Virus record (IMG/VR): IMGVR_UViG_3300048080_000117
Coordinates: 1 to 38,351 of that record
DNA: 38,351 bases
Direction: 5' to 3' (one strand)
Origin: a virus
Shown here: positions 1-38,351 of the stretch, piece after piece
Layout of the letters: every line of letters begins with the position of its first letter
Numbering within the stretch: the stretch's first letter is position 1
Made by a program: the position numbers and the translations under genes
The notes under the pieces: generated by a model
Databases searched by the model: none
Told to the model about the DNA's origin: nothing
What the model saw: only the letters and a program-made list of their open reading frames with translations

Positions 1-127
1 GCGGGAGAACGCGGAGTTGCGAGGGGTGCTGGTAAGAACGTTGGTGCCGTTGGAAGTGCTGAACATGGATAATTACAACGGGGCTCGGTGGATGACGACC
101 GAACTGCGAGCAGCAATCAGCGAGGCG
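1..127. repeat. 127-bp terminal redundancy, identical to 38225..38351 (circular-assembly overlap)
   Basis: Read directly: gcgggagaacgcggagttgcgagggg...cagcaatcagcgaggcg occurs at both window ends. An ORF reads through the join without interruption. Confidence 0.95.
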
Positions 128-166
128 GTTGGGGCTGGACGTGCCGCGCTGCGGGAGGACAAGTAA
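2..166 (+). CDS. C-terminal end of the junction-spanning hypothetical protein (same gene as 37965..38351)
   Basis: Frame continues from 37965 across the 127-bp overlap to TAA at 164..166. The reconstructed protein is about 141 aa and is a paralog of 375..749. Confidence 0.6.
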   Translation, partial: RENAELRGVLVRTLVPLEVLNMDNYNGARWMTTELRAAISEAVGAGRAALREDK

Positions 167-168
167 AA

Positions 169-378
169 ATGGAAATAGACAGCCTAGTCAATGCGGCGGT
201 AATCGTGATCGCCGTATTTATAGTGGGGGTAGTCTTAGGCTCCTGTGCAGAAAAGGAGGCTTCCCGTGATCGCTGGTGCGCCAGCCGTTTCGCTGTCGCG
301 CCCACGTTCACGGATTCTCTCGCCGTGGTGCGGGATACCTTGCCCCCAGGCTGCAAGATCGTGATTGAGGCCAGATGA
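169..378 (+). CDS. small single-pass membrane protein (69 aa)
   Basis: ATG at 169, 2 nt after the preceding stop. Hydrophobic stretch AAVIVIAVFIVGVVLG. ATGA overlap with the next gene. The upstream part of ORF 88..378 overlaps the previous gene and is not needed. Confidence 0.5.
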   Translation: MEIDSLVNAAVIVIAVFIVGVVLGSCAEKEASRDRWCASRFAVAPTFTDSLAVVRDTLPPGCKIVIEAR

Positions 379-749
379 CCGCCCCCGACCCGATCAGCCA
401 GCGACTGGAGGCCGTGGACCGAGAGGCATATCCCGACTTTCCTGGCGTCGCCTCACAGAGTCCCGACGAGTTTCCCGACCATGTGCGAGCCTACCGCCGC
501 GCCCTTGAGGCCGAGATGCGGCGCGTTGGACAAATGGCGCTCGTCTTGGCAGTGATGGTGCGTGAGGCAGATATGTGGAAGCAGGAGAATGCGGAGTTGC
601 GAGAGGCATTGGACATGCTGATCGAAACGGTGGTGCCGAAGCGTGAACGCTCGATATGGCGAGACAAAACTACGCGGGCGTCCGTGTTACGTGGGTTAAA
701 GGAAGCGCGTGAAGGCAACGCCACGCCGCTGGTGTGGAAGGAGGGGTAG
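375..749 (+). CDS. hypothetical protein, paralog of the junction-spanning gene
   Basis: Shares MTAPDPI-RLEAVDREA, YRRALEAEM and ENAELR segments with the 37965.. protein. ATGA coupling. Confidence 0.6.
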   Translation: MTAPDPISQRLEAVDREAYPDFPGVASQSPDEFPDHVRAYRRALEAEMRRVGQMALVLAVMVREADMWKQENAELREALDMLIETVVPKRERSIWRDKTTRASVLRGLKEAREGNATPLVWKEG

Positions 750-935
750 ATGAAGGCCGAGAAAACGGTTCGTGCGGAGCTCCGAGAGCTTCGCCTGCGA
801 CTTGGCGACCCTCGCTTGCGGGGAGATCGAGCAGAAGATCAGACGTATGGCGCGGCAGAAGCCTTGCGTTGGGTGCTCGGTGAAGGGCCGCGTCCGGTGG
901 GGCTTTCTCAGCCGATGCGACCCAAGGAAACTTAA
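750..935 (+). CDS. hypothetical small protein (61 aa)
   Basis: ATG directly follows the upstream TAG. TAATG overlap with the next ORF. Confidence 0.4.
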   Translation: MKAEKTVRAELRELRLRLGDPRLRGDRAEDQTYGAAEALRWVLGEGPRPVGLSQPMRPKET

Positions 936-1213
936 TGACCCCCGGCACTCCTTGCCCGGCGTGCGGCGTTCGCTGCGGCGACCTGTCGAGCGTCAACCTG
1001 AGAGACGGCAAGTCGTTCTCGTACTGCGGTGAGTGCGGCACGGAGAAACACGCGGTTGAGGGGGCACCGAGCGAGAGCGGGCGCTGGGAGGAAGCGGCAC
1101 GACTGGTGGAGCGAGGGTCTCCGTTTGACCCGGACCCGCTCGCAGACCTGTTCCGAGTAATTGCTCGCGACATCCGCGCCCTGTCCCGCGTGACGAAGGA
1201 GGAGGGAAGGTGA
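935..1213 (+). CDS. zinc-ribbon protein (CPAC..CGEC)
   Basis: Two CxxC pairs in the N-terminal 35 aa. Translationally coupled on both sides. Confidence 0.55.
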   Translation: MTPGTPCPACGVRCGDLSSVNLRDGKSFSYCGECGTEKHAVEGAPSESGRWEEAARLVERGSPFDPDPLADLFRVIARDIRALSRVTKEEGR

Positions 1214-2187
1214 GCGACAAGATACCGCTGAGGGTACGGTTGACGGACTTGGAGAAATTAGCATCCGCTCGCGGTCATTGGGTAGGCTACGAAATAGATT
1301 TAGCCAACCTGTCGGACGAAGCGCTCAATACACTCGCCGCCGCCGAGCAGCGAGCCGCGCAGGCCGAGGGTGATTGCGCGTCCTTGGCTGACCTTGTGAA
1401 CTCGTGGTGCCGTGAGGCGTCGGTTGTCGAAACGCCAGGCATTGCTCCGCGAGAGATCAAAGCGGCGGTTGATCGGCTGTGGGCTGAGACTTCCACGCGA
1501 CTTGCCGAAGCCCGAGCCGAGGCGGCGCGAGGGAGGGAGTTGCTAGAAAAGTTCCACGAATGGACGGCAGCTTTCCCGCTATCAGAGGATGGGAGCAGGG
1601 ATCGCAAAGTAGCTAGCGACCTGTACGACGAGGTGTACGCCTTTCTCTCCCAGCCATCCAGCGGAGCGGCGTTGCTGGCGGAACTGACCAACCTCCGAGC
1701 CGCCGTAAATACGCCAGAGCGAGGAGAACCATCGAGCGCCGAAGTCTCCGCCTTTATTCCCCAGCCCCCGGGGTTGCTCCGAGAGCTTGAGGTGCTGCGG
1801 AATCCGAACCCCCAACTAGCGATGCCTAACGACGACCGTTCCACCCCAGCGCCGGACGCCCCGAGCGGGGAGTTGCTGCCATGCCCGTTCTGCGGTGAGC
1901 CCCCAGAATGGAGCCGTGAAGTGGGGCACACGCTCTACTGTGATTCCTCTCGTTGTGCGGCCCGACCACGTGTTCACGGAGCTACCCGACTGGAGGCTAG
2001 GCGGTACTGGAATGAGCGAAACGGTACTGGCCCGCTCCCCATCGAACCGAGTGAGGCGGCGATTGAAGCGGCGTTTGTAGCCAACGCCTACCCAGTGCGC
2101 AAAGCATGGCTGAGAAAAGCTCTGTGTGCCGCCTACGCTGCTGACCGTTCCACCCCCGAGGGACCAGCACCAGCAGGGGAAACATGA
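1210..2187 (+). CDS. coiled-coil protein with a C-terminal Lar-like (restriction alleviation family) zinc ribbon
   Basis: C-terminal LLPCPFCGEPPEW..LYCDSSRCAARP..LEARRYWNERN matches the CPFCG...C..C...a..WN.R pattern of Lar-family proteins. The N-terminal ~230 aa are Ala/Glu/Leu-rich helical. GTGA start overlap. Confidence 0.6.
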   Translation: MSDKIPLRVRLTDLEKLASARGHWVGYEIDLANLSDEALNTLAAAEQRAAQAEGDCASLADLVNSWCREASVVETPGIAPREIKAAVDRLWAETSTRLAEARAEAARGRELLEKFHEWTAAFPLSEDGSRDRKVASDLYDEVYAFLSQPSSGAALLAELTNLRAAVNTPERGEPSSAEVSAFIPQPPGLLRELEVLRNPNPQLAMPNDDRSTPAPDAPSGELLPCPFCGEPPEWSREVGHTLYCDSSRCAARPRVHGATRLEARRYWNERNGTGPLPIEPSEAAIEAAFVANAYPVRKAWLRKALCAAYAADRSTPEGPAPAGET

Positions 2188-2429
2188 GCCAGTCACGAAA
2201 CGCGGAGTTTCTTCGCGGCGCGACCGCCGTACTCGCACACATGGAGACTGCGGGTGAGGGGTGCAGCACGCTCTACAACGAGGTCGTCCAGTTCATCGGC
2301 GCTGCGTCACTGATCCGCCAAGCTAGGCGGGACGGCGCAATGCGCTGGTCCGGGCTCTCAAGTTATCTCCGCTCCAAGAACGCGCACCGTCTCGCGGCCC
2401 CCGGCTCGCCAGCCCAGGACCAACCGTGA
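2184..2429 (+). CDS. hypothetical protein (81 aa)
   Basis: ATGA and GTGA coupling to both neighbours. No motif recognised. Confidence 0.45.
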   Translation: MSQSRNAEFLRGATAVLAHMETAGEGCSTLYNEVVQFIGAASLIRQARRDGAMRWSGLSSYLRSKNAHRLAAPGSPAQDQP

Positions 2430-3160
2430 GTAAGCCGCGCTACGTGCATGCGATTGAGCGCACCTGCACGATGCTGGACTTGGTGCGTTCGATCTATCCA
2501 GCCGGCGGTGGCATGAGTTTGTCGCATGTCGTGATCGAGGAAGTGGCGCCGGGGACGGGCTGGTCTGCCGCGAACCGCTGGGCCGATGTCTTGGCACTCT
2601 CTGTCTGGCCAAGCAAGGGCATGACGGTGGACGGGTACGAAATCAAGGCGTCCCGCGCCGACCTCAAGAAAGAGCTTGCCGATCCATCGAAGCACCAAGC
2701 CGTCGCCCGTTACTGCGATACCTGGACCCTCGTGGTGTGGGACGAGACGGTTCTACTCGACGATGGCATCCCCGAGTGGTGGGGAATCCTCACGACCATC
2801 GAGGGCACCGATGAAACGCGCGAGCTGAAGGAAGTCCGCAAGGCGCAGAAGCGCGAGCCGGAGCCGTGGCCGCGAGCGTTTGTCTGCTCGTTGGTCCGCA
2901 ACGCTTTTCAGCAATCACCGGGCGCGGCCTACGTCGCACGGGCCTGTGTCGAAGCCGCGCGTCGGGGACGTGATGACGGGCGGCGTGCCGCGGAGAGCGA
3001 GACGTACAACCTACTAGCGCCACTCGCCAGCCTACTCTATGGCACGGATCGGCGGGACTGGCCTAGTGGTGCCACTGATCTGGAGAACGTAGTGAGGACG
3101 GTGACGGGACGTCTGACGCAGGGGATTCTTGGGGGCTCGCCAGCCCAGGAGGAGACGTAG
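2426..3160 (+). CDS. MmcB-like PD-(D/E)XK nuclease family protein
   Basis: VIEEV...RWADVLAL...GYEIKASRADLKKEL..KH..VARYCDTWTLVV matches the E..D..EIK.SraD layout of MmcB-like / PD-(D/E)XK proteins. Confidence 0.6.
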   Translation: MSKPRYVHAIERTCTMLDLVRSIYPAGGGMSLSHVVIEEVAPGTGWSAANRWADVLALSVWPSKGMTVDGYEIKASRADLKKELADPSKHQAVARYCDTWTLVVWDETVLLDDGIPEWWGILTTIEGTDETRELKEVRKAQKREPEPWPRAFVCSLVRNAFQQSPGAAYVARACVEAARRGRDDGRRAAESETYNLLAPLASLLYGTDRRDWPSGATDLENVVRTVTGRLTQGILGGSPAQEET

Positions 3161-3448
3161 GTGAAGTCCCGCTCCCGGAAACACGAGGAAGCCCTTGCTC
3201 GGAAAGAAGCGGCAGCCAAGCGGAGCCCACGGGACCAGATCAACCGGTTGAATGCCAAAGGCTTGCGGGCGGTGAAGGAACGGGCCAAACTCCACTTTAT
3301 GATCCGGACTGCAACCGCGCTCTGTTCTTGGTGTGAGGGGAAGGGCAAGTGTCGTGGGGTAGCGCGTTTCGTGGATGGTGTTTGCGTTATCTGTGGGCGT
3401 CCGTGGCCGAGCTACATGCCTGCGTCCGAGGACATGCGCTTGACGTAA
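3161..3448 (+). CDS. basic protein with a C-terminal Cys cluster (95 aa)
   Basis: GTG immediately after the upstream TAG. Lys/Arg-rich N-terminus, then CSWCEGKGKC...CVICG. Last gene before the terminator. Confidence 0.5.
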   Translation: MKSRSRKHEEALARKEAAAKRSPRDQINRLNAKGLRAVKERAKLHFMIRTATALCSWCEGKGKCRGVARFVDGVCVICGRPWPSYMPASEDMRLT

Positions 3449-3504
3449 CTACGGTAACTGTCCTAAGTTAGTCCCCATCCAGCGGGAGCCCTCTCTGGGC
3501 TAGG

Positions 3505-3537
3505 AACGCTCCTACCTCTACGGGAGCGTTTTTTTTG
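3505..3537 (+). terminator. rho-independent terminator (8-bp stem plus T-run) at the early/late boundary
   Basis: aacgctcc (3505..3512) pairs with ggagcgtt (3523..3530), followed by tttttt. A second small hairpin, agccc/gggct, lies at 3487..3501. This is the only stem plus long T-run I found in the window. Confidence 0.7.
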
Positions 3538-3564
3538 GGTAAAACCCCAGCCAAAAACCGAGAA

Positions 3565-3861
3565 ATGCCGAAGGGAAACCCGTTTAGGAACAACGCGCCC
3601 CTGATACCGGGAAATCCGGGAAATTCTGGCGGGAAGAAAGGTCGCTCAGGTCGGAAGCCCAAAGGCGTCTTGTCCCGCCGTGGGTTCGTGGAATGGTGTG
3701 AGAGCCTGCTAACGGATGAGACGGTACGGGCGGTTGCGGAAGCCCGGGCCAAGGCTGGTGATACGAAGGTTCTTGAGTTTGCGGCAAAGTATAGTCAGTC
3801 CCTCCCAGCCCAGAAGCACAACGTCGAAACCACACTAATCGTCAAGGCGCAGCGTGAGTAG
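3565..3861 (+). CDS. putative terminase small subunit
   Basis: Lies immediately upstream of, and overlaps, the large terminase. The N-terminal basic GNPGNSGGKKGRSGRKPKG motif is common in small terminases. I chose ATG 3565 over TTG 3535 because 3535 lies inside the terminator T-run. Confidence 0.5.
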   Translation: MPKGNPFRNNAPLIPGNPGNSGGKKGRSGRKPKGVLSRRGFVEWCESLLTDETVRAVAEARAKAGDTKVLEFAAKYSQSLPAQKHNVETTLIVKAQRE

Positions 3862-6232
3862 CGTCACGGTCGAAGTCGCTATCCCCGCGCTGTTAGAGCA
3901 TCAACGGCCTATCGCCCAGCATCCCGCTCGGTTCAAGGTGGTCCGTAAAGGCCGGCGCTGGGGGAAAGACCGGCTGGCGTTCAACGTGTCCTGGTTCGGC
4001 CACGGGCCCCAGTACAGCCACCAAGGCATTGTGGACGGCTGGGACATCGCGTGGTTGGCCCCAGACTATCCGCAGGCGCGGATCATCTGGCAGGAAGAAA
4101 TCGAGCCACGGTTCCGTGGCGTTCCTGGTGTTGAGTTGAACGAGACGGAGCACAGCGTGACCCTGCCGGGTACGGGAGCGTTGCATCTCCGCAGCTCAGA
4201 GAACATGACAAGTATCCGCGGCCTTGGGAAGCGGCTGATTGGCGTCGTGGTGAACGAAGCGGCTCATCTGGATCTCGCCTACGCGTGGCGACAAGTGATC
4301 CGGCCGGCACTGGCGGATAACCGGGGCTGGGCCATGCTGATGTCCACGACCAATTCTGGGACGGACGGGGGCTATGACGAGCAGGGCAACAAGCGGGTGC
4401 CGAGTTACTTCAATACGATCTGCGAGGAAATCCGAGCAGGACAACGTACAGACGAGTGGGCAGAGTTCGAGGGGACGGCGGAGGAGAATCCCAAGATTGC
4501 CAAGGCGGAGTTTGCGGCCCTCGTCGCTGAGTACCCGCAGGACTCCATTGCTCTGCAAGAAGAAATCTACGCCAAACTCCTGACGCCTGGTGCGGGATTG
4601 GCGTTCCCCGAATGGCGGGATGATCTCCATGTCCTGGAACGGTTCGACGTCCCGGCTCACTGGAAATACGGGGCGGGATTCGACTGGGGGTATTGGGAAC
4701 CGTCCGTGTTCGTGCTCTGTGGGTTGGGTGAGGAGAACCAGGTCGTCGTCACGCAGGAACGGAAGTGGGTGCAGAAGGGCGGGTTCGAGATCGGGACGGA
4801 CATCGTGGATCTCTGTCTCAACGCCAAGATCCGACCGGAATGGATCGCGGCCGACGCCTCTATGTGGGGTGTACCAGCGAGTCGTGGGTTCCCCAACCAA
4901 GCTGAGGAGATCCAGTCGGGGATCGTGAAACGGTGGATGGACCGGCAGGGCCAGGGTCCCCCGCCGGTGTTGTTCGGGGTGCCGAAGGGCAAAGATTCAC
5001 GGATCGCCCGAGCTCAGCTTCTCCACAAGTACCTCAAATGGCACGCCGCAGAGGATGGGACGATCTCGCGTAACGGTCAACCGCGGCTCCGGTTCCTTAA
5101 GTCCTGCGGGTACTGCGTGAGTTCGATTCCCCGACTCCCGCCCGATCCCACGAAACCGGAGGACGTGGACACGAAATGTTTCCGGGGGACAGAGACGTTT
5201 CTGACGCCGAGCGGGCCGCGCACCTTCGCGGAAGCGGAAGGGACGAGCGGGCTCGCGTGGACCCGCCACGGCTGGCGTCGGTACCGCTGGTGTCGTAAGC
5301 AGGTATGTTCCTCGGAGGTTGTAGTTGTTAGATTTGACGATGAAACGGAGGTTGTTTGCACCCCCGATCATCACTTCCTAACGACAGATGGCCAATGGAC
5401 TCCCGCAAAGAATTTGACTGGTCACCACGTCAGCGTTGCATCGTCTATGCCGGTGAGAAGTGGTGGGCACGACAAGGCTACTGGAAGAATCGACGCGGGC
5501 AGAACCTTCACCGGCTGGTCTGGTCAGAAGTCCACGGCCCTATCCCACTTGGACACGAGGTCCATCACCGCGACGGTGACGGCTTCAACAATCGGCGCAC
5601 CAACCTCCAATTGGTTACCAAGGCAGAACACCGACGCATACAGCCACGCAACTTCAACCCCGTGGTTGCCCGCGCCTCGTCCCGTGTTCGTGATGTGCCC
5701 AAGTCCTGCGCTCACTGCGGCGCGGACTACGTGGCCCAGCGCCTCTACCGCAACAGTGGCAAGTACTGCTCTCGCCAATGTCGGCAAACAGCAGGGTATA
5801 ATGCCCGCAAGGTTCCAGCCGTCTGCCGGATATGCGGGACGTCGTTCATGCGAAGCACCGCGCCACGGGCCGGTGAGACCTGCGGGTACCGCTGCGGCTG
5901 GGCGTTACGTCGTCAGCGTGAGGCCGCTCAGTAAAACCGAACTCACCTATTGCATCAACGTCCCCGATGTAGGCGAGTTCGTTCTAGCTAACGGACTCGT
6001 CGTAGCAAATTCCGACGACCACGGGTACGACGCACTGACGTACCTCCTGCTGAGCCGGCCCCCGTTGGTCGGGGTGCCGACCGTTGGTCATCCTGACGAG
6101 GACACCCACCCGGGATTCGACTGGCAACGCCGGGAACGCAAGAAGCCGTGGGAAGAAGCTCTGCACCCTCAGGCCGCGGAGAAACTGTCATGGCGTCCAA
6201 GCAAAGACGAGCGCGAAGCGACCGAGTGGTGA
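3854..6232 (+). CDS. terL: terminase large subunit precursor (792 aa; 514 aa after removal of the intein)
   Basis: Walker A-like KGRRWGKD, Walker B-like LIGVVVNEAAH, coupling motif MSTTNSG, nuclease motifs GAGFDWGYWEPSV and DVDTK / SDDHGYDALTYLL. The last motif is split by the intein. Confidence 0.9.
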   Translation: MSSVTVEVAIPALLEHQRPIAQHPARFKVVRKGRRWGKDRLAFNVSWFGHGPQYSHQGIVDGWDIAWLAPDYPQARIIWQEEIEPRFRGVPGVELNETEHSVTLPGTGALHLRSSENMTSIRGLGKRLIGVVVNEAAHLDLAYAWRQVIRPALADNRGWAMLMSTTNSGTDGGYDEQGNKRVPSYFNTICEEIRAGQRTDEWAEFEGTAEENPKIAKAEFAALVAEYPQDSIALQEEIYAKLLTPGAGLAFPEWRDDLHVLERFDVPAHWKYGAGFDWGYWEPSVFVLCGLGEENQVVVTQERKWVQKGGFEIGTDIVDLCLNAKIRPEWIAADASMWGVPASRGFPNQAEEIQSGIVKRWMDRQGQGPPPVLFGVPKGKDSRIARAQLLHKYLKWHAAEDGTISRNGQPRLRFLKSCGYCVSSIPRLPPDPTKPEDVDTKCFRGTETFLTPSGPRTFAEAEGTSGLAWTRHGWRRYRWCRKQVCSSEVVVVRFDDETEVVCTPDHHFLTTDGQWTPAKNLTGHHVSVASSMPVRSGGHDKATGRIDAGRTFTGWSGQKSTALSHLDTRSITATVTASTIGAPTSNWLPRQNTDAYSHATSTPWLPAPRPVFVMCPSPALTAARTTWPSASTATVASTALANVGKQQGIMPARFQPSAGYAGRRSCEAPRHGPVRPAGTAAAGRYVVSVRPLSKTELTYCINVPDVGEFVLANGLVVANSDDHGYDALTYLLLSRPPLVGVPTVGHPDEDTHPGFDWQRRERKKPWEEALHPQAAEKLSWRPSKDEREATEW
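5177..6010 (+). mobile_element. intein (278 codons) in the terminase nuclease domain
   Basis: Starts with Cys (tgt 5177): CFRGTETFLTPSG (block A). TPDHHFLTTDGQWTPAKNL (block B). C-terminal TYCINVPDVGEFVLANGLVVAN followed by Ser +1 (tcc 6011). The exteins join to give a normal DVDTK-SDDHGYDAL motif and a normal-sized TerL. Confidence 0.8.
5356..5934 (+). CDS. HNH homing-type endonuclease, nested inside the intein in a different reading frame
   Basis: NLHRLVWSEVHGPIPLGHEVHHRDGDGFNNRRTNLQLVTKAEH is a classic HNH motif. It is followed by two Cys4 zinc-ribbon-like repeats (CAHCG..CSRQC, CRICG..CGYRC). GGAGG at 5347..5351 precedes TTG 5356. An in-frame ATG lies at 5395. Frame 1, versus frame 2 for terL. 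Confidence 0.8.
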   Translation: MHPRSSLPNDRWPMDSRKEFDWSPRQRCIVYAGEKWWARQGYWKNRRGQNLHRLVWSEVHGPIPLGHEVHHRDGDGFNNRRTNLQLVTKAEHRRIQPRNFNPVVARASSRVRDVPKSCAHCGADYVAQRLYRNSGKYCSRQCRQTAGYNARKVPAVCRICGTSFMRSTAPRAGETCGYRCGWALRRQREAAQ

Positions 6233-6564
6233 AACCAGGCCCTCGGATTGAACCCAACCACTGGCAGGGGATGGCGGATCGGTGGGAAGCCCGGTATGAC
6301 CGACTGCGCCAGCAATACGATGTCTTGGTCAAGCTGGTGGTCGAGTTGCGGCGTGACGGGTTTACGAAGATCCAGGCACCCGAGCTGCCCCAGGCTCCGA
6401 GCCCACTACCTCCGAGGGTTCGACAAGCGATTGAGGACCGGGCTGTTCCGGGTTCACCGATCGAACGGCAACTCGTTGCTCAAGCTCTGGCTGATCTCTC
6501 GGCAGGGAAAGACGAGGAGACAGCGGCCCAGCGGATTCTCGACGGGCTTGAGGTGGCGTGGTGA
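6190..6564 (+). CDS. hypothetical protein (124 aa)
   Basis: ATG 6190 inside ORF 6148..6564, overlapping the terL 3' end. Lies between terminase and portal. Confidence 0.5.
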   Translation: MASKQRRARSDRVVKPGPRIEPNHWQGMADRWEARYDRLRQQYDVLVKLVVELRRDGFTKIQAPELPQAPSPLPPRVRQAIEDRAVPGSPIERQLVAQALADLSAGKDEETAAQRILDGLEVAW

Positions 6565-6740
6565 AGGTCAACGGTCGGTTCCTCCACCTGACCCTGAACG
6601 TCGGAGAACTCCCGTTCTGGCGGCGGATCTCCATGCTGTTTACTGGCCAGCTCCATGTGCTTCTGCATCGGCGTGGTGAGGACTACCGCGTGGTCCAAGT
6701 GACCGCGACCGATCCCACAAAACGAGCCGTCAATGCCTGA
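6558..6740 (+). CDS. hypothetical small protein (60 aa)
   Basis: GTG start overlapping the upstream stop, and an 8-nt overlap with the portal start. No motif. Weak call. Confidence 0.3.
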   Translation: MVKVNGRFLHLTLNVGELPFWRRISMLFTGQLHVLLHRRGEDYRVVQVTATDPTKRAVNA

Positions 6741-9141
6741 AGATCCCGAAGTCGTCTTTGAGCTCCAGCCTGCTGGCGATGGATCGCCCAAACACTCCAG
6801 CGCCACCGAGACTGCCAGTGAGCCGATCCCCAACCTGCTCACGATGGAGGAAGACGAGGCGGGGAAGGAAATGGTCCGGGACTGGAATGCCTCTCATCGG
6901 TTCGTCAAGCCGTTTATGGAGCAGTGGCGGGTCAACGTGTATCGGTCCAGAGGCTATACGGGTGTTGGCTTGGTCAAGAAACAAGACGACATGCAAGCCT
7001 ATGTCCCGGCTGGGGCACGACCGGACATGGCGGGGATGAACAAAGCCGCCCGGCGGAAACGCCAGTTGCGGGCTGCACTGTTTGCTGATGCCGCCGTACC
7101 GGAATGCGTGCCGTCCACAGATGAAGATGAGGATCGGAACTCTGCGGAGTTCGCTACCCGGCTCCTTCAGAACCAATGCTCGCAAGATGTGCTTGACTAC
7201 AACCTCCTGTGCGGGGACCTGTTCGACCTGGGGTCGGACTACGGGTCAGGCTTCCTCCACTTCTACGTGGACCCCAACGGCGGCGGGTGGCGGCCGGCGG
7301 AAATCGTCGGTGACGCGATCGCGTCTCAGGAATCCCAGCCGTGGCCCCTTGGCAAAGAGGGGCGGGAACAGTACACCACGACCTGGTACATCCGGGAGGA
7401 TGGGGCTCTCACGGATGACCGGGCCGACCGGAATCTCCGCAAGGTCTGGAGTCCCGGGCTGAAGCATCAACGGTTGACAGGCCGCAACTTCCGGTTCCTT
7501 CCGCACACGGCCACGGATCTCTGGGACGCTGATGGGTGCATGATCGGGGCCATGGTGCCGTGGGGCACGGTGCGCCGCATGTTCCCCACACTCCAAGAGC
7601 TTCCCGAGGCGGAGATCCAAGGCCGGATTCTCACTTTCCGTCCCCAGCAGTCGAAGGAACTGTTCCAGAACCAGAAGGATCTCCAACCTGAGCGGCAGGA
7701 CGACCGGCTAGTGTTTGTCCTGAGCCGCTATCATGTCCAAAGCGCCTTGTACGAGCGGGGGGCCTATCTCGTCGTCGTGGGTGACGGACTCGTGGCGCAT
7801 CGGCAGGAATGGTACGACGAGCTGCACGGGGAACCCCTCGACCTTCCCGTGACCCAGTTCGGGCAACTCAACTGCGATGGGAACCCCTATTACGAGGGGA
7901 TCATGCAGTACTTGGGGCCGGGAAACGAGGCGCGGTCCCAGATGGTCGGGACGATGTTTGAGCATCTGGACAAGTTCCAAAACCGGAAAATCTTCGCGCC
8001 GATGGTGGGACCGGCCTATCCCTGGCTCCTTCAAGCTCCGGCTGGTACGCCGATCCCCACGATTCCCGGGTACGAACCCAAGTACGAGGATCTACCGGAT
8101 TTCCCGGTCATCGTGGAGAAGATGTTCGCGTTCATCAACGAGGATATGGATGATGAAGTGAATATGAGCGGGGCGATCCGGGGGCTCTCGCAACCGGGTG
8201 TCCATTCCGGCATCGACCGGCAGACGATCATTGAGCAAGCGCTCATCATGTTGTCGGAGTTCCGCCAACGGACGTTACGGGGGATCACCCGCGGTTGGCG
8301 GATCATGCTGCAACTCTACCGGGCCTACTACACCGAAGCCCAACTACTCAAGTACGAAGGGGACGACGGGGCCTATAAGGTCCGGCATTGGACCCAGGCG
8401 GATCTCGGGTCTACCCGCGATGTACGGCTGATGCAGGGGAGTTTCACGGGACTGTCCCCGAGCGCCAAAGCTGCTCAGGCACAGAGTCTGTTCCAGATGG
8501 GCGCGTTGAGCCAGCCGCGGCTGGTGGAACTCCTGACGGCGAGTGTCGGGGGGACCGTGGGGCTTCAACAGGACCCGCACCGTATGCGAGTTCGTCGCCA
8601 GATCGCGTCATGGAAAGACGGCCCACCGAAAGACTGGCAACCTGCTGAGCCACCTACGGAGATGGACCCAGAAATGGGCCAAGTCCCCGAGTCGCAACCG
8701 CCTGATCCGCTGGCTGATCCCGTGTTGGCGTCGATCTTCGCACCGAGTCCTGCAGACGAGGAACCTCTGACCGCGCAGTTGCGGATGTACGAACTCGGCC
8801 GGGCCCTGGCGTCGAGTCGTACCGCACGGTTCCCGCAGCCCTGGCTCGCGGGTCTCGAGGCGGCCTATGTCCGGGCCCGTCAAGCGGCCGGGGTCCAGAC
8901 GATGGCGGAGCTACAGCAGGCCGCGCAGCAACAGGCACAGACCCAACAGCAGGACCGGGAACAGAAAGCGACGGCTGCCCAGCAGGCGACTCAGGCCAGA
9001 CTCCAAGCCGATCAACTGCGGTCGGGAACGGACCTCCAAAAAGCAAAGATCACCGCCGAAGCCGAACTCCAGAAAACCGAAACGCAGATGGCCGCGAAAC
9101 GCGAAGGGGAAGCCCTCGATGTCGTGGCCGCGCAATCGTAA
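6733..9141 (+). CDS. portal protein
   Basis: An 802-aa protein directly downstream of the terminase genes and upstream of scaffold and capsid. Gln/Ala-rich coiled-coil C-terminal tail. Called from size and position. Confidence 0.7.
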   Translation: MPEDPEVVFELQPAGDGSPKHSSATETASEPIPNLLTMEEDEAGKEMVRDWNASHRFVKPFMEQWRVNVYRSRGYTGVGLVKKQDDMQAYVPAGARPDMAGMNKAARRKRQLRAALFADAAVPECVPSTDEDEDRNSAEFATRLLQNQCSQDVLDYNLLCGDLFDLGSDYGSGFLHFYVDPNGGGWRPAEIVGDAIASQESQPWPLGKEGREQYTTTWYIREDGALTDDRADRNLRKVWSPGLKHQRLTGRNFRFLPHTATDLWDADGCMIGAMVPWGTVRRMFPTLQELPEAEIQGRILTFRPQQSKELFQNQKDLQPERQDDRLVFVLSRYHVQSALYERGAYLVVVGDGLVAHRQEWYDELHGEPLDLPVTQFGQLNCDGNPYYEGIMQYLGPGNEARSQMVGTMFEHLDKFQNRKIFAPMVGPAYPWLLQAPAGTPIPTIPGYEPKYEDLPDFPVIVEKMFAFINEDMDDEVNMSGAIRGLSQPGVHSGIDRQTIIEQALIMLSEFRQRTLRGITRGWRIMLQLYRAYYTEAQLLKYEGDDGAYKVRHWTQADLGSTRDVRLMQGSFTGLSPSAKAAQAQSLFQMGALSQPRLVELLTASVGGTVGLQQDPHRMRVRRQIASWKDGPPKDWQPAEPPTEMDPEMGQVPESQPPDPLADPVLASIFAPSPADEEPLTAQLRMYELGRALASSRTARFPQPWLAGLEAAYVRARQAAGVQTMAELQQAAQQQAQTQQQDREQKATAAQQATQARLQADQLRSGTDLQKAKITAEAELQKTETQMAAKREGEALDVVAAQS

Positions 9142-9168
9142 TGCTTGCCTTCTCTCAAGGAGCGTATT

Positions 9169-10230
9169 ATGGTAGCCTCTGACCCACAGGCTCCGGTTCT
9201 CGAGGAGCCACCCGTAGCCACGGACCCGGGAACACCGCCAGCCGAACCGGCTCAAACGGTCGAACCGGCTCCGGCCACGCAACGGGATGAACAGGGTCGG
9301 TTTGCCAAGCGGGATCCTGCCGAGCCGGGGCAAGCTGAACCGCCCCCCGACCAGCCAGCCCCGTCCAAACCCGATGAGGTCGCAGCGGGTGAGCCCTCTA
9401 CGGAGGTGCCACCAGCGGAGACCCCAGGCCCAGTGGCGAGTTATCGCGCTGACGGCCGATCCGTCGAGATTGACGGGTCTGAGGTGGGTTCGGACGGGGT
9501 GTTCATTTCCAGCCAATCATGGCCCCGCGTCCAGCAGCTCTTGTCCGCTGCCGCTGGGTACCCCCGCCTGGTGTCCGAACGCGACCTCGCTATCCGTGAC
9601 GTGCAGCAGAAACTGGAGGCGTCTCAGGCCGCCCGACAGCACCTGAGCGCCAAGCTCACGGAGTTGAGCAAAGCCGATCCGGAGACGGTGAAAGACTGGT
9701 TAGCCGATCTCCAACGCAACATGCCGGTCTGGCTGGCGGAAGCGAAAGCCGAAGAAAGCACCAAGCTGTTGCAGGCGCGCGAAGCACGGCTCCAGCAGTA
9801 CGAGGAAGCGCAGCAGGAAGAACGGCTCCGGCCGCAGTTGGAACAGGGGTTAGAGGACATCCTGACCCAGTATTGCCAGCAGGAACCGTTCAAGGGCGTG
9901 GATGGGGCACGAGTCTACAAACGCCTCGCCCGGCAGATGGATCGCGTGTTCCTGCTGGCGGAAGATGATGACGGGCAGGGTCGGTGGCGCAAAGGCGAGA
10001 TCGTCGTGGATTACGGCGCCATCGAGCAGGAGTTGCGAGACGAGGTGGACGTGGCCAAACGCTACCGCGGGAATGGTCCACTACCTCCACAAGCGAAGAA
10101 ACCAACGCCCCCGCCGACTCTGACCACGAAGGCGGGACCCGTGCCTGGCAAGGCCGTGAAGCAGCCTACGTTCACCACGGGCCAGGAGGCATGGGACTGG
10201 GTTGACCGGGGCGGCCACCTAACGGAGTGA
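9169..10230 (+). CDS. scaffolding protein (putative)
   Basis: AAGGAG at 9157..9162, 6 nt before ATG 9169. Pro/Glu-rich N-terminus, then long charged helical segments. Lies between portal and capsid. Confidence 0.55.
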   Translation: MVASDPQAPVLEEPPVATDPGTPPAEPAQTVEPAPATQRDEQGRFAKRDPAEPGQAEPPPDQPAPSKPDEVAAGEPSTEVPPAETPGPVASYRADGRSVEIDGSEVGSDGVFISSQSWPRVQQLLSAAAGYPRLVSERDLAIRDVQQKLEASQAARQHLSAKLTELSKADPETVKDWLADLQRNMPVWLAEAKAEESTKLLQAREARLQQYEEAQQEERLRPQLEQGLEDILTQYCQQEPFKGVDGARVYKRLARQMDRVFLLAEDDDGQGRWRKGEIVVDYGAIEQELRDEVDVAKRYRGNGPLPPQAKKPTPPPTLTTKAGPVPGKAVKQPTFTTGQEAWDWVDRGGHLTE

Positions 10231-10234
10231 CGAC

Positions 10235-11653
10235 GTGAAACGGATTATCGACTGGATCAATCGCTACGGCCAGCCGCTTGTTGCGGCCTTGGCCATGCTG
10301 GTGGCCCCCAACCTTCTGGGGGCCGAGTCGCTGGTGCTCATGCCGTTCGTCATCGGCGCGACAGCGACCTATAACGTCTCGACCAGCGCCACGGACCTGA
10401 AGGAAATCTGGCGCAAGGAACAGTACGGCCTCGTGGTTGCCGCGCAGTTCGGCGTCGAGGAGTGGAACGCGCTGATGAAGTTGAACCAGTTCAAGGTGAA
10501 TTGGTCAGCGCGTGAGATTACCATGGAACTGGACATCAACGACGACACCAACACGGCGATGATTCCCGAGGGTGGGAAAGAAGCGCGACCCACCTCACCG
10601 ACCGCCGTGACGGCCACGATTACCTGGGTGTTCGCCAACAAGCGGTTTACCATCTCGAACACGGCGAAGTACATCCAGCAGCAGCAGGGGAACAAGCCCC
10701 AACTCGAAAGCCAGCTCCGCTGGCAGGCGAAGAAAGCCATCCAAGGCGTCCACCGAAAGATCGGGGACCAGTTCTGGGGCCTGTCGTCCGGGACGATCTG
10801 TAAGGTGTCGTCGGTTAGCACGGACGACATTGTGGTGAAGGATCTGCACGGGGTTGCGGCGCTCGGCGGGACCAGCGATGACCGGCGGTGTGTCGATCTG
10901 TTCCGGGGCGGTACCGATCCCCGTGGGGACTTCATCGCCGTAGTCAATCCCTCCGGTCCCGCACTGCGGGCCAATGGTATCGTGCATGTGGACACCGTGA
11001 CCCGGAGCACCAACACCCTGACCGGAGCGGACGTCAGCGGGATCACCAGTCCCGCAGCGGACGATCTGGTCCTGTTTGCCAACAACCTCGAAAACACCAC
11101 GTTGGCCTCGGGCACGGAACGGAACCTCAATCTGGTCGGGATCATCGACATGATGACCACGGCCTCCATCCATTCGGTGTCGAGCGCCACGTACAGCAAG
11201 TGGGACGCCTCCACCAAAAACACCACCGGTGGCCGGTTCACTGGCGTCAAGCTCCTGACATTGCGAGACAACGCCGCGAACGAGGGCGGCGGGAACATCG
11301 ACTCTATCTGGTGGAGTCAGGGAGTACGCCGAGACGTGATCGCCCAACTCCAGGCGGGTCTCCGGTTCAACGATGCCTATGCCATGGAGCTCGAAGGGGA
11401 GCCCAAGGCTAAGGGGATCACGTTCCACACCAGCAAGCGCGTGCCCGATGGCTATGTGTTTGGGTGGGACAGCAAGAACTCGGTCTGCAAGATGACCCTG
11501 CTCCCCGAACCCCAGCCCGGCGTGATCGCCTGGGACGACGGGCACAAGTTGCAAGACGATTCCGGTGAGGTGTTCTCCATCGACTACCCGTGCGCCATGG
11601 TAACGAAGAACCGCGGCAACATGGGGTACTACTCGGCAGTGACCGAGAGCTGA
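10235..11653 (+). CDS. major capsid protein (putative)
   Basis: Follows the scaffold gene. 472 aa. GGAG lies 7 nt upstream of GTG 10235. A strong hairpin immediately downstream is typical of a highly expressed capsid gene. The N-terminal 45 aa are unusually hydrophobic, so the start is uncertain. Confidence 0.7.
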   Translation: MKRIIDWINRYGQPLVAALAMLVAPNLLGAESLVLMPFVIGATATYNVSTSATDLKEIWRKEQYGLVVAAQFGVEEWNALMKLNQFKVNWSAREITMELDINDDTNTAMIPEGGKEARPTSPTAVTATITWVFANKRFTISNTAKYIQQQQGNKPQLESQLRWQAKKAIQGVHRKIGDQFWGLSSGTICKVSSVSTDDIVVKDLHGVAALGGTSDDRRCVDLFRGGTDPRGDFIAVVNPSGPALRANGIVHVDTVTRSTNTLTGADVSGITSPAADDLVLFANNLENTTLASGTERNLNLVGIIDMMTTASIHSVSSATYSKWDASTKNTTGGRFTGVKLLTLRDNAANEGGGNIDSIWWSQGVRRDVIAQLQAGLRFNDAYAMELEGEPKAKGITFHTSKRVPDGYVFGWDSKNSVCKMTLLPEPQPGVIAWDDGHKLQDDSGEVFSIDYPCAMVTKNRGNMGYYSAVTES

Positions 11654-11665
11654 CCTTAACTGAGC

Positions 11666-11687
11666 CCGGGGGCCTCACGGCCCCCGG
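11666..11687 (+). promoter_or_regulatory. perfect 9-bp GC hairpin after the capsid gene (no U-tract)
   Basis: ccgggggcc tcac ggcccccgg, followed by TAGGAGG and ATG 11705. Likely an mRNA stabiliser or partial terminator. Confidence 0.5.
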
Positions 11688-11704
11688 TTGCCCTAGGAGG
11701 TACG

Positions 11705-12649
11705 ATGACGCTCAGTAACGACACCAAAAACCGACTGAAGTATGCGCTGGCCCGAGGGTCAGCCGCCGACGAGTTGGAACAGCACCTCGGCTACCTCGCC
11801 GGCACCACGTATTACGTGGATTCCACCCACGCGAGCGATGCAGACGCCGGGACCCGAACCGGCACATCGCCTGCCGAACCCTTCTCCACGCTGGATTACG
11901 CCATCGGGCGGGCCAGCGCGAGCAAAGGGGACACGATCGTTCTGATGCCCGGGCACATCGAGACCACAACCGCGATTGCGCTGGACGTGGCAGGGGTCCG
12001 GATCATCGGGCTCGGGTATGGTCGGAATCGCCCGACGCTCACGGCGACCACCGGCGCGTCCGACCTCATCAGTGTCAGCGCAGCCAACTGCGAGATCCAC
12101 AATGTACGACTCGTGGGTGCGGCGTCTGGCAATACCGCCCTGCTGAATATCGCGGCGGCGGACTTCACAGCGCGGAATGTATCCTTTGAGCCCGCAGCTA
12201 TCCCGCTGATGTCCGTCACGGCAGCGGCCGGATCGGCCAGGGCCAGCTTCTACGGTTGTCAATGGGTCGCGTCCGCTAACGGCCCAGACTCTGCCATCGA
12301 CATCGAGACCAGTGATTCCGATGACTGGATTCTTGAAGACTGTCTGTTCAACGCTTCGGGGTTTGGTTGGGATCTCGGAGTGATCCGGGCGAACGCGGAC
12401 ACCGCACGGGGTTGGCAGGTCAAGAACTGCACCTTCATCTCCTGTGATACCGTCGCTATCGACTTCAACAGTTCTGCGTCCGTGGCAGATGGGGTCGTAG
12501 AGGATTGCACCTTCATTGCGACAGCCGCCCTCACGTCTATCGAGGACATCATTGACGTCGGTGGCTATCTGTTCAAGGAGTGCTACGCGCACGACGGCAC
12601 GAACGCCACCACCGCCGCAGCGCGCGTACCGTTGGGCACGGTAAGCTAA
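11705..12649 (+). CDS. right-handed beta-helix (pectate-lyase-fold-like) protein
   Basis: YYVDS...GTSPAEPFSTLDYAIGRASASKGDTIVLMPGH is followed by repeated short strands with N/G/A/V turns (VRIIGLG, CEIHNVRLVG, FTARNVSF, WQVKNCTFIS, VVEDCTFIA). Strong AGGAGG RBS. Confidence 0.6.
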   Translation: MTLSNDTKNRLKYALARGSAADELEQHLGYLAGTTYYVDSTHASDADAGTRTGTSPAEPFSTLDYAIGRASASKGDTIVLMPGHIETTTAIALDVAGVRIIGLGYGRNRPTLTATTGASDLISVSAANCEIHNVRLVGAASGNTALLNIAAADFTARNVSFEPAAIPLMSVTAAAGSARASFYGCQWVASANGPDSAIDIETSDSDDWILEDCLFNASGFGWDLGVIRANADTARGWQVKNCTFISCDTVAIDFNSSASVADGVVEDCTFIATAALTSIEDIIDVGGYLFKECYAHDGTNATTAAARVPLGTVS

Positions 12650-13462
12650 ATGCCGAAGTTGGCATTCGGCGTGCCCTGGTCAAGCCCCTTCTGCTGGACT
12701 GGTTGGGCAGAACATTTGCCCAACCTCCAGCGGCCAGCGGGTTACGATGTCCGGTTTTTCCGCGGGAAGGGTTGGTGTCCCGCCCGCCGGCATATCGACC
12801 TGTGCGAGCAGGCGCTTGCCTGGGGTGCGGATCTCATCTGCGTCATCGGCGCGGATCAGATTCACCCGGAGGATTTACTACCCCGACTGGTGCAGCGTTT
12901 CGAGGAAGGCTGTGAGGTGGTAGCCGCGCTGGTTCCAGCTCGCGGGTATGTCGGGTGGCAGGACATGAAACCATTTCAGCCCATGGCATGGCGCTTCAAG
13001 TCCAGCAACGGTCACGACCCACGACAAGTCTCAAGCCGGGCCTATCGTGGCATGGGGTTGGATGGGGACATGATCGACGTGATTGACCCCGAGGCTGGGG
13101 ATCTCCAACAAGTCCACTTCATCGGCTCCGGCGTCCTCATGTTTCATCGGGATCATCTCCTCGCCCTCAAGAAGCCGTGGTTCATGGAGACCATCGACCG
13201 CGAAAGTTATCAGCGGTTGGCTAACATGGACTGCACCTTCGTCTGGCGGTTGCAGGTGGAAGCGCAGGCAAAGGTCTGGGTCGATACCACCATCAAGGTT
13301 CGGCATCTCCATGCGTTTGAGATTGACGAGACGTACCAGGAACGGTTTACCGACTGGATGCGTCCGGGCACGGGATCGCCGGATATATGCCGATACGACC
13401 GTCCTACACTCGTGACTAATGGGAAGTATGGCGACCGTCAAGCAGCGCATCGGGCGAGCTAA
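12650..13462 (+). CDS. GT-A-fold glycosyltransferase (family 2-like), putative
   Basis: KLAFGVP, GADLICVIGADQIHPEDLLPRL (DxD-like region), IGSGVLMFHRDHLLALKKPWF and MDCTFVWRLQVEAQAKVWVDTTIKVRHL follow the usual GT2 motif order. Confidence 0.55.
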   Translation: MPKLAFGVPWSSPFCWTGWAEHLPNLQRPAGYDVRFFRGKGWCPARRHIDLCEQALAWGADLICVIGADQIHPEDLLPRLVQRFEEGCEVVAALVPARGYVGWQDMKPFQPMAWRFKSSNGHDPRQVSSRAYRGMGLDGDMIDVIDPEAGDLQQVHFIGSGVLMFHRDHLLALKKPWFMETIDRESYQRLANMDCTFVWRLQVEAQAKVWVDTTIKVRHLHAFEIDETYQERFTDWMRPGTGSPDICRYDRPTLVTNGKYGDRQAAHRAS

Positions 13463-13589
13463 GGCCGCTGAGATGCTGCATCACGGCGCGGTCCACGGGA
13501 ATCCCCTGAGTCCGAAACAGCGGGGCTTGTTCGGTGTGATCGCCTCGGGGAAACGCCCCGTGCGCCAGCGGATCAAGAGGGACTATTGA
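13419..13589 (+). CDS. hypothetical small basic protein (56 aa)
   Basis: ATG 13419. The stop overlaps the TTG start of the next gene (TTGA). Below the 60-aa cutoff of the ORF track. Weak call. Confidence 0.3.
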   Translation: MGSMATVKQRIGRAKAAEMLHHGAVHGNPLSPKQRGLFGVIASGKRPVRQRIKRDY

Positions 13590-14434
13590 AACCCGACGCG
13601 CTCTTTCAGTGGGAGCGTGAAGTTCCCGCACACTGGCAGACGGATCTCGAACGCCTGACGCCTCGGATGGATCGGGTGACGTGGCTTTATCTCCAGTGGC
13701 TCCCCGGCTGGCCATACGAGCCCGTGCAACGATTTGGGGTCTACGAGATCGTCCCGTTGGCCATGATCGGCCGGATTCTGGAAGAACAAGCCCAGTCGGG
13801 ACTTAAAGATTCCCCGCTCGCCCTCCAGTGGGAACACCTCCACGGCTCTGATCCTCGGACGCTCGGGCGGTTCTATACCGACAAAACGACTGGCACGGAA
13901 CGATTCCGCGGCAAGACACTCATCAGCTATCCCCAATGGTGCGCGCATCGAGCGACGGGTGGACTCCCGTTGCTCGCTTGGATTATCCAAGGAGACTGGG
14001 GTGGGCACTGCTGGCAGTTCGGCCCGTTCGAGCAGGCGATGTTCGAGCTGGGCGGCCTCTCGGTTGAGGAAGTGGACGCGCTGATGAACGCCCTGCCCAG
14101 ACCCGGTGATCTCCCTTACGCCGACTATGACCAGCGAGTGTTCCGGCAGTTGGCAACGCGGGATCGGTTGAAGCAGTGGCGCGAAGCCCGACCGTGGGAT
14201 GAGCGAATTAGCCGGACCAATGCCGGTCTCCTGGTGCAAACGGACGAGTCGGCGGCCCGCGTGGCGTTCAGTAAGAAGTATCTCGCATGGATCGAGGCGC
14301 AGATTGCGAACGTCGTCTCCGACGCGCCCCGGACCCAGGTCGTGAAGTTCGCAGAGGACACCCGGCACGAATGGGAAGCGCCGGGCGATGAAGATGCGTT
14401 AGACCACAACATTCTCACTGGGGAACCCACATGA
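13586..14434 (+). CDS. hypothetical protein in the morphogenesis block (282 aa)
   Basis: Long ORF with ATGA coupling downstream. No motif recognised. An alternative ATG start lies at 13667. Confidence 0.55.
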   Translation: MKPDALFQWEREVPAHWQTDLERLTPRMDRVTWLYLQWLPGWPYEPVQRFGVYEIVPLAMIGRILEEQAQSGLKDSPLALQWEHLHGSDPRTLGRFYTDKTTGTERFRGKTLISYPQWCAHRATGGLPLLAWIIQGDWGGHCWQFGPFEQAMFELGGLSVEEVDALMNALPRPGDLPYADYDQRVFRQLATRDRLKQWREARPWDERISRTNAGLLVQTDESAARVAFSKKYLAWIEAQIANVVSDAPRTQVVKFAEDTRHEWEAPGDEDALDHNILTGEPT

Positions 14435-15207
14435 CTGGACCAGCCCTTACGACCCCGACTGGTGCGCCACAGTACATCGTAGGCGTCAATCCCGATGCCC
14501 TGAGCCAAGCCCAACGCCGGAAGGACCGGAACGCCCGGGACCAACATGGGCGGGTCTGGCTCATCATCTTGGAGGAAACCCGGACTCCACGGGGCCGGGA
14601 ACTCGATATGTGCGGAGGCCCGCCCGATTCGGTGGGCTTCAGTGATCCTCTGGGGACGCCGAGCAAGTATTTCCGCATGGGGCGGGACGAGTTCAAGGAA
14701 GTCCTGCCGAACAAACTTACTATCGACTACGACCAGTGGCTGGAGGAAGCGGAGAACGGGGACCGGGATTGGCACAACTTCTTCTGGGCCATCGCGGCCC
14801 TGAAGTTTCCCGGTGGGATCGAGGCGGAAGCGGCGCTCCGGCATCCGTGGCTCTTGCAACTCGCCGGCCCCCGACCCTGGCCGCGGCCCTCCATCATCCG
14901 GCTGGCCAAGGATGGCCATCAAGGTTTCCTGGGCACTCGGCCCTTGACGTCAGAGGAATCAGCGCTCTTGGGCAAGCAGCTCAAGGTGGATGACCTTTTG
15001 GCGGAACTCCGGGGCCGAGATAACCCGACGCTCACGGCGTCTGGAAAGCCGGTCACGGTGGCGAGCGTGACCACGACAGAAGCGCCGATCCGCGAGGACG
15101 AGGTGTTCACTTACCGCGACTTCGTGCGCGACGGCCGGAAACAGGGCTTGCCGATTACCGAGATCGCGGGTCGGTGGGCCAACCACAAAGCGGCGATGGG
15201 GGTCTGA
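14431..15207 (+). CDS. hypothetical protein in the morphogenesis block (258 aa)
   Basis: ATGA and TGATG coupling. No motif recognised. Confidence 0.55.
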   Translation: MTGPALTTPTGAPQYIVGVNPDALSQAQRRKDRNARDQHGRVWLIILEETRTPRGRELDMCGGPPDSVGFSDPLGTPSKYFRMGRDEFKEVLPNKLTIDYDQWLEEAENGDRDWHNFFWAIAALKFPGGIEAEAALRHPWLLQLAGPRPWPRPSIIRLAKDGHQGFLGTRPLTSEESALLGKQLKVDDLLAELRGRDNPTLTASGKPVTVASVTTTEAPIREDEVFTYRDFVRDGRKQGLPITEIAGRWANHKAAMGV

Positions 15208-15668
15208 TGCAAAGCGTCGAACTCTACGATGTCACGCTGACGCTGGATACCAGCATCTACGCGGCGGCCGATGTGCTGAGTGACAGCGCCGTGGTTTCCA
15301 ACGCCGTGCCGTATCCCGGCGGGCGGGCGATCTTACGATCCGTGGTGCTGCTGGACGAGGACGACCAGGCGGCGGCGCTGGACCTCTACTTCATCGACTC
15401 CAACGTGGCCATGGGGACCAAAAACGCGGCCATCAGCATCACGGACGCCAACGCCCGGAAGCTCTTGGGTAAGGTGGCGATCGCCACGACGGACTATGCG
15501 GATCTGATCGCGAGCAGGCTGGCGACCAAAAGCGAGCTGGCGCTGGTGCTCAAAGCCGTTGCAGGTTCCCCGGACATCTACGTCGCCGCGGTCAACGGGG
15601 CGGGCACCCCGACCTATACCGCCGCTGGGATCAAACTCCGGCTCGGTATCCAGTGGGAAGGATCCTAA
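15207..15668 (+). CDS. hypothetical virion-associated protein (153 aa)
   Basis: ATG 15207 overlaps the upstream TGA by 1 nt. Composition is beta-rich. Confidence 0.55.
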   Translation: MQSVELYDVTLTLDTSIYAAADVLSDSAVVSNAVPYPGGRAILRSVVLLDEDDQAAALDLYFIDSNVAMGTKNAAISITDANARKLLGKVAIATTDYADLIASRLATKSELALVLKAVAGSPDIYVAAVNGAGTPTYTAAGIKLRLGIQWEGS

Positions 15669-16361
15669 GTGGCGTTCGGCGACGCGGCGGATCTATTAGA
15701 CCGCGCGAAGCGGCTGGGAGGGGTCCCCACGACGACGGAGTTCCCCGCCGACGCGGACTGGTACGCGTGGATCACGGAGGCACATGCTCATTGGGTCGCC
15801 GTGATCGCCGCGCAGGCTCCGTGGGCGATGACGGAAGCGCCCATCCTGCTCACGTCTGCGGACTCCGGGGAGACCTACACGTTCGCCGGCAGTATCAGTC
15901 CGCTTACGGTGGAGCTGTACGACACCAAAGATGGTCGGCTCCTAGCCCCCGCCGGCTACCACAACAGCGGCGGGGATTACGTGTGGGAAGGGGACAAGAT
16001 CCGGTTTCCCGGTGGGGTGAAAAAGACGTTCAGCAACGGGCCCTATGCCCGGTACATCACCCCGCCTACAACCGTTGACGGGTCCACCGCCCCGACGCTG
16101 AAACCCGCTTATGCGCGGGTGCTACTTGTAGTGCCCCGCGCCGTGGCGTTCTGGGCCGAACGGGGCGGGATGCGTGACCCCACAGCCTTCTACCGGATGG
16201 AAACCAAAGCGTGGATGGGCGACCCTGAGCGGGGGGACATCGGCGTGCTGGGCCAGCTCAAGATGAGCAACCCGTGGCTCGGCCTCTCAGCCTATCCGCC
16301 CAGAACACTGGCCTGGTGGGAATCGATTTCTACGGGCTCTGGGTATTCAACCTACCCGTAA
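15669..16361 (+). CDS. hypothetical protein, possible head-tail adaptor
   Basis: GTG directly after the upstream TAA. Lies upstream of the gp10-like hub, as gp4 does in P22. Positional inference only. Confidence 0.45.
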   Translation: MAFGDAADLLDRAKRLGGVPTTTEFPADADWYAWITEAHAHWVAVIAAQAPWAMTEAPILLTSADSGETYTFAGSISPLTVELYDTKDGRLLAPAGYHNSGGDYVWEGDKIRFPGGVKKTFSNGPYARYITPPTTVDGSTAPTLKPAYARVLLVVPRAVAFWAERGGMRDPTAFYRMETKAWMGDPERGDIGVLGQLKMSNPWLGLSAYPPRTLAWWESISTGSGYSTYP

Positions 16362-16649
16362 ATGACTGAACGTCCGGGATCGGTGCGCCAGCGGATCAAT
16401 CGGCTGAAACAGGGCCGGAGCCGCGAGGTCACGCCCGAGGAACGAACGGCCCAAGTGGCCCTCGGCTCGGCACTAGAGGAGGAAGAACTGTTGCGGGGGA
16501 CGCCGGAAGCGAAAGGCCAACATCTGCGGAGCGCGCAGCAGGCGACGGACACGGCGCAGCAATCGCTCTTGGCTGCTCGTCGGGCGGGTCACGAGGAACG
16601 AGAGACCAGGCGGTACGTGCGGTCTCGTATCGGACGACTGGGGCCGTGA
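16362..16649 (+). CDS. hypothetical charged helical protein (95 aa)
   Basis: ATG directly after the upstream TAA. GTGA overlap downstream. Confidence 0.45.
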   Translation: MTERPGSVRQRINRLKQGRSREVTPEERTAQVALGSALEEEELLRGTPEAKGQHLRSAQQATDTAQQSLLAARRAGHEERETRRYVRSRIGRLGP

Positions 16650-17077
16650 GTGTATCCCGACCCGTCCGTGCTCGCATTTACGGCGGTGGGCCAGACCCCA
16701 CGTTGCCCAGCGTGATCGCTGTCGAGCGACCGCCGATGATGGCGCAGGAAGCGCCCGCCGCCCGAAAACGGGATATGGCGTTGCCGTTGATGCTCGCCGC
16801 GTTGGCGGGGTCCAGTCTGTTCGATGCTGAGAGCACGTTTCGCGGGATCAAGGAAGGACGACTCCAGGAAGCCAATCCACTCATGCGTCCACTGGTTAAG
16901 GCTGGTCGGATACCGACCTATGCGGCCCTGATGGCAGCGAATGTCGGGCTCGGGTTGCTGGCGAAGAAAGCGAGAAAAGACAAGGTCAGCGGTTGGTGGC
17001 TGCCGCTTGTCCTGCCGACCATGACGCATACGGCGGCGGGCATCCTTGCCAGGCGCTTTCCGGGTAGGGATCGCTGA
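16646..17077 (+). CDS. multi-pass membrane protein (DUF5658-like pattern)
   Basis: Hydrophobic segments LPLMLAALAGSSL, AALMAANVGLGLL and WWLPLVLPTM, with FDAESTFRGIKEGRLQEANPLMRP between the first two. Confidence 0.5.
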   Translation: MSVSRPVRARIYGGGPDPTLPSVIAVERPPMMAQEAPAARKRDMALPLMLAALAGSSLFDAESTFRGIKEGRLQEANPLMRPLVKAGRIPTYAALMAANVGLGLLAKKARKDKVSGWWLPLVLPTMTHTAAGILARRFPGRDR

Positions 17078-18732
17078 TGCCGCTGCCACTGACAACGTTT
17101 AAACGCCACGGTTGGGCGGGTATGGTGGATAGTGGTGACCTCCGTTCAACGGAGGATGCTCGCGCCCATCTGCTCATCAACATGTATCCGGAACAGGCGA
17201 ACGTGCCGAGTGCGGCCCTCATGCGACCGGGATTCAAACATGCGCCTGCGGGGTTCGGTGCCATTGTCGCGAGCCATGCCGTGGCGTTCTTCTTTCCGTA
17301 TCAGTTTGCGGGTGGCACGGATGACGAGATCGGTGCGCTCCTCATCAGTACCGCCGGGGCTGGTGCCGTGTATGCCTACAGCATTGCTGGGGATTCGTGG
17401 TCGGTGAAAGTCGCTGCTGCCGCGTTCACCGCTGCGGGAATCAGTTTTATCGGTACCTCAACCGCCCCCCGCGCCTTTCGGTGGGTGCTGTTCAATGACA
17501 AACTGATTGTACTGGAAGTTCCGTCCACTACCACGGAGATCACAGTTGTTTGGTCATTGACCGGCGCTACCGTAGCTAACCTTACAGGACCGCTGATTAC
17601 CGGTAGACTCCCACGCTCGCTGACCGTGTACTACAGCAAGTTGGTGGTCGGGTTATTCAGTACGACCTACGGCAGAATCATTCGATGGTCCGAGGAGAAT
17701 GACGAAACCCTGGGCTACGCCACCGGAGGATACACCAACGAGTGGGAGCTCAGCCAAACAAGCCAAGAGTCCCTGACGGAAATCGTGGGGACCAACGAGG
17801 CCTTGTTTTACTGGCGGGAAACGAACATCGGGAAGATCACCGGGGCGATGTCCTCGGACTTCACGACCACGGGTGTCCATGACTCCATCAGCGAGGTGAT
17901 TGGGGCACCGCAACTCACCGAAGGCACGGGGGATAGCCGTCAGATGACGGTACCGCTGGTTCACGAGGGGACGATTTATTTTGTGGATCAGTTTAGCCGA
18001 CCGTGGGCTTTGCGTGACGGCTCCTTGCTCCCTATCTGGAAAGACATCCGCCGACAGTTTGATCCAGGTGGCACCGCGCGTAACTGGTATGAGGATGATG
18101 TCGCACTGGGAACGGCCTCCCATATCTGCTACTGCTCGGCGACGAATCACCTTCTGTTCTGGTACGGCGTGGATGGGACTCGTGCTACAGTGTGGGCGGT
18201 GGGCTTCGATCCCGAGAGCCTGCGGGCGCAAATGTTCCTTGAAGTGGTGACAGCCGTTGGAGCAGAGCCCACCACGGTCGGCTACATCGAAGCCAATCAG
18301 GCGGTGTGGCTCGGTACGGTGAACGGCAAGGCGATGTATCTCAAACTGGCGAACGTGCCGAGTGATTCAAGCGGGACCGCGCAAGTGGTTATCCGTACTC
18401 GGGTGGTGGACCAACCCATCGGATGGAATGCCAAACACGAATGGCACTTTGATCAAATCCGTCCCGTGGTCCGCTCGCCGGAAGCGGTGACGGCGACGGT
18501 GCGGTATACCATCCCCCGAACCAAAACGCCCGTGAGCCAAACTGTGGCTACAGCGGCCTCGGCTGCGGCAGAACGGAAACTGGCCGTAGGCATCAATGCG
18601 AAGGGTCGCTGGCTTCAAGTCACTACAGCGATTGCGCTGACAGGAGGCGGGGCGTTTACGGGATTGGGGCCCGCAGTGACGGGATGGGAAGTGGATGCCT
18701 TTGCTCTTGGTCACGAGCCGGCGGTGGTATGA
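17077..18732 (+). CDS. tail hub / P22 gp10-like protein (putative)
   Basis: A 551-aa beta-rich protein. By-eye resemblance to P22 gp10 (LLINMYPE vs LPVNMLATPKE; a similar C-terminal beta segment) and equivalent position. Needs an HMM check. Confidence 0.45.
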   Translation: MPLPLTTFKRHGWAGMVDSGDLRSTEDARAHLLINMYPEQANVPSAALMRPGFKHAPAGFGAIVASHAVAFFFPYQFAGGTDDEIGALLISTAGAGAVYAYSIAGDSWSVKVAAAAFTAAGISFIGTSTAPRAFRWVLFNDKLIVLEVPSTTTEITVVWSLTGATVANLTGPLITGRLPRSLTVYYSKLVVGLFSTTYGRIIRWSEENDETLGYATGGYTNEWELSQTSQESLTEIVGTNEALFYWRETNIGKITGAMSSDFTTTGVHDSISEVIGAPQLTEGTGDSRQMTVPLVHEGTIYFVDQFSRPWALRDGSLLPIWKDIRRQFDPGGTARNWYEDDVALGTASHICYCSATNHLLFWYGVDGTRATVWAVGFDPESLRAQMFLEVVTAVGAEPTTVGYIEANQAVWLGTVNGKAMYLKLANVPSDSSGTAQVVIRTRVVDQPIGWNAKHEWHFDQIRPVVRSPEAVTATVRYTIPRTKTPVSQTVATAASAAAERKLAVGINAKGRWLQVTTAIALTGGGAFTGLGPAVTGWEVDAFALGHEPAVV

Positions 18733-19097
18733 CCGCTCCCGTCATTCCCCGCCGCCAGGAACAGGTTGCCGTCAAGCGCGGCACCGCCCTGCGGGAACAG
18801 TCCGCCCCGATCGCCAATACGGATACCACGCTTTACACGGTCCCCAAAGGGAGGCGATCCACCGGGATTCTCTATGTCGCCGAACGCGGGGGGGCGAGTG
18901 CGACCTACCGAGTGGCGGTACGGAAAAGCGGCGCGGCGTTGGCGAACGCGCACTATATCGCCTACGGGAGAACGCTGGACGCGAACACGACCCATCGGTA
19001 CGAGCTGGAGCTCGACGTGGATGACGTGGTGACGATCCGCGCCTCGACCGCCGATACCACGTTCGGCTTGTACGGGTCCGAGGACCCCCGCACATGA
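18729..19097 (+). CDS. hypothetical tail-associated protein (122 aa)
   Basis: ATGA overlaps on both sides. Lies between the hub-like protein and the tail fiber. Confidence 0.5.
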   Translation: MTAPVIPRRQEQVAVKRGTALREQSAPIANTDTTLYTVPKGRRSTGILYVAERGGASATYRVAVRKSGAALANAHYIAYGRTLDANTTHRYELELDVDDVVTIRASTADTTFGLYGSEDPRT

Positions 19098-20704
19098 CCG
19101 CCCTGCATGTCGGGCTGGACGCCGATTTCTTGGACGCCCAGCACGGATCCTACTACCTGAATGCCTCGAACATGGCGAGCGGGAACTTGCCCTACGCCCG
19201 GATGCCCACCGGCTCAGGATCGTGGGATACCGGGGCAGGGACGACCATCACGATCACGCGGGCGCTGACGGTCAGTGGGGGACCGCTCACGGTTGGGGCG
19301 AACGGGATCAACGTCACCGGGACAAGCACGTTCAGCGGTGCCGTCTCGATGGGCGCGCTCACGGCGACGACGGTCACAGCCAGCGGGCTCTTGGCTGTCA
19401 CCGTGGGAAGCGGGAACGCTGCAACGTTTATGGGCGGCAACGTCGGAATCGGAACGACGGACCCAAAAGGAATGTTACATCTCGTTGGCGGGAATGTAAT
19501 TACAGATACGACTTTTGGATTATATCGTTTTTATTCGGGAACGACAGTGCGGGCTATGATTTTCAATCCCACTGCGGGAATTACCTCGATTCGTGCAACT
19601 GACAACGCTGTGACAGATGGGATTTTATTTGAAGACTATGCAGGAACTGATTTGATGTTCGTAAGACAAGACGGCAACGTCGGCATCGGGACGGCGAGTC
19701 CGGAACAGCGTCTGACTGTTCAAAAAGCAGACGGAGCATCAGGATTCGGGTCAAAATCGCAACTGCGTGTGGGCCATAGCGCCAACGAAGGAGTATACCT
19801 CACGGGCAGCGACAGGAACGCAAATGCGCTCTCTTTTGGCGGGGAATTCACTGGAGGGGACGGTGTTGAACTCTTCGCGACGAATAGCTGGACAGCAAGA
19901 GATACCGCCGCTTCAATAATCGCCGATTACGCAGGAATCGGTCTCCAGTTCTATACGAACGCAAGTTTGACAGCGGGCAGTACTTTTACCCCAACAGAGC
20001 GGATGAAAATAACAACCTCCGGCGACGTCCTAATTGGCACCACGACCCCCGCCACGGGGAGCCCGAGGCTGGATGTGGTGGGGATTATCCCCATTTGTGC
20101 TGCTGACAGCACGGGAACTGGCGGAAAAGAAGGTTGGTATACCGCGCGCCATCTGACTGCCGCCGAGGAGAATCTGGCGGTGATAGGTGCCGTCCATAGC
20201 TCTATTGATGGCAGCTTCGTGCGGATTGGTGGCGGCTCAGGTGCAGGGCTGAACGCCGTCCAGAAGATCGAGTTCTACACGGCGGCAGGCGAAATAACGC
20301 TGACCGGCACCCTCGCCGCCGACCTCACGGGCGTGGGGCCGAATGCTTTACTGGGTCTTCGGGGTGCAATGGCGATGTACGTCAAGTCTGGAGATCCGGC
20401 GACCGTCACTGATGCCGGCCACATTTACACCAAAGACGTGGCTGCATCTGCTGAAGTGTTCGTCCGGGACGAAGGCGGGACGGCGACCCAGGTTTCGCCC
20501 CACGATCCGCTGACGGGGGAGTTCTACCACTACTCCTATAATCACCGGACCCGGAAAGGCGTCCGTATCCGGCTGGAGCGGTTTGTCAACGCCGTGATCC
20601 GGGAACTGCGGCTCGATCCCAGTCTCTTTGTCGAGGATTTCTATGCGGGTGACGAGTTGGAGATCCCTGTCGTTCGCCCACCCCTTCACCTGATGGCGGC
20701 GTAA
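19094..20704 (+). CDS. tail fiber protein
   Basis: The N-terminal LDADFLDAQHGSYYLNASNMASGNLPYARMP is a common fiber N-terminal motif. GNVGIGTT-P type repeats occur three times (GGNVGIGTTDP, DGNVGIGTASP, GDVLIGTTTP). Confidence 0.75.
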   Translation: MTALHVGLDADFLDAQHGSYYLNASNMASGNLPYARMPTGSGSWDTGAGTTITITRALTVSGGPLTVGANGINVTGTSTFSGAVSMGALTATTVTASGLLAVTVGSGNAATFMGGNVGIGTTDPKGMLHLVGGNVITDTTFGLYRFYSGTTVRAMIFNPTAGITSIRATDNAVTDGILFEDYAGTDLMFVRQDGNVGIGTASPEQRLTVQKADGASGFGSKSQLRVGHSANEGVYLTGSDRNANALSFGGEFTGGDGVELFATNSWTARDTAASIIADYAGIGLQFYTNASLTAGSTFTPTERMKITTSGDVLIGTTTPATGSPRLDVVGIIPICAADSTGTGGKEGWYTARHLTAAEENLAVIGAVHSSIDGSFVRIGGGSGAGLNAVQKIEFYTAAGEITLTGTLAADLTGVGPNALLGLRGAMAMYVKSGDPATVTDAGHIYTKDVAASAEVFVRDEGGTATQVSPHDPLTGEFYHYSYNHRTRKGVRIRLERFVNAVIRELRLDPSLFVEDFYAGDELEIPVVRPPLHLMAA

Positions 20705-20705
20705 C

Positions 20706-21002
20706 ATGGCCTACGAGCAACTGACGATCAGCGAGGTACGGAGCCAGATCCTCGCGCACCTCAAAGACGCGGAGCGTAAGCATCTTGCCGCTGACGTGAA
20801 TGCAACAGTCAACGAGGAATGCGCCAAGCTCTGTACCGAGGCGGGGAATGAGCGACAGGCCAAGGAATACCAGGAAGCCGCCGCCCAACAGCGGCGTGAA
20901 GCCGAGGCGTTTCTCCGTGGCGCGGCCTTGCTCAAAACGAAATACGCCGATGTGTTAGGGTCGGGTGGCACCGCCCCCGAACCGCCGCCCGTGAGAATCT
21001 GA
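20706..21002 (+). CDS. hypothetical helical protein (98 aa), possible fiber assembly factor
   Basis: Lies immediately after the tail fiber. The function is a positional guess. Confidence 0.4.
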   Translation: MAYEQLTISEVRSQILAHLKDAERKHLAADVNATVNEECAKLCTEAGNERQAKEYQEAAAQQRREAEAFLRGAALLKTKYADVLGSGGTAPEPPPVRI

Positions 21003-21012
21003 GGAGCTGACT

Positions 21013-22008
21013 ATGGGACTGTTCGGGACCATCAAGAAGATCGGCAAGGGGATTGGCAAAGTCGGCGGCAAGGTGCTGGGGGCTGTCGGCGATGTCGGTT
21101 CCAAAGTCGCACCAGCCTTGGGATTCATTCCCGGTGTCGGGCCTGTCTTGGCAACGGGTCTCGGGGCGGCAGCGGGAGGGCTGGGTACACTCAATGATCC
21201 CGGGGCCAACTTTGGGAACTTCCTCGGCAACGCCGCGAAGGGTGGTGTCAAAGGATTGGCTGGCGGACTCGCTGGCGGTGTGGTCAAAGGAGCCATTGGG
21301 AAAGGTGGGGGACTCGGCAAAATCCTGGGTCGTGCTACTGCAGGTGGGGTCCCAGGGGCGGGTGGCGGTGGTGGTATTGTCGGGAAAATCGGCCAAGTCG
21401 GCGGTGCGCTCCTCGGCAGAGCGCCGGGCCAAGGGCTTTCCGCTGGTGATATTGCCCAACTCGGAATCGGTGGGTTGAGTGCGATCGGGGCGGGCAAAGC
21501 GGCCGGACGGTCAGCGGATCTCCAAACCGAAGCCCTGCGCCAAGCCCGTGAGGAATACGCCAGCCGTTCGCCATATCGAACGGCCACAAGTGATCTGTTG
21601 TTGGGCCGGTTCCCTTCGGAACGCCCTGATCTGTCGAGCGCCTTTGCGGGATCATCTAATCCGTTCGCCCGATCACTCCGCGCCCCATCTCCGAACGGAG
21701 CATTGCCAATAGAGCGCGAGCCGGGTGGTGGGATTCTCGGAGGTCAGCTCCCACTCGACCAAGCGCCCCAAACCCCAGATGAGGCGCGGGAACTTGTCCG
21801 GCGCGCCGTACCGTTTGCGGGTGGGTTCGGGCGACGTGAAGCCCAGGCGCCGTTGCTCGGGAATGTCCGTGACGCTGAGGAAGCTAGGAGCCTCGTGCGG
21901 CGGCGTATCCCGTTCGCGGGCCGGTTCGGACGCTTACCGGCAGGTGGGGTACCACGACCACAGCTACCACCGGGGCGCGGACCTGTCATCCGCGAGGACC
22001 TGTTGTGA
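21013..22008 (+). CDS. Gly-rich (glycine-zipper-like) internal virion / ejection-type protein
   Basis: GAGGAG at 21001..21006, 6 nt before the ATG. The first ~170 aa are G/A/L/K/V-rich with many GxxxG spacings. The C-terminal EAR-LVRR-(V/I)PFAG-FGR motif occurs twice. Confidence 0.6.
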   Translation: MGLFGTIKKIGKGIGKVGGKVLGAVGDVGSKVAPALGFIPGVGPVLATGLGAAAGGLGTLNDPGANFGNFLGNAAKGGVKGLAGGLAGGVVKGAIGKGGGLGKILGRATAGGVPGAGGGGGIVGKIGQVGGALLGRAPGQGLSAGDIAQLGIGGLSAIGAGKAAGRSADLQTEALRQAREEYASRSPYRTATSDLLLGRFPSERPDLSSAFAGSSNPFARSLRAPSPNGALPIEREPGGGILGGQLPLDQAPQTPDEARELVRRAVPFAGGFGRREAQAPLLGNVRDAEEARSLVRRRIPFAGRFGRLPAGGVPRPQLPPGRGPVIREDLL

Positions 22009-24236
22009 CCTCACCCTATTTCGGCGGGAGCCCGATCCTCAAAGCCCAACCAGGAGCCACGGCGTTGGTCAACCCACGACGGCGGGTCAGGCCGATGGTC
22101 GGGGCCGCGCCACCCGGAGGAATGCCGCAACCCGGTGCTCCCGCTCCACAGGCAGGCATGACAGCGTTCAGTCCTGGTCAGAATCTAATCGGGCAACAGA
22201 TCAATCCTGCGGCGAGCCGTCGCCTTGGCCAGTTTCAAGGGATGACCGATGCGGCAGCGGGTAAGGTGGCCTCGTTTAGCGGGGTGCCTCAGTTCCGGTC
22301 GGTGGGCACGGGACAGTATGGCCAGTACACGGGGGCGGCAGATCGTAACCTGGCGGGAGCCGAGCGCGACATTGGGCAAGTGGACATCGGCCAGTATGGG
22401 AAGATCGGCGCGACCGCGACGGGAGGGTTCGAGCGGTCACTGGACGAAGCCGGCCAGATGGCGCGGGGAGCGACGTTACCAGGATACCGACGCATCGACC
22501 CGTCAACCTTTGGGCGGTCGGAGGGTCTACTTGGGGAAGCCGGTCAGCAGATCCGGGGTCAGGAACTCCCGCAATTCCGAGGCATAGCCCCTGGTCAGTT
22601 TCAGGAATCCGACGAGGCGATGACTCTCGCCCGTGGCGAACGGTTGCCGGACTTCCGAGGCATCGGGACAGGAACCTACGGCGGGAGCCCCGAAGCAACC
22701 CGCGCCCGTGCATTGGCAGCTCAGGGCTTGGAATCGGTTTATGGAGGCCCTAACCGCCAGCAACTTGCCGAGGATACCTACCGGCGGCTGGAAGCGGAAA
22801 GCGTCCCCGAGACATCCGCGGCGATTCGCGCCCTCGGTCAACGGGCCGCGTCGTTGGGTCGGATCGGGTCGGGCATGGTAAACGAGGATGCGGGCGACAT
22901 TTTCGGGGAACGGAAGCTCAAACTCGCCAACATCCGGAAGTCTTTGGCGACCGAAAGCGCGGGGCAGGAACTCTCTGACCGGCTCGCCCGACTGAATGCT
23001 AGCTCGGAAGCGGGTGGGCAGTTCCGCTCCGAGGATCTAGCGGAAGCGGGATTCCAGCAGGGACTCCGGGGCGAGGCGCGCGGTGAACGGGGCGCGGAAC
23101 TGGATGAAGGGTACCGGCGCGCCGGGCTGGGGTTGGAACGCGCCAGCACCGTAGAGGATTTGGTTGGTCGCCGGTTTGGGCGGGAGCAGGGACTCCGGGG
23201 CGAAGCCCGAGGCGAACGGGGCGCGGAATTGGATGAAGGGTACCGCCGAGCAGGGCTGGGTTTGGAACGTGGCGGCGCTCTCCGCGGCTTGAGTGGTGAT
23301 GTTGCGGGATTGGAAGAAGCACGGCGCGGTCAGGATGTGGGTGAACGAGGCTTTGAGGCGGACCTTGCGGGCCGACGCGCTGATCTTGATCTGAGCCGAT
23401 CCGGTCAACTGGCTGGGCTCGCTGGTCAGCGGCTCGGGGAACAGCGGTTGTCTCGTGCGGAGACTGTTGGCGAACGGGACTTCGAGCGCAGTCTCGGCTC
23501 GGAACGGGCGGGACTCGCTGGCCAACGGGCGGGTATGCGATCCGCGCTTGCCGGCCAGCAGTTCGGCATGGGTGAATCCCTCCGTGGGGAGGAACGCGGG
23601 GAGCGGGGGGCGGAACTGTCCCAGAGCCTTGCGGATCTCGAAGCCCGACAGGGACAACTGGGCGACCTCTCGGCCCTCGAACGCGGCCTCGTCGGTCAGG
23701 AGGCTGGGGAACGGGAAGAACTGCGCGGGGAACGCGGCTATCAATCCGGCCAAGAACGCCAAGCCCTCGAAGATCGGCTGAGACAGGAGATCATGGAGCG
23801 TCAGTTCTTGGGCGAAGATCAGGACCGTGCGCTATCCCGGGCTGATCGGTTGGCCGCAATCGGCTACGGGGGTGATACCCGCGGTGATCTCCTCCGGGGG
23901 TCTGACATCGCCTCTGGCGAAGCGGGCGGGTTGGGGCAAACCGCAACCGACATGCTGGGGAACGTGCTGTCACGAGACCGCTCAGCCCCAAGGGCGGCTC
24001 CCTCTGCGGCGTCGAGTCCAGAACCCGTTCGGATGTGGGGCGGCGTGGAGCCTATCAGCGTGGCATCCCCACCATCCCCGACGAGGCCCGTCTTACAGCA
24101 GATCGGCCGGCAAGGTCTGACGGGTGAGTTCAGCCCGTTCCTTCGCCGTGAGGTTCCGATTCCAAGGTTGGGGCAGGACCCCAACCTGCGGAGTCCAGGC
24201 CAGCGTCTCGTCCGTAGTCGAGCCGGGCGGGGTTGA
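22005..24236 (+). CDS. repeat-rich internal virion / ejection-type protein (743 aa)
   Basis: Degenerate RG..LP.FRGI..G repeats, a tandem 43-aa unit, and many ERG/LAG repeats. Sits where P22-like phages encode ejection proteins. Confidence 0.6.
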   Translation: MTSPYFGGSPILKAQPGATALVNPRRRVRPMVGAAPPGGMPQPGAPAPQAGMTAFSPGQNLIGQQINPAASRRLGQFQGMTDAAAGKVASFSGVPQFRSVGTGQYGQYTGAADRNLAGAERDIGQVDIGQYGKIGATATGGFERSLDEAGQMARGATLPGYRRIDPSTFGRSEGLLGEAGQQIRGQELPQFRGIAPGQFQESDEAMTLARGERLPDFRGIGTGTYGGSPEATRARALAAQGLESVYGGPNRQQLAEDTYRRLEAESVPETSAAIRALGQRAASLGRIGSGMVNEDAGDIFGERKLKLANIRKSLATESAGQELSDRLARLNASSEAGGQFRSEDLAEAGFQQGLRGEARGERGAELDEGYRRAGLGLERASTVEDLVGRRFGREQGLRGEARGERGAELDEGYRRAGLGLERGGALRGLSGDVAGLEEARRGQDVGERGFEADLAGRRADLDLSRSGQLAGLAGQRLGEQRLSRAETVGERDFERSLGSERAGLAGQRAGMRSALAGQQFGMGESLRGEERGERGAELSQSLADLEARQGQLGDLSALERGLVGQEAGEREELRGERGYQSGQERQALEDRLRQEIMERQFLGEDQDRALSRADRLAAIGYGGDTRGDLLRGSDIASGEAGGLGQTATDMLGNVLSRDRSAPRAAPSAASSPEPVRMWGGVEPISVASPPSPTRPVLQQIGRQGLTGEFSPFLRREVPIPRLGQDPNLRSPGQRLVRSRAGRG
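23058..23270 (+). repeat. tandem coding repeat, 129-nt period, two copies of a 28-codon identical peptide
   Basis: 23058..23141 and 23187..23270 both encode QGLRGEARGERGAELDEGYRRAGLGLER. They differ at 10 positions, all synonymous. A third, degenerate copy (LRGEERGERGAEL) lies near 23585. Confidence 0.9.
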
Positions 24237-25192
24237 TGGCGCTCAATTTCTCCGCGCTGCTCGGCGCTCTGCGACCGATAGGGCAGGGTATCGCCCAAGG
24301 GCAGGAACGCCGGGAGCAACGGGCCAAAGAGCAGGAGGAACGTGAACGCCAGCGAGAACAGGAGATCCTAGAACGGGAACTCAAGAATCTCAACCTGACA
24401 GCCTTGCGGGAACAAGCCGCCGCCCGGAAACGACGGGAAGAACAACTCGCGGCCTTGGCCCAGAGTCGGCCCGAGCTCTCGGAACTGCCGGACGAGGAAC
24501 GGGCGCAAGCGGCACTGACGCAGGCCACTCAGCGTTCCACTACTCCACGGCAACGACAAACCGTGTTCACCGATCAGGGCTTGTTGGAGTTTGATGAAGA
24601 ATCGGGTGAGTGGATACCGGCGAGAGTGAGCGGAGGTCAGGGACCAGTACGGCAACCCTCACCGTCGCCGGGCTTGGTTACGTCACGCGAAGGGGTACGG
24701 GTTCCCGACGTGCCGGGAACTGAGGTCGCGCCACCGGGAGGAACGGGGAGTGCGGCGCTTGTGAAAGCCGTGACGGTGAATCGGGGCAAAATCAAGGTCA
24801 TTGACGACGCGCTGCTCAAACTCCGCCAGCGTCCTGAAGGTGTCGGAGTCAAGGGCTTGGTGCCGGACATCGTACTTCAGCGCATGGACCCTGAAGGGGT
24901 CGCTCTCCGCGCAGCCATCGCGGACATCGGATCGTTGGTGATCCATGACCGATCCGGGGCGGCGGTGACGGCGGCTGAGATGCCACGGCTGGAACCGTTC
25001 ATTCCCCGCGACTACGACACGCCGGCAACATTGCGAACCAAGTTGCAGCGCATGAAGGAGATTATCGAGGAGGAAACCAGTTTCCTCGATGAGAACCGGC
25101 AGCGAAGTGGTACGCCACCGACCCCCGCTACCAGACCGACGCCGCGAGCGTCAACTGGGGTGCCGACACGGTTTCTTCCGGGTGCGCGATGA
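24236..25192 (+). CDS. hypothetical virion/ejection-type protein with a charged coiled coil
   Basis: ATG 24236 overlaps the upstream TGA (TTG 24233 is also possible). Contains an ERREQRAKEQEERERQREQE helical tract. Confidence 0.55.
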   Translation: MALNFSALLGALRPIGQGIAQGQERREQRAKEQEERERQREQEILERELKNLNLTALREQAAARKRREEQLAALAQSRPELSELPDEERAQAALTQATQRSTTPRQRQTVFTDQGLLEFDEESGEWIPARVSGGQGPVRQPSPSPGLVTSREGVRVPDVPGTEVAPPGGTGSAALVKAVTVNRGKIKVIDDALLKLRQRPEGVGVKGLVPDIVLQRMDPEGVALRAAIADIGSLVIHDRSGAAVTAAEMPRLEPFIPRDYDTPATLRTKLQRMKEIIEEETSFLDENRQRSGTPPTPATRPTPRASTGVPTRFLPGAR

Positions 25193-26544
25193 GCCCTCCT
25201 GTTATGCCAGAGCTGGACCGCGAATCGTGGCGGGAGATTGCGCGTAACGCTAGGGCTGCGCTTGAGGCTGACCCTAACGACACCGAGGCACGGGAATGGT
25301 TCGAGCGTGCCTCTGGCGCACTGCGGGAAACGCTCCCCGAAGTCGAAGCCCAAGCAGCAGAAGCATCGCGGGGGTATCGCGAGGAAGCACGCCCGGATTT
25401 CTCTGGCCTTGGTGGTGCCATTGGTGCTGCCGCCCTGAAAGCGGGTCAGGGGGCGACGTTTGGGATCTCCGATGAATTGGCGGGACTAGTTGCTGGGGCA
25501 GGGTCCAAGGTCCGTGGTAAGGGGTTCGAGGAAGGGTATCGCGGAGGGGTCACGGGTGCTCGTGAAGCCCTGACCGGCGCGAGTAGTCAGCGGCCCGTCG
25601 TGTCCGGGGTGTCTGATCTTGCCGCGAGTTTGTTGATCCCCGTTCCCGGAGCGGGAGCAGCGCGGCGCGCACAGACAACTGGCCGGGCCCTCATCTCGAC
25701 GCTCGCTCGCCCGCGTGGTCAGCAATCCATCCTGAAAGCCGCCCTTGCCTCACGAGAAGGGCTACGTCCAGCTCTCAAGGAACTCGTCAAGGGTGGGGCG
25801 ACGATTGGCGGGACCCAAGGCGCGGCACACGCGGCGGGTCGGAGTGAAGGGGGGCTCAGGGAACGCGGCACCGCCGCATTGGTCGGTGGGACTGTCGGCG
25901 GTGCGACTGGTGGGCTGGCGCCTTTGGCCGCAACGGGCGGTCGTGTGGCACTGCGACAACTCAAGAACGCGCTCGGTTACGTTGGGCGTCCGGTACTTGA
26001 ACCCTTACGACTGCTCCGTGGTGGAGATACGCCGATCGATGACATTCTCCAATCATCGCAACGGGTTGCTGATGAGGCGTTAGACGCGCCCACATTTCTC
26101 CGTCGTAATCTAGGAAGTACACGGCTGCCTGAGGGCTTTCAAGCCGTTCGGAGTCCTGGAGAGCGCTTGCAGCGGATGCCTCGTGTATCTACCGACGAAT
26201 CGCTGGTCGAGGAGGCAATCCTTCGTAGCCCGGTTCAACGGGCTCGCCGTTCCGCACCAACCGCGTCAGTCGTTAAACCTTCCTCGGCTCGCGGCGAAGC
26301 GATCGCAGCCGCCAAGGTCGGGGAGCAAATCCGGCGTGGGGAACGGGGGCCAGCGGGCGGGGCATTGGTTGGAGCGAAGGCTAGGGTCCAAGCCCAGCGT
26401 ATCGAAGCCCTCGCCCGGCGGCTAGCCGAACTCCCTGACGATGCACTCCAGCGAGAGCTTGATAACCCATTGGTCGATGATTTGGTCAAAGCGGCGGCAC
26501 GGAAGGAACTGGTACGCCGCAGCGCTTCTGCGGTCGCACCCTAA
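25189..26544 (+). CDS. hypothetical virion/ejection-type protein (451 aa)
   Basis: ATGA overlap. Gly/Ala-rich central part. Last large gene before the lysis cassette. Confidence 0.55.
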   Translation: MSPPVMPELDRESWREIARNARAALEADPNDTEAREWFERASGALRETLPEVEAQAAEASRGYREEARPDFSGLGGAIGAAALKAGQGATFGISDELAGLVAGAGSKVRGKGFEEGYRGGVTGAREALTGASSQRPVVSGVSDLAASLLIPVPGAGAARRAQTTGRALISTLARPRGQQSILKAALASREGLRPALKELVKGGATIGGTQGAAHAAGRSEGGLRERGTAALVGGTVGGATGGLAPLAATGGRVALRQLKNALGYVGRPVLEPLRLLRGGDTPIDDILQSSQRVADEALDAPTFLRRNLGSTRLPEGFQAVRSPGERLQRMPRVSTDESLVEEAILRSPVQRARRSAPTASVVKPSSARGEAIAAAKVGEQIRRGERGPAGGALVGAKARVQAQRIEALARRLAELPDDALQRELDNPLVDDLVKAAARKELVRRSASAVAP

Positions 26545-26563
26545 AGGATTCTGTTTCTTCCCA

Positions 26564-27061
26564 ATGAACTCGTTACCAGACGTGAGCTTCCTCGCGGCGA
26601 CGGCTTGGCTCACGTCGCTGGCTATCGTGGCGCTCGCTGGCGTCCGTGGAGCCCTGTGGATTCGGCAAGCAAAGTTCAATGGTGGCCAAGTCGGGCCGAT
26701 CAACGGACCTGGCGCGCGAACGGCTGAACGTACCTTGGTGTTGGTGGAACGTCAGCAAGAGGACTTGGAGGCGGTGCTCCGAATCCTGAGCGAGCAGCAG
26801 ACGCTAATGCGTGAGGATCAGACGGTACGTAAACAGGAGCACGAAGCCAAGCTGGCCATGATCGAGCAACTCGCGAGCGTCGCCCAGAGCTTCAATAAGT
26901 CAGCGTCGGTGCTGACGGCGATGAACTTCAACGTCGAGGCGGCGCACCGGGAGATCGTGCAGCATCGCGACTCAGCCGCCAGCGTGATGGACCAAGTGAA
27001 CGACATCCATCGGGAAGTGGTGCGAAAGGGACGCCGCACGGCGGCAAAGGAACGGTCGTGA
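26564..27061 (+). CDS. N-terminally anchored coiled-coil membrane protein (lysis cassette)
   Basis: ATG 26564 follows the upstream stop at 26544. TM segment VSFLAATAWLTSLAIVALAGV, then a long helical region. GTGA overlap with the holin candidate. Confidence 0.5.
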   Translation: MNSLPDVSFLAATAWLTSLAIVALAGVRGALWIRQAKFNGGQVGPINGPGARTAERTLVLVERQQEDLEAVLRILSEQQTLMREDQTVRKQEHEAKLAMIEQLASVAQSFNKSASVLTAMNFNVEAAHREIVQHRDSAASVMDQVNDIHREVVRKGRRTAAKERS

Positions 27062-27429
27062 TCTGTACTTGGCTTGACCGTCTCGTCGGCTTCGAGGCCG
27101 TGTTCAAGCTGGCCCGTGGGATGCTTGCCGTTCTCGGCGAGGCCAACACGACGGCGGTGCGGATCTGGGTCACGATCGCGGCGTTCGCTGCGACGACGGC
27201 CTCCTATCTGGCGCTTGCCGCGCGTGCGCTGCTGCTCGCGCCGGCTGGCACGACGCCCACCTTCTGGGTGCCCGCGATCGAGTGGATGCTCTTTCTCGGC
27301 GGCATGGCTGGCATCGATGTCGTGCAGTGGGGATTCAAGCGGCAGACTCACAAGCCGGAGCTCGCCGCCGGGAGCGGGCCCGTGATTACGCTCCCCCAGG
27401 GCACGCGGCTCGAGGGGTGGACGCCGTGA
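27058..27429 (+). CDS. holin candidate (two TM segments)
   Basis: IWVTIAAFAATTASYLALAARALLLA and FWVPAIEWMLFLGGMAGIDVV. Directly upstream of, and overlapping, the endolysin gene. Confidence 0.5.
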   Translation: MICTWLDRLVGFEAVFKLARGMLAVLGEANTTAVRIWVTIAAFAATTASYLALAARALLLAPAGTTPTFWVPAIEWMLFLGGMAGIDVVQWGFKRQTHKPELAAGSGPVITLPQGTRLEGWTP

Positions 27430-27950
27430 GTACTGCGCCCTGGTTGCCCGAGACGACTCCGGAACTCGTGGCGGCGATTGTGCGACGGGCGCTCGAAGAC
27501 GTGGGCGTCTGCGAGGATCCGCCCGGCTCGAACCGCTCGCCTGAGATTGACCGCTATCTCAAGGCGGTCGGCACACCGCTCGGCTTGCCCTGGTGCGCGG
27601 CGGCCGTCGCCGCATGGTTCCGTGATGCTGGCGCGCTCACGCCTCCCAAGCTCGCGGCCTCGACGGACGCGTGGATGGCGTGGGCGAAGGAGCACAACCT
27701 GTGGGCGCCCCAGCCGGTGCTCGGAGCGGCAGTGGTCTATGGGAAGGACAGCGATGCGCAGCACATTGGGGTCGTGGTACGGCTGACACCGATCGCGCTC
27801 AGCGTGGAAGGCAACACGTCGCTGGACAACTCACCGCAGCGGGAAGGGCTCGCGGTAGACCTCAAAAAGCTGAACATGGCGTGGGCGCTCGGATACGTGC
27901 GGCCGGTTGCTGCGGCGACGCTTGGCCGCTCGGCGGCAGGTCTCGAATGA
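27426..27950 (+). CDS. endolysin, CHAP / NlpC-P60-like cysteine peptidase (TIGR02594-like pattern)
   Basis: PPGSNRSPEIDRYL, LPWCAAAVAAWF (catalytic Cys context), AQHIGVVV (His), SVEGNTS. GTG 27426 overlaps the holin stop. Confidence 0.75.
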   Translation: MSTAPWLPETTPELVAAIVRRALEDVGVCEDPPGSNRSPEIDRYLKAVGTPLGLPWCAAAVAAWFRDAGALTPPKLAASTDAWMAWAKEHNLWAPQPVLGAAVVYGKDSDAQHIGVVVRLTPIALSVEGNTSLDNSPQREGLAVDLKKLNMAWALGYVRPVAAATLGRSAAGLE

Positions 27951-28111
27951 CGCTCATCATCTTCACAGCCTTTGTCGGCGGCTTCGGGGCGGCCACCGTA
28001 ATCGTCTTCTCTGTGTTGGCGTGGGCGCTGTGGACGGGGCGGCTGGACATCCGCATCACGGAACGTCCGAGTATCGTCCTGGTGGGCGACGAGCAGTGCC
28101 GATCCCTATGA
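27947..28111 (+). CDS. small membrane protein (54 aa), lysis cassette
   Basis: ATGA overlaps on both sides. TM segment LIIFTAFVGGFGAATVIVFSVLAWALW. Confidence 0.45.
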   Translation: MTLIIFTAFVGGFGAATVIVFSVLAWALWTGRLDIRITERPSIVLVGDEQCRSL

Positions 28112-28302
28112 CCCACTGTCATGTGTGCGTTGCCGGATACCTGCGGCTTGAGGAGGGGGAGCTGTGCTGCGACAAGTGCCAGTACGTGCCCGGTAAAAGC
28201 CTCTCTGTCAATCGTCCGTGGGTCTTTGGGCCAGGCCGCAGCAACTGGACCAAAAGCCCCCGAGTGGATTGGCGGGCCTACGACAAACGGAGAATTGCAT
28301 GA
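28108..28302 (+). CDS. small zinc-ribbon protein (64 aa)
   Basis: CHVC...CCDKC. ATGA overlaps on both sides. Confidence 0.45.
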   Translation: MTHCHVCVAGYLRLEEGELCCDKCQYVPGKSLSVNRPWVFGPGRSNWTKSPRVDWRAYDKRRIA

Positions 28303-28892
28303 ATCTTAAACGCTACCTTCCCTACGTCATTGTGGCGATCGTCGCCCTGCTCTGGTTCAAGGCCCGTGATGCCCAAGTCAGAGCCACCGCCTTATCCGAC
28401 CAGCGAGCGGATAGCCTGAACCTGGTGTTTAGTATCATGGATAGCCTACAGACCGTGCGGGATCGAGAGCGAGTGGCTGGTGAGCAGGAAGTCAGCCGAT
28501 TGGCTACGGCCTTGGCGGCGAGCCGAGCCACGTTCTCCCGACTCCGGGTTCAGGGGATGGCGGCATCAGCCGATCTCACGGCTCACTTGGACCACGACTC
28601 CACCGCCTCCGATTCCCTTCGGGGACTGGTGAACACCACGATCACCCTGTTCAGTGACCAAGCCGCAGCTTGTGATGCGGCGCTCTTGAGTTGCGATTCG
28701 ATTCAAGCCGCGCAGCGAGGGATCATCTTAGGTCTGGACTCTAGCGCAACGGAACGCTCCGAAGCCCTAGTCCGTCTGCGGGAACTATTTGAGGTCGAAC
28801 GTCGCAGGGCATCACCCGGTATCCTGAAACGGCTCACTATAGCTGCGCCGTGGATGATCGGGGCCGTAGTGCTTTGGGAGATCGCACGTTAG
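28299..28892 (+). CDS. coiled-coil protein with N- and C-terminal hydrophobic anchors (spanin-like candidate)
   Basis: N-terminal YLPYVIVAIVALLWF and C-terminal LTIAAPWMIGAVVLWEIA flank about 150 helical residues. Last gene of the + strand late block. Confidence 0.5.
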   Translation: MNLKRYLPYVIVAIVALLWFKARDAQVRATALSDQRADSLNLVFSIMDSLQTVRDRERVAGEQEVSRLATALAASRATFSRLRVQGMAASADLTAHLDHDSTASDSLRGLVNTTITLFSDQAAACDAALLSCDSIQAAQRGIILGLDSSATERSEALVRLRELFEVERRRASPGILKRLTIAAPWMIGAVVLWEIAR

Positions 28893-29081
28893 ATTGGGCA
28901 GAGGTAGCGGGCGACTGTGGTACTGCCCTGGCCCAGCGGAATGAACGGTTGTCGGCGGGACTGCTGGTGAACGGCGGACGACGCTTCTAGAGCGCCACGA
29001 TCCGCACGCGATTACAGGGGTCCGGCATCAGTGACCTGAATCCGCAGACGGGTGGGCATCTGGTCTGATCCTACCGCCCCG

Positions 29082-29423
29082 CTATCCCGTTACCGAACTC
29101 CGTGCTCGGTTGCTGGGCTTGGGCATGGGAATCAGCCAGCGCAGGGATCGCAGCACCACGGGGTCGCCTTCCCGTAAAGCCCCGGCTATTCGGTGCTTAC
29201 AATAGTGGCCCCGCTGGCTATCCTCGCAGGTACACTCGTCCCGTTCCAGATTGACGGTGTACTGCCGCTCCCCAGACTGGACCTGATAGACATGGCCGTA
29301 GCCCGTGGGCTCCGCGTCCAAGTGGACGGCGCGCGCCAATCGGTAAAGGTCCACGGTAGCATGGGGCATCCTCCACCCCCTGAAGGGGTTATTGAAAGGT
29401 AGCGTGAGGAACGGGCCAGACAA
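29082..29423 (-). CDS. SWIM zinc-finger protein
   Basis: CTCEDSQRGHYCKHRIA is a CxC..x..CxH SWIM signature. The only convincing minus-strand gene. The start may be ATG at 29369 rather than TTG at 29423. Confidence 0.65.
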   Translation of the reverse strand: MSGPFLTLPFNNPFRGWRMPHATVDLYRLARAVHLDAEPTGYGHVYQVQSGERQYTVNLERDECTCEDSQRGHYCKHRIAGALREGDPVVLRSLRWLIPMPKPSNRARSSVTG

Positions 29424-29437
29424 GACACGCTATCGCT

Positions 29438-29532
29438 ATGGTGTCGTCTAATAGGCGACAGCGATCCGGTGTCGTTTCACGTGAAACAGTGTCGTGACAG
29501 GGTTGGTGTCGCTAGTAGCGCCAGTGTCGCCA
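29438..29532 (+). promoter_or_regulatory. array of five direct RGTGTCGY repeats (operator- or iteron-like) in the divergent intergenic region
   Basis: GTGTCG at 29441, 29469, 29489, 29506 and 29524 (spacings 28, 20, 17, 18). Related inverted copies lie at 29424..29429 and 29455..29461, and gtgtct forms the start of the next gene (29571). Confidence 0.7.
29474..29487. promoter_or_regulatory. perfect 14-bp palindrome gtttcacgtgaaac
   Basis: Read directly. Lies between GTGTCG copies 2 and 3. Confidence 0.85.
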
Positions 29533-29570
29533 GACTGGACAAATGCGTTTAGGTGCCGTAGGTTCGGCTT

Positions 29571-29792
29571 GTGTCTACAACGCGTTCTAACGGGCCCGCC
29601 AAACCGGGGGTAGCTGCACCCGAGCGGGGCATCAAACGCGGCCCACGGGTCCGCTGTATGCGCAGCGCGTGCTCCAAGAGGTACGAGCAAAAGCGGGCAT
29701 GGCAACGGTACTGCTCGCCCCGCTGCCGCTACCTGGCGTATCTGGCACGGCAGGGAGTGGGAATAGTGGTGGCCCCGAAGGGCGCGGCGTGA
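29571..29792 (+). CDS. small Cys4 protein, first gene of the rightward early operon
   Basis: GTG 29571. CMRSAC....YCSPRC pattern. Basic. Confidence 0.5.
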   Translation: MSTTRSNGPAKPGVAAPERGIKRGPRVRCMRSACSKRYEQKRAWQRYCSPRCRYLAYLARQGVGIVVAPKGAA

Positions 29793-30010
29793 TGCTCTGG
29801 CTCCTTCTGCTCGCGTGGTTCTTGGCCGTGCTCGTAATCTGGGTGGTGATCCGCTCCGGTATACAACAGGGACATCCGTTGACGCGGGAGGAGACCGAGC
29901 GGTTACGGACTGCGGCCCACGAGGCCCTGAAACAGATCGAGGCGCGCCGGTCCCACCTGATGATCGTCACGAGCAATGAACTCGGCTCGCACCTCCTGAG
30001 CAAGAACTGA
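29792..30010 (+). CDS. small membrane protein (72 aa)
   Basis: N-terminal MLWLLLLAWFLAVLVIWVVI. 1-nt overlaps on both sides. Confidence 0.5.
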   Translation: MLWLLLLAWFLAVLVIWVVIRSGIQQGHPLTREETERLRTAAHEALKQIEARRSHLMIVTSNELGSHLLSKN

Positions 30011-30138
30011 TGGCGAAGCGAGGGGTGGGTCAAATCCGTTGCCGACGTTGCAAGCGGCGCATCACGCTTCGGGAGAGTGTAGCGTGGAAGGCATTCCGCG
30101 GCTTGTGTCGCCGGTGCTGGAAGAACGGCGTGTTATGA
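30010..30138 (+). CDS. mini zinc-ribbon protein (42 aa)
   Basis: CRRC...CRRC. TGATG and ATGA overlaps. Below the ORF-track cutoff. Confidence 0.35.
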   Translation: MAKRGVGQIRCRRCKRRITLRESVAWKAFRGLCRRCWKNGVL

Positions 30139-30341
30139 AACCGACCGGCGACGGCGAGTTTCGTAAGGCGCTTCGTCGTAACGCGGCCATGGCAGAAACA
30201 CCGTGGCTCTTGAGGGATCGGTGCCCGGCATGCGACTACGTGAGTCAGCCGCGCAACTTTGTACGGCGGTCCATTTGGTATTGCCCGCGTTGCCAGGTCG
30301 TACCCATGCGCGTAGAGCGCATCCTAGCCGCCGATGCCTAG
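30135..30341 (+). CDS. zinc-ribbon protein (68 aa)
   Basis: CPAC...CPRC. ATGA overlap upstream. Confidence 0.45.
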   Translation: MKPTGDGEFRKALRRNAAMAETPWLLRDRCPACDYVSQPRNFVRRSIWYCPRCQVVPMRVERILAADA

Positions 30342-30753
30342 CGCGTTCGAGAGTTGCTCGTGGTGCGACCGCCTAGAGCAAGAGGCTTCGGTGTCAGGCG
30401 ACGAACCCACGCAAGAGATGCGCGAATGCCGGGAACTATGGGGGCACTTTGCTGGCTGCCAGCGTTATCCGAACCGCGCACAGGAAGTTGAAAGCATTGT
30501 GCAGGAAGCTATCGGATCAGCTCGCGAGCAGTTGGAGCGCCGCGACACCGATGGACGGTCCACATTCATATCTGGCGTTGAGCGACTTCAGCGGATCGTC
30601 CGCGCTTTCTGTGCCAAGGACATCTTGACCGGGGCTAAGTGGCGCGGGACGCGGGAGTACGAGCGGGCCGTGGCTGAATTGAGTATGGCCCTGCTGATCC
30701 TCGATACGGAACCGGCCCGGCGATTCCTCAAGTCATTGGACGAGGATTTCTGA
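30334..30753 (+). CDS. hypothetical protein (139 aa)
   Basis: ORF coupled on both sides. No motif recognised. Confidence 0.5.
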   Translation: MPSAFESCSWCDRLEQEASVSGDEPTQEMRECRELWGHFAGCQRYPNRAQEVESIVQEAIGSAREQLERRDTDGRSTFISGVERLQRIVRAFCAKDILTGAKWRGTREYERAVAELSMALLILDTEPARRFLKSLDEDF

Positions 30754-31019
30754 TGCCGCTCTCCTGGGGCGAGACCCGAGACAAAGTAGCGGCGCTCTTT
30801 CCTCGTGTCCCCGTGCGAAAGGGTTGGGCTGGTCCCAAGTATCCTGTTGCCGAGCGGCGACAATACCGCGGCAAGATCCGTTACGTCGTGGGCTACGGTC
30901 ACTCGCGTCTGTATTCACACCACTTCAGCGGGTTGGTCTACGATCGCATCTTGGGTTACGCCGATACGCTGGAAGCGGCACTAGCGATGATGGAGCGCAA
31001 GCTAACGGTGGTGAGTTAA
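30753..31019 (+). CDS. hypothetical protein (88 aa), MPLSWGET N-terminus
   Basis: TGATG overlap. Shares its first 8 codons with the next gene. Confidence 0.5.
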   Translation: MPLSWGETRDKVAALFPRVPVRKGWAGPKYPVAERRQYRGKIRYVVGYGHSRLYSHHFSGLVYDRILGYADTLEAALAMMERKLTVVS

Positions 31020-31021
31020 CG

Positions 31022-31201
31022 ATGCCACTCTCCTGGGGCGAAACCTGGATTGAGCATGTCAGCAACGCGCTGGCGATCCATTACGCTCGTGAGCAGAAGC
31101 CTACCTGCGAGGACTTGAAGGCGATCCGCTCCCGATTGCGCAGAGCCATCGTAGAAATTGACCGCGAGATCGCCGCTGGTCCGTTGCGGGAGGTGCGGTA
31201 A
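31022..31201 (+). CDS. hypothetical protein (59 aa), MPLSWGET N-terminus
   Basis: ATG 31022 lies 2 nt after the upstream TAA. The first 24 nt are 22/24 identical to 30753..30776. Confidence 0.4.
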   Translation: MPLSWGETWIEHVSNALAIHYAREQKPTCEDLKAIRSRLRRAIVEIDREIAAGPLREVR

Positions 31202-31501
31202 GTGGAACGCCTTGTCGGATTGATTCTTGATCACCTGAAACAGTGGGGCGACGTGGACATCACGATTGCTCCGGAAGACCGCCAAGAGATGTTCGCTCGA
31301 CAATTGGCGAGACTGATTCAATCGCGCGAGGGAGAAGGATCTTCCAGTTCCCCCAAGCAGCGACTGGCACCCAGCTCGTTGGTTCCGAAAGACGAAGCCC
31401 CGTTTGACATGGTACCGGATGCGGCGGACCTCGAACACGAAGCCCGGCAGTTGGAACGTCATACCCCGGGACTGATGGATGAACCAGAGGAACGGCAGTG
31501 A
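31202..31501 (+). CDS. hypothetical acidic protein (99 aa)
   Basis: GTG directly after the upstream TAA. GTGA overlap downstream. Confidence 0.45.
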   Translation: MERLVGLILDHLKQWGDVDITIAPEDRQEMFARQLARLIQSREGEGSSSSPKQRLAPSSLVPKDEAPFDMVPDAADLEHEARQLERHTPGLMDEPEERQ

Positions 31502-31701
31502 TCCATTGGCGCAGTCGTCTCGCAAATGCGGATGACGCCTCCGTGACCGTGGAACTGACAATGACGGTCAATCAGTGGCGCAGCTTTCTACTCAAGGTCA
31601 ACGAGAACGACTGGCCGGCATGGATTGTCGGCAAGGCGATACATGAAGCGATTGGAGCCGCCCTAGCGCATTTCACCGGGGAGCAAAAAGGTGAGAACTG
31701 A
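31498..31701 (+). CDS. hypothetical protein (67 aa)
   Basis: Coupled ORF. No motif. Confidence 0.45.
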   Translation: MIHWRSRLANADDASVTVELTMTVNQWRSFLLKVNENDWPAWIVGKAIHEAIGAALAHFTGEQKGEN

Positions 31702-31702
31702 A

Positions 31703-31867
31703 ATGACCGCTGACCTTCGCGCCCTTCTGGAGAAAGCCGCAGTCGCCGCGGAGGCCGCTCGGGAGAGTCGGTATATCGAGGACGCCCGATCCTCAGCAGC
31801 AGAATGTGTGGAGATCCTAGATAAGGTGCTGACGGTAAGGGAGGCACGGAACGGAGGCACGGTATGA
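31703..31867 (+). CDS. hypothetical protein (54 aa)
   Basis: ATG lies 1 nt after the upstream stop. ATGA overlap downstream. Below the ORF-track cutoff. Confidence 0.35.
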   Translation: MTADLRALLEKAAVAAEAARESRYIEDARSSAAECVEILDKVLTVREARNGGTV

Positions 31868-32313
31868 CCGATACCATACACGAATGTCCGAAGTGCGGCG
31901 GTGACATATGGTCGAATGTTCGCAAGAACCAAGATCGGATGGCCCAAGGCCAGAAGCCGATGCCCGACTATGCGTGCAAAGATAAGGAGGGCTGTGGCTG
32001 GAAGAAGTGGCCCCCGCGAGAAGAGGGCCAGCGACGTGGCCAACTTGGAGGCGGCGGTAAGCCGAAGTGGACCTGGGGTAGCTTGTCACGGACCTACGGG
32101 AACTGCCTCAAGCTCGCTGTGAAGCACGTTGGAGAAAACGTGCCTGATGCTACGCCGGCTGAAACGGTGGCGGCGGCAGCGACCTTGTTCATTACCGCCG
32201 CACGGGATGGCGTGCAGCCGATCCAGAAGCCCGAACCCGAACCGCAGCGTCCAGCACGATCCGAGGATTTTCCAGAGGCGTTGGACGATGACGATGGGCG
32301 TGATCCGTGGTAA
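31864..32313 (+). CDS. zinc-ribbon protein with an acidic C-terminal tail
   Basis: CPKCGG....CKDKEGCGW N-terminus. The C-terminal ...EDFPEALDDDDGRDPW resembles SSB-type acidic tips. Confidence 0.55.
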   Translation: MTDTIHECPKCGGDIWSNVRKNQDRMAQGQKPMPDYACKDKEGCGWKKWPPREEGQRRGQLGGGGKPKWTWGSLSRTYGNCLKLAVKHVGENVPDATPAETVAAAATLFITAARDGVQPIQKPEPEPQRPARSEDFPEALDDDDGRDPW

Positions 32314-32498
32314 AGCCCACGACCGTCGAGCGCCAGTCCATAGGGTCGGTAACGTCCATCGCCCTGTCAGATCAAGTGTCGTGGATCGCGACCGATCTCC
32401 TGTTGGCCATCACGCGATCGGATTTCCTGCGGGTAGCGGATCACCTGCGGCTGTTATCCCAAGACGTGGAGCGGTTTGTGGAGAAGATGGAGCAGTGA
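32307..32498 (+). CDS. hypothetical protein (63 aa)
   Basis: GTG start overlapping the upstream stop. Last ORF before a 390-nt gap. Confidence 0.4.
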   Translation: MVKPTTVERQSIGSVTSIALSDQVSWIATDLLLAITRSDFLRVADHLRLLSQDVERFVEKMEQ

Positions 32499-32886
32499 GT
32501 GGAGGGAAGGTCGCAGCGGCGTGGACGAGACACGCACTGTCGGGTCGATGAAGCCTATTCGGGCCTATTTCTAGTTGCCGCGCTCGATAGCCTTGTACGA
32601 CCGCAGGTACAGACGTACTAGACGCGAGTACCCCGTCAACTCGGGGCTGCGATCCTTGAAATGGTTGGCGTGCCGCAAGGCCGGTGATGCGCGAGGCTCC
32701 GTGGTATCACGGCCCGCCCCCGTTGCGCTCGCGTCCAGCAGGGGACGCCAATCAGTAAACCTGATTCTCACTTGGGGGTCTGTGGGCTAGTGAGCCTCGG
32801 ACTACTCGTGTTCAGCCCTGATCGATGAAGTGCATCGGTCGCACGGGACAGGCCCTTCAAGTGAGTCAACTGAAAGGAGTAGAACT

Positions 32887-33240
32887 GTGGGCGTGATCGG
32901 GAAGTGGTTGAGCGAGTTGAGTCCGGAGTGTGAGGATGCGGTGCTGACGAAGCAAATGCGACCGGGCCTCTACCGCCTGCGGGACGATTTAGGTCCGTGC
33001 CTTGTCGGGGTCGCTTCTGGATTCAACATGGATGCCATGACTGTGCGTGAGGTGCCCCCGTGCCGTTTGAACCGTGGAGAGTATGATCCGCTACGACGAA
33101 ATGTCGAGGGCGTTTATGACGACGTGTGTGCTCGTTTCGGCGTCGCCTATATCAACGCCACGATCCGACAGCGTATCCTGCGGAACCAACTGCGACGGAC
33201 ACTCGTCACTGAGCCGATTATGGAGGCCGTCACCCCGTGA
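32887..33240 (+). CDS. hypothetical protein (117 aa)
   Basis: AAAGGAG at 32873..32879, 7 nt before GTG 32887. The longer ORF from 32830 has no RBS. Confidence 0.55.
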   Translation: MGVIGKWLSELSPECEDAVLTKQMRPGLYRLRDDLGPCLVGVASGFNMDAMTVREVPPCRLNRGEYDPLRRNVEGVYDDVCARFGVAYINATIRQRILRNQLRRTLVTEPIMEAVTP

Positions 33241-33341
33241 TGTACGACCATCTCCACACCAGATCTGCCTACCGCGAACTAGCCAAGATCATCGGGCTGG
33301 CGGTCTTTGCGGCGCTCGCACTCTGGGCGGTGCTGCGGTGA
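33240..33341 (+). CDS. tiny membrane peptide (33 aa)
   Basis: TGATG and GTGA overlaps bridge two larger genes. Hydrophobic IIGLAVFAALALWAVL. Weak call. Confidence 0.3.
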   Translation: MYDHLHTRSAYRELAKIIGLAVFAALALWAVLR

Positions 33342-33664
33342 AACGTGCGACGGTCAAGCGCCCCGAGGGCTATGGCGATCCCGCGAAACTGGAGTGGATA
33401 CGGCGACAACGGTGTCTGATCTGGTCTGTGGATTCCACGGCCTGTCGCGGTTCTGTAGTACCGCATCACGTCCGGGTCCGTGGCGGGAAACGGGATGATC
33501 GGCTAACCGTGCCGCTCTGCGCGCTAGGGCACCATACGACGGGGGCGCGATCTGTCCACGCCCTGGGCCGCAAAGCCTTTGAGCGGCTGCACAAACTGGA
33601 CCTGCTGTGGGAAGCGCGATGGTATCAGGCCAAGTACGGGCGGGAGACCGAAAGAGAGACGTGA
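33338..33664 (+). CDS. DUF968-like HNH-family nuclease
   Basis: KLEWIRRQRCLIW..C.GSVVPHHVRVRGGKRDDRLTVPLCALGHH...VHALG matches the DUF968 pattern (C..C..aHH..g..K.sD..PLC..HH). Confidence 0.6.
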   Translation: MKRATVKRPEGYGDPAKLEWIRRQRCLIWSVDSTACRGSVVPHHVRVRGGKRDDRLTVPLCALGHHTTGARSVHALGRKAFERLHKLDLLWEARWYQAKYGRETERET

Positions 33665-34446
33665 ACCGTTTGGGGCCGTTTGAGCTTAACCGTGTCCATC
33701 TCGGGGACTGCCGGGACCTCTTGCTCCAGATTCCCGATGGCTCGGTGCCGATGGTGTTTACCGATCCGCCTTACGGGCACAATAACAACGATGGGGATCT
33801 GATCGCCAACTGGGAGAAGGCGCTGGGCGAAACGGAGCGCGGTGAGGCGCGGCCGATTCGCAATGACGGCCCCGACCAGGCGTGGCGCGCCTTCACGGGC
33901 ATGTTGCGCGAGTTGCCCCGCGTGCTTACCCCGGACTGCTGCTGCTGCTGCTGCGGCGGCGGCGGCGGACCCGATCCCCAATTTGCCCGCTGGTCGCTGG
34001 AACTCGACAAAGCGCCGTACACGTTCTTTCACGCCGTGGTCTGGGACAAGCAGGGACTCGGGATGGGGTGGCGCTATCGGCGCAACTACGAACTCGTGCT
34101 GGTGGCCCATCTACGCAGCGGCAAGCTCAAGTGGGAGTGGCAGGGGACGGGAGTTGAAACCGCGAACGTGGTGCGGCTGGGCAAGATTCTCCCCGCGTCC
34201 AGTCAGCACCCAACCGCGAAACCCGTGGAATTGGTCGAGCATTTCCTACGGCTGCACACCAAACCAGGGGACCTCGTGCTCGATCCGTTCGCGGGCGCGG
34301 GCACGACAGGCGTGGCCTGCCGGCGGATGGACCGCCGCTTCCTCGGCTTCGAGATTGACCCCGTCTGGGTGGAGTACGCGAACCGCCGACTCGGCACCAC
34401 CCCGAGCGAAGTCAATACGCCGCTCTTTGGGGATGTGCCCGCATGA
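33661..34446 (+). CDS. DNA methyltransferase, beta class (N6-adenine or N4-cytosine)
   Basis: Motif IV TDPPY near the N-terminus. HPTAKPVELVEHFL. Motif I DPFAGAGTTGVA near the C-terminus. GTGA start overlap. Confidence 0.85.
   Translation: MNRLGPFELNRVHLGDCRDLLLQIPDGSVPMVFTDPPYGHNNNDGDLIANWEKALGETERGEARPIRNDGPDQAWRAFTGMLRELPRVLTPDCCCCCCGGGGGPDPQFARWSLELDKAPYTFFHAVVWDKQGLGMGWRYRRNYELVLVAHLRSGKLKWEWQGTGVETANVVRLGKILPASSQHPTAKPVELVEHFLRLHTKPGDLVLDPFAGAGTTGVACRRMDRRFLGFEIDPVWVEYANRRLGTTPSEVNTPLFGDVPA
33937..33966 (+). repeat. (TGC)6(GGC)4 trinucleotide microsatellite inside the methyltransferase CDS
   Basis: Read directly. In frame, with the following GGA, it encodes CCCCCCGGGGG. Confidence 0.95.
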
Positions 34447-34769
34447 CCCCGACCCAACTGGAACTCGGCTATGCGGGAGCCGAGCAATCCGCCTCTCATC
34501 ACGGGGCGCTGCTGGCCCGACTAGCGGTGATAGCCCAGGAGCTCGCCCAGCGAGCGGGGGTCTCGGGCGTGACCATAAGCGATGTGAGACTAACCGCCGG
34601 CCAGCGAGGGATTCTCATACCTAGCCCCGCCCACTTTCTCGGAACCTTGATGCGGAAGGCGGGACTGACACCTACCGATCGGTGGCGGGCCAGTGACGTG
34701 GCGGGCTCCCACGGGACGAGTCACCGGGTGTGGCTGGCGGGCTCTTGCGCGACGGGCGATAGGGCCTAA
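34443..34769 (+). CDS. hypothetical protein (108 aa)
   Basis: ATGA overlap with the methyltransferase. No motif. Confidence 0.45.
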   Translation: MTPTQLELGYAGAEQSASHHGALLARLAVIAQELAQRAGVSGVTISDVRLTAGQRGILIPSPAHFLGTLMRKAGLTPTDRWRASDVAGSHGTSHRVWLAGSCATGDRA

Positions 34770-34773
34770 CTTT

Positions 34774-35751
34774 ATGGAGACCGCCGTGTTCGGCAGCGCG
34801 GCAGTCAAACAAGGGCTGGTGGATCTCGGGGGATTGCCCCCGGGTGCTCGTGTTCGAGATTTCTGCGTCCCGGTTCGGCCAGCCCGACCGGGCCAGGATG
34901 CCGCGGACCTTGCACTCGGGGGTTTTCTCTTGCGACGACCTTGGTTCCCCTTCTATGTGGATGACTTCGAGACCAGTGGTCGAGTGCGGCTTATGTCTGC
35001 TGCCGAACGTGGTTGTTATGTCAGCCTGCTCGCCTACCAATGGCGGGAGGGTTCTGTGCCTAGCGAAGTAGTCGAACTTGCCAGACTTTGCGGGGAGCCG
35101 CTAACGGCTATGCGGAAGTACTGGCGGCGCTTAGAGTCGTGTTTCCCGTTGAACGGTAGGGGCTTGCGAGCCAATCCGCGCATGGCAAACGAGCGTACAA
35201 AGGCCGAGCAAATCAGCTGCAAACGAGCTGCAATTGCTAGAGCAAAGGCACCTCGTTTGGAGCCAGTTAGCAATGGTTTTGTAGCCTCTCCTGTGACTAC
35301 TACACAGGTCACACCTCACATTCCACAAACTGACAAAAGAAGTGGGCTGCGCCCCCCTCCGGATACTTCCTTGTCAGACAAACAGCAGGTGTGGCGGGAA
35401 CTGGTCCTTGTGGTCAAGGCCGAACTCGGAAGCATGTCGGATACCAACGGCTCGATCCTCAAGGCCATGCTCCGGGCGGGGCTCTCCCCCAGCGACATCA
35501 TGGACGCGATCCGAGGGTTGGGTATTTTGATCCGCGCCGGCCAACTTGGACAGGCATCATGGCCCTCTGAGGGGAATCAGCTTGATCTCCGGTACCTGTG
35601 GTCGGAGAAAGCCCGACAGGGGCTCCCGCTCTACACCCGCTGTCTCACGGCGTACTACGACAGCCAAAAATGCCCCGCGAAACCTAGCGATGCAAAGGGG
35701 CCGGTCCACATCGGGTCGGTGATCGCCCGAATGGTGAAGGGGGCGGAGTGA
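34774..35751 (+). CDS. DUF1376 (YdaU-like) replication-associated protein
   Basis: PWFPFYVDDFETSGRVRLMSAAERGCYVSLLAYQWREGSVPSE...LRANPRMANER matches the DUF1376 pattern. The start is uncertain (ATG 34774 chosen; the domain begins near 34935). Confidence 0.65.
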   Translation: METAVFGSAAVKQGLVDLGGLPPGARVRDFCVPVRPARPGQDAADLALGGFLLRRPWFPFYVDDFETSGRVRLMSAAERGCYVSLLAYQWREGSVPSEVVELARLCGEPLTAMRKYWRRLESCFPLNGRGLRANPRMANERTKAEQISCKRAAIARAKAPRLEPVSNGFVASPVTTTQVTPHIPQTDKRSGLRPPPDTSLSDKQQVWRELVLVVKAELGSMSDTNGSILKAMLRAGLSPSDIMDAIRGLGILIRAGQLGQASWPSEGNQLDLRYLWSEKARQGLPLYTRCLTAYYDSQKCPAKPSDAKGPVHIGSVIARMVKGAE

Positions 35752-36092
35752 AGCGCGGTTATCTCTGGCTTGACTGGGCTGAACTCGGGTGCCGGGGTTG
35801 GGACATTGACCTCAGTGGTGCCGGGCTCGATGCCGATGACAATACCGAGCGGTGCCATGTGGATTGTTTCGCTCACTTGGATCGCACAACGCTCCAACTG
35901 GCACTTCACGGGTGCCGTGCCTTCGTATGCCGCGTCATCAACGACCTGTCTTGGGCGGGGCTGTATTACATCAAGCGGCCCGTCGAGCCAGTGACGTCTG
36001 GCGCTACTACTGAGACTATCACCGCTAACGCTGCTGCTCCTGCCTCAATCAAGTGGATCTTCAACGCAGCGGCGGACTGGCAAGCCGCATGA
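35748..36092 (+). CDS. hypothetical protein (114 aa)
   Basis: GTGA and ATGA coupling. No motif. Confidence 0.45.
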   Translation: MKRGYLWLDWAELGCRGWDIDLSGAGLDADDNTERCHVDCFAHLDRTTLQLALHGCRAFVCRVINDLSWAGLYYIKRPVEPVTSGATTETITANAAAPASIKWIFNAAADWQAA

Positions 36093-36301
36093 CCCAACTC
36101 TGCCGGGAGGAATTGGATCGCTCGGCTGCCTGTCGGTTCTGCGGGTCGTGTCACGAGGTGCGGCAACGGCTGATGTCGGGTTACGGACTTCGTGGCAAAG
36201 AATGTTGGGTGTTCATGCAACGGATTCAGAACGCAGGGTACGAACCCTCGGTCAGGGACCAGGACGTTGAGCGTGCGGCGATTCAGGATGGTGGGGTGTG
36301 A
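36089..36301 (+). CDS. small Cys-rich protein (70 aa)
   Basis: C....CRFCGSCH. ATGA overlap upstream. Confidence 0.45.
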   Translation: MTQLCREELDRSAACRFCGSCHEVRQRLMSGYGLRGKECWVFMQRIQNAGYEPSVRDQDVERAAIQDGGV

Positions 36302-36431
36302 GCCAGTGGCGTCGTTGGTACACAGCGTGGCGGTACTGGGCACGGCTTGGGCGCTCCGTTGGGGAAGGTCGACTGGAGGCTGAGTGGCGCGCCGTGAAGT
36401 CGGCATGGTGGACGCGGAGGATGTACCGCTA

Positions 36432-36851
36432 ATGCCCGCGCCCCGTATGCTGCGCCGGCCCTTACGGGAGAGCGAACGCGACGTTCAGAAAAGTGTTGTG
36501 GGCGCGTATGAAGCCGTGGGGTGTATCGTGGCCAACTTCTCACAGGGCTACCGACCGGGTGGTCGGCGCCATGGGACGACACGGCAGACGAAGGGCATCC
36601 CGGACCTGTACGTCTTTCCGCCGCTGAGCGTCACCTATGCGCGCCACGGATCGCGGGATGGTCGGCCGTGGTGGCACGAAGTCAAACACCCTGGCGGGGA
36701 CCAATCCCCTGAGCAAGTAACATGGCAACGGCGATGCGAGGATCGGGCTGTCGGTTACGTGCTCGGTGGTGTGGACGAAGCACTGGCCTACCTTTGGCGA
36801 ATCGGTTTGGTGGAGGAAGTCGTGACGCCCTCGGGCCAGAGGATGCCGTGA
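36432..36851 (+). CDS. VRR-NUC domain nuclease
   Basis: ERDVQKSVV..., GIPDLYVF, WWHEVKHPGG..SPEQ..W follow the VRR-NUC E..Q / PD / EvK order. The start could instead be GTG 36384 or ATG 36405. A 44-codon Trp-rich ORF (36298..36432) may bridge the gap. Confidence 0.7.
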   Translation: MPAPRMLRRPLRESERDVQKSVVGAYEAVGCIVANFSQGYRPGGRRHGTTRQTKGIPDLYVFPPLSVTYARHGSRDGRPWWHEVKHPGGDQSPEQVTWQRRCEDRAVGYVLGGVDEALAYLWRIGLVEEVVTPSGQRMP

Positions 36852-37174
36852 GTCTTGACATTTGGCTGTACGTGGAAACGGGAGCTGGTGAAAGCCTCTC
36901 AACCCATGGGGCGAACATCACCCACAACGTCACGCCGATGTGGCGGGAGGCAGGTATCTACGACGCGCTCTACGATAGCGACGGTAAACGGGCCGGGGAC
37001 ATTATCGAAACGCTGCGGCGTGGCATTGCTGACATGGAGGACCGCCCCGAGGTCTACCGAGCAATGAACCCCAAGAACGGCTGGGGAAACTACGATGGCG
37101 CGTTGAACTGGTTACGTGAGTGGTTGGCCGAGTGTGTCAAGCACCCCAACGCGCTGATAGGCGTGAGTCGGTGA
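36848..37174 (+). CDS. hypothetical protein (108 aa)
   Basis: GTGA overlap with the VRR-NUC gene. No motif. Confidence 0.5.
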   Translation: MSLDIWLYVETGAGESLSTHGANITHNVTPMWREAGIYDALYDSDGKRAGDIIETLRRGIADMEDRPEVYRAMNPKNGWGNYDGALNWLREWLAECVKHPNALIGVSR

Positions 37175-37209
37175 TCTCTCACCCCCAGGACGGACGCGAG
37201 GAGCCCTGA

Positions 37210-37572
37210 ATGAGCGAGCAGGAGATTTATGAGACTTTCGAGACTGGCCAACCCTGGATCACATGGACGTATTTGCACCCTGATTGGTGGACCCGCGTGT
37301 TCGGTAAAACACAGGTCGAGGCGGTTTGCTGCATCTGTGGGCATCGTGAGACGATAACTGTTCGCATGCCGCGCTTTGGTCCTGTGTCGGCGCCGGCCGG
37401 TGGTCGGCACCCAACTCGGGTAAAGTTTTGCTCCGAGCACGTCCACCGATTGCAGCAGCAGGCACCAGAGACATGGGTGCTGCCCCTACGCAATCCAGCG
37501 GCTCTCAGCGGTCGGGACATAATGGACGTTCTCCGTGACGTGGCAGAGAAAGCAGCGCGGAATGACTCCTGA
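37210..37572 (+). CDS. hypothetical Cys/His-containing protein (120 aa)
   Basis: GAGGAG at 37198..37203, 6 nt before the ATG. Contains CCICGH....CSEHVH. Confidence 0.5.
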   Translation: MSEQEIYETFETGQPWITWTYLHPDWWTRVFGKTQVEAVCCICGHRETITVRMPRFGPVSAPAGGRHPTRVKFCSEHVHRLQQQAPETWVLPLRNPAALSGRDIMDVLRDVAEKAARNDS

Positions 37573-37771
37573 CCCCTCGTTGGTCGCCGCCCTGCGGGAG
37601 TTTCTCGGCACACCGAACACGACAGTGTACTGGGACGCCGAGTGCATCGCCCGAGCGTTCGAGGCTGGGGTAGAAGCGGCGATGTGGTGTGCCGTGACGC
37701 ACGGTCATGCACCCGATAAACAGCGGGCGCTCTCGGCCTTCGTGGCCAGCTTGAAAGGGGAAGCGACGTAA
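37562..37771 (+). CDS. hypothetical protein (69 aa)
   Basis: ATG 37562 inside ORF 37535..37771, with an 11-nt overlap upstream. Confidence 0.45.
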   Translation: MTPDPSLVAALREFLGTPNTTVYWDAECIARAFEAGVEAAMWCAVTHGHAPDKQRALSAFVASLKGEAT

Positions 37772-37968
37772 TGCTCACCATCGAGCAGGTGGAGTTTATT
37801 CTCCACGAGTTAGGCTACGAGACTGTCGTGGAGCCGACAGAGTCGTTTCGGTATCGTGTGCAGTGCCGAGCGACTGGCTACCGGGAAGGCATCGCCGGGA
37901 AATGCCAAGCAGCGCTCTCAATCATGCTTGAAGCGAAACGTCGCTCGGCACCAGCGAAATCACGATGA
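37771..37968 (+). CDS. hypothetical protein (65 aa)
   Basis: TAATG overlap upstream. ATGA overlap downstream. Confidence 0.45.
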   Translation: MLTIEQVEFILHELGYETVVEPTESFRYRVQCRATGYREGIAGKCQAALSIMLEAKRRSAPAKSR

Positions 37969-38351
37969 CCGCCCCCGATCCCATCGCTTTGCGGCTTGAG
38001 GCCGTGGACCGAGAGGCGAAGGATGCGGCAACGGCTGAGTACGCCAAGCATGCTCCTGACGATTTGGATACAGGGCCGTTCCTATGCGGATATGTGGATG
38101 CGCGCATCGCCGAACGAGACGTGTATCGCCGCGCCCTCGAAGCCGAGATGCAGGAGAATGCCACGCAGGAGGAACTGCGGCTGCTGCACTCCGACAGGAT
38201 ACAAGCAAAGTTCACCGAACTTGAGCGGGAGAACGCGGAGTTGCGAGGGGTGCTGGTAAGAACGTTGGTGCCGTTGGAAGTGCTGAACATGGATAATTAC
38301 AACGGGGCTCGGTGGATGACGACCGAACTGCGAGCAGCAATCAGCGAGGCG
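37965..38351 (+). CDS. junction-spanning hypothetical protein (N-terminal part; continues at 128..166 of the circle)
   Basis: ATG 37965 (ATGA overlap). The open frame runs off the window end. Absent from the ORF track because there is no in-window stop. Paralog of 375..749. Confidence 0.6.
   Translation, partial: MTAPDPIALRLEAVDREAKDAATAEYAKHAPDDLDTGPFLCGYVDARIAERDVYRRALEAEMQENATQEELRLLHSDRIQAKFTELERENAELRGVLVRTLVPLEVLNMDNYNGARWMTTELRAAISEA
38225..38351. repeat. 127-bp terminal redundancy, identical to 1..127
   Basis: Direct comparison of the two window ends. Confidence 0.95.

Follow-up and report, generated by a model that had tools for sequence, protein, structure and literature searches.

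The terminase large subunit (TerL) gene of this virus raises the question of how a complete HNH endonuclease gene can lie within an intein, in a reading frame other than that of the intein, while the host frame stays open across it. The window analyzed here is the whole 38,351-nucleotide stretch of IMG/VR record IMGVR_UViG_3300048080_000117, and all positions refer to it. The original prediction of a complete HNH ORF inside the intein, in another frame and with the TerL frame open, was confirmed, and the GGAGG, the TTG at 5356 and the in-frame ATG at 5395 were all found by sequence inspection (Table 1). As also predicted, the HNH ORF shares nucleotides at its 5' end with block B and DGQWTPAKNLTGHHV and at its 3' end with GRYVVSVRPLSK, and its TAA stop lies within the TerL-frame Ser-Lys codons AGT AAA. 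The HNH start has a remainder of 1 when divided by 3 and the TerL start a remainder of 2, which places the HNH gene at -1 relative to terL.

Table 1. Coordinates of the terminase, intein and nested HNH features in the window.
Feature	Position	Strand	Basis
TerL precursor ORF, 792 codons + stop, unbroken through intein	3854..6232	+	ORF list; PHROG 2; intein-less homologues
N-extein, TerL residues 1-441, last residues PEDVDTK	3854..5176	+	intein-less TerL alignment; DNA-level insertion site
Intein, 278 residues, Cys1...Asn278 (CFRG...VVAN)	5177..6010	+	exact insertion vs intein-less alleles
IntN splicing lobe, ends NLTGHHV	5177..5431	+	motif positions; intN HMM
Block A, CFRGTETF	5177..5200	+	motif position
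GGAGG, Shine-Dalgarno-like, 4 nt 5' of TTG 5356 and 43 nt 5' of ATG 5395	5347..5351	+	
Maximal HNH ORF, 192 codons, TTG start, stop TAA 5932..5934	5356..5934	+	ORF list; Pfam HNH_3; PHROG 15471
Block B, TPDHHF	5360..5377	+	motif position
HNH gene from conserved Met, 179 codons	5395..5934	+	start common to P0121 and P0122
Intein linker, TerL frame, 155 codons, stop-free	5432..5896	+	composition, GC, identity, no Pfam match
HNH_3 catalytic core, HRLVW...VHHRD...NN...NL...AEH	5506..5637	+	Pfam residues 38-81; I-HmuI 1u3e profile
Cys4 zinc-ribbon repeat 1, CAHCG...CSRQC	5707..5781	+	motif
Cys4 zinc-ribbon repeat 2, CRICG...CGYRC	5824..5895	+	motif
IntC splicing lobe (GRYVVSV...; block G NGLVVAN)	5897..6010	+	motifs; L147 IntC alignment; intC HMM
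Block F, TYCINV	5945..5962	+	motif position
+1 extein residue, Ser	6011..6013	+	
C-extein, SDDHGYDALTY..., stop codon included	6011..6232	+	intein-less TerL alignment

The TerL ORF matched the terminase large subunit family PHROG 2 (E 1.4e-17) and was 56-72% identical to intein-less TerL homologues. The intein splits a conserved TerL nuclease motif (DVDTK / intein / SDDHGYDAL), and intein-less TerLs carry the uninterrupted DVDTTADDHGYDAL at the insertion point, at both the protein and DNA level. The N-terminal nucleophile, block B TxxH, C-terminal Asn and +1 residue of a class 1 intein were present (Cys442, T503..H506, Asn719 and Ser720); in 47 related host ORFs, C442 was invariant and T503, H506 and N719 were nearly invariant. 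Pfam Intein_splicing (PF14890) scored on the window with an E-value of 1.5e-4 and 22.1 bits, under its gathering cut-off of 35.8 bits, and matched 39 of the 47 related host ORFs at E-values up to 0.001. The intN and intC HMMs were built from related loci with the window in the training set, and are thus circular for the window. Two positions of the window intein were atypical: the penultimate His of block G is replaced by Ala (VVAN then S), and the usual block F Asp by Cys (TYCINV). The intein of L147, the closest relative, keeps the penultimate His (VVHN then S) and has the same block F Cys. Both the penultimate His and the block F Asp are dispensable in some natural inteins. Given the atypical residues, the splicing competence of the window intein is assumed. 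The intein gave no informative model by single-sequence structure prediction (pLDDT 33), and we infer from the composition and non-conservation of the linker that it is disordered.

The HNH ORF matched Pfam HNH_3 (PF13392) with an E-value of 1.2e-15 and 57.2-57.4 bits (cut-off 24.8), in addition to the HNH endonuclease family PHROG 15471 and 12 other HNH PHROGs. Catalytic residues H57, H58, N70 and H79 were invariant in 56 nested relatives, and H39, D60, N66 and H83 were nearly invariant, as were the zinc-binding residues C105/C108/C125/C129. HNH_3 was matched in 56 of 56 nested ORFs, Endonuclease_7 and LAGLIDADG in none, and no other Pfam HNH family scored at E-values up to 1. The nearest solved relative was I-HmuI (1u3e; profile match, E 0.0095). 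The zinc ribbons gave weak profile matches to FCS, MYM and YacG zinc fingers, and the AlphaFold2 model of the HNH-frame protein had a mean pLDDT of 89.4, with values >90 across the zinc-ribbon blocks. By its sequence, the product is an HNH_3 / I-HmuI-like endonuclease of the homing type, with predicted activity, and its two C-terminal zinc ribbons are probably DNA-binding modules.

Of the two start codons originally proposed, ATG 5395 stood as the conserved Met: residue 1 of P0122, one of the closest relatives, aligned with it as residue 1 of the window HNH, and a start codon, mostly ATG, 5' of the first conserved strand was generally kept in nested and free-standing relatives. The conserved start is not necessarily TTG 5356; L147 has an HNH-frame stop two codons 5' of the conserved Met (RSGR-stop-RMDTS...). 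HNH-frame stops immediately 5' of the start, formed from the GD motif of the intein, were seen in relatives, and in the window the HNH frame has no stop back to 5344, through block B. A Shine-Dalgarno (SD) match of at least 4 nt, located 3-12 nt 5' of the start, was found in 31 of 62 nested copies. In the window, the SD scan gave no match at ATG 5395, and the sole SD (GGAGG) belongs to TTG 5356, from which it is separated by only 4 nt.

Base composition and chance expectations were compared for the two frames. Across 5432..5896, GC by codon position was 0.63/0.54/0.70 in the HNH frame and 0.54/0.70/0.63 in the TerL frame, with 0.65/0.46/0.75 in the other genes of the window; the values fit the HNH frame and not the TerL frame, and the third-position GC had been correctly judged higher in the HNH frame (0.70 vs 0.63). 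The description of the linker as filler-like also held, with 66% of residues being A/T/S/P/G/R, and in the proposed HMM check the 192-aa ORF matched HNH_3 and the in-frame linker gave no Pfam match. When 193-codon windows were drawn from the other genes of the window, just 0.5% were stop-free in the same relative frame. Synonymous resampling of the window amino-acid sequence left the frame open in 22-36% of trials, so that the open TerL frame in the window alone is statistically unremarkable. The weight of the open-frame evidence lies in the family-wide pattern and not in the single window. Stops in the +1 frame occurred in 0 of 60 nested copies and the +2 frame averaged 7.5 stops; the resampling expectation over the nested copies had a mean P0 of 0.19 and a summed log10 of -56. 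HNH-protein dipeptides able to encode a stop numbered ~11 for the +1 frame versus ~46 for +2.

Searching IMG/VR, JGI metagenomes and GTDB genomes with the HNH alone yielded 105 distinct relatives. Both intein lobes around an HNH in the +1 geometry, with a continuous host ORF, were present in 66 of these. Two were interrupted, being split-intein "fractured" terminases (L027, L123), one used the +2 frame, two were in frame (L057 in RNR and L061 in ThyA), eight were partial, and 26 had no intein flank, free-standing genes among them. Among the loci recovered, out-of-frame nesting was the setting in which this HNH family occurred most often. The related contigs also bore out an open host frame, which was stop-free in 66 of the 68 directly flanked loci in the frame arrangement of the window; the HNH was -1 to the host in 66 of 69 contiguous cases. 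The same relative frame was used in all three intein-bearing TerLs from the protein search. The 66 loci came from many samples and assemblers, with two isolate phage genomes among them, and L147, from an independent sample, carries the same intein allele (...VVHN then SEDH...) and a 53%-identical HNH, with the host frame open across it. Acinetobacter phage vB_AbaM_Highwayman and Rhodobacteraceae phage LS06-2018-MD07 are cultured carriers.

A Pfam scan of the 47 host ORFs returned mostly terminases (Terminase_6N in 19, Terminase_3 in 12). The HNH family was also nested in methylases, NlpC/P60, RNR and ThyA, and the N6_N4 methylase hosts L034, L118 and L081 had the HNH in the relative frame of the window. 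In the Yuaviruses PAE1 and SN1, free-standing copies separated terL from portal. In 54 pairs, HNH identity exceeded 45% yet the exteins were essentially unrelated. None of the 19 closest TerLs (56-72% identity) contained an intein, and in the two of them whose DNA was read, L152 (13.5 kb examined) and L153 (2.8 kb contig), neither an intein nor a family HNH was found. The HNH was truncated in L002/P0021, and L020 and L024 had short HNH-frame ORFs.

Selection differed between the two frames. Over the same DNA, the window and L147 were 52% identical in the HNH frame versus 29% in the TerL frame, and comparison with L148 gave a dN/dS of 0.18 in the HNH frame versus 1.4 in the host frame. In close pairs, differences at HNH codon positions 1/2/3 numbered 36/23/117, and L038 and L039 had 21 amino-acid differences in the HNH frame versus 65 in the host frame. 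The close pair L109/L110 showed no third-position excess (5/5/4 by codon position), which suggests that some copies may be decaying. These comparisons of sequences indicate purifying selection on the HNH frame, with the overlapped linker frame relaxed. Overprinting with a passenger linker, as first proposed for this locus, is thus supported by 66 further loci, by selection on the HNH frame only, and by a Met start common to free-standing homologues.

The reading that we consider likely is that a separately initiated homing endonuclease gene has been overprinted on the unconstrained linker of a contiguous terL intein. Ribosomes translating terL would read through the HNH gene in the +1 frame and produce an unconstrained linker of ~155 residues between the lobes, a step supported by the continuous frame and the unconserved linker sequence. 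The IntN and IntC lobes would associate, splice the intein out and restore TerL, given that the phage depends on TerL and that Cys1, TxxH and the terminal Asn are in place in the intein, with Ser at +1. The HNH protein would be made by internal initiation at the conserved ATG 5395 or the SD-preceded TTG 5356, as suggested by the common Met start, the upstream HNH-frame stops in relatives, the SD in about half of the copies and the strong purifying selection on the HNH frame. The nuclease may then cut the intein-less terL of co-infecting phages around GACGTGGACACGACGGCCGACGACCAC, its putative target, and repair would copy the intein together with the HNH; the sporadic distribution and the similar elements in unrelated TerLs point to such homing. 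Stops in the terL frame would be purged because a stop would kill the phage, and 66 of 68 loci are continuous though the chance for each is ~19% given the protein sequence. Most plausibly, a free-standing HNH gene of the family invaded the loop of a mini-intein, and the geometry in which the terL frame is HNH+1 is favoured because the polar, basic HNH has few +1-stop dipeptides. The model matches that of bioRxiv 10.1101/2025.01.02.630785 and PMC2677866.

A relic in decay, with an HNH that was active at invasion and is now untranslated in a mini-intein with a long junk linker, its ORF surviving for lack of time, is an unlikely explanation. It would fit the ATG without an SD at 5395, the existence of decayed relatives (L002/P0021, L020, L024, L109/L110) and the atypical block F and G residues; however, the window ORF is of full length and has lost none of the invariant catalytic and zinc-binding residues, the HNH-frame dN/dS is ~0.18 in the divergence from the two closest relatives, and an SD-preceded TTG is on hand. 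Compensating indels near 5430 and near 5897 could also have displaced an in-frame HNH during sequencing or assembly. In-frame HNH inteins exist (L057 and L061 here, and Dalgaard 1997 as cited in the 2025 preprint), and the exact protein of the window is absent elsewhere, which leaves no second assembly to compare. We nevertheless find such an artefact scarcely credible: the same out-of-frame layout is present in 66 other loci, including two isolate phage genomes and the L147 allele, the HNH begins at a Met and ends at a stop of its own, and the L147 stop two codons before the Met would break any in-frame fusion.

Programmed -1 frameshifting near the end of the N-lobe, giving an N-extein-IntN-HNH fusion with no internal initiation, would account for the near-constant -1 frame of the HNH (66 of 69), and the open HNH frame across block B in the window would permit it. 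It is highly improbable, as no X XXY YYZ heptamer occurs in the window from the last HNH-frame stop up to the HNH domain, a loose heptamer was found in only 19 of 69 loci at inconsistent positions, the HNH frame in many loci opens a few codons before the start, like that of free-standing homologues, and RNA folding at the start was no stabler than in shuffles (z = -0.34). The frame bias is explained more simply by the stop-prone dipeptides (11 vs 46) and common descent. A role in packaging had also been raised, in which the nested HNH would aid DNA cutting by the terminase in the manner of HK97 gp74, instead of or besides homing. The HNH is physically within terL, free-standing family members directly adjoin terL in PAE1 and SN1, and cooperation of HNH proteins with terminases is established in HK97-like phages, according to PMC3592412. 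This role is disfavoured by the HNH_3 domain, with its I-HmuI-like core and zinc ribbons and without a match to another Pfam HNH family, by the intein-less state of the 19 closest TerLs and the absence of intein and HNH from the 13.5 kb of L152 and 2.8 kb of L153 examined, and by the nesting of the same family in methylases, NlpC/P60, RNR and ThyA. The pattern of presence and absence and the unrelated host TerLs fit a selfish element, and we consider a packaging cofactor very unlikely.

Beyond the overprinting of a homing gene at this locus, -1 nesting could be a stable, widespread and selected way to package a homing endonuclease gene and not a short-lived invasion accident, although we hold this broader reading only tentatively and regard it as somewhat doubtful. 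Conserved intein motifs supply the stops on either side of the HNH_3/zinc-ribbon gene: G/Y-D, where the N-lobe ends, gives the upstream TGA, and the Y-D of block F gives the terminal one. The nested unit, with its own start, would have spread among unrelated terminases and occasionally other genes, and the nested form would interconvert with free-standing, fractured (split-intein) and in-frame forms. If nesting is stable, the off-frame state would be retained because it makes nuclease dosage independent of the late terL message, which is highly expressed, and spares the splicing precursor from carrying a folded nuclease.

Several known systems resemble the window in part. In canonical in-frame HNH inteins (Dalgaard et al. 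1997, as cited in 10.1101/2025.01.02.630785), the nuclease is a domain of the intein polypeptide, whereas in the window it is encoded by an ORF of its own in another frame. Free-standing HNH genes beside terL (Pseudomonas phage PAE1 orf3, Sphaerotilus phage SN1 gp64) belong to the same family, with the same domain order, the same N-terminal start context as nested copies (MDPI.ISDTIQEF...) and up to 52% identity; they are intergenic between terL and portal, without intein or overprinting. The HK97 gp74-type packaging HNH was compared and set aside, as the 19 closest TerLs lack the intein and no HNH of the family was found in the 13.5 kb of L152 or the 2.8 kb contig of L153. In fractured genes (Dassa et al. 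2009, PMC2677866), split inteins have a free-standing homing endonuclease gene between their halves; GIY-YIG and Vsr-like nucleases were found in that study, and the same role was predicted for HNH genes. The window is similar in having an endonuclease gene between the IntN and IntC of an essential phage gene, with its 3' end overlapping the downstream intein part, and L027 and L123 have exactly the fractured arrangement with the HNH family of the window. The window itself has no stop after IntN followed by a new start before IntC; its host frame is continuous, and the intein is therefore contiguous (cis-splicing) and the gene unfractured.

The original prediction held the architecture to be undescribed, which is out of date (10.1101/2025.01.02.630785, 10.64898/2026.09.14.751524, PMC11855218). 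The ShiLan domain (Arsenault, Gosselin & Gogarten, Genes 2025, PMC11855218) is inserted in frame into a phage DNA methylase and hides an HNH in the third frame. As in the window, the insertion is stop-free in the host frame; the stop codon is at its very end, and that paper leaves the mode of translation open. The window insertion is bounded by intein lobes, whereas ShiLan has no splicing domains and so remains in the mature methylase; the passenger peptide of the window, lying within an intein, is presumably spliced out. The cyanobacterial dnaX intein (Phillips, DeSimone & Gogarten, bioRxiv 10.64898/2026.09.14.751524) has an out-of-frame LAGLIDADG endonuclease, first noted by Gorbalenya in 1998 according to that preprint. 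There too purifying selection acts on the overlapping ORF, the linker in the intein frame is free to diverge, and the arrangement is read as a secondary invasion of a mini-intein; the window differs in having an HNH and not a LAGLIDADG nuclease, in a phage terminase and not a cellular replication gene.

The closest parallel in layout is given by Gosselin et al. 2025 (bioRxiv 10.1101/2025.01.02.630785), in which endonuclease VII-like genes (IPR004211) lie out of frame in inteins, in "frame 3". In those inteins the host frame is unbroken, its translation across the nuclease is unrecognisable, TerL is among the hosts, and the origin proposed is that a free-standing homing endonuclease gene invaded an intein. 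The window has the defining features of an out-of-frame intein, namely a same-strand ORF between the lobes, in another frame, with the host uninterrupted and selection split between the frames. Its nuclease is of neither published family (endonuclease VII-like, LAGLIDADG) but HNH_3 only, with two zinc ribbons and with Endonuclease_7 in 0 of 56 nested relatives, and the hosts here are uncultured, non-actinobacterial phages. The principle was therefore already described in 2025-26, and what appears unreported is the abundance of the nested arrangement in environmental phages: Gosselin et al. 2025 call such architectures rare, whereas nesting was the commonest context in this survey of the HNH family, in 66 of its 105 distinct relatives.

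An HNH gene nested inside the intein of the terminase large subunit (TerL), in a different reading frame, was confirmed in its coordinates, frames and family match. The window is a divergent phage region of roughly 62% GC that encodes the terminase, a portal-sized ORF, a weak major-head match and tail-fibre matches. The GGAGG at 5347..5351, the TTG at 5356, the in-frame ATG at 5395 and the TAA stop embedded in the AGT-AAA (Ser-Lys) codons of the TerL frame were all found as the original prediction had described them. An exact-sequence look-up found no record of the window TerL. Two other ORFs were observed in the window: a small Cys-rich ORF (3161-3448) upstream of the terminase genes, weakly similar to the HNH zinc-ribbon region (E 0.018), and ORF 1129-2184, which gave a Lar-like restriction-alleviation match (PHROG 599).

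Features of the terminase gene and its intein in the window
Feature	Coordinates	Strand	Description
Terminase large subunit ORF	3854..6232	+	792 codons; PHROG 2, E 1.4e-17
Intein	5177..6010		Carried by the TerL ORF
Nested HNH ORF	5356..5934	+	192 codons, -1 frame relative to terL, inside the intein insertion; Pfam HNH_3, E 1.2e-15
Linker	5432..5896		TerL-frame stretch between the N- and C-terminal splicing lobes

A protein search found 122 TerL homologues, mostly of ~500 aa, and alignment with them showed a 278-residue insertion (CFRG...VVAN) between DVDTK and SDDHGYDAL of the window TerL. Intein-less relatives have an uninterrupted DVDTTADDHGYDAL at the insertion site at both the protein and the DNA level, and the empty-site sequence of the intein-less terL allele of L153, a 2.8 kb contig, is ...GAGGACGTGGACACGACGGCCGACGACCACGGCTATGAT... 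The splicing residues Cys1, block B TPDH, the terminal Asn and the +1 Ser are present in the window, and the match to Pfam Intein_splicing was weak (E 1.5e-4, under the cut-off). At 5945-6013 the penultimate His is replaced by Ala (VVAN/S) and block F has a Cys (TYCINV) where Asp is usual; the closest relative, L147 (548-655), keeps the penultimate His and has the same block F Cys. With these two replacements the window intein is presumably still competent for splicing. Most relatives have the intein inserted immediately ahead of the DAL motif (...HN/C-DALRY); in the window and in L147 the insertion point, before S-D/E-D-H, is six residues upstream of that motif. AlphaFold2 prediction of the intein as a single sequence gave a pLDDT of 33 throughout, splicing lobes included, and was uninformative on disorder of the linker.

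The nested ORF matched 13 HNH PHROGs. HNH_3 was matched by all 56 nested HNHs scanned, among which H57, H58, N70 and H79 (numbering from Met 5395) were invariant and four zinc-ligand cysteines were nearly invariant. The AlphaFold2 model of the HNH frame, built with a 61-sequence alignment (mean pLDDT 89.4), consists of an N-terminal sheet, a ββα core and two zinc ribbons, and a sequence-profile search with the HNH matched the homing endonuclease I-HmuI (1u3e) and FCS/YacG-type zinc fingers. Foldseek comparison of this confident model with the PDB returned nothing significant (best E 0.33), likely because the protein is made of three small, flexibly linked modules.

The linker had been proposed to be a passenger translation of the nuclease gene, and the two frames were compared on this point. 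Codon-position GC across 5432..5896 fits the HNH frame (0.63/0.54/0.70) and does not fit the TerL frame, and the family search that identified HNH_3 in the 192-codon ORF matched no family with the TerL-frame linker, 66% of which is A/T/S/P/G/R. Between the window and L147, the same nucleotides gave 52% identity in the HNH frame versus 29% in the TerL frame. The absence of a family match, the wrong codon-position GC and this lower identity led to the rejection of a real domain in the linker. Comparison of the window with the HNH locus L148 gave a dN/dS of 0.18 for the HNH frame, versus 1.4 for the TerL frame. Nine pairs of closely related nested loci were compared, and their differences numbered 36/23/117 at positions 1/2/3 of the HNH codons; in one pair (L038 and L039) 21 residues differed in the HNH frame against 65 in that of the host.

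In the first protein search just three TerLs, of 24-41% identity (P0021, P0022 and P0117), carried an intein. All had the window's kind of "junk" linker, and at the DNA level each showed an HNH-like ORF with the same frame relation to the host as in the window, decayed in the case of P0021. Word-indexed protein searches with the HNH or the intein alone as query gave no matches because the sequences are too divergent, and relatives were found by an exhaustive HMMER search and pattern-based locus searches. The HMMER search yielded two close relatives of the window HNH, each 53% identical. L147, a short contig from a different sample that encodes the HNH P0121, has the same intein allele as the window (SYVVAVRPLKRAEWVYCINVPGVKEFVLASGHVVHN followed by SEDH...) and a host frame open across the HNH, which excludes an assembly artefact for practical purposes. 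The HNH at L148:3440-3936 (MAG GCA_022563215.1, contig JADFNT010000170.1), 53% identical to that of the window, has just the final ~30 codons of an intein N lobe (VVCTPNHRFLSEEGQWIEAKDLTGQHV) in front of it and abuts bacterial housekeeping genes (ACT, RodZ, GcpE) on the opposite strand, and the contig ends inside the HNH. L148 is either an ectopic copy with a piece of the intein or a chimeric contig.

A survey with the HNH only, which presupposed no open host frame, covered IMG/VR, JGI metagenomes (80 loci listed) and GTDB genomes, and gave at least 105 distinct relatives with an HNH domain after removal of duplicates. Comparison with these related contigs showed that the nested arrangement recurs, in 66 of them.

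Contexts of the HNH domain among the at least 105 distinct loci (HNH+1 and HNH+2, host frame relative to the HNH frame)
Context	Loci
Uninterrupted ORF in host frame HNH+1, with an intein lobe directly on each side of the HNH	66
Both lobes present, host frame HNH+1, with 7-9 stops in the linker (L027, L123)	2
Continuous, host frame HNH+2 (L080)	1
Intein and HNH sharing one frame (L057, L061)	2
Truncated at a contig end or flanked in part	8
No intein flank	26

Pfam analysis of 47 host ORFs detected Intein_splicing (39), Hint_2 (27), Terminase_6N (19), Terminase_3 (12) and N6_N4 methylase (2), and individual checks added NlpC/P60, class II ribonucleotide reductase and ThyA as hosts. Two isolate phages in GenBank, Acinetobacter phage vB_AbaM_Highwayman (L143, OZ038341.1 10078-12360) and Rhodobacteraceae phage LS06-2018-MD07 (L144, OP947163.1 20470-22518), carry such an intein in the gene annotated as terminase large subunit, with the HNH nested in the -1 frame. 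The nested HNH genes are unannotated throughout, in these two phages too, and the host proteins are given as "terminase large subunit"; an ORF contained entirely in a longer one is beyond what gene callers can report. The Yuaviruses PAE1 and SN1 have a free-standing HNH gene between terL and portal. In the terminases L027:1388-3856 and L123:1-2208, an ORF for the TerL N-terminus and intein N lobe ends in a stop and is followed by a free HNH_3 gene and an ORF for the intein C lobe and TerL C-terminus, whose ATG in L027 (3602) overlaps the HNH 3' end (3612). Both loci are AT-rich (GC 0.41 and 0.34) with their halves in the +1 frame, as in the overprinted form, and these interrupted cases are fractured genes of the textbook type.

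Several less common arrangements were also observed. The opposite geometry, in which the host is read in +2 with respect to the HNH, is rare; it was continuous in L080:3-1034 and interrupted in L056:504-4184 (contig GC 0.24). A class II ribonucleotide reductase (L057:334-5490) had two N-lobe and two HNH matches in frame and one C-lobe match, and probably holds two inteins, and a thymidylate synthase (L061:2023-4125) had an in-frame HNH intein; these two represent the in-frame end of the continuum, and their HNH domains are more distant. Three terminase genes (L008:385-3513, L011:654-3596 and L024:2-3778) apparently have two inteins each, and in L024 a LAGLIDADG/Hom_end-type intein accompanies the nested-HNH intein, whose HNH frame is broken (42-codon remnant).

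In other genes of the window, stops in the corresponding relative frame come ~36 codons apart, and just 0.5% of 193-codon windows are open. The window HNH protein has only 10-11 dipeptides able to encode a +1-frame stop, and the TerL frame stayed open in 22-36% of trials when the HNH was resampled synonymously; by this measure the open frame of the window is thus unremarkable alone, and the argument must rest on the relatives. No +1-frame stop occurred in any of 60 nested copies, each of which had a mean chance of 19% of being stop-free given protein and codon usage (summed log10 P = -56), and the same copies had a mean of 7.5 stops in the +2 frame. Free-standing members averaged 3.4 stops in +1 and 9.6 in +2. 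The sole constraint on the host frame across the HNH is that it contain no stop. A +1-frame stop requires T at codon position 2 (a hydrophobic residue) and then a codon starting with A or G, and this polar, basic protein has ~11 stop-capable dipeptides for +1 versus ~46 for +2. Such scarcity may explain why one frame recurs; shared ancestry of the intein-HNH unit offers another explanation.

In the relatives there are usually just a few open HNH-frame codons ahead of the start. The upstream bounding stop was a TGA that arises where the N lobe ends, from the conserved G/Y-D codons of the intein (xxT GAy), in 50 of 68 loci (e.g. L003, L021, L107), and the terminal stop was a TGA from the block F Y-D codons (xxT GAy) in 49 of 68 (e.g. 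L023, L053, L143). These junctions are shifted in the window, where the open HNH frame extends upstream as far as 5344, ahead of block B, and ends with a TAA six codons short of block F. The start codon, mostly ATG and upstream of the first conserved strand, is generally common to nested and free-standing members (MDPIIISDTIQEF... in free-standing PAE1 versus MSVSVISDTIQEY... in nested L028). A Shine-Dalgarno match of at least 4 nt, 3-12 nt upstream of the start, was found in 31 of 62 nested copies, and loci with GGAGG or AGGAGG there include L001, L032, L049, L069 and L144. Met 5395 of the window aligned with residue 1 of the relative protein P0122, and L147 has an HNH-frame stop two codons upstream of the matching Met, which together mark ATG 5395 as the conserved start. 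This ATG has no Shine-Dalgarno sequence, and TTG 5356 has the GGAGG at 4-nt spacing; in the window phage the HNH would be translated from either codon. Entry into the HNH frame by programmed -1 frameshifting from the host frame is unlikely, as a scan for slippery heptamers came up empty in the window and showed no consistent position in the relatives, and RNA structure around the HNH starts was no more stable than that of shuffles (z = -0.34). No promoter-like or terminator-like sites were found in 5000..6300 of the window.

The suggestion that the nuclease might serve packaging received no support: the 19 closest TerLs (56-72% identical) are all without an intein, and the same HNH family occurs in methylases and other genes. 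For two of these 19, the DNA was read as well, and neither an intein lobe nor a same-family HNH was detected in the 13.5 kb around terL in L152 or in the 2.8 kb of L153. In 54 pairs, HNHs 45-53% identical reside in TerLs whose own relatedness is slight or below detection, and free-standing members, in several separate lineages, are each closest to nested ones (37-52% identity). These patterns are together consistent with a selfish homing element, and the window element is presumably active in homing. Mantel-type correlations of the distances among HNHs, inteins and exteins, at rho 0.12-0.23, were too weak to separate co-descent from repeated invasion.

While the core interpretation of the original prediction was right, the architecture is not new as it had supposed, having already been published for other nucleases; the window is an example of this recently described kind of arrangement. 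The additions made here are that the nested form is the commonest context of the HNH family among the loci listed, that one geometry recurs with bounding stops encoded by intein motifs, and that all predicted evolutionary intermediates occur within one nuclease family. The states seen (free-standing by terL, overprinted in a contiguous intein, between split-intein halves, and fused in frame) make up the full set expected under the "endonuclease invades a mini-intein" model of how inteins evolve, so the order of steps is testable within a single protein family. Two cultured phages with a nested HNH are usable for experiments, in which HNH translation, splicing with a ~150-residue junk linker and homing are measurable. 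Two points are of use in engineering overlapping genes and inteins: natural inteins tolerate long linkers, and polar, basic proteins are as a rule almost stop-free in the +1 frame.

Frame-specific selection on the out-of-frame LAGLIDADG in the dnaX intein was reported by Phillips et al. (bioRxiv 10.64898/2026.09.14.751524), who cite Gorbalenya 1998 for this out-of-frame gene. Preprints on such out-of-frame architectures term them rare, and a full-text literature search turned up no account of TerL inteins overprinted with HNH_3-type genes, or of how abundant these are. Arsenault et al. (PMC11855218) described a hidden third-frame HNH with zinc fingers in a methylase insertion without splicing domains. 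Three N6_N4 DNA methylases (L034:1532-4873, L118:1-3048 and L081:1-720) contain an HNH_3 of this family, nested with the frame relation seen in the window but without a complete flanking pair of splicing lobes (L034 and L118 "one flank or partial"); they resemble the hidden HNH of ShiLan and link ShiLan to the intein-nested family. Dassa et al. 2009 (PMC2677866) described fractured genes and only predicted HNH genes as their possible creators, and L027 and L123 are HNH_3-type instances of what was predicted there.
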